A stretch of 19,938 bases of DNA from a virus. Lineage: Duplodnaviria > Heunggongvirae > Uroviricota > Caudoviricetes. Positions within the stretch are counted from its first letter, which is position 1; every line of letters begins with the position of its first letter. The stretch is taken from IMG/VR virus record IMGVR_UViG_2711768019_000002. One strand, given 5' to 3'. The notes beneath the pieces were generated by a model. It ran no database searches, was not told where the DNA came from, and saw only the letters and a list, made by a program, of their open reading frames with translations. Position numbers and translations under genes: made by a program. Below, in pieces: positions 1 to 19,938 of the stretch.

Positions 1-3000
1 ATACGCTATACCGTTAAAAATAATGGGCGGAATAATAATCTGGCGGTCAAAGTTATGATCATCGCTTATGGTGACTGTAACCGTCCCGTTTGGTGTTTCC
101 GTGTTACCCCACGTACCAGCCTGTTTCGGAAATGATTTGGATACAGCTTTAACGAAGTCACCTCTGACCTGAGTCGCCTCCAGCATGCCCTTAATCGTAC
201 AGTTTTCATTTACCGTGACATTGTTGAGCGTCCCGGCGTTCGCATTCACACTGCCACTGATATCCGCATTTTTAGCGGTCAGCTTTCCGTCCGGAGTCAG
301 GGAAAATGCCGATGGATTTCCACCGCTGGTAATGGTGGGGGCCGTCAGGCGTTTCAGGAACACGTCGTTCATGAATATCTGATCGCCCTGACCAACAAAC
401 ATCGGTTTTGTGTTGCCATTCGCAGGATTAACCATCGCAATCCTGTCCGCCGCCAGCAGCACCTGACTCTGCATGCCGTCAGGGGTGTTCTCAATACCGG
501 CACCAATACCCGCGATATAAAGGCGTCCGTCCTGCATCTGCTGCAGCTTCACAGCCCACATGCTGTTCAGGTTATTATTTGTATCAACCTGAACCTTCTG
601 TATCTGCTGAATTGCCGCACTCTGGTCTTCCAGTTTCTTATTGACGGTCTGCGTGATTTCATTGCTGACATCCGTAATGGACGTCCTGATTTCAGCCAGG
701 TCAGGCGCAAGCTGACCGTTATCAATCTGCGTCCACAGCTCCTGAGCCAGATGGGTTTTCCCTATCTCGCCTTTGAAAAAATCCAGATAACCGGATGCAT
801 CATCACTCGGCTGACCAACAGCCTCCACGAATGCCGATTTGCCAACGGTGTTCACACTGCGGATATAAAAGTAATAATCATGGCCCGGTTTGATATTGAT
901 ACTGGCGGCTATCCAGTACAGCGCCGTGCCAAGATAGCGTGCTGTGGTTTCAACCTGCCTGATATCCGCAATCCGCTTTTCCGAGAACCAGAACTCAAAC
1001 TGTACCGTCGGATCATAAACCGCAAGATGCGGCGTGGCGGTTATCTGAAAATAGCCCGGCGTCAGCTCAATCCGCGACAGCGCTGCCGGTGCGGCAATCC
1101 GGAACGATACCGACGCCGGATCGCCCTGCTGCCCCCACGCATTTACTGCCCGGACTGTCAGCCTGTAGTTCCCCAGCGCCAGTTGTGTGAAGCGGTAAGT
1201 GGTTTCCGTCGTCCGGGCCGTGCTGACCAGCCGCTCACTGCCGTCATCCGCTGTTACGGTCAGACGGAGCAGGAAGCTCACGCCCTTCACCACCTTCGGC
1301 GTGTCCCAGCGCGCCAGCACCTGATATTCCCCGCTGTCTGCGGTGACTTCGGCAGTCAGGTGCTGCACCGCTGGCGGCGTGACACCATTCACCGTGCCGC
1401 TCTGGTCGCCGTCAAAGTGCGCCCCGTTATCCACGATGGCTTCTTTTTCCGGCACATGCTGCACGGCGGTGATGGCATACGTGCCGTCGTCGTTCTCACG
1501 GATACTCACGCAGCGGAACAATCGCTGGTGCAGCGTCGGCAGCTTCAGCCCCCACACGCTGTATTCAGCAACACCGTCAGGAACACGGCTCACTTTTACC
1601 TTCACGCCGTCGGTGACGGACTGGACCTCCACGCTGACCGGATTCCCCTGCCCGTCAACCAGGCTTATCAGCGTGGTGCCGGAGGATGGCAGCGTGATTT
1701 CACGGTCGAGCGTCAGCGTCCGGGTCTGGCTGTTCACCGCCAGCACGCGCCCGCCGGTGCGGATACCGGCATAGTCATCATCGCAGATTTCAATGACATC
1801 GCCCGGTACATGACGAAGCCCTTCAGCACCCACGCTGAAATCCACGGTCTGCGTCTCCAGCAGTTCCGTTTTAATCAGCCACAGCCCGGCGCGGTGTGCC
1901 TGCCCCCGGCTGGTACAGCCAAAGGCATCCATCTTCGTGACGTTACGACCGTAACGGACAATGGCCTGCGTATCCTCCACAAGCTCTGTCGCCGTCTCCC
2001 AGCCGTTATCCGGGTCAATCCAGTTCACCTCAACGGCATTATGGCGGTCTTTCAGGGCGCTGAAACTGTAGCGGAACGGCGCGCCATCATCCGGCATCAC
2101 CACATTACTGCGGTTATAGGCCCACACCTTATCCGACTGTCGGTCCTGCACGAACGTCAGCGTCTGCCCGTTCCATACCGGCATACAGCGCATCGCCGAG
2201 CAGAAATCACTGAGCACATCCCACGCCTTGCGCTGTGTGGTCAGCCAGGCATTACAGGTGATGCGCGGCTCCGTGCTGCCAAAGCCGTCCGGCACCGACT
2301 GGTCACAGTACTGGCCGATGACATACAGCGCCCATTTATCCACATCTGCCGCACCAAGACGTTTCCCCATGCCATAGCGCGGATGGGTCAGCATATCCCA
2401 CAGACACCAGGCCATGTTGTTGCTGTATGCCGGTTTTAACGTTCCGTCCCAGATACCGCTGTATTGCCGCGTCTGCGGATTATAGTTCGACGGCACCTGC
2501 AGAATGCGCCCGCGAANNNNNNNNNNNNNNNNNNNNNNNNNNNNNNNNNNNNNNNNNNNNNNNNNNNNNNNNNNNNNNNNNNNNNNNNNNNNNNNNNNNN
2601 NNNNNNNNNNNNNNNNNNNNNNNNNNNNNNNNNNNNNNNNNNNNNNNNNNNNNNNNNNNNNNNNNNNNNNNNNNNNNNNNNNNNNNNNNNNNNNNNNNNN
2701 NNNNNNNNNNNNNNNNNNNNNNNNNNNNNNNNNNNNNNNNNNNNNNNNNNNNNNNNNNNNNNNNNNNNNNNNNNNNNNNNNNNNNNNNNNNNNNNNNNNN
2801 NNNNNNNNNNNNNNNNNNNNNNNNNNNNNNNNNNNNNNNNNNNNNNNACGCTGTATCTGAACCAGCAGGCGAACTTCAGACGGATTCCTGTCTCCCTTTG
2901 AGGTGGTTTCCACCAGTGCCTGTACACCGAAGGTAAAACGCAGTCGGTCAATGTTTGCCGACGTGATGGTCCGGGTGATCGGCGTGTCATATTTCACTTC

Positions 3001-3276
3001 CGTACCCAGCACCGTCTCGGAGCCGGAGGATTCAAATCCCTCCGGCGGTGACTGCTCCTGCTCACCTGCCCGGAACACCACCGTGACGCCGGAGATGTTG
3101 GTATTCCCCTCACTGTCCAGCACCGGCGTACTGTTCAGCAGCACGCTTTTTAATCCATCCACCGGACCTTCAACCGGCCCTTCGCTGATGGCATCGATCA
3201 CACTCAGCAGCTGCGTGGACTTCAGGTTGTCCTTCGCTTCGCGCGGGGTATGCCCCTTACTGCTGCCTTTACCCAT
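1..3276 (-). CDS. J: Tail tip/central tail fibre protein J (host specificity); partial, C-terminal ~40 codons lie beyond the window start; codons 144-254 masked by N-run
   Basis: Minus-strand ATG at 3274-3276 gives [13 protein letters not shown], matching lambda J N-terminus. Hand translation at 2461-2514 gives [18 protein letters not shown] and at 781-900 [29 protein letters not shown], both lambda J-like. Frame stays open to coordinate 1. Downstream of ~770 the sequence diverges from lambda. Confidence 0.9.
2517..2847. other. Run of 331 N (masked or unsequenced) inside gene J
   Basis: Literal n characters in the sequence. J codon phase (lowest codon coordinate 1 mod 3) is identical on both sides of the run. 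Confidence 0.99.
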
Positions 3277-3336
3277 TCGTCATGCTCCATAAACGATAAA
3301 ACCGCCCGGAGGCGATTTCACATAAAACATTTTGCA

Positions 3337-4008
3337 TCAGCGACCAATCACCACAACCTGACCACCGTCCCCTTCGTCTGCCGTGCTGATCTCCTGAGAT
3401 ACCACACGTGACCCCACGCGCATTTCACCATACAGAACAGGCATAACATTGCCCTGGGCAACCATGTTATCCAGTGAGGAGAAATAGGTGTTCTGCTTAC
3501 CGTTATCCGTTGTCTGTGTGCGGGGAGTTCTGGCTTTCGGTGCCAGCATCTGAGCCACACCGCCGAGCACCATACTGGCACCGAGAGAAAACAGAATGCC
3601 GGTCATACCACCGGCACCAATGGCAGCCCCCCATGCTGCAAGGGTGGCTCCGGCGGTAAAGAATGATCCGGCAATGGCGGCTGCTCCCAGGACAATCTGG
3701 AATACACCACCTGACTTGGCCCCGGCGACTCTGGGAACAATATGAATCACAGCGCCGTCAGGCAGAGCCTCATGTAACTGTGCCGTTAATCCGGACGTGC
3801 TAACATCCTGCCCGGCAATACGCACCTGATACCAGCCGTCGCTCAGCTTCTGACGAAACGCAGGGAGCTGTGTGGCCATCGCCCGGATGGCTTCGGCACC
3901 CGTTTTCACACGAAGGTCGATGCGGCGGCCAAATCGTTGCAAATCCCCGTAAAGGCAGATGCGTGCCATGCCCGGTGACGCCAGAGGGAGTGTGTGCGTC
4001 GCTGCCAT
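3337..4008 (-). CDS. I: Tail tip assembly protein I (N-terminal ubiquitin-like domain, then Gly-Gly and a hydrophobic Gly/Ala-rich segment)
   Basis: 223-aa ORF beginning MAATHTLPLASPGMARICLYGDLQRF, same length and sequence as lambda gpI. Overlaps K 3' end by 103 nt as in lambda. Confidence 0.9.
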   Translation of the reverse strand: MAATHTLPLASPGMARICLYGDLQRFGRRIDLRVKTGAEAIRAMATQLPAFRQKLSDGWYQVRIAGQDVSTSGLTAQLHEALPDGAVIHIVPRVAGAKSGGVFQIVLGAAAIAGSFFTAGATLAAWGAAIGAGGMTGILFSLGASMVLGGVAQMLAPKARTPRTQTTDNGKQNTYFSSLDNMVAQGNVMPVLYGEMRVGSRVVSQEISTADEGDGGQVVVIGR

Positions 4009-4649
4009 TTGTCGGTATACCTCTCTCGTTTGCTCAGTTGTTCAGGAATATGGTGCAGCAGCTCGCCGTCACCACAGTAAATGGCGGCATGATTCGGCAC
4101 CGATGAACCAAAACAGCACAGCAGCACATCGCCCGGCTGCGCCGCTGACAACGGCACCTGATACAGCCCTGTGGCCTCCAGATTATCCAGATAGAGATTC
4201 TGACCGTGACGCCACCAGTCATCCTCACGATGAAAATCCGGCATCTCAATCCCCGCCAGATGGTAAGCATCCCGGAACAGCGTGTAACAGTCCGTCACCC
4301 CGTGCTCAAAGCGCCGCCCGGTAAGATGTGGCACACAGCGGAACTTGTGAATCGCCCCCCGGCAGACCAGCCACCACGGCAAATCACTCTGCACCTGCAG
4401 CCGCCGGTCGGCCTCACTCAGCCAGGGCAGACCACCGGGGTGGCTGTGGACCAGTGCCACAATCTCACCCTGCATCTCTGCCTGCAGCCAGTCTTCCGGC
4501 GACATACGGAAATACGCCTCCGGCTCACCGGAGATATTCACGCAGGGGAAATATCTTTCCCCCTCCGGCGTTCTTACCACGAAGCCGCACGACTCCGCTG
4601 GAGCACATCGCCGGGCGTGCGCCAGAATCGCTGATTCTGTCTCTGTCAT
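3906..4649 (-). CDS. K: Tail tip assembly protein K (JAB/MPN metallopeptidase domain plus NlpC/P60 domain); longest in-frame ORF. The canonical lambda-type start would be the ATG at 4503-4505 (199 aa).
   Basis: 247-aa ORF. Residues 49-247 correspond to the 199-aa lambda K. JAMM motif HSHPGGLPWLSEAD (HxH-x7-S-x2-D) present, with an upstream PAESCG motif in the N-terminal extension. The ATG at 4505 has a GGAGG Shine-Dalgarno ~11 nt upstream; the ATG at 4649 sits 5 nt after the L stop with no clear SD. Confidence 0.85.
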   Translation of the reverse strand: MTETESAILAHARRCAPAESCGFVVRTPEGERYFPCVNISGEPEAYFRMSPEDWLQAEMQGEIVALVHSHPGGLPWLSEADRRLQVQSDLPWWLVCRGAIHKFRCVPHLTGRRFEHGVTDCYTLFRDAYHLAGIEMPDFHREDDWWRHGQNLYLDNLEATGLYQVPLSAAQPGDVLLCCFGSSVPNHAAIYCGDGELLHHIPEQLSKRERYTDKWQRRTHSLWRHRAWHASAFTGICNDLAAASTFV

Positions 4650-4654
4650 GGGAT

Positions 4655-5353
4655 TTACTGCGAAAGTTTGTTAATGGAAAGGAAGCCGCCAAAGTTGCCG
4701 ACGTTATTGCGAAACTTACAGCCACTCAGGCATTTGCTGCATTTATCCTTCGTGATGTCGGACGTTGGCTGGTCATATTCATCCGCGACCGCCGGACCGT
4801 GATAACCGCACTCATCGCCGCGATAGGTCCAGGTGCAGGTGTTGGCCAGCATGATACGTCCCGGAAAAACAGCGCCATCTGTTTCCGTCGGCGTGGACAG
4901 TACAAAAGAGGCACTCACCGCGCTCAGTTCGCTGCACTGCTCAATGCGCCAGCGGCTGATCACCTCCTGCTCCGGATCGGCGTCACTGTTTCCGTTGACG
5001 AAGTTCACCGCATCCAGAAAACGGGCGTAAACCTTACGCCGGACCACCGTTCCGCCGACCAGACTCTGTAGATCTTCCGCCATCCCGGTGACCATACCGT
5101 ACAGGTTAGAAACCATCAGCGTGGGGCGCGTACTGGTGCCTTTGCCATTCAGTTCAAAACCACTCCCCTGAATGGGATACGGCTGATACTGTCGCCCCTG
5201 CCAGGTGACCGGCTCACCTTTTTCGTTCTGCTCATTACAGAAAAAATAACGTTCTCCACCGACCTCTGTCAGATCGATTTCCCAGAGCACCACGCTGGCC
5301 GACTGCTCCGCACGGGTGCATTCATTCAGTGTTTCCTGCCGGATATCCTGCAT
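4655..5353 (-). CDS. L: Tail tip assembly protein L (C-terminal Cys cluster)
   Basis: 232-aa ORF, MQDIRQETLNECTRAEQSAS..., same length as lambda gpL. ATGA start/stop overlap with M. Cysteines in C-terminal ...RGDECGYHG...DKCSKCLSGCKF. Confidence 0.92.
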   Translation of the reverse strand: MQDIRQETLNECTRAEQSASVVLWEIDLTEVGGERYFFCNEQNEKGEPVTWQGRQYQPYPIQGSGFELNGKGTSTRPTLMVSNLYGMVTGMAEDLQSLVGGTVVRRKVYARFLDAVNFVNGNSDADPEQEVISRWRIEQCSELSAVSASFVLSTPTETDGAVFPGRIMLANTCTWTYRGDECGYHGPAVADEYDQPTSDITKDKCSKCLSGCKFRNNVGNFGGFLSINKLSQ

Positions 5354-5682
5354 CAGTTCACCACCTGTTCAAACTCTGCGCTGAACTCAACACGCAGCAT
5401 ACTGACCCGCGACGACCATTTTGCGCAGGTCACCTTTATCTGCCGCCACTCATAAGGCGGCGTCCACAGAAAGGCTTTCCAGCCCCCGTGCTCTTCCAGA
5501 AACGACTCCAGTACCATGGCCTCCTCACGGGGGACAGAAAGCGTCACGCTGTACGTTTTCAGGTTGGCATTCAGCCCGGCAGGCGCTCGCTGGGAATAGC
5601 CATCACCAAAGCGCACCTTTCTTACAGAAGGGGCCGAAGCCACATCCATACCGGGTTTCACTTTCCAGCGGAAGGTTTTCAT
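5353..5682 (-). CDS. M: Tail tip assembly protein M
   Basis: 109-aa ORF MKTFRWKVKPGMDVASAPSV..., lambda gpM length. 4-nt overlap with H. Confidence 0.9.
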   Translation of the reverse strand: MKTFRWKVKPGMDVASAPSVRKVRFGDGYSQRAPAGLNANLKTYSVTLSVPREEAMVLESFLEEHGGWKAFLWTPPYEWRQIKVTCAKWSSRVSMLRVEFSAEFEQVVN

Positions 5683-8240
5683 CGTCCACCTCCGGAGAAC
5701 AGGCCACCATCACGCATCTGTGTCTGAATTTCATCACGGGCACCCTTGCGGGCCATGTCATACACGGCCTTCATCATCTGTGGACCTGGCAGACCATTCG
5801 TACCGTCGTTCTGAATCACCACGTGATTGTTCTGATTAAAATTAATGCCTTCAGCCCGCCGCATCTGCGCCGGACTTCCGGCACCGCCCACATAACCACC
5901 TTCCGCATAGCCGCGCATCAGCCGGTAGAGATTCCCCACGCCAATCCGGCTGGTTGCCTCCTTCGTGAAGACAAATTCACCACGGTGAACAATCCCCGCT
6001 GGCTCATATTTGCCGCCGGTTCCCGTAAATCCCCCGGTTGCAAAATGGAATTTCACCGCAGCGGCCTGAATGGCTGTACCACCTGACGCGGATGCGCCGC
6101 CACCAACAGCCCCGCCAATGGCGCTGCCGATACTCCCGACAATCCCCACCATTGCCTGCTTAAGCAGAATTTCTGTCATCATGGACAGCACGGAGCGGGT
6201 GAAGCTGCGCCAGTTCTGTTCACTGCCGGTCAGCATCGCCGCCATATTCTGTGCAATACCATCAAAGGTCTGCGTGGCTGCACTTTTAACCTGTGACATA
6301 CTGTCCGTGGCGCTCTCTTCCCACTCACTCCAGCCGGACTTCAGGCCTGCCATCCAGCTCCCGCGAAGCTGGTCTTCAGCCGCCCAGGTCTTTTTCTGCT
6401 CTGACATGACGTTATTCAGCGCCAGAGGATTATCGCCATACTGTTCCTTCAGGCGCTGTTCCGTGGCTTCCCGCGCTGCCTGCCGGTCAGTCAGCCCCCG
6501 GTTTTTCGCATCAATGGCTGCCCGTTTTGCCCGTTGCTGCTGTGCGAATTTATCCGCCTGCTGCGCCAGCGCATTCAGGTGCTCCTGATACGTAACCTTG
6601 TCACCAAGTGCAGCCAGCTGGCGTTTGTACTCCAGCGTCTCGTCTTTATGCGCCAGCAGGGATTTCTCCTGTGCGGACAGCTGGCGACGTTGTGCCGCCT
6701 CCTCCAGTACCGCGAACTGACTTTCTGCCTTCCACAAATCCCGGCGCTGCTGGCTGATTTTCTCATTCGCTCCGGCATGCTTCTCCAGCGTCCGGAGTTC
6801 TGCCTGAAGCGTCAGCAGGGCCGCATGAGCACTGTCTTCCTGACGATCGCCCGCATACACCTTCACGCCGGACTGTTTCGGCTTTTTCAGCGTCGCTTCA
6901 TAATCCTTTTTCGCCGCCGCCATCAGCGTGTTGTAATCTGCCTGCAGGATTTTTCCGTCTTTCAGTGCCTTGTTCAGTTCTTCCTGACGGGCGGTATATT
7001 TCTCCAGCGGCGTCTGCAGCCGTTCGTAAGCCTTCTGCGCCTCTTCGGTATATTTCAGCCGTGACGCTTCGGTATCGCTCTGCTGCTGCGCATTTTTGTC
7101 CTGTTGACGCTGTTGATCTACCCTCTTTTGGGCTGCATCCCGCTCCAGGCGTTTTTTTTCACGATCATCCCAGTAACGCGCCCGTGCTTCATCGTTAACG
7201 AAATAATCATCCTTGCGCAGATTCCAGATGTCGTCTGCTTTCTTAAACGCAGCCTCTGCCTTAATCAGCATCTCCTGCGCGGTATCAGGACGACCAATAT
7301 CCAGCACCGCATCCCACATGGATTTGAATGCACGTGCAGTCCTGTCTGCCCAGGTCTCCAGCGTGCCCATGTTCTCTTTCAGGCGGCGGGTCTGGTCATC
7401 AAACCCTTTCGTTGCGGCCTCGTTCGCCGCCTGCAATGCCCCGGCTTCATCGCCGGAACGCTGCAACTGAGCAACATACGCAATCTGCTCCGCCGTCACG
7501 TTATGGAACTGGCGTGCCATCGCCGTCAGCCCCGACGTCGGGTCTGTGGTCAGCTTCCCGAAGGCTTCAGCGACCTTGTCCACCTCCACGCCGGATGCAT
7601 AGGAGAAACGCGCCACACTCTGGCTGATGGACGCAATCTGAGCCTCACCGCTTACCCCCGCCTTAACCAGTGCGCTGAGTGACTCGCTGGTCTGGTTAAA
7701 CGTCAGCCCTGCCGCCTGCCCGGCTCTGGACAGGACCAGCATACGATCTGCCGTCAGTCCCGCCTGATTACCGGAAAGGACCAGCGTTTTGTTGAAATCG
7801 GACAGGGTTGAGTTGCCCTGATACCAGGCATACGCCAGCGCACCGGTCGCCACCGCCAGCGAGGTGGCCCCCACCATCGGCAGGGTGATCGCGCCGGCAA
7901 GCCCCCTGAACATGGGGATCATCCCGCCGAAGGAGTCCTTAACCTGACCACCCTGTTGCAGCAGGATCAGCCAGGGATTCTGCCCCCCTGCAAGCTGCGT
8001 GGCCACGTCGGTGAACTGTGCAGGCAGCATACGCATGGCGGCTTTATACTGCCCGACGGAAATCCCCGCTTTCTGTGCAGCCAGCGCCTGTCGGCTCAGC
8101 GACTGTTCAACGACTGCCGCTGTTTTTTTCGCATCACTTTCCGTACCGGAAAAATGACGCCTGACTCTGGCCATCTGCTCGTCAAATCTGGCCGCATCCA
8201 GACTCAAATCAACGACCAGATCGCCTACCGGTTCAGCCAT
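5679..8240 (-). CDS. H: Tail tape measure protein H
   Basis: 853-aa ORF MAEPVGDLVVDLSLDAARFDEQ..., same length as lambda gpH. Long Ala/Gln/Glu-rich coiled-coil central region, Gly-rich C-terminal part. Confidence 0.95.
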   Translation of the reverse strand: MAEPVGDLVVDLSLDAARFDEQMARVRRHFSGTESDAKKTAAVVEQSLSRQALAAQKAGISVGQYKAAMRMLPAQFTDVATQLAGGQNPWLILLQQGGQVKDSFGGMIPMFRGLAGAITLPMVGATSLAVATGALAYAWYQGNSTLSDFNKTLVLSGNQAGLTADRMLVLSRAGQAAGLTFNQTSESLSALVKAGVSGEAQIASISQSVARFSYASGVEVDKVAEAFGKLTTDPTSGLTAMARQFHNVTAEQIAYVAQLQRSGDEAGALQAANEAATKGFDDQTRRLKENMGTLETWADRTARAFKSMWDAVLDIGRPDTAQEMLIKAEAAFKKADDIWNLRKDDYFVNDEARARYWDDREKKRLERDAAQKRVDQQRQQDKNAQQQSDTEASRLKYTEEAQKAYERLQTPLEKYTARQEELNKALKDGKILQADYNTLMAAAKKDYEATLKKPKQSGVKVYAGDRQEDSAHAALLTLQAELRTLEKHAGANEKISQQRRDLWKAESQFAVLEEAAQRRQLSAQEKSLLAHKDETLEYKRQLAALGDKVTYQEHLNALAQQADKFAQQQRAKRAAIDAKNRGLTDRQAAREATEQRLKEQYGDNPLALNNVMSEQKKTWAAEDQLRGSWMAGLKSGWSEWEESATDSMSQVKSAATQTFDGIAQNMAAMLTGSEQNWRSFTRSVLSMMTEILLKQAMVGIVGSIGSAIGGAVGGGASASGGTAIQAAAVKFHFATGGFTGTGGKYEPAGIVHRGEFVFTKEATSRIGVGNLYRLMRGYAEGGYVGGAGSPAQMRRAEGINFNQNNHVVIQNDGTNGLPGPQMMKAVYDMARKGARDEIQTQMRDGGLFSGGGR

Positions 8241-9071
8241 ACCGGACTCCTCCTGCGATCCCTTCTGATACTGTCATCAGCATTACGTCATCCTCCGTCA
8301 TGTCCGCCACATCCGGGGAAGCGGGGATAACTTCATTCCCGTCCGGGCCAAAGCGGACACCTCCGGCAAGCCCTGCCGCTTTCTGCATCAGCACATCATC
8401 TTCAGGCTCTTCGTCAGCCTCGCGCCGGTTCAGCAGACTGAAATCCAGCGGATGCATCTCCGGATCGCTGAAAAACAGGCTGAGCACGGTGTACGTCAGC
8501 CCGGAAAAGTGCATATCCAGCAGAACATCATGAAAATAATGGGTACTGTAAAAGCGGTGCCAGTCGGCATACTCCGTGGATGACATCCCGGCAAGCATGG
8601 CGCGCCAGTCGGGTCGCCCCATCTCACGCGCCAGTTTCAGGGCAAAACTCAGCTCACCGTCGAACACTTTCCCGCAGAAACAGGCTCTGCAGGCCCGGCG
8701 TCCTCTGCCTGTTCAGGAGCATCATTCACCACAAACTCATACATACCGGACAGCCGGTACACCACGTTTTCAGCATGAGAAATTGCCTCTGTGGGCCAGG
8801 TGGTAAGCACTTCCTGCTCAATCTGTTTAACGGCTTCATTCATGGACGGCATCTGCGTCTTCTTCGGATGGTTATGCCACAGGGACATCGCAACCACAAA
8901 AGCGCCGGTTCTGATGGCGTCTTCCACAGTAAACTTCCGGTTGCTGTCTGACTCCGCCTGTTCTGCCTGCCGTTTCATCAGGTCGAGATGCTCAATACGC
9001 TGCAGGGCTGACAGTTCAGAAAGCGTGACGGTCACACCGTTATGTTCAAATGATTCGGTTTTCAGGAACAT
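8233..9071 (-). CDS. GT: Tail assembly chaperone G-T fusion, made by programmed -1 ribosomal frameshift from G into the T frame
   Basis: G frame (8649-9071) and T frame (8233-8667) overlap at the slippery heptamer GGGAAAG. T frame has no ATG of its own (begins at GTG inside the slip site) and ends 8 nt inside H. Confidence 0.85.
8649..9071 (-). CDS. G: Tail assembly chaperone G
   Basis: 140-aa ORF MFLKTESFEHNGVTVTLSELSALQRIEHLDL..., lambda gpG length. Ends ...AGKCSTVS then TGA. Confidence 0.92.
   Translation of the reverse strand: MFLKTESFEHNGVTVTLSELSALQRIEHLDLMKRQAEQAESDSNRKFTVEDAIRTGAFVVAMSLWHNHPKKTQMPSMNEAVKQIEQEVLTTWPTEAISHAENVVYRLSGMYEFVVNDAPEQAEDAGPAEPVSAGKCSTVS
8667..8673 (-). other. 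-1 programmed frameshift slippery heptamer G GGA AAG for G-T
   Basis: Plus strand reads ctttccc at 8667-8673, which is GGGAAAG on the minus strand. In the G frame it reads G-GGA-AAG, three codons before the run into the G stop. Confidence 0.85.
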
Positions 9072-9086
9072 CGCTGACTCTCCGGA

Positions 9087-9827
9087 TTAACTGGCGGTGA
9101 CGTTGATTTCTGCAACCGCAGCAAACTCACCATTACCAGATACGACCGGAATGTTGACCTTGCCTGCAGCAACACCTTTCACGGTGATGGTCATACCACT
9201 GACCGACACGGTGGCTTTTGTTTTATCCGCAGACACCGCACGGAAGCTCTTGTCGGTTGCGCCATCCGGCTGGAATGCCACGGTCAGCGTGGTGCTCTGC
9301 CCTTTCACTACGGAAGCACTGGCGGGTGTCACCGTCATGCCGGTCGTCGCCGTCACCGTGCTGCGATCTTCTGCCATCGACGGACGTCCCACATTGGTGA
9401 CCTTCACCGTGCGGGTAATCACCTCCTTCGCCGTCACCGCCTTACCGATACTGCTGACCCAGCCACGGAACACATCGACCGTGCCGTTCGGGAAGCGGAT
9501 TTTATAGGCACGGGTATCACCTTCATTAAACCACGCCAGCAGCGCCTGCTGCCCCTGCTCTCCGGGCATCCACGCCAGCGTGAAGCTGGTATCTCCGGCA
9601 GATTTCTGCCCCTGCCCGGTCGCAGTCCAGTCTGCATCTTCATCATCGAGATAGCTGTCGTCATAGGACTCAGCGGTCAGTTCGCCGGGCGTCAGGTCTT
9701 TAACTTTTGCCAGACGCGACCAGTCAACGTCTGAAAGCGGGTTCGCATAAGGGTCACCGCTCCCCTTATAAACCCACAGGGTGGTCCCGGCACCTTTCAC
9801 CGGCATTGTAGGATTTGGTACAGGCAT
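9087..9827 (-). CDS. V: Major tail tube protein V (C-terminal Ig-like domain)
   Basis: ORF track gives 256 aa from an upstream ATG. The lambda-type start [27 protein letters not shown] is 10 codons in, giving 246 aa as in lambda gpV. Confidence 0.93.
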
Positions 9828-9834
9828 AGCGTCC

Positions 9835-10230
9835 TCACATTTCATAGATAATGACATAAGTCAGATCGGCTGAACTCCACAGGCCCGCATCATCGTCGCG
9901 CCGGTAGTCATAGCCGCTGGCCACCATACTGGTGATCAAATCTGACAGTGCCGGGATATCGCTCATCACAGGATAAATCCGGGACTCCATCCACGAATCC
10001 AGCTCTGAATCCGGCACCTGAGCAGGCAGGAAAACTTCAATATGCAGCTCCGCCTGCCAGGTATCGCTGTCCAGCTCTTCGCCCGTGTATTCAGCGCCGG
10101 TGAGATAAACGGCAATTGCCGGAAAATCTTCCTCATCAAAAACAGCGGGGCGACCATCAAAAAGCGTCGCCCCGGTGTCATGCTTCTCCAGTGCATCCAG
10201 TACGGCTGCACGGAGTTCAGTATGTTTCAT
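9835..10230 (-). CDS. U: Tail terminator protein U
   Basis: 131-aa [36 protein letters not shown]..., lambda gpU length. 4-nt overlap with Z. Confidence 0.92.
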
Positions 10231-10805
10231 CGCTTTATTACCATTCTCAGTTGATGCTGCAGCGCATAGCCCAGCTCTTTCGGAAGACGTTCACGCCGTA
10301 TCCGTTCAATATTCTGTTTAAACGCCGTGGTCAGCGGCACCGCCATCGGGATTTTCACCACATCAATGGGGTAACGGTTTTTCCCGGCCACACGCTGCAT
10401 AACATGCCACCGGCCGTTTTTCAGTTGCTGAATAAACGCGCCGGGAATACGACGGTTACCCACCACAAGCACGCTGCCGCCACCTTTCAGGGATGAACGC
10501 TGCCCCTTTTTATGACGCCTGCGGCGGGACAGGACAACCCGCGCATTACCCAGCTTGATTACGGGCAAATCCCCCCGGTTAACTTTGATTCTGGCCTGCG
10601 GATTTTTGACCGTGGCCCTTTTCAGCCTGGCCCTTTCCTTTACCAGTTTCCGGCGTACCTTTGTCTCACGGGCAACCTGTGACGCAGACTGCGATATCGC
10701 GGATGAAGCAACGCGGTTAATGGCCATTGCGGCGGCACCGGGCACCGCCGTTTTGCTGATACGGCTGAGGTTTTCAACGGCCTGCTCAAGACCTTTTATG
10801 GCCAT
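10227..10805 (-). CDS. Z: Tail completion protein Z
   Basis: 192-aa ORF MAIKGLEQAVENLSRISKTAVPGAAAMAINRV..., lambda gpZ length. Confidence 0.92.
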   Translation of the reverse strand: MAIKGLEQAVENLSRISKTAVPGAAAMAINRVASSAISQSASQVARETKVRRKLVKERARLKRATVKNPQARIKVNRGDLPVIKLGNARVVLSRRRRHKKGQRSSLKGGGSVLVVGNRRIPGAFIQQLKNGRWHVMQRVAGKNRYPIDVVKIPMAVPLTTAFKQNIERIRRERLPKELGYALQHQLRMVIKR

Positions 10806-10816
10806 ACATCCCCCTT

Positions 10817-11170
10817 TCAGCGGCGACGGTTAACGGCAGGCGGTACGCCCCGTCCAAGCCAGAGATGACAACTTCCGCCATCATCCGGCGAAACCCGATC
10901 TACCCAGAAATTTTCCTCACCGATGGTCAGCGTGTCTCCACGCCGCAGCTGCCGCACCTCATCAGTCCGGACAAACAGGGACGGGCTGGAGCCTTCAACG
11001 CGCACGCCCTGTCCGGCATAGCTGATATTTTCAGGGTCATCAAAAACACCACGTATCACCGCACCTGACTGCTCACCGGATGTCATGGTGGCTGACGTTC
11101 CCATGTACCCGCGTATCGTTTCATCGGCGCGGGCAATGGCAGCATCGAACAGGTTATCGAAATCAGCCAC
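10817..11170 (-). CDS. FII: Head-tail joining protein FII
   Basis: 117-aa ORF MADFDNLFDAAIARADETIRGYMG..., lambda gpFII length. Confidence 0.92.
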   Translation of the reverse strand: MADFDNLFDAAIARADETIRGYMGTSATMTSGEQSGAVIRGVFDDPENISYAGQGVRVEGSSPSLFVRTDEVRQLRRGDTLTIGEENFWVDRVSPDDGGSCHLWLGRGVPPAVNRRR

Positions 11171-11181
11171 AGCGCCTCCCG

Positions 11182-11580
11182 TTATTGCATTCTGGCCAGG
11201 CCGCGCTCTGTCATTTCGGCTGCCACACCGGCAGAGACACGAAACGCCGTTCCCGGCAGCACAAATGCCACAGGTTTATCCCGCGTGGCGTGAAGTGCAT
11301 CAGTATGCAGCGTCACCAGTGCCACGACCGTGACCAGTTCAGCCGTATCCTGAATCACGGTATCCGGCTGCGCTGATACCACCTCATTTTCATGCCCGGT
11401 CAGCACATTTTCCCGGCTGAGAGGGGTGTCCTGACCGGCAGTTTCATCCGTGTCATCAAGCTCTTCTTCCAGCTCTGCCACACGAAGCGCCAGTTCTTCT
11501 TTCGTTCCCGTCAAACTGACATCGCGGTTCAATTGCTCACCCAGCTCCTGAAGACGGGCAATCAGTTCATCTTTCGTCAT
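11182..11580 (-). CDS. FI: DNA packaging accessory protein FI
   Basis: ORF track gives 145 aa. The lambda-type start MTKDELIARLQELGEQLNRDVSL is at 11580 (132 aa), with GGAGGAG 4 nt upstream. Confidence 0.9.
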   Translation of the reverse strand: MTKDELIARLQELGEQLNRDVSLTGTKEELALRVAELEEELDDTDETAGQDTPLSRENVLTGHENEVVSAQPDTVIQDTAELVTVVALVTLHTDALHATRDKPVAFVLPGTAFRVSAGVAAEMTERGLARMQ

Positions 11581-11601
11581 GAACTCCTCCACAGAGAGAA
11601 A

Positions 11602-11619
11602 ATGGCCCCGAAGGGCCAT
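11602..11619 (-). other. Stable hairpin with UUCG tetraloop immediately 3' of the E stop codon (possible mRNA stabiliser or processing site)
   Basis: Transcript reads AUGGCCC-UUCG-GGGCCAU, a perfect 7-bp stem. It lies between the E stop (11622-11624) and the FI Shine-Dalgarno. No U-tract follows. Confidence 0.4.
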
Positions 11620-11621
11620 GA

Positions 11622-12647
11622 TTACGCCAGTTGAACGGACACGAACTCATCAGGATCAGCCAGCAGCATCAGCGGTGCTGACTGAATCATGGTGAACTCA
11701 CGCGCCGGATCGCCGGTGGTCACCCAGTTTTTCGGGTAACGGGCAGAAGCGTTAATGCCTTCGCGCTGTGCGTCCGCATCCTGAATGCAGCCATAGGTGC
11801 GCAGACCGCGAGCCTGAGTGTTCCCCAGCACCATCGTGTTGTCCGGCAGGAAGTTCTTTTTGACGCCGTTTTCCACGTACTGTCCGGAATACACGACGAT
11901 GGCCACATCGCCATACATTCCCTTATAGGACACCGCTTTGCCCAGGTCTTTTACCGCTGTCTCCAGCTCGGAATGAGAGCCGCGACGGGTATCCAGCTTC
12001 TCCTTGACGGCTTTGAAGGAACGGAACAGCGCCCAGCCTTTCGGGTCAAACACGATGATATTCACCACACCGCTGGCGTTCAGCGCGTAGGCTTCGATAT
12101 CGTCGGTCGGGTCATACGTGGACTTGTCACGCTTGCTCCACTCCGTGACGCCGGACTGTGTGATGTTGTTCGCCGCACTGCGGCCCATATCCACCTCAAC
12201 CGGATCGAAGGCTTCACCGGTCATGGTGTATTTGCCCTTGAGCACGGCAGAAACTGCCTGCATCTCTTCGACCTGAGCAATGGCCAGCTCTTCGTCACGC
12301 ATGTTCTGCATGATGATGCGACGGCGGCGGTAAGCCGGGTCCGCCAGATTCTGCGGATCTTCATCCGGCAGGCGACGCAGGGTCATCTGCGGATTCACCT
12401 CATGCTTGGGTTTGACATATCCCGGCGTAAATTCAGAGGTGGAGCCGCCACGGGAACGGATAACCTCACCGGAAACAATCGGCGAAACGTACAGCGCCAT
12501 GTTTACCAGTCCCGGAATTTGTGAGAGATAGACTTTCTCCGTAGTGAAGGGATAGCTCTCACGGAAAAAGAGACGCAGAAACAGCGGATCAAACTTAAAT
12601 TTCTGCTCATTTGCCGCCAGCAGCTGGGCGGTTGTGTACATCGACAT
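11622..12647 (-). CDS. E: Major capsid protein E (HK97-fold)
   Basis: ORF track gives 350 aa. The lambda-type start MSMYTTAQLLAANEQKFKFDPLFLRLFF is at 12647, giving 341 aa as in lambda gpE. Confidence 0.95.
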   Translation of the reverse strand: MSMYTTAQLLAANEQKFKFDPLFLRLFFRESYPFTTEKVYLSQIPGLVNMALYVSPIVSGEVIRSRGGSTSEFTPGYVKPKHEVNPQMTLRRLPDEDPQNLADPAYRRRRIIMQNMRDEELAIAQVEEMQAVSAVLKGKYTMTGEAFDPVEVDMGRSAANNITQSGVTEWSKRDKSTYDPTDDIEAYALNASGVVNIIVFDPKGWALFRSFKAVKEKLDTRRGSHSELETAVKDLGKAVSYKGMYGDVAIVVYSGQYVENGVKKNFLPDNTMVLGNTQARGLRTYGCIQDADAQREGINASARYPKNWVTTGDPAREFTMIQSAPLMLLADPDEFVSVQLA

Positions 12648-12660
12648 AAAAAAATCCCGT

Positions 12661-12685
12661 AAAAAAAGCCACACAGGCGGCCTTT
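12661..12685 (-). terminator. Intrinsic-terminator-like hairpin plus U-tract in the D-E spacer (likely partial attenuator)
   Basis: Transcript reads AAAGGCCGCCUGUGUGGCUUUUUUU. GC-rich stem (one G-U pair), then a 7-U run, 20 nt downstream of the D stop and ahead of the E start. Confidence 0.35.
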
Positions 12686-12702
12686 AGTGATGAAGGGTAA
12701 AG

Positions 12703-13035
12703 TTAAACGATGCTGATTGCCGTTCCGGCAAACACGGTCCGTTTTTTCGTCTCGTCGCTGGCAGCCTCCGGCCAGAGCACATCCTCATAACGGAACGTGC
12801 CGGACTTGTAGAACGTCAGTGTGGTGCTGGTCTGGTCAGCAGCAACCGCAAGAATGCCAACGGCAGCACCGTCGGTGGTGCCATCCCACGCAACCAGCTT
12901 ACGGGTGGAGGTGTCCAGCATCAGCGGGGTCATTGCAGGCGCTTTCGCACTCAATCCGCCGGGCGCGGTTGCGGTATGAGCCGGGTCACTATTGCCCAGC
13001 GGCTGGTAATGGGTAAAGGTTTCTTTGCTCGTCAT
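12703..13035 (-). CDS. D: Capsid decoration protein D
   Basis: Start [12 protein letters not shown]... at the third Met of the listed ORF gives 110 aa as in lambda gpD. AAGGGA Shine-Dalgarno upstream. Confidence 0.95.
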
Positions 13036-13044
13036 AAACATCCC

Positions 13045-13650
13045 TTACACTGGTGTGTTCAGCAAATCGTTAACGGCATCAGATGCCGGGTTACCTGCAG
13101 CCAGCGGTGCCGGTGCCCCCTGCATCAGACGATCCAGCGCAGTGTCACTGCGCGTCTGTGCACTCTGTGGTGCTGCGGCCAGAATACGGCGGGCCGTTTC
13201 CACGGTCATACCGGGGGTTTCGGCCAGCACGCGTGCCTGTTCTTCGCGTCCGTGAGCCTCCTCACAGTTGAGGATCCCCATAATGCGACTGTTTTCTGCC
13301 GCAACCGCTGCGGTGATCTGCGCGTTCACGTCCGGCTGCGCCGCGCTGGCGTTCTCGCCCTCCGTCGCTTGCACCACGCCAGTAACGTCAGCCTGCGAAG
13401 CAGTGGCTGAAACAGTTGTTGATTGAGTCTCTTTGGTCATTCGCCCTCCTGAGAGACGGGATTTACGTGCATCCAGTGCATCACGCATGACGGTGATCGC
13501 ATCGGTACTGTTAACAAGTTCATCAGCCAGTCCGGCATCAATGGCCTCCTGACCGCTGTACACTGCAGCCTCGGTATCCAGCACAGCCTGCACGGACAGG
13601 CCGGTATATGCCGACACCTTCTGTGCAAACATCCGGCGGGTTGCATCCAT
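13045..13650 (-). CDS. Nu3: Capsid scaffolding protein Nu3, nested in-frame in the 3' part of C
   Basis: Internal in-frame ATG (C residue M239, MDATRRMFAQKVSAYTGL...) gives 201 aa, the lambda Nu3 arrangement. Assigned by colinearity only. Confidence 0.65.
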   Translation of the reverse strand: MDATRRMFAQKVSAYTGLSVQAVLDTEAAVYSGQEAIDAGLADELVNSTDAITVMRDALDARKSRLSGGRMTKETQSTTVSATASQADVTGVVQATEGENASAAQPDVNAQITAAVAAENSRIMGILNCEEAHGREEQARVLAETPGMTVETARRILAAAPQSAQTRSDTALDRLMQGAPAPLAAGNPASDAVNDLLNTPV

Positions 13651-14344
13651 CCGGGACTGCAATGTTTCCCGGACATCATCCGGTAGATGGCTGTAGGGGT
13701 TGCCATCCACCTTATGGCTGCCGCTGTAAATCAGCGTGATTTCCACGCCCTGTTTCTCCAGTGCAGCGCCGTAATTACTGTGAGCCATCATGACGCCGAT
13801 GGAGCCTGTCCGGGCGGTCTGCGTGACCAGACGCCGGGAGGCGGCACTGGCAAGCAGCTGACCTGCGCTGCAGTTCATGTCATTGGCCAGCGCCCATACC
13901 GGCTTTATGTCACGCACACGGGCGATGATGTCAGCGCAGTCAAATGCTCCCGCCACCATTCCGCCCGGTGTGTCCATATCGAGCAGAATGCCGTCCACCA
14001 TCGGGTCGCTGGCAGCCTGTTGCAGACGGGCGATAATGCCGTTGTAACCGGTCATCCCCGAGTACGGCTGCAGCGCCCGCGTCCGGCTGACCAGCGTGCC
14101 GGACACCGGCAGCACGGCGATGCCGTTCATTACCTGATAACTGCGGGCCTGTCGTGGTCCGTCATCATCACCGGATAACGCCAGCGCCGCGGGTGCCTCT
14201 CCGGCAGTCAGGCTGTCGCCGGATACTGCATCCGTCAGGCAGCTGATCCCAAGCTGGCCTGCAAGCGCACAAAAGAAAACCCGCGCATAGGCGGGTTCAA
14301 GCATCAGCGGCTCATTAAAAGCCATGCTGGCAATATGCGGGAGA

Positions 14345-14364
<20 letters not shown>
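13045..14364 (-). CDS. C: Head maturation protease / scaffold C (peptidase S49 family), GTG start
   Basis: GTG at 14362-14364 begins VTAELRNLPHIASMAFNEPLMLEPAYARVFF..., 439 aa as in lambda gpC. Start lies inside the 3' end of B. Confidence 0.9.
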
Positions 14365-18045
<3,681 letters not shown>

Positions 18046-18071
<26 letters not shown>

Positions 18072-18591
18072 TCAGCAACCCCGGTATCAGTTCATCCAGC
18101 GCGGCTGCTTTGTTCATGGCTTTGATGATATCCCGTTTCAGGAAATCAACATGTCGGTTTTCCAGTTCCGGAAAACGCCGCTGCACCGACAGGGGGATCC
18201 CGTCGAGAATACTGGCAATTTCACCTGCGATCCGCGACAGCACGAAAGTACAGAATGCGGTTTCCACCACTTCAGCGGAGTCTCTGGCATTTTTCAGCTC
18301 CTGTGCGTCGGCCTGCGCACGCGTAAGTCGATGGCGTTCGTACTCAATAGTCCCTGGCTGGAGATCTGTCTCGCTGGCCTGCCGCAGTTCTTCAACTTCC
18401 CGGCGCAGCTTTTCGTTCTCAATTTCAGCATCCCTTTCGGCATACCATCTTATAACGGCGGCAGAGTCATAAAGCACCTCATTACCCTTGCCACCGCCTC
18501 GCAGAACGGGCATTCCCTGTTCCTGCCAGTTCTGAATGGTACGGATACTCGCACCGAAAATGTCAGCCAGCTGCTTTTTGTTGACTTCCAT
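18046..18591 (-). CDS. Nu1: Terminase small subunit Nu1
   Basis: 181-aa ORF MEVNKKQLADIFGASIRTIQNWQEQGMPVLRGGGKGNEVLYD..., lambda gpNu1 length, with N-terminal HTH region. Confidence 0.97.
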
Positions 18592-18599
18592 TGTTCATT

Positions 18600-18830
18600 C
18601 CACGGACAAAAACAGAGAAAGGAAACGACAGAGGCCAAAAAGCCCGTTTTCAGCACCTGTCGTTTCCTTTCTTTTCAGGGGGTGTTTTAAATAAAAACAT
18701 TAGGTTACGGCGAAGAAGAACGGAAACGCCTTAAACCGGAAAATTGTCATAAATAGCGAAAACCCGCGCGCCTTCCGCCCCGTAACCTGTCGGATCGCCG
18801 GAAAGGACCCGCAAAATGATAATAATTATC
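18600..18830 (-). other. cos packaging site: cosB (Nu1-binding repeats R1 ~18612-18633, R2 ~18653-18678, R3 ~18711-18730, with an AT-rich IHF-type segment between R2 and R3), cosN core 18769-18780, cosQ-side flank to ~18830
   Basis: Inverted and direct copies of the GAAAGGAAACGACAG-type element. The flanks GCGAAAACCCGCG and CGTAACCTGTCGGATCGCCGGAAA match the lambda cos junction from memory. The 12-nt core here is CGCCTTCCGCCC on the plus strand. Confidence 0.8.
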
Positions 18831-18979
18831 ATCTACATGTCACAACGTGCATCTACGCCATCAAACCACGTCAAATAATCAATTATGACGCAGGTATCGT
18901 ATTAATTGATCTGCATCAACTTAACGTAAAAACAACTTCAGACAATACAAATCAGCGACACTGAATACAGGGCAACCTC

Positions 18980-19213
18980 ATGTCAACGAAGAACAGAACC
19001 CGCAGAACAACAACCCGCAACATCCGCTTTCCTAACCAAATGATTGAACAAATTAACATCGCTCTTGTTCAAAAAGGGTCCGGGAATTTCTCAGCCTGGG
19101 TCATTGAAGCCTGCCGCCGGAGACTGTGCTCAGAAAAAAGAGTTTCGCCTGAAGCAAACAAAGAAAAGAGTGACATTACTGAATTGCTCAGAAAACAGGT
19201 TAGACCAGATTGA
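18980..19213 (+). CDS. Small basic DNA-binding-like protein, probable ribbon-helix-helix fold; resembles YnfO/YlcI-family (DUF3950) proteins of E. coli lambdoid prophages
   Basis: 77-aa ORF MSTKNRTRRTTTRNIRFPNQMIEQINIALVQKGSGNFSAWVIEACRRRL... Basic N-terminus, then a predicted beta-strand and two helices. Family assignment is from memory, not a search. Confidence 0.55.
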   Translation: MSTKNRTRRTTTRNIRFPNQMIEQINIALVQKGSGNFSAWVIEACRRRLCSEKRVSPEANKEKSDITELLRKQVRPD

Positions 19214-19270
19214 AGCAATTTAGATAATCGTGCAGACTACGCCCCCTCATATCACATGGAAGGTACTACA

Positions 19271-19681
19271 ATGGCTCAGGTTGCCATTTTTAAACAAATA
19301 TTCGATAAAGTGCGAAATAATTTAAACTATCACTGGTTTTATTCTGAACTAAAACGTCACAATGTCTCACATTACATTTACTATTTAGCCACAGAGAATA
19401 TTCATCTTGTTCTTGAAAACGATAATACGGTTTTAATAAAAGGACAGGGTAAGGTTGTAAATGTAAGATTTTCAAAAAATAAATGCCTTATAGAAGCCAC
19501 CTTAAAAGGATTCAAATCAGGAGAGTTATCATTTTACGAATACAGGAAAAATCTTGCTACAGCAGGGGTTTTCAGATGGATTACAAATATCCACGAAAAC
19601 AAAAGGTATTACTATACCTTTGATAATTCATTACTCTTTACTGAGAACATACAGAACACTACACAAATATTTCCGCACTAA
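19271..19681 (+). CDS. Hypothetical protein resembling the YdfO/YbcV family (DUF1398) found next to cos in E. coli lambdoid prophages
   Basis: ORF 19256-19681. The ATG at 19271 ([45 protein letters not shown]...) has GGAAGG ~9 nt upstream. Family assignment is from memory. Confidence 0.55.
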
Positions 19682-19726
19682 ATCATAACGTCCGGTTTCT
19701 TCCGTGCCAGAACCGGACTCGCTGGC

Positions 19727-19936
19727 ATGATGAAATATGTGTACCCGGTAACCCCGGTGTGCATCGTTTTTGATTATTCCCGCACACTCGCGCAGAAGGA
19801 GTTCCCCGTCGGGCTACGGTCTCTGTTAATACGGGAATACGGCGACGATTGGATTTGCCCCTATATTTCCAGACATCTGTTATCACTTAACCCATTACAA
19901 GCCCGCTGCCGCAGATATTCCCGTGGCGAGCGATAA
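19727..19936 (+). CDS. Unassigned small ORF (69 aa); doubtful
   Basis: MMKYVYPVTPVCIVFDYSRTLAQKEFPVGLRSLLIREYGDDWICPYISRHLL... No recognisable motif and no clear SD. Overlaps an Arg-rich minus-strand ORF. Confidence 0.2.
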   Translation: MMKYVYPVTPVCIVFDYSRTLAQKEFPVGLRSLLIREYGDDWICPYISRHLLSLNPLQARCRRYSRGER

Positions 19937-19938
19937 CC

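Follow-up and report, generated by a model that had tools for sequence, protein, structure and literature searches.

Phage lambda uses LamB as its receptor, and the last 249 residues of its J protein, the tip attachment protein of the central tail fiber, bind LamB (PMC3509688). J binding is needed for the irreversible adsorption of lambda whether or not side fibers are present (PMC11101478, PMC11338833). Phage 434 uses OmpC, as does lambda carrying 434 J (PMC3509688, PMC11101478, PMC12502783); among the papers cited here for 434, its use of OmpC has been attributed to J on genetic grounds and with an AlphaFold3 model. The native receptor of phage 21 (Phi21) is LamB, and one mutation in its receptor-binding protein gives access to OmpC (PMC11336670). 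Four mutations give lambda access to OmpF, and lambda J residues 1012 and 1107 are both critical for this gain and hot spots of natural variation (PMC6646904). Among gpJ variants that bind OmpC, some discriminate between OmpC alleles, and chimera 1A2 recognizes some OmpC variants only (PMC11338833). Published work covers how the J specificity region varies in nature, how it recombines, and how it can be engineered (PMC6646904, PMC11338833).

Gene J and its genomic context

We analyzed a 19,938-nucleotide stretch of DNA from an IMG/VR virus record (hereafter the window). A complete late operon of the lambda type lies on its minus strand and runs from Nu1 (18591..18046) to J (3276..1). Positions 2848-18768 are colinear with lambda 13-15933 at 97.1% identity (BLASTN against NC_001416), positions 732-2514 match lambda at 94.7%, and positions 175-562 yield a weaker match of 78.9%. 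The reading frames from Nu1 to I all have lambda length, or are longer only through counting from the first possible start. J follows H, M, L, K, and I and precedes lom, stf, and tfa, the latter genes being seen in the Shigella sonnei locus described below. Positions 18769-19938 gave no match to lambda 1-23000, the part of lambda compared. On the plus strand this region encodes a DUF3950 protein (77 residues, 18980-19213) and a DUF1398 protein (141 residues, 19256-19681), which may resemble genes of the ylcI/ybcV type present in the cryptic prophages DLP12 and Qin. Among complete Escherichia coli genomes, the best match to the window reaches only 97.8%, and an exact 60-mer had no match in a collection of genome contigs.

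J begins with a start codon at 3276-3274 on the minus strand and runs off the window edge at coordinate 1, where its 3' end is truncated. Its reading frame region is further broken by an in-frame run of 331 N (2517-2847), which covers the FNIII-A_GpJ region and corresponds to lambda J nucleotides 430-712. This stretch measures 283 nucleotides in lambda, in phage phi458, and in the S. sonnei locus, and the best complete E. coli matches are also 48 nucleotides shorter across the N-run. We rejected a real 48-nucleotide insertion because the identical locus has 283 nucleotides there, and the N-run thus overstates the true length by 48 nucleotides. Five of the six domains of lambda gpJ were found in lambda order in the fragment after the N-run (Phage-tail_3, Ig_J, Ig_J_second, Phage_Tail_Tip, and Ig_GpJ_C); the sixth, FNIII-A_GpJ, is masked by the N-run but can be seen in the S. 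sonnei locus. In lambda J, Ig_J spans residues 610-714, Ig_J_second 716-818, Phage_Tail_Tip 845-972, and Ig_GpJ_C 1001-1132, the last being the C-terminal receptor-binding domain. The Ig_GpJ_C match in the window comprises J residues 1045-1090 (coordinates 1-144, model positions 1-47 of 135), and 48 of the ∼137 codons of the receptor-binding domain (144 nucleotides, about one third) lie inside the window.

Using the I protein encoded in the window, we located the S. sonnei locus (L007) in the chromosome CP023645.1, which belongs to S. sonnei CFSAN030807 (PMC11594029). The locus is 100% identical to the window over positions 1-2516 and shows a single mismatch over positions 2848-14008. Its J is an intact frame of 1165 residues, which places 89 codons and the stop codon past coordinate 1 of the window. 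The receptor-binding domain extends past the window edge for about two thirds of its length, and for that part this near-identical genome is the only source. Past J, the S. sonnei locus contains a lom gene truncated to 160 residues (14301-14783, Pfam Ail_Lom 1-159 of 199), which is without a gene call in the source annotation. Next come an intact stf of 1029 residues, a tfa of 193 residues, and IS1 insA/insB-like ORFs (19351-20048).

On the plus strand, an ATG-initiated ORF of 562 residues (751-2439) lies antisense to J. Comparable open frames occur opposite J in lambda (705 codons), 434 (585 codons), and the S. sonnei locus (767 codons), yet the frame is broken in phi330 (224 codons). We rejected this ORF as a gene, and its frame appears to shadow that of a codon-biased gene.

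Allele switches along the C-terminal quarter of J

In BLASTP comparisons, near-identity to lambda J (NP_040600) ends at the motif KSAFVEAVG, whose last residue is window residue 821 (814-816). It is followed by clear divergence and by 30 surplus residues in the window J. With E-values of 0, chance is no issue for these alignments. Nucleotide identity to lambda, calculated in sliding segments of 60 nucleotides, is 88-100% from 2516 to ∼815, 0-82% over 409-813, 84-98% over 229-408, and 38-78% over 1-228.

We next list protein identities segment by segment, in the numbering of the 1165-residue J from the S. sonnei locus (window residues are +16 after the N-run) and with names for the fiber and shaft parts taken from PMC11101478; all segments are on the minus strand. 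The N-terminal three quarters of J (residues 1-805, window 814-3276), which comprise the hub domains and two FNIII/Ig domains, are lambda-like, with 97% identity to lambda, 98% to 434, 97% to 21, 98% to phi458, and 66% to phi330. The next block (residues 806-935, window 424-813) starts at the end of FNIII-2, lies between Ig_J_second and the first part of Phage_Tail_Tip, and encodes the α-helical shaft and the upper straight fiber in a long variant, 30 codons longer than in lambda. It shares 38% identity with lambda and with 434, 97% with 21, 100% with phi458, and 62% with phi330. The lower straight fiber (residues 936-1000, window 229-423) forms a conserved island, with 91% protein identity to lambda, 86% to 434, 88% to 21, 98% to phi458, and 77% to phi330, and crossovers between alleles fall within it.

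Beyond the island, the junction between fiber and receptor-binding domain (residues 1001-1028, window 145-228) is the first 434-type stretch, in which 26 of 28 residues are those of 434 (93%, compared with 61% for lambda, 61% for 21, 100% for phi458, and 68% for phi330). The first 48 codons of the receptor-binding Ig-like domain (residues 1029-1076, window 1-144), identified by the Pfam Ig_GpJ_C match, are likewise of 434 type (44 of 48 residues, 92%), with 44% identity to lambda and to 21, 100% to phi458, and 48% to phi330. In the part of J seen in the S. sonnei locus (residues 1077-1165), 85 of the last 89 residues agree with 434 (96%), and the corresponding values are 28% for lambda, 35% for 21, 94% for phi458, and 36% for phi330.

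At the nucleotide level, phage 434 tracks lambda down to ∼229 and the window from 228 onward (84-100%), and phage 21 tracks the window from 813 to ∼364 (91-100%), then begins to depart, and has stopped tracking it at ∼318. These switching patterns indicate independent assortment of the shaft and tip cassettes, the crossovers falling in the conserved lower fiber. As judged from the alignments, the divergence from lambda is made up of two separate cassettes, shaft and tip, not one.

This picture refines the sequence-only reading, which had described near-identity to lambda up to ∼770 followed by a diverged C terminus. The peptides it quoted are all present in the minus-strand translation, and the transition is real, with the break located at ∼814 and not at ∼770. 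The C-terminal region is diverged overall (it does not exceed 90% identity to lambda J, the level at which that reading would have abandoned its claim) but not uniformly so, the conserved island at 229-423 having been overlooked. A recombinational mosaic relative to lambda, also proposed there, agrees with the way segment identities switch between lambda, 21, and 434. The abrupt boundary had been taken for the edge of a host-range cassette; it is the edge of the separate shaft cassette (424-813). By alignment, the sequence does not change over to the host-range allele until ∼228, either within the conserved island or past it. The missing end of J had been put at ∼40 codons and is more than twice as long (89 codons and the stop). 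Sequence past coordinate 1, where lom, stf, and tfa genes had been sought, could be recovered from the near-identical S. sonnei locus only, in which a truncated lom is followed by stf and tfa. By segment identities, the shaft is that of phages 21 and phi458 (97-100%), and the tip is of the phage 434 type.

The tip allele, its relatives, and its prevalence

The closest full-length J proteins are those of phages phi458 (OP434518) and ev099 (LR597635), with 97.5% nucleotide identity over window positions 1-1500. Like the S. sonnei locus, both combine the long shaft with a 434-type tip, as does the window. Over the 838 residues that follow the N-run, phi458 and the window J differ at 15, of which 14 fall in the lambda-like part, and across window residues 822-1092 they differ at a single amino acid.

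Phage 434 J (UMO75362.1, OL657227), the classical h434 determinant with OmpC as receptor, has the same receptor-binding end and the same indels as the window but the short α-helical shaft of lambda, which is 38% identical to the window's at 424-813. From the junction to the C terminus, protein identity to 434 is at least 90% in every segment, both in the window and in the S. sonnei locus. Three indels relative to lambda are of 434 type, namely +2 at lambda 1011/1012, +6 near 1051, and -4 near 1103. Only the first is inside the window, and the other two are seen in phi458 and in the S. sonnei locus. The first indel makes the loop at 82-132, which by alignment is equivalent to lambda J 1005-1019 and contains the host-range hot spot Ser-1012, two residues longer than in lambda. 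From the motif NCTIKG onward, the window tip differs from 434 by four substitutions in 68 visible residues. Of the four differences seen in the visible part of the domain, three (Q/K, A/V, and N/D) map to the Ser-1012-equivalent loop. The S. sonnei locus shows further changes relative to 434 in the Asp-1107-equivalent loop, and differences among members of the 434-type family also gather in these two loops.

Lambda J (structures 8IYK, 8XCJ, and 8XCK) binds LamB and corresponds to the window J in gene, position, and domain order. Its shaft lacks 30 residues relative to the window's and shares 38% identity with it, and its receptor-binding domain shares only 28-44% identity with the window and S. 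sonnei sequences, with indels at LamB-contact and host-range loops. Compared with the lambda LamB-binding domain (lambda J 981-1132), the tip is 44% identical in the window and 28% identical beyond it, and phi458 is 37% identical to lambda over the whole receptor-binding domain. Phage 21 J (UMO75436.1) contains the long shaft cassette, 97% identical to that of the window, and a third tip allele that is 35-44% identical to the window and S. sonnei tip; its native receptor is LamB (PMC11336670).

The J protein of phi330 and the engineered gpJ chimera A8 (PDB IDs 9wca and 9wcb) share the domain order of the window J, carry a long variant of the shaft, and bind OmpC (PMC12502783, PMC11338833). The phi330 tip is 36-48% identical to that of the window and S. 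sonnei and is not of the same type. We considered phi330, which depends on OmpC experimentally and is the closest genome to WGPS6, as a proxy for the receptor and set it aside, its tip being a different allele (43-48% identity); WGPS6 carries the window's tip allele. Neither chimera represents the window allele, as the printed end of 1A2 is visibly another sequence and A8 equals the phi330 type. Six 18-mers common to the window, 434, and phi458 were absent from the chimera supplement of Brodel et al. Over the aligned stretch, the C-terminal domain of "A8 gpJ 713" in 9wca/9wcb reads the same as J of the Stx2a phage phi330 (17482-20610), and the engineered A8 tip and the natural EHEC phage tip appear to be the same allele. 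J tips that use OmpC thus come in at least three separate alleles (434-type, A8/phi330-type, and 1A2), and since the latter two are not that of the window, they lend no direct support to a receptor prediction for the window. Searching PDB sequences, we found no solved structure of a 434-type tip, the nearest being the A8 chimera and lambda. Matches to Pfam and to PDB sequences are enough to establish the fold.

The 434-type tip is common. With window positions 1-215 as query, it was found in 2105 of 5426 complete E. coli genomes (about 39%), the window's shaft cassette in 3610, and the short shaft of lambda in 3168 (2627 with at least 80% query coverage). The lambda tip (query L001 18440-18903) occurs in 98 of the 5426 genomes, always with at least 99% identity; the five genomes among the matches listed are all laboratory strains, three of them DE3 lysogens. 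A tblastn search with the phi458 tip returned 74 phage records with at least 90% identity, the next matches falling below 48%. Phage records with a 434-type tip include cdtI, mEp460, 2851, WGPS6, and many Stx1a and Stx2c phages, and an exact 60-mer of the window tip is present in 78 IMG/VR contigs.

Receptor prediction and implications

Natural J proteins allow shaft and tip to be compared separately: the short shaft with the lambda tip goes with LamB, the long shaft with the 21 tip goes with LamB, and the short shaft with the 434 tip goes with OmpC. As 21 uses LamB with a long shaft and 434 uses OmpC with a short one, the receptor goes with the tip cassette, independent of the shaft. The window tip is the 434 allele and 434 uses OmpC, which makes OmpC the best receptor prediction. 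The sequences directly show the mosaic structure, the identities of the alleles, the positions of the domains, and how common they are. OmpC, rather than LamB, is by inference most likely the receptor of the window phage, as would be any effect of the longer shaft. We thus consider it probable that J is a lambda-like protein with a C-terminal quarter rebuilt from two circulating cassettes and with a 434-type tip that most likely docks on OmpC.

In the history that we favor, J belongs to a lambda-like prophage, its late operon ∼97% identical to lambda, and homologous recombination has recast the C-terminal quarter of this J from cassettes that circulate independently. One cassette is the long α-helical shaft (424-813), common to phage 21 and most E. 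coli prophages, and the other the 434-type receptor-binding end (1-228 plus the 89 codons past the window). The conserved straight-fiber stretch (229-423) joins the two and supplies homology for the crossovers. The trimeric tip would then most likely bind the trimeric porin OmpC as in 434, and binding would trigger fiber rearrangement and tail opening, as described for lambda.

The sequence-only reading had proposed a receptor other than that of lambda or a different LamB allele, starting from the role of the last ∼250 residues of lambda J in LamB recognition, which agrees with the 249 residues reported (PMC3509688). Its main proposal is strengthened by the identity of the tip with the 434 allele (92-93% in the window and 96% beyond, as opposed to 28-44% with lambda), and its alternative finds no support. 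That LamB is still used, perhaps as another allele, with the divergence reflecting neutral drift or adaptation to LamB polymorphism, is highly improbable in our estimation. The tip of phage 21 is far from that of lambda and still uses LamB (PMC11336670), so that being distant from lambda in sequence is not in itself enough to exclude this receptor. However, the window tip is not merely non-lambda but the particular allele found in 434, a phage that uses OmpC (PMC3509688), and identity to the tip of 21, a user of LamB, is only 44% and 35% in its two parts. We give equally little credence to the view that the J allele is functionally irrelevant, the prophage being defective or its side tail fibers dominating host recognition. 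The truncated lom (160 residues) and the IS1 just past tfa in the S. sonnei locus would fit a defective prophage, and the intact stf (1029 residues) and tfa (193 residues) would allow side fibers to dominate. Yet J is intact in this locus, the Nu1-to-I frames have lambda length (or more by start counting) in DNA 97% identical to lambda, and irreversible adsorption of lambda requires J with or without side fibers (PMC11101478, PMC11338833).

More weight, although it is still rather unlikely, belongs to a 434-like tip with a specificity shifted by loop substitutions toward OmpF, toward Shigella- or strain-specific OmpC only, or toward dual receptor use. The counterpoint to a simple OmpC assignment is that, in our alignments, identity to 434 is 92-96% and not 100%, the differences being located in loops on which the specificity of lambda depends. 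They cluster in the Ser-1012- and Asp-1107-equivalent loops, Phi21 and lambda can gain a receptor through as few as one to four substitutions (PMC11336670, PMC6646904), and the restriction of gpJ chimera 1A2 to some OmpC variants (PMC11338833) illustrates how narrow recognition can become. On the other hand, 92-96% identity and an indel structure shared with 434 speak against such a shift, and laboratory receptor expansions usually add a receptor and do not replace the native one. It is quite unlikely, in our view, that the loop substitutions could retune the tip to Shigella- or strain-specific OmpC or to a second porin and that the long shaft, in combination with a 434 tip, might alter signaling to tail opening.

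With OmpC as the predicted receptor, the J protein in the window represents ordinary lambdoid mosaicism with a long-known 434-type host-range allele. As such it is already known, and essentially the same J protein is present in GenBank phages and in a S. sonnei genome. Its value is largely one of annotation: the tip allele provides a prediction of OmpC use for a prophage family that occurs in S. sonnei as well as in ∼39% of complete E. coli genomes. The LamB-binding tip of laboratory lambda, by comparison, is rare among sequenced genomes. Lambda, 21, 434, and the window prophage make up a natural two-by-two of shaft and tip, which could be used to study the effect of shaft length on the triggering of DNA ejection.

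What the first reader, a model, noticed from the sequence alone, without database searches (positions are those of the whole stretch)
3906..4649. K reading frame extends 48 codons upstream of the canonical start and the extension completes the JAB/MPN domain
The ORF containing K stays open from the canonical start (ATG at 4503-4505) up to an ATG at 4647-4649, 5 nt after the L stop. The extra 48 residues (MTETESAILAHARRCAPAESCGFVVRTPEGERYFPCVNISGEPEAYFR) contain an E-S-C-G motif preceded by a helix-like AILAHARR segment. That is the usual N-terminal signature of prokaryotic JAB/JAMM peptidases, where a catalytic Glu sits roughly 50 residues before the HxH-x7-S-x2-D zinc site. Here the zinc motif is HSHPGGLPWLSEAD, only ~20 residues into the 199-aa version, too close to the N-terminus for a complete MPN fold. 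If the lambda coordinates I recall are right (L ends 14127, K starts 14276, a 148-nt spacer), this window has a 149-nt spacer. That one extra nucleotide is what puts the upstream codons in frame with K. Counter-evidence: the canonical ATG has a good GGAGG Shine-Dalgarno and the upstream ATG does not.
Basis: partly seen in the sequence, partly recalled or inferred. Interest (0 to 1): 0.6.

Follow-up and report, generated by a model that had tools for sequence, protein, structure and literature searches.

The report
Full-length lambda-type tail protein K
The tail-assembly gene K in this lambda-like prophage really is 247 codons long and its first 48 codons complete a metalloprotease (JAB/MPN) domain. 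This is already the standard gene model in public databases. The familiar 199-codon version comes from one base missing in the 1982 lambda reference sequence.

Summary
An ORF of 247 codons (3906-4649, minus strand) starts at an ATG 5 nt after the L stop. The lambda reference NC_001416 lacks one G here (window 4515), which splits the frame and gave the 199-aa K.

- Pfam Prok-JAB aligns from residue 4 (52.6 bits) in the long form, and falls below threshold (22.9 bits) in the short form.
- The catalytic set E19/H68/H70/S78/D81 is invariant in 23 homologues down to 44% identity.
- The upstream ATG sits next to the L stop in all 23. The 'canonical' Met49 is Ile or Leu in 12 of them.
- Synonymous change exceeds non-synonymous change in the extension in diverged comparisons.
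- The AlphaFold model of the long form gives a confident MPN fold. In the short form the JAB remnant does not fold.
- Every independent re-sequencing of lambda that covers the site carries the extra G: 4 phage records aligned at the site and 15 contaminant contigs.

It is not new. RefSeq annotates the 247-aa 'C40 family peptidase' in prophages present in 4374 of 5426 complete E. coli genomes. The exact protein of this window is already in NCBI. The JAB + NlpC/P60 architecture of K was published in 2003-2006. The remaining value is curatorial: the lambda reference entry is still truncated.

The parts
3906..4649 (-). Full-length K homologue, 247 codons plus stop. It is a two-peptidase tail-tip assembly protein.
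   Evidence: ORF list; Pfam Prok-JAB plus NlpC/P60; phrog_30 match over residues 1-247, E = 6e-164; the identical protein is in NCBI as 'C40 family peptidase'.
4506..4649 (-). The 48-codon N-terminal segment that the lambda reference annotation leaves out. It encodes helix 3-15 and strands 19-27 and 30-35 of the MPN fold, including the catalytic Glu19 (codon 4595-4593).
   Evidence: Model pLDDT 86-94 over residues 1-40. E19, C21 and G22 are invariant in 23 of 23 homologues. pS exceeds pN in diverged pairs.
4356..4640 (-). JAB/MPN+ (JAMM) metalloprotease domain, residues 4-98.
   Evidence: Pfam PF14464, 52.6 bits. PDB sequence matches 2kks and 2kcq start at residue 4. Foldseek matches to Rpn11, CSN5, AMSH and PfJAMM1.
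4407..4448 (-). Zinc-site motif H68-S-H70-x7-S78-x2-D81.
   Evidence: Read from the sequence; invariant in 23 of 23 homologues.
3978..4319 (-). NlpC/P60 (C40) papain-like peptidase domain, residues 111-224, with C121, H187 and H199.
   Evidence: Pfam PF00877, 49.2 bits; all three residues invariant in 23 of 23.
4650..4654 (-). 5-nt L-K junction (ATCCC) with no Shine-Dalgarno motif. It is the likely site of translational coupling from L.
   Evidence: Gaps were computed for 11 diverged loci: 3-11 nt in 9, one overlap, one of 35 nt.
4515..4515 (-). The G that is absent from J02459 / NC_001416 (between lambda 14266 and 14267). Its absence splits K in the reference.
   Evidence: Alignments. It is present in 4 aligned lambda-derived phage records and in 15 contaminant lambda contigs.
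4503..4505 (-). Internal ATG (Met49), the start of the 199-aa reference model.
   Evidence: The aligned codon is CTG in L026, ATC in L033 and ATH in 10 distant loci.
4517..4521 (-). GGAGG, 11 nt before the internal ATG. It is formed by the codons for E-P-E.
   Evidence: It is present only in the close lambda group and absent from L037, L038, L041 and L056, although these keep Met49.
4655..5353 (-). Gene L (minor tail protein L), directly upstream.
   Evidence: Pfam Phage_tail_L, E = 1e-100.
3337..4008 (-). Gene I (ubiquitin-like domain plus a C-terminal tail-tip plug). It overlaps K by 103 nt (3906-4008) and is the likely substrate of K.
   Evidence: Pfam Lambda_tail_I, residues 14-97; conserved GAKSGG at residues 96-101; Iyer et al. 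2006, PMC1779556.

Best explanation
Gene K of this lambda-like prophage is one 247-codon gene (3906-4649, minus strand). It starts at the ATG 5 nt after the L stop. The likeliest route of initiation is ribosomes that have just finished L (translational coupling), because no Shine-Dalgarno motif precedes this ATG.

The product has two peptidase domains. The N-terminal one is a complete JAMM/MPN+ zinc metalloprotease (residues about 1-105; Glu19, His68, His70, Ser78, Asp81). The C-terminal one is an NlpC/P60 cysteine peptidase (residues about 111-224; Cys121, His187, His199).

The textbook 199-aa K comes from one G missing in the 1982 lambda sequence. The gap breaks the frame 10 nt before Met49, and the short model has been copied into other records by annotation transfer.

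Shown here: the frame, the domain completeness, the conservation, and the status of the reference base.

Inferred, not shown: translational coupling; catalytic activity; and the proposal of Iyer et al. 2006 that the JAB domain removes the ubiquitin-like N-terminal domain of gpI. I place that cut after the conserved Gly-Gly at residues 100-101, which would leave the C-terminal part of gpI as the plug seen in the tail tip.
For: 1. Pfam: Prok-JAB covers residues 4-98 (profile 4-103 of 114) at 52.6 bits in the 247-aa form. In the 199-aa form it scores 22.9 bits, below the cut-off, and covers only profile 63-103. NCBIfam desampylase matches residues 3-114 in the long form only.

2. Conservation: E19, H68, H70, S78, D81, C121, H187 and H199 are invariant in 23 homologues of 44-98% identity. 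The upstream ATG abuts the L stop in all 23. Met49 is Ile or Leu in 12 of 23, and the GGAGG is confined to the close lambda group.

3. Selection in codons 2-48: window vs L033 gives pS 0.366 and pN 0.047; window vs L037 gives 0.570 and 0.275.

4. Distant cluster representatives (34-50% identity, 230-260 aa) align from query residues 4-10 to their own residues 3-15.

5. Structure: in the 247-aa model, residues 1-40 have pLDDT 86-94 and form a helix and two strands. Foldseek finds Rpn11, CSN5, AMSH and PfJAMM1, the last at TM 0.60. In the 199-aa model, residues 1-71 have pLDDT below 50.

6. The reference base: four lambda-derived phage records aligned at the site (OM418626, PV340536, KT232076, DE3) carry the G; in LC730321 a 232-base match and a 48,503-bp record length imply it. 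Fifteen lambda contaminant contigs from unrelated assemblies show 0 mismatches and exactly one gap against NC_001416 13300-15600.

7. No promoter-like site, no Rfam match, and terminator-like sites at chance level in the supposed spacer.

8. For the gpI link: GAKxGG is conserved down to 36% identity, and cryo-EM resolves gpI only from residue 101 onward (PMC11101478).
Against: - The upstream ATG has no Shine-Dalgarno motif in the lambda group, while the internal ATG has GGAGG, though at a long 11-nt spacing.
- Two GenBank lambda records, OR974322 and OR474059, agree with the reference at this site. One shares the reference's exact gene coordinates and the other is marked UNVERIFIED and unannotated, so both look reference-derived.
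- No protein-level or ribosome-profiling data could be consulted. gpK was not detected in virions by mass spectrometry (PMC10721106).
- Peptidase activity of either domain and cleavage of gpI have never been shown, as far as I could find.
Confidence: 0.9

Rival explanations
1. Two nested products. Alongside the 247-aa protein, lambda-group phages also start at Met49 using the GGAGG. This would give a 199-aa isoform that lacks a functional JAB domain, comparable to the in-frame pairs C/Nu3 and S107/S105 in lambda.
For: GGAGG lies 11 nt before an in-frame ATG in the window, lambda, 434, 2B8 and close relatives. Gene callers often choose this start: the 199-aa clusters P0059-P0061 and P0070 hold thousands of members.
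Against: Met49 is CTG in L026 (96% identical), ATC in L033, and Ile in 10 distant homologues. The GGAGG is absent from L037, L038, L041 and L056, so nothing conserves this start beyond its coding role (E-P-E ... M). The 11-nt spacing is longer than the 5-9 nt optimum for E. coli (general knowledge). The truncated JAB remnant is predicted not to fold.
Confidence: 0.12
2. The 199-aa model is the only real product. On this view the 144 nt upstream are an untranslated L-K spacer that happens to be open in frame.
For: The historical lambda annotation. The Shine-Dalgarno motif sits at the internal ATG and there is none at the upstream one.
Against: The extension matches protein families on its own at E = 7e-32. 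It carries the invariant catalytic Glu and evolves with pS above pN. It is needed to reach the Pfam threshold. Twelve of 23 homologues have no start codon at position 49.
Confidence: 0.03
3. The reference is correct for the stock that was sequenced. On this view the 1982 cI857 S7 DNA really carried a 1-nt deletion, so K works without an intact JAB domain, and the G in other stocks is the ancestral allele.
For: Feiss et al. [quoted passage not shown] OR974322 and OR474059 match the reference.
Against: All 15 contaminant contigs that cover the site, from 15 unrelated genome projects, carry the G, with 0 other differences over up to 2.3 kb. Their source is probably commercial lambda DNA, which is an inference. 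No independent assembly lacks the G. The two concordant records look reference-derived. This rival concerns lambda only and does not affect the reading of the window.
Confidence: 0.05

Closest known systems
Phage lambda gpK (tail tip assembly protein K; NP_040598.1, annotated as 199 aa)
   Same: It is the same gene in the same L-K-I-J order. It is 97% identical over 247 residues once the missing G is restored.
   Different: The reference entry starts at Met49 because the 1982 sequence lacks one G. The window, like every re-sequenced lambda that covers the site, encodes 48 more N-terminal residues.
RefSeq 'C40 family peptidase', 247 aa (WP_002431209.1, WP_000194780.1, YP_009909851.1)
   Same: Same length, same start next to the L stop, same two Pfam domains. 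The window's exact sequence is in NCBI under this name, on at least 1000 contigs.
   Different: Nothing of substance. The name mentions only the C-terminal domain.
[quoted passage not shown] 2003, PMC300881)
   Same: K is JAB plus NlpC/P60 and sits next to the ubiquitin-like protein I. K is proposed to process I.
   Different: In what I could read of these papers, none mentions that the lambda reference K is truncated or why.
Archaeal JAMM/MPN+ desampylases (HvJAMM1; Pyrococcus furiosus JAMM1, PDB 5LD9 and 5LDA)
   Same: Compact stand-alone MPN+ fold with the E...HxH-x7-S-x2-D site. They cleave after the Gly-Gly of ubiquitin-like proteins. Foldseek gives TM 0.60-0.61 and rmsd 3.1-3.4 over about 110 columns. 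The NCBIfam desampylase model matches at E = 7e-7, but below its cut-off.
   Different: K's JAB domain is fused to an NlpC/P60 peptidase and acts in tail assembly. The presumed substrate is a ubiquitin-like domain fused in line within gpI, not a SAMP conjugate. K is not a member of the desampylase equivalog (29 bits against a cut-off of 130).
Eukaryotic JAMM deubiquitinases Rpn11, CSN5 and AMSH
   Same: Fold and zinc-site motif.
   Different: They are larger, work inside multi-subunit complexes, and share only 14-24% identity.

Membership tests
JAMM/MPN+ metalloprotease (Pfam Prok-JAB PF14464) | Score above the Pfam gathering threshold over most of the model | tested here: met
   52.6 bits against a cut-off of 25; residues 4-98 match profile 4-103 of 114. 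The 199-aa form fails at 22.9 bits.
JAMM/MPN+ metalloprotease (Pfam Prok-JAB PF14464) | Complete E-xn-H-S/T-H-x7-S-x2-D motif | tested here: met
   E19, H68, S69, H70, S78 and D81 are invariant in 23 of 23 homologues. E19 aligns with the Glu of ...P.E.CG... in PDB 2kks and 2kcq.
JAMM/MPN+ metalloprotease (Pfam Prok-JAB PF14464) | MPN fold | tested here: met
   Predicted only. The AF2 model has pLDDT 79 overall and 86-94 over residues 1-40. Foldseek probability is 1.0 to Rpn11, CSN5, AMSH and PfJAMM1.
JAMM/MPN+ metalloprotease (Pfam Prok-JAB PF14464) | Zinc binding and (iso)peptidase activity | not testable with these tools
   Needs biochemistry.
NlpC/P60 (MEROPS C40) peptidase | Score above the Pfam gathering threshold | tested here: met
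   PF00877 at 49.2 bits against a cut-off of 23; residues 111-224 match profile 1-105 of 105.
NlpC/P60 (MEROPS C40) peptidase | Catalytic Cys-His plus a third polar residue | tested here: met
   C121, H187 and H199 are invariant in 23 of 23. The assignment rests on position within the Pfam match, not on a structural superposition.
Lambda gpK-type tail tip assembly protein | Close sequence relationship to lambda K | tested here: met
   97% identity to lambda K over 247 residues; phrog_30 at E = 6e-164.
Lambda gpK-type tail tip assembly protein | Position between L and I, upstream of J | tested here: met
   Order H-M-L-K-I-J on the minus strand.
Lambda gpK-type tail tip assembly protein | Required for tail assembly and absent from the virion | not testable with these tools
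   Literature on lambda only (PMC10721106 and PMC12617516).
Desampylase equivalog (NCBIfam NF041370) | Score above the curated cut-off | tested here: not met
   29.2 bits against a cut-off of 130. It is a related fold and motif, not a member.

The most novel reading that the evidence does not exclude
In the close lambda group the in-frame internal start (GGAGG-N11-ATG, Met49) may be used as well as the upstream start. K would then be a nested gene pair. The 247-aa enzyme would have an active JAMM domain. The 199-aa isoform would be JAB-dead and might modulate or cap processing of the ubiquitin-like protein gpI during tail-tip assembly.
Probability: 0.1. Interest if true: 0.45.

Novelty: already known. 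Interest (0 to 1): 0.2.

Why it matters
The role of K in lambda tail assembly is still undefined. Recent cryo-EM papers say only that its location is unknown or that it is probably non-structural. Work that starts from the reference or UniProt sequence uses a protein that lacks the catalytic Glu and three core elements of its JAB domain. Constructs, structure predictions and mutant designs built on the 199-aa model would therefore be misleading.

With the full 247-aa protein, the 2006 hypothesis becomes directly testable: a phage-encoded JAMM peptidase trims the ubiquitin-like domain of gpI. Two observations fit it. The Gly-Gly at gpI residues 100-101 is conserved, and cryo-EM density of gpI begins at residue 101.

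None of this is new biology in this window. The practical outcome is a correction that the lambda reference entries still need.

Tried and rejected
- I looked for a regulatory element that would justify a 149-nt L-K spacer. There is no promoter-like site, one terminator-like hit inside L at chance level, and no Rfam match at E up to 1. Rejected.
- I looked for a paper that states explicitly that lambda K is N-terminally truncated by a reference error. Searches found the domain papers and the '9 differences' remark, but no explicit statement. Casjens and Hendrix 2015 (PMC4424060) and the lambda ribosome-profiling paper (tried as PMC3718152, an id recalled from memory) are not held. I therefore cannot say whether it has been spelled out in print.
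- The GenBank note on the phage 434 K CDS ('This start has ...') is cut off in the tool output.
- I considered that the extra G might be a polymorphism private to this prophage. Rejected: it is the universal state.
- I considered programmed frameshifting in lambda to join the two frames. It is unnecessary, because real lambda DNA has the G.

Full report
WHAT IS THERE

The window carries the left (morphogenetic) arm of a lambda-like prophage on the minus strand, in the order Nu1-A ... H-M-L-K-I-J. The ORF 3906..4649 (-) is 247 codons long. Its ATG (4649-4647) lies 5 nt after the TAA of L (4657-4655). The ATG that corresponds to the lambda reference start of K is at 4505-4503, with GGAGG at 4521-4517.

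THE ONE-NUCLEOTIDE DIFFERENCE

In NC_001416, L ends at 14127 and K is 14276..14875 (199 aa), so the spacer is 148 nt. In the window it is 149 nt. Alignment places the difference at a single G. The reference reads GGAGGC-TATTTCC and the window reads GGAGGCGTATTTCC (window 4515, between lambda 14266 and 14267). Phages 2B8 and 434 also have an extra base at this site (A and G respectively). In the reference, the upstream ATG opens a 76-codon ORF that runs out of frame into K.

THE REFERENCE IS THE ODD ONE OUT

- Only J02459 / NC_001416, OR474059 and OR974322 match the reference exactly across the site.
- Four lambda-derived records aligned at the site carry the G: lambda imm434 OM418626, lambda PV340536, lambda KT232076 and DE3.
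- For LC730321, the 232-base match and the 48,503-bp record length imply the G.
- A scan of one genome per bacterial species returned many low-coverage contigs in unrelated organisms (Shewanella, Pseudomonas, Neobacillus, Chromatium, Leeuwenhoekiella, Paenibacillus, Bradyrhizobium and others). These are plainly lambda DNA contamination.
- Fifteen of those contigs cover the site. Each shows 0 mismatches and exactly one gap against NC_001416 13300-15600. None lacks the G.
- The two concordant records look reference-derived. One keeps the reference's exact gene coordinates and the other is UNVERIFIED and unannotated.
- Feiss et al. [quoted passage not shown]

The simplest reading is a base missed in 1982. 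A mutation private to the sequenced stock cannot be excluded.

DOES THE EXTENSION COMPLETE THE JAB DOMAIN?

Yes, on five lines of evidence.

1. Profile searches.
   - Pfam Prok-JAB aligns residues 4-98 to profile positions 4-103 of 114 at 52.6 bits (cut-off 25).
   - The 199-aa form matches only profile 63-103 at 22.9 bits, below the cut-off.
   - NlpC/P60 scores about the same in both forms.
   - The NCBIfam desampylase model matches residues 3-114 in the long form only, and below its cut-off.
   - A profile of 16 homologues finds the solved MPN proteins 2kks and 2kcq from residue 4. The ...P-x-E-x-C-G... segment aligns with theirs.

2. Conservation. I examined 23 homologues of 44-98% identity, from Escherichia, Shigella, Citrobacter, Edwardsiella, Budvicia, Providencia, Xenorhabdus, Limnobaculum and Pasteurellaceae.
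   - E19, H68, H70, S78 and D81 are invariant.
   - C121, H187 and H199 of the cysteine peptidase are also invariant.
   - All 23 have an ATG next to the L stop. In the 11 diverged loci where I computed it, the gap is mostly 3-11 nt.
   - The codon aligned with Met49 is CTG in one prophage that is 96% identical, ATC in E. albertii, and Ile in ten distant homologues.
   - The GGAGG is simply the codons for E-P-E. It disappears outside the close lambda group.

3. Selection. In codons 2-48, synonymous differences exceed non-synonymous ones in diverged comparisons. Window vs L033 gives pS 0.366 and pN 0.047. Window vs L037 gives 0.570 and 0.275.

4. Distant relatives. Cluster representatives of 34-50% identity and 230-260 aa align from query residues 4-10 to their own residues 3-15.

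5. Structure prediction.
   - The 247-aa model (pLDDT 79) places helix 3-15 and strands 19-27 and 30-35 at pLDDT 86-94.
   - It matches Rpn11, CSN5, AMSH and Pyrococcus JAMM1, the last at TM 0.60.
   - With the same alignment, the 199-aa form gives pLDDT below 50 for its first 71 residues.
   - This is a prediction, not proof. It agrees with the loss of three core elements of the fold.

HOW IT PROBABLY WORKS

The upstream ATG has no Shine-Dalgarno motif in the lambda group. It sits 5 nt after the L stop in a tightly packed operon, the usual arrangement for translational coupling. This step is inferred. Several distant homologues do have AGGA- or GAGG-like motifs overlapping the end of L.

The protein joins a JAMM/MPN+ metalloprotease to an NlpC/P60 peptidase. 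Next to it, and overlapping it by 103 nt, lies gene I. The N-terminal domain of gpI is ubiquitin-like (Pfam Lambda_tail_I, residues 14-97) and ends in a conserved ...IVPRxAGAKSGG (residues 90-101). That motif is kept down to 36% identity.

Iyer, Burroughs and Aravind (2006) proposed that the JAB domain of K releases the ubiquitin-like domain of I. Cryo-EM of the lambda tail tip resolves gpI only from residue 101 onward and does not see K (PMC11101478 and PMC10721106). That fits cleavage after the Gly-Gly, but a flexible uncleaved domain would explain it equally well. Activity and substrate remain untested.

RIVALS

- A second, shorter product from Met49 in lambda-group phages cannot be excluded, because the GGAGG is a strong motif. 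The spacing is long (11 nt), the start is not conserved, and the truncated JAB remnant is not predicted to fold. I give it about 0.12.
- The view that only the 199-aa product exists is contradicted by every test above. I give it 0.03.
- The supposed spacer holds no promoter, terminator or Rfam signal.

COMPARISON WITH WHAT IS KNOWN

- The 247-aa model is the norm. The largest protein clusters are 247 aa with PF14464 plus PF00877 (12,883, 9,427, 6,975 and 5,673 members).
- RefSeq annotates a 744-nt 'C40 family peptidase' in lambdoid phages and prophages, including one in a K-12-derived J53 strain.
- The gene is present in 4374 of 5426 complete E. coli genomes, with a median of 3 copies.
- The window's exact protein, and the 247-aa lambda K itself, are already in NCBI. 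One of the names given is 'Predicted metal-dependent protease of the PAD1/JAB1 superfamily'.
- K was listed among JAMM-motif proteins in 2003 (PMC300881). It was described as JAB plus NlpC/P60 in 2006, citing a 2003 NlpC/P60 survey.
- Annotation remains inconsistent: 199 aa in NC_001416, DE3 and lambda imm434; 211 aa in KT232076; 247 aa in 434, 2B8 and PV340536.
- I found no paper that states outright that the reference K is truncated. The two most likely sources could not be read.

VERDICT

It is a sound piece of sequence reading. It rediscovers the standard gene model and exposes a 40-year-old one-base flaw in the lambda reference. Its value is curatorial and practical for anyone working on gpK. 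It is not a new biological feature of this window.

Noticed in passing
window 2517-2847: A run of 331 N (a masked stretch) lies inside gene J. Apart from that, the J frame is open from about 3276 down to the window edge.
   Followed up: partly
window 3906-4008 (K/I overlap); L037-L056: K and I overlap by 103 nt in different frames. An overlap of roughly 70-105 nt persists in homologues down to about 35-45% identity. Public records disagree on the I start: 672, 648 or 573 nt. The 573-nt model (PV340536, NZ_CP110999) begins at Val34 and cuts into the ubiquitin-like domain, which starts at residue 14.
   Followed up: partly
window 3706-3741 (gpI residues 90-101): The motif IVPRxAGAKSGG at the end of the ubiquitin-like domain of gpI is conserved down to 36% identity. 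It coincides with the first residue of gpI resolved by cryo-EM (101). This fits cleavage after Gly-Gly by K's JAB domain, which is untested.
   Followed up: partly
L011, L013-L015, L017-L022, L031, L032, L034, L035, L052 (genome contigs): At least 15 species-representative assemblies of unrelated bacteria contain low-coverage contigs that are phage lambda DNA, with 0 mismatches to NC_001416 over up to 2.3 kb. Examples are Shewanella canadensis, Pseudomonas spp., Neobacillus, Chromatium, Leeuwenhoekiella, Paenibacillus and Bradyrhizobium. This is laboratory contamination or spike-in. It probably explains the NCBI name 'MULTISPECIES: C40 family peptidase [Bacteria]'.
   Followed up: yes
protein clusters P0024, P0031, P0047 (L-K) and P0015, P0032, P0086 (K-I): The protein database holds fused L-K and K-I gene models of 311-431 aa. 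They are probably frameshifted assemblies or read-through calls. Iyer et al. 2006 also reported a TAPI fused to a JAB domain in one E. coli prophage.
   Followed up: no
L061-L063 (Pantoea): Three Pantoea loci match only residues 8-103 of K (about 50% identity) in ORFs of about 119 codons. These would be stand-alone JAB proteins without the NlpC/P60 domain.
   Followed up: no

What the first reader, a model, noticed from the sequence alone, without database searches (positions are those of the whole stretch)
3337..4649. Overlapping K-I pair looks like a peptidase and ubiquitin-like substrate module
K carries a JAMM metallopeptidase motif and a C-terminal papain-like NlpC/P60 region (Cys and His-containing CYTLFRDAYHL...HAAIYCGDGELLHHIP). 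I begins with a compact ~100-residue domain that ends in Gly-Gly (...VIHIVPRVAGAKSGG, codons 100-101 at 3706-3711), followed by a hydrophobic Gly/Ala-rich segment (VFQIVLGAAAIAGSFFTAGATLAAWGAAIGAGGMTGILF). This matches a ubiquitin-like beta-grasp domain followed by a processing site. The two genes overlap by 103 nt, which favours coupled expression. Comparative-genomics work has proposed that lambda-like tail-tip assembly uses such a Ubl/JAB system; the sequence here supports that and identifies a candidate cleavage point after GG.
Basis: partly seen in the sequence, partly recalled or inferred. Interest (0 to 1): 0.45.

Follow-up and report, generated by a model that had tools for sequence, protein, structure and literature searches.

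The report
Lambda tail-tip genes K and I
These are the well-known phage lambda tail-tip assembly genes K (a double peptidase) and I (a ubiquitin-like domain fused to the plug of the tail tip); the idea that K trims I was published in 2006, fits newer structures, and is still untested.

Summary

The peptidase-substrate reading is exactly the Iyer, Burroughs and Aravind (2006) proposal. Newer work fits it. Lambda cryo-EM shows only the C-terminal part of gpI and no gpK in virions. [quoted passage not shown]

The proposed cleavage point is the weak part. Across 61 diverse homologues the invariant motif is P92-x3-G96-[A/S]97, which aligns with the terminal Gly-Gly of ubiquitin and MoaD. A Gly-Gly further downstream occurs in only 38 of 61 and is absent next to intact JAB domains, including the F-pyocin protein.

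Verdict: already known, ordinary, with an open and testable question.

The parts
3906..4649 (-). Gene K (lambda gpK type), 247 aa. A non-structural tail-tip assembly protein with two peptidase domains.
   Evidence: ORF. 96% nucleotide identity to lambda and phage 434, where it is annotated as K. Pfam Prok-JAB plus NLPC_P60. The long 247-aa start is needed to include E19 of the JAMM motif.
4356..4640 (-). JAB/MPN+ domain of K (residues 4-98). JAMM motif: E19 (4593-4595) and H68-S-H70-x7-S78-x2-D81 (4407-4448).
   Evidence: Pfam PF14464, E=5e-14. E19, H68, S69, H70, S78 and D81 are invariant in 18 homologues that are 27-53% identical to K. Weak sequence match to MPN protein 2kks_A.
3978..4319 (-). 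NlpC/P60 papain-like domain of K (residues 111-224). C121 at 4287-4289, H187 at 4089-4091, H199 at 4053-4055.
   Evidence: Pfam PF00877, E=5.8e-13. D120, C121, H187, H199 and H200 are invariant in 18 homologues.
3906..4008 (-). K-I overlap of 103 nt. It encodes the C-terminal tail of K (residues 214-247) and the first 34 residues of I in the -1 frame.
   Evidence: No XXXYYYZ slippery heptamer is present. The K tail is conserved in a subset of homologues, including one where K and I do not overlap (Mannheimia).
4020..4027 (-). Shine-Dalgarno-like GAGAGAGG, 11 nt upstream of the I start codon and inside K.
   Evidence: Sequence read. Phage 434 annotates a ribosome-binding site at the equivalent place.
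3337..4008 (-). Gene I (lambda gpI type), 223 aa plus stop codon. Precursor of the tail-tip plug / tail-hub internal protein.
   Evidence: ORF. 98% identical over residues 1-223 to PDB 8iyk chain I, 'Tail tip assembly protein I'. Five substitutions relative to lambda, none in residues 82-163.
3718..3972 (-). Ubiquitin-like beta-grasp domain of I (residues 13-97).
3718..3735 (-). Family-invariant tail motif P92-R-V-A-G96-A97. This is the positional equivalent of the L-R-L-R-G-G end of ubiquitin and the P-P-V-T-G-G end of MoaD, and is the best-conserved candidate scissile region.
   Evidence: In 58 diverse homologues: P92 58/58, G96 56/58, and position 97 is A, S or G in 57/58.
3706..3717 (-).
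   Evidence: G100 36/58 and G101 48/58. A GG doublet anywhere in the tail occurs in 38/61 homologues, and the spacer length varies. pLDDT is below 50 over residues 97-103. A published lambda model is reported as resolved 'from position 101 onward' (PMC11101478).
3538..3705 (-). Uncharged Gly/Ala-rich hydrophobic segment (residues 102-157). In the published structures these are helices H1 and H2, which surround the C-terminus of the tape-measure protein and are predicted to insert into membrane.
   Evidence: No charged residues in 56 positions, hydropathy +1.2 to +1.6. G108 invariant, 58/58. Structural role taken from PMC11101478, PMC10721106 and PMC12617516.
3340..3537 (-). C-terminal plug / beta-strand domain of I (residues 158-223). 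It is retained in the virion as a trimer in the tail-tip lumen.
   Evidence: Identity to chains of 8iyk and 9e7m. Residues 134/135-223 are modelled in two independent lambda structures. The only gpI peptide found in lambda virions by mass spectrometry fits residues 202-223.

Best explanation
This is the K-I pair of a lambda-type prophage tail module.

Gene I encodes a precursor with four parts:
- a ThiS/MoaD/SAMP-like ubiquitin-like beta-grasp domain (residues 13-97);
- a short variable spacer (98-101);
- two uncharged Gly/Ala-rich helices (102-157);
- a C-terminal plug domain (158-223).

Three copies of the C-terminal roughly 120 residues are built into the lumen of the tail tip (gpJ/gpL). 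[quoted passage not shown] After receptor binding they are released towards the outer membrane. All of this is shown by published structures.

The ubiquitin-like domain is not part of the mature particle. This is inferred for lambda and is supported by mass spectrometry for the F-pyocin homologue.

The most likely mechanism is as follows. The Ubl is an N-terminal pro-domain that keeps the hydrophobic hairpin soluble, or blocks premature docking. It is then removed by the JAB/JAMM zinc peptidase domain of gpK, an essential non-structural assembly factor encoded immediately upstream. The cut is inferred to lie in the flexible tail between G96 and G101. By homology with the ends of ubiquitin and MoaD, and by conservation, the bond after G96-A97 is at least as likely as the bond after G101.

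The role of the second, equally conserved NlpC/P60 centre of K is unknown. It may make a second cut in I or act on another tail protein.
For: Identity: 96% nucleotide identity to lambda/434 with K, I, L and J annotated. I is 98% identical to 8iyk chain I.

Domains: Pfam hits. Both catalytic centres of K are invariant in 18 diverse homologues.

Conserved linkage: a JAB+NlpC/P60 protein lies next to a PF06805 protein in about 30 distinct loci from many host genera.

Loss of the N-domain:
- Lambda virion models start at residue 101, 134 or 135, and gpK is absent.
- Lambda virion mass spectrometry found one gpI peptide at 9.87% coverage, i.e. 22 residues. The only tryptic 22-mer is 202-223.
- In F-pyocin, N-terminal peptides of PA0640 are present in stalled tips and absent from mature particles. 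Deleting the gpK homologue gives tip-less tubes. The protease is described as unknown.

Prior proposal: Iyer et al. 2006.

Cleavage register.
Against: No experiment shows that gpK cleaves gpI.

The F-pyocin preprint reports that PA0640 expressed alone in E. coli loses its N-terminal region through 'unknown host proteases'. So the K homologue is not strictly required for trimming in that setting.

N-terminal peptides of PA0640 are still found in stalled tips even though the K homologue is present. Cleavage would therefore have to be late or triggered, or the cut Ubl would have to stay bound.

The lambda mass spectrometry evidence is a single peptide. Cryo-EM cannot tell a removed domain from a disordered one.

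Ala or Ser at the position equivalent to ubiquitin G76 is unusual for JAMM substrates.

The exact site is unknown. Residues 99-158 form one 60-residue tryptic peptide, which probably explains why bottom-up proteomics has not mapped the new N-terminus.
Confidence: 0.55

Rival explanations
1. The ubiquitin-like domain of I is removed, but not by K. A host protease or simple instability of the linker does the trimming. K's peptidase centres act on something else, for example gpH -> gpH* (whose protease is unknown) or another tip protein, or K acts mainly as a chaperone.
For: Recombinant PA0640 alone in E. coli loses its N-terminal region. The protease for gpH cleavage is explicitly unknown. gpH has a Gly/Ala-rich uncharged stretch at residues 697-729, similar in composition to the I linker. 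K has two catalytic centres, which is more than one cut requires.
Against: The Ubl-JAB pairing is the conserved feature across very distant phages. JAMM enzymes paired with ThiS/MoaD/SAMP-type Ubls are a known functional unit (Iyer 2006; the best structural neighbours are such Ubls). gpK is not detected in tails or virions, whereas gpH is reported to be cleaved only after the tail is assembled.
Confidence: 0.25
2. The N-terminal domain of I is not cleaved at all in lambda. It stays attached through a flexible spacer and is invisible to cryo-EM. K acts elsewhere.
For: All cryo-EM papers simply report the region as unresolved. Ge and Wang treat it as still present and even speculate that it has an enzymatic role. 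The lambda mass spectrometry coverage is too thin to exclude it.
Against: F-pyocin mass spectrometry detects the N-terminal peptides in stalled tips but not in mature particles. Several good tryptic peptides exist in residues 17-63, yet the only peptide seen in lambda virions fits 202-223. Residue 101 lies inside the closed tip lumen around gpH, leaving little room for three 10-kDa domains (inference).
Confidence: 0.1
3. The NlpC/P60 domain of K is a cell-wall (peptidoglycan) endopeptidase used during infection or lysis. The Ubl/JAB features are incidental.
For: Most characterised NlpC/P60 proteins are peptidoglycan endopeptidases (established knowledge of the family). The lambda enzyme that would breach peptidoglycan at entry has not been identified.
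Against: gpK is absent from lambda virions and from F-pyocin particles by mass spectrometry and cryo-EM, so it cannot act at entry. K has no signal peptide or membrane segment visible in the sequence. K mutants fail at tail-tip assembly, not at lysis (for F-pyocin; lambda genetics from memory).
Confidence: 0.05
4. The long overlap serves a programmed -1 frameshift that makes a K-I fusion protein, as G/GT does upstream in the same operon.
For: I is in the -1 frame relative to K. Databases hold K-I fusion proteins carrying PF00877 plus PF06805.
Against: There is no XXXYYYZ heptamer in the overlap. The database fusions have five different junctions, are N-terminally truncated and are single-member clusters, as expected from indel errors. 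I has its own Shine-Dalgarno sequence and start codon. Many relatives have only 4-26 nt overlaps, or genes inserted between K and I.
Confidence: 0.02

Closest known systems
Phage lambda gpK and gpI (tail tip assembly proteins K and I; UniProt-style names as in PDB 8IYK, 8IYL, 8K35, 8XCG, 9E7M)
   Same: Same genes. 96% nucleotide identity across the region and 98% protein identity for I. Same 103-nt overlap, same L-K-I-J order, and the same motifs.
   Different: Five conservative substitutions in I (M44L, Q67R, A81T, T164I, M189L relative to lambda). None lies in the tail or spacer.
The Ubl-JAB tail assembly module proposed by Iyer, Burroughs and Aravind 2006 (TAPI/TAPK; PMC1779556)
   Same: Identical idea: a ThiS/MoaD-like Ubl in protein I, JAB plus NlpC/P60 in protein K, and JAB predicted to release the Ubl at its C-terminal-most glycine.
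   Different: The paper predates all the tail-tip structures and stated that I is not incorporated into the tail. It is now known that the C-terminal half is incorporated.
F-pyocin PA0639 (gpK homologue) and PA0640 (gpI homologue, 'tip plug' / THIP); PDB 25vf; preprints 10.64898/2026.02.24.707460 and PMC12874032
   Same: Same architecture. Only the C-terminal part (residues 127/128-200) is seen in particles. Two predicted hydrophobic helices precede it. N-terminal peptides are lost on maturation. Deleting the K homologue abolishes tip assembly.
   Different: It is a bacteriocin, not a phage. The tail reads V-I-G-S-K-Q-S-G-L, i.e. G-S is kept but there is no Gly-Gly. The authors do not mention the Ubl fold or the JAB domain and call the protease unknown.
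Prokaryotic JAMM-Ubl pairs: HvJAMM1-SAMP1/2, Mec+-CysO, QbsD-QbsE (named from memory)
   Same: A JAMM zinc peptidase works on a ThiS/MoaD-type beta-grasp protein at its C-terminal glycine tail. SAMP1 and CysO are among the best structural matches of the I domain.
   Different: Those Ubls end in Gly-Gly and are activated by an E1-like enzyme for sulfur transfer or conjugation. Here the homologous positions are Gly-Ala/Ser. The Ubl is the leader of a structural protein, and no E1 is known in the module.
Eukaryotic ubiquitin-ribosomal protein fusion precursors (UBA52, RPS27A) processed by deubiquitinases (from memory)
   Same: An N-terminal ubiquitin fold is made in one chain with an unrelated cargo and is removed by a dedicated peptidase. 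This is a functional analogy for a chaperone or pro-domain role.
   Different: No homology of the cargo. The enzymes there are mostly cysteine deubiquitinases. The analogy has not been tested for gpI.
Phage T5 pb3 plug domain
   Same: It occupies the same place in the tail-tip lumen as the gpI trimer and closes the tube.
   Different: It is an insertion within the hub protein itself, with no Ubl leader or K-type peptidase reported.

Membership tests
Lambda gpI family (Pfam PF06805 Lambda_tail_I plus C-terminal plug) | Profile match above the curated cut-off | tested here: met
   95.1 bits against a cut-off of 23.8, residues 14-97
Lambda gpI family (Pfam PF06805 Lambda_tail_I plus C-terminal plug) | Full-length similarity to the protein solved in the lambda tail tip | tested here: met
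   E=1.9e-139 over residues 1-223 to 8iyk_I
Lambda gpI family (Pfam PF06805 Lambda_tail_I plus C-terminal plug) | Position between K and J in an H-M-L-K-I-J tail-tip gene order | tested here: met
   ORFs; J starts at 3276; phage 434 annotation
ThiS/MoaD/SAMP/Urm1-type ubiquitin-like beta-grasp | Beta-grasp fold | tested here: met
ThiS/MoaD/SAMP/Urm1-type ubiquitin-like beta-grasp | Conserved glycine in the flexible tail four residues after the last strand | tested here: met
   G96 in 56/58 homologues, at an invariant distance from P92. Register with MoaD G80.
ThiS/MoaD/SAMP/Urm1-type ubiquitin-like beta-grasp | Terminal Gly-Gly at the homologous position | tested here: not met
   The homologous pair is G96-A97 (A 46, S 9, G 2 of 58). 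The lambda GG at 100-101 is four residues further on and is not conserved (38/61).
ThiS/MoaD/SAMP/Urm1-type ubiquitin-like beta-grasp | Partner E1-like adenylating enzyme | not tested
   None is annotated in the lambda/434 tail module. The rest of the window was not scanned with profiles.
JAMM/MPN+ metallopeptidase (Pfam PF14464 Prok-JAB) | Profile match above the curated cut-off | tested here: met
   52.6 bits against a cut-off of 25, residues 4-98
JAMM/MPN+ metallopeptidase (Pfam PF14464 Prok-JAB) | E-x(n)-H-[ST]-H-x7-S-x2-D zinc site (motif as given in PMC300881) | tested here: met
   E19, H68-S-H70, S78 and D81. Invariant in 18 homologues, with spacing of 7-9 in relatives.
JAMM/MPN+ metallopeptidase (Pfam PF14464 Prok-JAB) | Zinc-dependent cleavage after the C-terminal glycine of a Ubl | not testable with these tools
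   Needs biochemistry. No report found in four literature searches.
NlpC/P60 papain-like peptidase (Pfam PF00877) | Profile match above the curated cut-off | tested here: met
   49.2 bits against a cut-off of 23, residues 111-224
NlpC/P60 papain-like peptidase (Pfam PF00877) | Catalytic Cys, His and a third polar residue | tested here: met
   C121, H187 and H199/H200 are invariant in 18 homologues
NlpC/P60 papain-like peptidase (Pfam PF00877) | Peptidoglycan or peptide hydrolase activity | not testable with these tools
Programmed -1 frameshift pair (lambda G/GT type) | XXXYYYZ slippery heptamer in the overlap | tested here: not met
   None found in or near the 103-nt overlap

The most novel reading that the evidence does not exclude
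gpI is a true ubiquitin-like fusion precursor. Its Ubl leader chaperones or masks a membrane-active hydrophobic hairpin. The JAB domain of gpK then removes it at the conserved G96-[A/S]97 tail, as a checkpoint that licenses docking of the tape-measure protein and tube. This would identify the 'unknown protease' of the F-pyocin and lambda tip-plug maturation step. It would also be the first experimentally grounded Ubl-JAMM processing step in virus assembly. A bolder extension is that the second (NlpC/P60) centre of K makes the unexplained gpH -> gpH* cut.
Probability: 0.4. Interest if true: 0.5.

Novelty: already known. Interest (0 to 1): 0.22.

Why it matters
The gene pair itself is textbook lambda, and the Ubl/JAB reading has been in print since 2006, so nothing new is being discovered here.

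What the check adds is a link between that old prediction and recent structural work, which does not cite it. [quoted passage not shown] One preprint shows that this domain is lost on maturation and calls the protease unknown. The obvious candidate is encoded next door and has fully conserved catalytic residues.

The comparison also moves the most likely cleavage register from Gly100-Gly101 to the invariant Gly96-Ala/Ser97. This changes which point mutants and which fragment masses should be looked for: 12.68 kDa for 98-223 against 12.35 kDa for 102-223 in lambda.

Tried and rejected
- Alignment-based locus search: the search for related loci with the diverse alignment A1 failed because no stretch was conserved enough.
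- Single-protein locus scans: the lambda I query returned only near-identical loci. Scans with three distant homologues gave 1, 1 and 24 loci. Diversity was instead obtained from tblastn against phage records plus 16 annotated regions.
K was therefore judged from profiles and invariant residues only.
- Wasted literature search: one search was swamped by 'GPI' anchor papers.
- LfgB/YfjY: this JAMM protease of a cryptic prophage turned out to be unrelated to K.
- K-I fusion proteins: considered as evidence of frameshifting and rejected. The junctions vary, the clusters have single members, and there is no slippery site.
- Profile search against PDB sequences: it reached the MoaD-related protein 1v8c only at E=0.31. 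Sequence alone is therefore not convincing, and the fold comparison was needed.
- Terminator scan: the simple scan did not pick up the I-J intergenic hairpin that phage 434 annotates as a terminator.
- Ubl without JAB: no clear counter-example was found. In one IMG/VR family (L084-L088) and one Vibrio prophage (L119), K is simply not within the fetched flank.
Full report
**1. What is at the coordinates**

The window carries, on the minus strand, the late tail operon of a lambda-type prophage. The ORFs are H (5679-8240), M (5353-5682), L (4655-5353), K (3906-4649) and I (3337-4008). J starts at 3276.

The 1.55 kb around the finding is 96-97% identical to lambda-like phages and phage 434. There the same ORFs are annotated as tail tip proteins K and I, flanked by L and J.

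K and I overlap by 103 nt, with I in the -1 frame.

**2. K**

Pfam places a prokaryotic JAB domain at residues 4-98 and an NlpC/P60 domain at residues 111-224. Both are well above their curated cut-offs.

The JAMM zinc site is complete: E19, H68-S-H70, S78 and D81. So is the papain-like triad: C121, H187, H199/H200.

I aligned 18 K homologues taken from next to I homologues in phages of Escherichia, Klebsiella, Mannheimia, Ralstonia, Burkholderia, Bordetella and Stenotrophomonas, and from IMG/VR contigs. They are 27-53% identical to K. Every one of these catalytic residues is invariant.

The 247-aa reading frame is needed, rather than the historical 199-aa one, to include E19. Lambda K was already listed as a JAMM protein in 2003 (PMC300881).

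**3. I, the N-terminal domain**

Pfam's Lambda_tail_I domain covers residues 14-97.

I collected diverse homologues with an exhaustive HMMER search. It found 3154 cluster representatives at E<=0.001 and listed the best 150. I aligned the 61 that cover both ends of the protein.

An AlphaFold2 model of residues 1-110, built on 57 of these sequences, is confident. Mean pLDDT is 83.5 and pTM is 0.72, with blocks of 89-96 between residues 11 and 90. The strands are at 13-19, 29-34, 59-64 and 87-93, and the helices at 37-47 and 49-57. Confidence collapses below 50 from residue 97.

Ubiquitin, SUMO and UBX domains follow lower down. Foldseek gives the same ranking.

No solved structure of this family contains the N-terminal domain. 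None of 8iyk, 9l9p or 25vf appears among the fold matches.

**4. I, the rest**

Residues 102-157 contain no charged residue and are strongly hydrophobic.

In the published lambda structures this stretch forms two helices, H1 and H2, followed by a plug at 159-175 and beta strands. Three copies sit in the tip lumen. They hold the C-terminal coiled coil of the tape-measure protein and close the tube. After LamB binding only residues from 167 onward remain visible, and the helices are thought to enter the outer membrane (PMC11101478; PMC10721106; PMC12617516).

So the 'hydrophobic Gly/Ala-rich segment' is not just a linker. It is a functional part of the mature protein.

**5. Is the N-terminal domain removed?**

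Three independent lambda reconstructions model gpI only from residue 101, 134 or 135 onward. None of them sees gpK.

The supplementary mass spectrometry table of Xiao et al. lists gpI with one peptide and 9.87% coverage, which is 22 of 223 residues. The only tryptic 22-mer of lambda gpI, allowing up to three missed cleavages, is the C-terminal peptide 202-223. Residues 17-63 offer four good tryptic peptides. This evidence is thin but points the same way.

The strongest evidence comes from an F-pyocin preprint (10.64898/2026.02.24.707460):
- the gpI homologue PA0640 is visible only from residue 127;
- its N-terminal peptides are absent from mature particles but present in tips stalled by deletion of the tube, adaptor or tape-measure genes;
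- deleting the gpK homologue PA0639 gives tip-less tubes;
- the authors call the step a proteolytic checkpoint and say the mechanism of cleavage is unknown.

Neither that preprint nor a second F-pyocin preprint (PMC12874032) mentions the ubiquitin-like fold. I found no mention of the JAB domain in either.

One observation cuts against K being required. PA0640 expressed alone in E. coli also loses its N-terminal region.

**6.

Iyer, Burroughs and Aravind (2006) described the ThiS/MoaD-like Ubl of tail assembly protein I. They also described the glycine-rich linker and C-terminal domain, the JAB plus NlpC/P60 architecture of K, and the conserved gene neighbourhood. [quoted passage not shown]

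The only addition was the specific site after Gly100-Gly101.

**7. Testing the specific site**

In 58 diverse homologues the invariant positions at the end of the domain are P92 (58/58) and G96 (56/58). Position 97 is A, S or G in 57/58, and G108 in the first hydrophobic helix is 58/58. G100 is present in only 36/58 and G101 in 48/58.

Counting any Gly-Gly between G96 and the hydrophobic segment gives 38 of 61. The spacer also varies in length.

The distance P92-G96 is fixed, and the local sequence VIHIVPRVAGA lines up without gaps with ubiquitin TLHLVLRLRGG and MoaD EVAFFPPVTGG. A profile of the I domain aligns MoaD G80 to I G96 and ubiquitin R72 to I R93. The terminal Gly-Gly of those proteins therefore corresponds to G96-A97.

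I then asked whether a downstream Gly-Gly goes with the JAB domain. It does not. K homologues with an intact JAMM motif sit next to I homologues with these tails:
- G-S-K-K-A-G (HK022 and several IMG/VR phages);
- G-A-K-Q-A-G (Ralstonia);
- G-S-K-R-Q-G (Stenotrophomonas);
- G-A-G-K-W-G (L082).

PA0640, the one homologue with experimental evidence of trimming, reads G-S-K-Q-S-G.

The report that one lambda model is resolved from residue 101 fits a cut anywhere between 96 and 101. My conclusion is that the cut, if made by a JAB domain docking on the Ubl body, is at least as likely after G96-A97 as after G101. Gly100-Gly101 is not the defining feature.

**8. The overlap**

The 103-nt overlap is real but is not a family trait. 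Other phages have overlaps of 4-58 nt. HK022, Mannheimia 535AP2 and Bordetella PHB09 have extra small genes between K and I.

In 39 of 58 diverse homologues the residue aligned with lambda Met14 is a methionine, and several begin there. The first 13 residues of lambda I are low-confidence in the model. Met1 does have a GAGAGAGG Shine-Dalgarno sequence 11 nt upstream.

A frameshift fusion is unlikely. There is no slippery heptamer, and the database K-I fusions have five different junctions and look like indel artefacts.

**9. Mechanism and confidence**

Shown:
- the identity of the genes;
- both catalytic sites of K;
- the beta-grasp fold of I;
- the conserved pairing of K and I;
- incorporation of only the C-terminal part of I into particles.

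Supported but indirect:
- proteolytic removal of the Ubl during maturation.

Inferred:
- that the JAB domain of K is the enzyme;
- that the cut lies at 96-101;
- that the Ubl acts as a solubilising or masking leader for the hydrophobic hairpin.

Unknown:
- the job of the NlpC/P60 centre.

Rivals are a host or other protease with K acting elsewhere, an uncleaved but disordered domain, a muralytic role for K, and a frameshift fusion. They are weighed in the rival section.

[quoted passage not shown] The domain is a small Ubl with no hydrolase-like neighbours in either fold search.

**10. Verdict**

The functional reading is a faithful restatement of a published and still untested hypothesis about textbook genes. 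The one original element, the Gly100-Gly101 site, is not favoured by comparative data.

Novelty: already known. Interest is low to modest. The residual value is that the K-cleaves-I experiment is simple, would close a gap that recent structural papers leave open, and now has better-defined mutants and expected fragment masses.

Noticed in passing
window 2517-2847: A run of 331 N (masked sequence) lies inside gene J, which starts at 3276 on the minus strand. Its length is not a multiple of 3, so the ORFs listed around it (for example 2436-2990 minus, and the X-filled plus-strand ORFs) are artefacts.
   Followed up: partly
window 6054-6152 (minus strand; gpH residues 697-729): The tape-measure protein has an uncharged Gly/Ala-rich stretch (MVGIVGSIGSAIGGAVGGGASASGGTAIQAAAV), similar in composition to the hydrophobic segment of I. 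It lies where the gpH -> gpH* cut is placed in the literature, and the protease for that cut is unknown (PMC12617516). Whether the second peptidase centre of K is involved is pure speculation.
   Followed up: no
window 3967-3969 (Met14 of I) versus 4006-4008 (Met1): In 39 of 58 diverse I homologues the residue aligned with lambda Met14 is a methionine, and several begin there. Many database entries for near-identical E. coli proteins are 210 aa long, i.e. they start at Met14. The first 13 residues are low-confidence in the model. Met1 has the better Shine-Dalgarno sequence. The true start appears not to have been determined experimentally.
   Followed up: partly
database proteins P0009, P0012, P0014, P0017, P0020, P0034 (relatives of window 3337-4649): These are K-I 'fusion' proteins in public databases with five different junction points inside the overlap and truncated N-termini. 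They are most likely indel or assembly errors, not natural fusions.
   Followed up: yes
database protein P0163: A 2783-aa predicted protein with 23 tandem stretches about 41% identical to I residues 10-63. It looks like a translated DNA repeat of unknown origin.
   Followed up: no
L108 (HK022) 1215-1439; L111 (Mannheimia phage 535AP2) 1473-1598; L115 (Bordetella phage PHB09) 1127-1486: Small extra ORFs (annotated as morons in HK022) are inserted between K and I in some relatives. In Mannheimia there is also an annotated terminator. Tight K-I coupling is therefore dispensable.
   Followed up: partly
window 8667-8673 (minus strand): The GGGAAAG slippery heptamer lies near the end of the G ORF (8649-9071), where it overlaps the T ORF (8233-8667). 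This is the classic lambda G/GT -1 frameshift site.
   Followed up: no
window 3277-3336 (I-J intergenic region, minus strand): The hairpin CGCCTCCGGGCGG followed by TTTTAT lies between I and J. Phage 434 annotates a terminator at the equivalent place, but the simple terminator scan did not report it.
   Followed up: partly
L084-L088 (IMG/VR) and L119 (Vibrio phage Va_91-7-154_p41): These are I homologues with a Ubl domain but no K homologue within the 1.6-2.5 kb fetched upstream. In L084 the end of an NlpC/P60 ORF lies 2.3 kb upstream. In L119 the upstream genes are a zinc-ribbon protein and divergent regulators. They are possible exceptions to the K-I adjacency.
   Followed up: partly

Follow-up and report, generated by a model that had tools for sequence, protein, structure and literature searches.

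Naturally occurring lambda-like cosN sites vary at bp 7-12: N15 and phiD326 are changed at positions 9 and 12, and Gifsy-1 at positions 8, 9 and 11 (PMC4669245, Feiss et al. 2015). The 7-bp cosQ does not share in this variation, nor do the CG dinucleotides next to the nicks, all of which are conserved (PMC4669245). The two halves of cosN respond very differently to mutation. Right-half changes have a minimal phenotype whereas the symmetric left-half changes are severe; for example, G2C costs about 10-fold and C11G costs nothing (PMC4669245, citing Xu and Feiss 1991). This asymmetry reflects the proximity of the right half to cosB: because TerS bound at R3 anchors TerL, nicking of the bottom strand is insensitive to sequence (PMC4669245). 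Right-half changes have no measurable effect on cleavage, the bottom-strand nick being made by the cosB-anchored terminase, and the cosN of N15 and phiD326 is cut equally well by lambda TerL, as was shown genetically (PMC4669245). A two-base mismatch between ends, as in the N15 case, lowers the yield about four-fold and the phages are still viable (PMC4669245). For LLS/mEp213, a cohesive end GGGCGGCGCGCT, with the right half CGCGCT, has been inferred (PMC12315714). The sticky end annotated in the N15 record is GGGCGGCGTCCG. Here we describe the cos site in a 19,938-nt stretch of viral DNA (IMG/VR record IMGVR_UViG_2711768019_000002), hereafter the window, in which most of the right half of cosN is replaced.

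The cos region of the window

The cohesive-end core lies at 18769..18780 on the minus strand. The plus strand reads CGCCTTCCGCCC over this interval and the minus strand, which corresponds to the lambda orientation, reads GGGCGGAAGGCG, with ...GATCCGACAGGTTACG at its left and CGCGGGTTTTCGC... at its right; read through, the minus strand is GGTTACG, then GGGCGGAAGGCG, then CGCGGGTTTTCGC. When the core is extended to the 16-bp cosN as defined in PMC9026076 (18767..18782, minus strand), the CG dinucleotides at both predicted nick sites are found to be kept (...TTACG before the core and CGCGGG... after it). We compared this region with DE3, a lambda-type phage derived from lambda, in which the annotated 'cos site' is GGGCGGCGACCT and the flanks are the same as those of the window. 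The window core agrees with lambda at 7 of 12 positions, including all of bp 1-6 and C11, and is changed at bp 7, 8, 9, 10 and 12. In an ungapped alignment of 360 bp around cos, these five account for 5 of the 22 mismatches between the window and DE3. At the background divergence (17 mismatches in 354 bp), the probability of finding at least five mismatches in some 6-bp interval is about 5e-4, and the cluster is therefore real and not the product of random scatter.

The replacement alters some properties of the site and leaves others as they were. The rotational symmetry of the 16-bp cosN falls to 8 of 16 bp, compared with 10 of 16 in lambda. Read directly from the sequence, the CG/NG pattern near the nick (the slash marks the nick) is kept at both nicks: the left nick is CG/GG, and the right nick, on the bottom strand, is CG/CG in the window versus CG/AG in lambda. 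The GC content of the core (10 of 12) is essentially that of lambda, and the predicted nearest-neighbour stability of the duplex is about equal for the two overhangs (-17.8 kcal/mol for the window and -18.2 kcal/mol for lambda).

Two simple origins for the new right half were considered and set aside. A small inversion does not account for it, as the reverse complement of CGACCT is AGGTCG and not AAGGCG. A templated copy from nearby was suggested by a second AAGGCG at bp 48-53, at the edge of R3; since about 0.2 matches to a 6-mer are expected by chance within some 360 bp on two strands, this second occurrence is no evidence for copying.

The rest of cos is that of lambda. All three R sequences of cosB are on the minus strand and identical to those of DE3: R3 (AGGCGTTTCCGTTCTT, 18716..18731, lambda bp 50-65, its extent taken from PMC9026076), the inverted R2 (AGAAAGGAAACGACAG, 18657..18672) and R1 (CTGTCGTTTCCTTTCT, 18616..18631). 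R3 stands at the same distance from the core as in DE3, with no indel in the interval between them, and the distance from cos to the Nu1 ATG is likewise the same; the spacer between R3 and R2 has four mismatches to DE3. On the other side of the core, at 18804..18810 on the minus strand (-30..-24), lies a GGGTCCT heptamer that is identical in DE3 and that, by lambda coordinates, we take to be cosQ. Downstream of cosB on the minus strand follow the two terminase genes. Nu1 (TerS, 181 aa, 18046..18591) matches Pfam Phage_Nu1 with E = 2e-101 and is identical to DE3 Nu1 at 178 of 181 residues. The gpA protein (TerL, 641 aa, 16146..18071) has the GpA_ATPase and GpA_nuclease domains and is identical to DE3 gpA at 637 of 641 residues. 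The window thus has the sequence elements by which Feiss et al. recognise a lambda-like cos, namely likeness of the core, CG flanks, cosQ and a complex cosB followed by the TerS gene. The differences in cosN do not extend beyond bp 7-12, and neither bp 1-6 nor the CG flanks nor cosQ are affected.

These results bear out the description given in an initial annotation of this DNA. It had quoted the core at 18769-18780, and we found the same letters and flanks there on the minus strand; the lambda end that it gave, GGGCGGCGACCT, is indeed the annotated 'cos site' of DE3 within the same flanks; its observation that the left half is the same and that 5 of 6 right-half positions are changed corresponds to bp 7, 8, 9, 10 and 12 of the alignment; and its statement that R1-R3, the flanks and Nu1/A are lambda-like holds for R3, R2 and R1 (identical to DE3), Nu1 (98%) and gpA (99%). 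Where it went astray was in calling a change confined to one half-site unusual: variation of bp 7-12 with conservation of bp 1-6 is the documented pattern (PMC4669245), of which the N15 end GGGCGGCGTCCG is an example.

Just upstream of cos in the lambda orientation, and on the strand opposite to the structural genes, are two small genes that form a moron-like pair: a DUF3950 gene (77 aa, 18980-19213, plus strand) and a DUF1398/YbcV-like gene (141 aa, 19256-19681, plus strand). The deposited phage PhiR70_1 has the pair at the same place.

Distribution and carriers of the variant core

We determined how often the variant and canonical cores occur in complete E. coli genomes, using 38-nt queries with which the 28-nt exact word required by megablast can be supplied only by the matching allele. 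The variant GGGCGGAAGGCG was present at 166 places in 155 of 5,426 genomes (150 on chromosomes and 16 on plasmid records), and the canonical GGGCGGCGACCT at 7,413 places in 4,101 of 5,426 genomes (7,394 on chromosomes and 19 on plasmid records). The variant consequently makes up about 2% of the lambda-type cos sites in E. coli. Plasmid records account for 16 of its 166 places and for 19 of the 7,413 canonical ones, an enrichment of about 37-fold, and on these records the two cores are nearly equally frequent.

The variant is also recurrent in viral sequence collections. Scanning IMG/VR with fixed flanks and a free 12-mer gave, among the matches listed, 116 canonical cores, 2 variant cores and one GGGCGACGACCT, and, again among the matches listed, one contig that lay outside the stricter pattern used for the tally. 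An exact 29-mer scan for the variant found 14 contigs, and the variant was found in about 50 IMG/VR contigs once the left flank was loosened. When the scan required that bp 12 be other than T, 55 contigs were obtained, nearly all of them with GGGCGGAAGGCG, the remaining cores ending in CGACCG, CAGACG, CTGACG or CAGGCG. The variant core stands in 35 distinct local sequence contexts, nearly all of which retain the GGGTCCT heptamer. In a collection with one genome per species, the exact core with its flanks was found only in Escherichia sp. E1V33, which is 97.8% identical to the window. A full-text literature search for the 12-mer returned an unrelated plant paper only and no phage paper. The scope of that search did not extend to Vahanian et al. 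2017 (Virology 509:140), which is reportedly a dedicated survey.

The elements that carry the variant are diverse. The window itself, having cosB, Nu1 and A, is a full lambda-type prophage rather than a satellite. In APEC E14033, a complete-looking prophage with the variant cos is integrated beside ybhC and has int/xis, exo/bet/gam, cI/cro, O/P and Q. An inserted island of about 11 kb interrupts the major capsid gene E of this prophage (L138, NZ_CP126948.1, 26164-38465). It has its own integrase, an Icd-like protein, a primase, an SSB, and major capsid and head decoration genes of its own; the island resembles a capsid-forming PICI inserted into the capsid gene of its helper. The plasmid records that we inspected (pAH01-1, PhiR46_1 and YDC107_1) are N15-like phage-plasmids of about 46 kb with a lambda-type Nu1/A and cosB. 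PhiR46_1 is a 46-kb linear phage-plasmid with telL/telR, ParA/ParB, a large primase and a complete lambda-type module from Nu1 to Stf; YDC107_1 is a complete phage-plasmid classified as Ravinvirus, and pAH01-1 is a plasmid of 46.9 kb. The record of PhiR46_1 gives E. coli ECOR13 as host, and the evidence that PhiR46_1 may form infectious particles is this host field. Literature searches on the PhiR phage series yielded no paper on how PhiR46_1 was obtained, and literature searches on the phage-plasmid carriers PhiR46_1 and YDC107_1 yielded none documenting plaque formation. We found no deposited phage genome that starts at the variant core; the records of the two deposited phages that have it follow the prophage or plasmid order.

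Satellites carry the variant as well. Four PICI-like elements (L143, L148, L171 and L176) have cosQ and the variant core with a non-lambda right flank; in L148 (4493-5868), the core adjoins an AlpA-family gene and a gene for a 183-aa Nu1-family (Rpp-like) protein. A defective carrier was also observed, L128 (IMGVR_UViG_3300039332_000035, about 1200-3300), where a deletion that begins some 45 bp to the right of the core has removed cosB, Nu1 and the N-terminus of gpA, and what remains of gpA is frameshifted.

Flanking haplotypes and terminase genes of the two alleles

Leaving the core itself out of the comparison, we counted 33 haplotypes in the left flanks of the variant loci and 24 in the right flanks; two of each are exactly shared with canonical loci. 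The window and the canonical locus L104 differ by only 2 nt over 250 bp of flanks and by 5 in the core. Because flank haplotypes are shared, and because a five-base difference in the core accompanies a difference of only 2 nt in the flanks, the core behaves as a discrete allele, carried from one background to another by recombination. Descent from a single clade is rejected as a full account by the same 33 left and 24 right haplotypes, some of them exactly common to canonical loci.

Other right halves were present in the survey, namely CGACCG, CAGACG, CTGACG, CAGGCG and AGACCT. The core CAGGCG of L165, which is one step from the variant, was found once; the rare right halves CAGGCG, CAGACG, CTGACG and CGACCG are those of L165, L150, L173 and L144. 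PhiR70_1 (L121) has the core GGGCGGAGACCT, in which bp 7 only is changed. In these other cores, too, the change is limited to bp 7-12, the exception being L071 (IMGVR_UViG_2778261513_000005), whose core GGGCGACGACCT is changed at bp 6, in the normally conserved left half.

Does the variant core come with a terminase of its own? We aligned 77 full-length gpA sequences, each encoded downstream of a core of known type: 29 had the variant, 47 the canonical core and 1 another core. No column of this alignment separated variant from canonical, the best discrimination being 0.45. Moreover, 100% identical proteins occur beside variant and canonical loci, as is the case for two gpA and four Nu1 sequences. 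The four differences between the gpA of the window and that of DE3 (T151S, D185E, L404R and T466I) are each polymorphic in both allele groups. L404R, which lies in the GpA_nuclease domain (16862-16864 of the window, minus strand), is found in 3 of the 29 gpA sequences linked to the variant and in 5 of the 47 linked to the canonical core, and is a polymorphism unrelated to the cosN allele. A model in which the nuclease specificity of gpA is matched to the core was accordingly discarded, as no gpA residue discriminates and the four window differences are polymorphic in both groups. To judge from these genomes, the same enzyme is paired with both sites in nature.

No decay is evident in the window or in the gpA genes beside the variant. 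The head and tail genes of the window from Nu1 to I are all open and of the expected sizes, and the frame of J stays open as far as the left edge of the window, a masked N run aside. This run of 331 N, at 2517-2847 inside the gpJ gene (tail-tip host specificity, minus strand), seems to reflect masking in the source data and not biology. Among loci with enough downstream sequence, gpA is intact at 30 of 33 variant loci versus 45 of 60 canonical loci. The variant-linked gpA genes have a pS of 0.075 and a pN of 0.0035 (pN/pS 0.046) and are under strong purifying selection.

Readings of the site and comparison with known systems

The site in the window is very probably a functional natural allele of the lambda-type cosN, with the predicted overhang GGGCGGAAGGCG. 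Nu1 would bind R3, R2 and R1 of cosB, which have the lambda sequence and spacing, and would anchor gpA. The bottom strand would be nicked by one gpA between bp 12 and 13, and the top strand by another gpA before bp 1; together the two nicks would leave a 12-nt 5' overhang GGGCGGAAGGCG instead of GGGCGGCGACCT. The bottom-strand nick would be placed by the cosB anchor and not by a reading of bp 7-12, so that bp 7-12 would be free to vary, with bp 1-6, the CG flanks and cosQ fixed. Since both ends of one genome derive from the same cosN sequence, the new overhang should be self-complementary. By analogy with the characterised sites, a lambda-type terminase would be expected to cut this site efficiently. 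The variants from the Feiss laboratory were changed at two to three positions at most, and because 5 of 6 changes in the right half exceed any variant tested there, tolerance of the present allele is an extrapolation from those experiments. The allele is recurrent and ordinary, and it lies in the half of the site documented as free to vary. The suggestion of the initial annotation that cosN here has a natural variant form, which yields another overhang, is thus supported, the overhang being a predicted one, by the 166 places in E. coli, the roughly 50 viral contigs and the complete phage genomes that have it.

The same annotation had offered two other explanations, neither of which fared as well. 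According to one, the change impairs the nicking of one strand in a decaying prophage. In the form weighed here, the core is a crippled cosN in which the bottom-strand nick is hindered, and the element has lost the packaging of its DNA. The replacement of 5 of 6 right-half positions, with the drop in symmetry from 10 to 8 of 16 bp, would fit such a loss, as would the existence of defective carriers such as L128 and the interruption of the capsid gene in APEC E14033 by an island. A crippled site would not, however, be expected in 35 contexts and 155 genomes, nor in complete phage-plasmids deposited as phages; nor would it be expected next to a gpA that is more often intact than beside the canonical core (30 of 33 versus 45 of 60) and has a pN/pS of about 0.05. 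The structural module of the window, moreover, is fully open from Nu1 to J, and published mutagenesis found the right half insensitive, even C11G being without phenotype (PMC4669245). We regard impaired nicking as very unlikely. According to the other explanation, the core is an engineered or assembly artefact, to which a sequencing artefact peculiar to this record may be added. That the changes are clustered might suggest this, but the identical 12-mer recurs in many assemblies made independently in different laboratories and countries and from different hosts, and the likelihood of an artefact is negligible.

A different possibility accepts the allele as functional and asks why it persists: the two alleles could be discrete cohesive-end incompatibility ('mating') types that share one terminase and cosB and are kept apart by selection rather than drift. 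That the main alleles are five positions apart with rare intermediates (CAGGCG was seen once), that the full five-base difference is found on flanks only 2 nt from those of a canonical locus, and that the variant is enriched about 37-fold on plasmid records (16 of 166 versus 19 of 7,413) are all in keeping with this idea. Relaxed constraint together with recombination fits the same data without selection, though, and several further right-half cores exist; in addition, PICI-like satellites carry the variant too. We therefore hold selection between two such types to be improbable. The isolating step proposed, in which chromosomes from mixed concatemers, having ends mismatched at 5 of 12 positions, would fail to cyclise and leave the lineages partly isolated, is similarly doubtful: a two-base mismatch alone costs about four-fold in yield, but phages with mismatched ends were still viable in this published case (PMC4669245). 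A slight case for incompatibility persists because 5 of 6 changes go beyond the characterised examples and because of the enrichment on phage-plasmids. If it were true, the canonical core would be the type of about 98% and AAGGCG that of about 2% of sites, and productive packaging from mixed concatemers between the lineages would be limited.

Taken as a functional natural allele, the site changes little in our understanding of the mechanism, as it fits the established view that the cosB anchor, and not bp 7-12, directs the bottom-strand nick. With 5 of 6 changes, it is a more extreme natural test of right-half tolerance than any studied so far. Together with the canonical core it would also provide two naturally available ends that do not pair and presumably share one terminase specificity, and these could serve in studies of cyclisation and of packaging from mixed concatemers. 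In practical terms, tools for annotation and for the prediction of termini that seek GGGCGGCGACCT will miss about 2% of the E. coli sites of the lambda type; on phage-plasmids the share missed will be nearly half.

Among known systems, the PICI-like carriers L143, L148, L171 and L176 are like the enteric PICIs (EcCI), which have a helper-like cosQ-cosN without the lambda cosB, followed by an rpp gene (PMC9026076); the layout of L148, with the variant core, AlpA and a Nu1-family gene, matches the cos-rpp layout described there. The window itself is closest to lambda (cosN GGGCGGCGACCT and a tripartite cosB, R3-I1-R2-R1), with which it has in common the architecture, the spacing, cosQ, the left half-site, the CG flanks and R3, R2 and R1; the predicted overhangs of the two, in contrast, would fail to pair at 5 of 12 positions (bp 7, 8, 9, 10 and 12). 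Gifsy-1 and LLS/mEp213 resemble the window in that variation is limited to bp 7-12, with other sequences (PMC4669245, PMC12315714); bp 11 is changed in Gifsy-1 whereas the window keeps it. The cosN of N15 and phiD326, GGGCGGCGTCCG, has, like that of the window, a conserved left half, a changed right half, G at bp 12 and intact CG flanks. N15 differs from lambda at only 2 positions and the window allele at 5, and whereas in N15 the cosB is simple, consisting of R3 only, and the TerL is 65% identical, the window allele goes with a cosB and terminase of the lambda type.

Follow-up and report, generated by a model that had tools for sequence, protein, structure and literature searches.

The stretch of DNA analysed here (19,938 nt, in the following called the window) carries the packaging genes Nu1 (18046–18591) and A (16146–18071) on its − strand, as identified from the ORF list and a Pfam search. 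By aligning the window to HK629/lambda and to E. coli 582 we located the cohesive-end segment of cosN at 18769–18780, which reads CGCCTTCCGCCC on the + strand and differs at five of its 12 positions from the lambda segment AGGTCGCCGCCC. Also conserved in this alignment is the heptamer AGGACCC at 18804–18810, the reverse complement of GGGTCCT in lambda, whose position we take to be cosQ, and on this basis we call the heptamer cosQ-equivalent. About 170 nt past it starts a ynfO-like gene (18980–19213, + strand) encoding 77 aa (MSTKNRTRRTTTRNIRFPNQMIEQINIALVQKGSGNFSAWVIEACRRRL...), which is followed in the same direction after 42–57 nt by a gene encoding a DUF1398 protein of 136 aa (19271–19681, + strand). 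The spacing depends on the start of the second gene, as an alternative ATG at 19256 would give 141 aa (19256–19681, + strand); the ATG at 19271 is the start chosen by NCBI PGAP and is preceded by the Shine–Dalgarno-like sequence GGAAGG. The ORF list and the cos alignment thereby confirm a preliminary description of this DNA, which had placed two small ORFs beyond cosQ on the strand opposite to Nu1/A.

Family membership and coding potential

Both proteins could be assigned to families by the Pfam searches that the preliminary description had proposed. The 77-aa protein matches DUF3950 (PF13132) with an E-value of 2e-20 and 72.8 bits over profile positions 1–30 of 30 (curated cut-off 25 bits) and the NCBIfam model YlcI_YnfO_N (NF041551) with 35.2 bits (curated cut-off 30 bits), and it is found in PHROGs as a match to phrog_949 (6e-33). 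By these family models, both cut-offs of which are exceeded, it is a member of the YlcI/YnfO family. It is basic (pI 10.9) with a variable C-terminal tail and shows 97% identity over all 77 residues, with two amino-acid changes, to YnfO from the Qin prophage of K-12 (b4533). There ynfO lies next to the Nu1 homolog nohA in the same layout as in the window (nohA–ynfO–ydfO), and the region upstream of ynfO is identical including the FNR box described below. The YlcI type of lambda and DLP12 is 64 aa long and its C-terminal tail differs from the window protein after residue ~50.

For the second protein, which had been described as DUF1398-like (YdfO/YbcV), the assignment was correct, as it matches PF07166 with 3.3e-43 and 147 bits over profile positions 1–119 of 119 (curated cut-off 22 bits) and the NMR structure of K-12 YdfO (PDB 2HH8) with 1.4e-69 over residues 1–140. 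Judged by these matches it is a member of the YdfO/YbcV/lambdap78 family. It shares 76% identity with K-12 YdfO, which is encoded at the same place downstream of ynfO and with the same PdhR-box region, and also 76% with lambdap78 of lambda, which is listed in the database with 177 aa owing to an N-terminal extension of the gene call. K-12 YcgX is more distant (44% identity) and stands alone without a DUF3950 neighbour. Against the K-12 and lambda copies the window gene shows a dS of 0.4–0.7 and is a distinct allele. An AlphaFold2 model of the DUF1398 protein built with 17 close homologs (pLDDT 48.6) was discarded, as a Foldseek search with it missed even 2HH8.

Both reading frames are under purifying selection according to their substitution patterns. 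The dN/dS of the DUF1398 gene is 0.21–0.35 against four relatives. For the ynfO-like gene the comparison within E. coli is uninformative on coding selection in its 5' half, because the DNA from ~18866 to 19125 is 98–100% identical among the window phage, lambda and K-12 Qin. Across genera, however, DUF3950 proteins keep the same motifs at 36–57% identity in a stop-free frame with a pN/pS of 0.17–0.32, and conservation is lower in the antisense frame. In the DNA of Stx phages, homology to ynfO sets in exactly at the ATG.

Neither protein contains a hydrophobic segment, which leaves the labels 'head protein' and 'envelope protein' used in databases unsupported here, and they should be dropped. 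The product of the DUF1398 gene is best explained as a soluble cytoplasmic protein. A literature search, as far as sources could be reached, gave no molecular function for the DUF3950 or the DUF1398 family, in agreement with the earlier statement that neither protein is structural or has an established function. PADLOC showed no defence-system match above noise for both proteins, and a match to HEPN_AbiA_CTD (E 0.014) below the cut-off was taken as noise. From the literature it is known that lambdap78 is dispensable for lytic growth in a lambda CRISPRi screen, that stress strongly induces the mRNA of ydfO in K-12 (116-fold by qPCR, in cells that kept growing) and that overexpression of YdfO was reported to raise the resistance to oxidative stress.

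Predicted fold of the YnfO-like protein

A ribbon-helix-helix (RHH)-like pattern had been noticed in the 77-aa protein. This reading is supported by the predicted structure, in which a strand (residues ~13–17) and two helices (19–32 and 37–55) form a strand–helix–helix core with a conserved turn and helix cap as in the RHH fold, and by two fold searches with this structure, whose match lists are dominated by RHH proteins. The antitoxin-like option of the preliminary description resembles these fold-search matches. At the sequence level, in contrast, no link to a curated RHH family was obtained. Pfam RHH models gave no match with E ≤ 10 to 17 DUF3950 members, phmmer and profile searches of PDB sequences with the YnfO-like protein found no RHH family, and hhalign of the YnfO family resulted in probabilities of only 3.8% for Arc and 0.3% for CopG. 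PHROGs gave a weak HicB-like match (E 0.055). The YnfO-like protein thus shares with Arc/Mnt/CopG and with the antitoxins ParD, KacA, TacA and RelB the predicted core, the turn and helix cap (NFS), the small size and a basic N-terminal arm, but it differs from all of them in having no detectable sequence-level relationship and from the RHH antitoxins in that the YnfO family has no conserved partner toxin. It is most likely a dimeric, sequence-specific DNA-binding regulator. The proposed role as a regulator is plausible, while the proposed antitoxin-like role is contradicted, as DUF3950 and DUF1398 do not co-occur.

Host regulator sites upstream of both genes

The ynfO-like gene is preceded by a perfect FNR box (TTGATCTGCATCAA, 18906–18919), which begins 74 nt upstream of the ATG and is the single match in the window to the exact consensus TTGAT-N4-ATCAA. 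One such box is present per lambda-type locus and always at the same position, and its flanks are 100% identical between the window and K-12. The identical K-12 site between nohA and ynfO is bound by FNR in vivo as shown by ChIP-seq and ChIP-chip, with a peak in all data sets and a PWM score of 16.68, one of the two highest among the rows listed (PMC3688515). In Table S9 of Myers et al. the FNR peaks at nohA/ynfO and ylcI/nohB are listed without an expression change of the neighbouring operons in their medium. The same box lies upstream of the divergent DUF3950 homologs L043 and L082, and Salmonella and Citrobacter have it in front of divergent homologs whose upstream regions appear otherwise dissimilar by eye. 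These shared arms had at first suggested that the palindrome is an operator for YnfO itself, an idea that was dropped because its sequence is precisely the FNR consensus and FNR occupies the identical site of K-12 in vivo.

A sigma-70 scan upstream of the ynfO-like gene found no ordinary −35/−10 promoter above chance. Two candidate −10 elements can be read from the + strand, GACAAT (18941–18946) and TACAAT (18945–18950), and their distance of 21–25 nt from the FNR box resembles the spacing of a class II FNR promoter. Lying behind a consensus FNR box, the ynfO-like gene is probably turned on under oxygen limitation.

Upstream of the DUF1398 gene, and overlapping the last codons of the ynfO-like gene, we found a PdhR-box-like palindrome (AACAGGTTAGACCAGAT, 19194–19210) as the sole match in the window to WWNNGGTNNNACCNNWW, with 0.17 matches expected. 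Aligned with the K-12 Qin site AAcaGGTcagACCAgaT, which was recovered in vitro by genomic SELEX with PdhR (PMC7660256), it shows a single mismatch, located in the spacer. The SELEX peaks are located at ynfO/ydfO and at ybcV/ybcW, and the mRNA of the DUF1398 homolog ybcV is 10-fold lower in a pdhR mutant (PMC7660256). The experimental data all come from K-12 cryptic prophages and not from the window phage. The palindrome is overlapped by a candidate promoter-like site (TAGACC-16-GATAAT, 19201–19228, + strand) from the sigma-70 scan, with a modest score that is reached by about one site per 930 nt. Terminator-like sites were found neither between nor after the two genes, and a hairpin at ~19690–19716 considered as the terminator of the DUF1398 gene is no more stable than shuffled sequence (z −0.85). 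Rfam gave chance microRNA matches only for 18400–19938.

Probable accessory gene cassettes next to cos

To the preliminary description, the absence of homologs or disrupted ORFs in close relatives would have spoken against real genes, and it had suggested looking at the conservation of the pair next to cos. Homologs are abundant, and the pair is intact and syntenic with fixed spacing in all 77 informative viral contigs. Annotations of the pair exist in thousands of E. coli genomes, and part of a 1.3-kb segment comprising cos, both genes and the downstream flank was matched in 5211 of the 5426 complete genomes (median of four places each). Among the neighbours of the pair are Nu1 homologs of 40–100% identity. 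The gene content at this site varies among related phages, as expected for so-called morons, with three arrangements at the junction of lysis and packaging genes: ynfO and DUF1398 (window, Qin), ylcI, ybcW and ybcV (lambda, DLP12), and DUF3950 alone (Stx phages). The base composition is unlike that of the surrounding phage genes as well, with a GC content of 0.30–0.35 for the DUF1398 gene, an AT-rich island, and 0.39–0.46 for the ynfO-like gene compared to 0.52–0.56 for Nu1/A. The location had been described as typical for prophage cargo, and this view fits with the strand opposite to the late operon, the low GC content of the DUF1398 gene, the host FNR and PdhR sites and the dispensability of lambdap78.

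From their distribution the two genes look like separate cargo units and not like an obligate pair, because DUF1398 neighbours are missing from all 41 divergent DUF3950 loci (as are Nu1 or A nearby, also 0 of 41), Stx phages carry DUF3950 alone, ycgX is solitary, and in lambda and DLP12 an insert of 560 bp with an opposite-strand gene separates the ylcI-type from the DUF1398 gene. The junctions of this insert in lambda lie just past the RHH core and just ahead of the PdhR box.

The favoured description of the locus, with a probability of roughly 60%, is that the right end of a lambda-like prophage carries two independent moron cassettes, which are both transcribed against the late operon and apparently connected to metabolic regulators of the host. 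The first cassette would consist of the ynfO copy behind its FNR box, probably induced at low oxygen, and its product, small, basic and of the RHH type, would most likely be a regulator that binds specific DNA sequences as a dimer. The second would comprise the PdhR box, the weak promoter and the DUF1398 gene of the ydfO/ybcV/lambdap78 type, giving a soluble cytoplasmic protein that is not needed for lytic growth. Both would be tied to the metabolism of the host instead of the lytic programme of the phage, and they may benefit the lysogen. The arrangement is similar to bor and lom, morons of lambda that are expressed in the lysogen and are also small genes embedded in the late operon or lying beside it. 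The orientation of bor is that of the window pair, and both morons are likewise dispensable for lytic growth (CRISPRi); the window pair has in addition an atypical base composition. While products and lysogen phenotypes have been demonstrated for bor and lom in the literature, the window pair is putative lysogen cargo as judged from its sequence and from the homologs in K-12 cryptic prophages.

The window genes are thus close copies of K-12 ynfO and ydfO and represent real, very common and host-regulated cargo of an ordinary kind. The ORFs can now safely be assigned in annotations to the YlcI/YnfO family and to DUF1398, respectively. Both genes are among the commonest prophage genes of E. coli, yet they belong to the uncharacterised 'y-ome', and the two cassettes offer a testable frame in which the oxygen-sensing FNR would act on a small RHH protein and the pyruvate-sensing PdhR on DUF1398, both signals being relevant to life in the gut. 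Lambda phages escaping the Vulcan defence lose lambdap79 via recombination with Qin and thereby gain the window-type arrangement, which shows that the region is a live hot spot of recombination and selection.

Alternative explanations

Instead of being neutral cargo, YnfO-type RHH proteins might control the operon that they face, namely the packaging operon or cos in phages and icd-primase in satellites, and a prophage might for example keep its terminase silent or protect cos in this way. In lambda-type phages the ynfO-like gene is indeed arranged head-to-head with Nu1-A across cos, in Stx phages a DUF3950 gene is head-to-head with the unrelated packaging module HNH-TerS-TerL at a distance of 41 nt, and in P4-like and capsid-forming PICI satellites it is head-to-head with Icd-like/primase genes, with two to three palindromes of 14 bp in the divergent region that vary with the protein subfamily; GGTGT-N4-ACACC repeats occur in satellites. 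Furthermore, in two proteins from databases DUF3950 is joined to the N-terminal region of a small terminase subunit (Terminase_2). However, these fusions are limited to two database entries (P0180 and P0213), and a relative with 76% identity to the N-terminal part of P0180 is unfused; of two scans of viral contigs for their genomic context one found nothing and the other only the unfused relative. The lone palindrome of this kind in the window is the FNR box, whose K-12 counterpart is occupied by FNR (PMC3688515), so that no YnfO operator is visible near cos, and the lambda CRISPRi screen is uninformative for the YnfO-type ORF. In lambda, late transcription starts at a distant promoter and not in the cos region, which also counts against control of the packaging operon. 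Cargo is known to insert preferentially where lysis and packaging genes meet, so that the position beside the packaging genes is explained without a packaging function, and we consider control of the facing operon to be rather unlikely. There is an even slimmer chance that DUF3950 RHH proteins represent one regulator family common to lambdoid helpers, where the gene is head-to-head with the packaging operon and controlled by host FNR, and to the P4-like or capsid-forming PICI satellites parasitising these helpers, where it is head-to-head with icd-primase and has the operator-like palindromes alongside. The satellite gene also lies wholly inside a stop-free frame of 200–440 codons on the other strand, and this could be a true antisense gene overlap. 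If phage and satellite copies did recognise related DNA, this would point to a cross-talk between helper and satellite or to a guarding of operons that are harmful when expressed at the wrong time.

It is unlikely that the pair forms a type II toxin-antitoxin-like module, with YnfO as the RHH-type antitoxin and its C-terminal tail as the part neutralising the DUF1398 toxin encoded downstream, and we regard this possibility as very doubtful even though two small co-directional genes with a putative DNA-binding protein encoded first and the weak HicB-like match would fit such a module. The two families do not occur together as neighbours across taxa, and the 560-bp insert of lambda and DLP12 not only parts the genes but also replaces the tail of YnfO, the would-be toxin binder, while DUF1398 stays ~76% identical. 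The PdhR box and the candidate promoter between the genes would permit expression of DUF1398 without YnfO, the strong induction of ydfO takes place in growing cells, its overexpression is reported to be beneficial under oxidative stress, and neither protein stood out in PADLOC.

The idea that one or both ORFs are non-coding, with the near-identity around the 5' half of ynfO reflecting only a function of cos-proximal DNA or recent recombination, can practically be dismissed in view of the conserved DUF3950 motifs and stop-free frame in other genera, the start of the Stx-phage homology at the ATG, the dN/dS of the DUF1398 gene and the solved structure of its K-12 homolog.

Results and Discussion

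Identity and location of the two genes

The window carries a lambda-like prophage in reversed orientation, with the terminase genes A (16146–18071) and Nu1 (18046–18591; both from the ORF listing and Pfam) on the minus strand. On the plus strand we recovered the peptide strings quoted in the preliminary description in two ORFs of 77 aa (18980–19213) and 141 aa (19256–19681); an internal ATG of the latter at 19271, preceded by the ribosome-binding sequence GGAAGG, gives 136 aa, and NCBI PGAP starts the gene at the equivalent ATG in relatives. At 77 aa, the first protein is 97% identical to YnfO of E. coli K-12 and is recognised by the family models Pfam DUF3950 (2e-20), NCBIfam YlcI_YnfO_N and phrog_949. 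The second protein covers the entire Pfam DUF1398 model (3.3e-43) and also hits E. coli YdfO, solved by NMR (PDB 2HH8, 1.4e-69), which bears out its proposed DUF1398-like (YdfO/YbcV) identity; the 136-aa form shares 76% identity with K-12 YdfO, 76% with lambda lambdap78 and 44% with K-12 YcgX. The cryptic K-12 prophage Qin has the same layout, with the Nu1 homologue nohA on one strand and ynfO then ydfO on the other. Both genes are already known, namely as the ynfO–ydfO pair of E. coli prophages, and the preliminary description was essentially right in finding and interpretation.

Of 5426 complete E. coli genomes, 5211 contain matches to part of a 1.3-kb segment comprising cos, both genes and the downstream flank, at a median of four sites each; there the genes carry the annotations ‘YlcI/YnfO family protein’ and ‘DUF1398 domain-containing protein’. 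At 50% identity the narrow DUF3950 family comprises 108 clusters out of 1.8 billion representatives, and relatives sharing 36–57% identity come from other Enterobacterales and from a single Pasteurellaceae strain. Both genes also turn up as near-identical lambda-type copies in Streptomyces, Cohnella, Pedobacter, Staphylococcus and spider assemblies (fetched loci L009–L040, L059, L074 and many ENA contigs), often on contigs of ~3.5 kb or ~48.5 kb and often with frameshift-like errors; they suggest contamination of the assemblies by lambda DNA from controls or spike-ins and inflate the apparent spread of both families.

Alignment with lambda and HK629 places the 12-nt cohesive-end segment of cosN at 18769–18780 and the cosQ equivalent, an AGGACCC heptamer, at 18804–18810. 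The cohesive end differs from lambda at 5 of 12 positions (GGGCGGAAGGCG versus lambda GGGCGGCGACCT, lambda orientation), cosB and cosQ sequence on its flanks is nearly identical to lambda, and the variant is also present in E. coli strain 582. At 2517–2847, well upstream of the gene pair, 331 consecutive positions are N (masked or unknown bases). Similarity to related prophages ends at 19849. As part of a two-piece hit to E. coli LR-71-1, the final ~89 bases (~19850–19938), which resemble an IS2 end, match one terminus of an IS3-family element there; an insertion sequence thus seems to lie ~170 nt past the stop codon of the DUF1398 gene.

Predicted fold and upstream sites

An AlphaFold2 model of the YnfO-type protein, built on 17 diverse members, shows an extended segment (residues 14–18) and helices at 19–32, 37–55 and 59–73 (pLDDT mean 69.5, core 70–81). 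The best E-value of a Foldseek search against the PDB was 1.3, and almost all of the top 50 hits are ribbon-helix-helix (RHH) proteins, among them NikR, ParD2, MazE, VapB, Arc, KacA, AtaR, HicB, NikA, CdbA, YiiF and MatP. The conserved K-x-I-R-F-P strand and N-F-S-A-W-V turn/helix cap are consistent with the RHH pattern. As fold matches and pattern fit while sequence methods linked the family to no curated RHH family, we keep the earlier term ‘RHH-like’ as a moderately strong inference from structure and not as demonstrated membership.

The palindrome TTGAT-N4-ATCAA has its sole copy in the window at 18906–18919, 74 nt before the ynfO ATG. Among 170 fetched loci the exact motif is found once per lambda-type locus at the same position, and the palindrome recurs upstream of divergent homologues in Salmonella (TTGATTCAGATCAA) and Citrobacter (TTGATATAAATCAA), whose upstream sequences otherwise show no similarity to the window by eye. 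For these reasons it was initially read as a YnfO operator. This reading was rejected, as the palindrome matches the FNR consensus and the K-12 site, whose sequence is that of the window including flanking DNA, has FNR ChIP peaks: Myers et al. (2013) found peaks at nohA/ynfO and ylcI/nohB in all data sets, with the top PWM score (16.68) among the rows retrieved from the supplementary tables (PMC3688515). Both peaks are listed without FNR-dependent expression change in the medium of that paper (PMC3688515), so that FNR binding is established in K-12 and regulation by FNR is putative. The hexamers GACAAT and TACAAT, both -10-like, follow 21–25 nt after the box, with a similar spacing in the Salmonella locus, and the arrangement resembles a class II FNR promoter, making it a candidate for one.

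The window has a single PdhR-type palindrome (expected 0.17), AACAGGTTAGACCAGAT (19194–19210), upstream of the DUF1398 gene, with a modest promoter-like site overlapping it. This palindrome is one spacer base apart from the Qin site that genomic SELEX with PdhR identified; that study also reports a site lying between ybcV and ybcW and, on mutation of pdhR, a 10-fold decrease of ybcV mRNA (PMC7660256). We favour, with a probability of about 0.6, two independent host-wired cargo cassettes: in one, the FNR box would drive a small DNA-binding regulator of predicted RHH fold, and the other would consist of a PdhR-linked DUF1398 protein.

The proposed cargo character agrees with a GC content of 0.30–0.35 over the DUF1398 gene versus 0.52–0.56 in the terminase genes, with late transcription running antisense to both genes, and with a CRISPRi screen across the lambda genome that scored lambdap78 as non-essential (PMC10695390). 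Under ionic-liquid stress ydfO mRNA increased 116-fold (qPCR), and YdfO overexpression raises oxidative-stress resistance according to a report cited there (PMC4077768). The listing of ydfO as ‘essential by TraDIS only’ (PMC5821084) we read as an insertion-cold, AT-rich, multi-copy region and not as true essentiality. DUF1398 is labelled ‘head protein’ in PHROGs (phrog_413) and several RefSeq phages, and lambdap78 ‘putative envelope protein’. These labels are unsupported, and both proteins lack a hydrophobic segment (Kyte–Doolittle maxima over 19 residues 0.75 and 0.39).

One unit or two

The evidence speaks against the two genes being one unit. No DUF1398, Nu1 or A homologue lies within 6 kb of any of 41 divergent DUF3950 loci, K-12 ycgX is a DUF1398 gene standing alone, and Stx phages (Pankowvirus type) carry DUF3950 without DUF1398, head-to-head with an unrelated HNH–TerS–TerL packaging module. 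The lysis/packaging-junction position of DUF3950 is thus kept across unrelated packaging systems, and the gene pair also adjoins Nu1 homologues of merely 37–50% identity. That the protein regulates or guards the facing operon is unlikely in our view. The Stx gene (L168 4001–4228, Stx2a_WGPS8 and other Stx1/Stx2 phages) is 68% identical, lacks the FNR box and starts 41 nt from the start of the HNH endonuclease gene heading the HNH–TerS–TerL operon.

In lambda and DLP12 a 560-bp insert with an opposite-strand gene (lambdap79/ybcW) separates the two genes, its junctions in lambda lying directly after the RHH core and directly before the PdhR box. Because of the left junction, the 64-aa YlcI-type ORF of lambda has a different tail; it adjoins cos (HK629 locus L001, 389–583; J02459 complement, ~48109–48303) and corresponds to no annotated feature in the J02459, HK629 and HK630 records. 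A toxin–antitoxin-like pair would suit the fold matches, which are mostly antitoxins, but the separate occurrence of DUF3950 and DUF1398 and the lambda insert argue against it, and we regard the suggested antitoxin-like role in such a pair as improbable. The inserted lambdap79 (ybcW-like; L001 748–954), not found in the window, reportedly activates the Vulcan NADase defence system, and lambda escapers lose it via recombination with Qin (bioRxiv 10.64898/2026.09.04.749371), which yields the gene arrangement found in the window.

Non-coding sequence is practically out of the question. The DUF1398 gene shows dN/dS values of 0.21–0.35 against four alleles (dS 0.38–0.67), and the 77-aa ORF is intact, 275–276 nt upstream of DUF1398, in all 77 viral contigs with sufficient upstream sequence. 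The 5' half of ynfO and the region upstream are 98–100% identical among this phage, lambda and Qin, so that comparison within E. coli is uninformative on coding selection. Across genera I15, I25, F37, W40, V41 and C45 are invariant, pN/pS of the DUF3950 frame is 0.17–0.32 (two ungapped core segments) and this frame is conserved better than the antisense frame on all measures computed. In Stx phages DNA homology to ynfO begins exactly at the ATG.

DUF3950 in satellites and fusions

The window itself is of low interest, and only the satellite observations might reward more work. About half of the divergent DUF3950 loci are P4-like or capsid-forming PICI satellites with the order integrase, AlpA, AntA/Bro, DUF3950 (other strand), Icd-like, primase-helicase, in agreement with a recent Enterobacter survey listing ‘YlcI/YnfO family protein’ among capsid-forming PICI genes (PMC13612085). 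The satellite DUF3950 ORF lies wholly within a stop-free opposite-strand frame of 200–440 codons ending in the Icd-like domain (L046, L048, L049, L051, L052, L057, L058, L060–L062, L069, L073, L076, L078–L080, L164, L169, L170). This antisense frame has 9 stops in 16 non-satellite loci versus none in 16 satellites, with the DUF3950 frame still better conserved; it may be a genuine antisense overlap, or else an open frame without explanation. In satellites the two frames share their third codon positions, and some submitters annotated the long antisense ORF instead, for example as ‘transcriptional repressor’ in Pasteurella ‘phage’ Pmp7.

Within 160 nt upstream of the satellite DUF3950 genes, where the divergent region faces the Icd-like gene (e.g. 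L042, L061, L069, L073, L080, L164), there are two to three 14-bp palindromes (GGTGT-N4-ACACC, TGTGCGCACA, ATGGTAGTTACCAT), whose arm sequence varies from one protein subfamily to another; one of them adjoins a -10-like TATAGT. Compared with shuffles, even-spaced 5-N-5 palindromes are enriched 3.5-fold, and the satellite palindromes could be putative RHH operators. In two database proteins, P0180 (129 aa) and P0213 (120 aa), an N-terminal DUF3950 is fused to sequence matching the Terminase_2 small-subunit model over its first ~50 positions, and residues 1–59 of P0180 have a 76%-identical relative that is a stand-alone protein of 60–71 aa.
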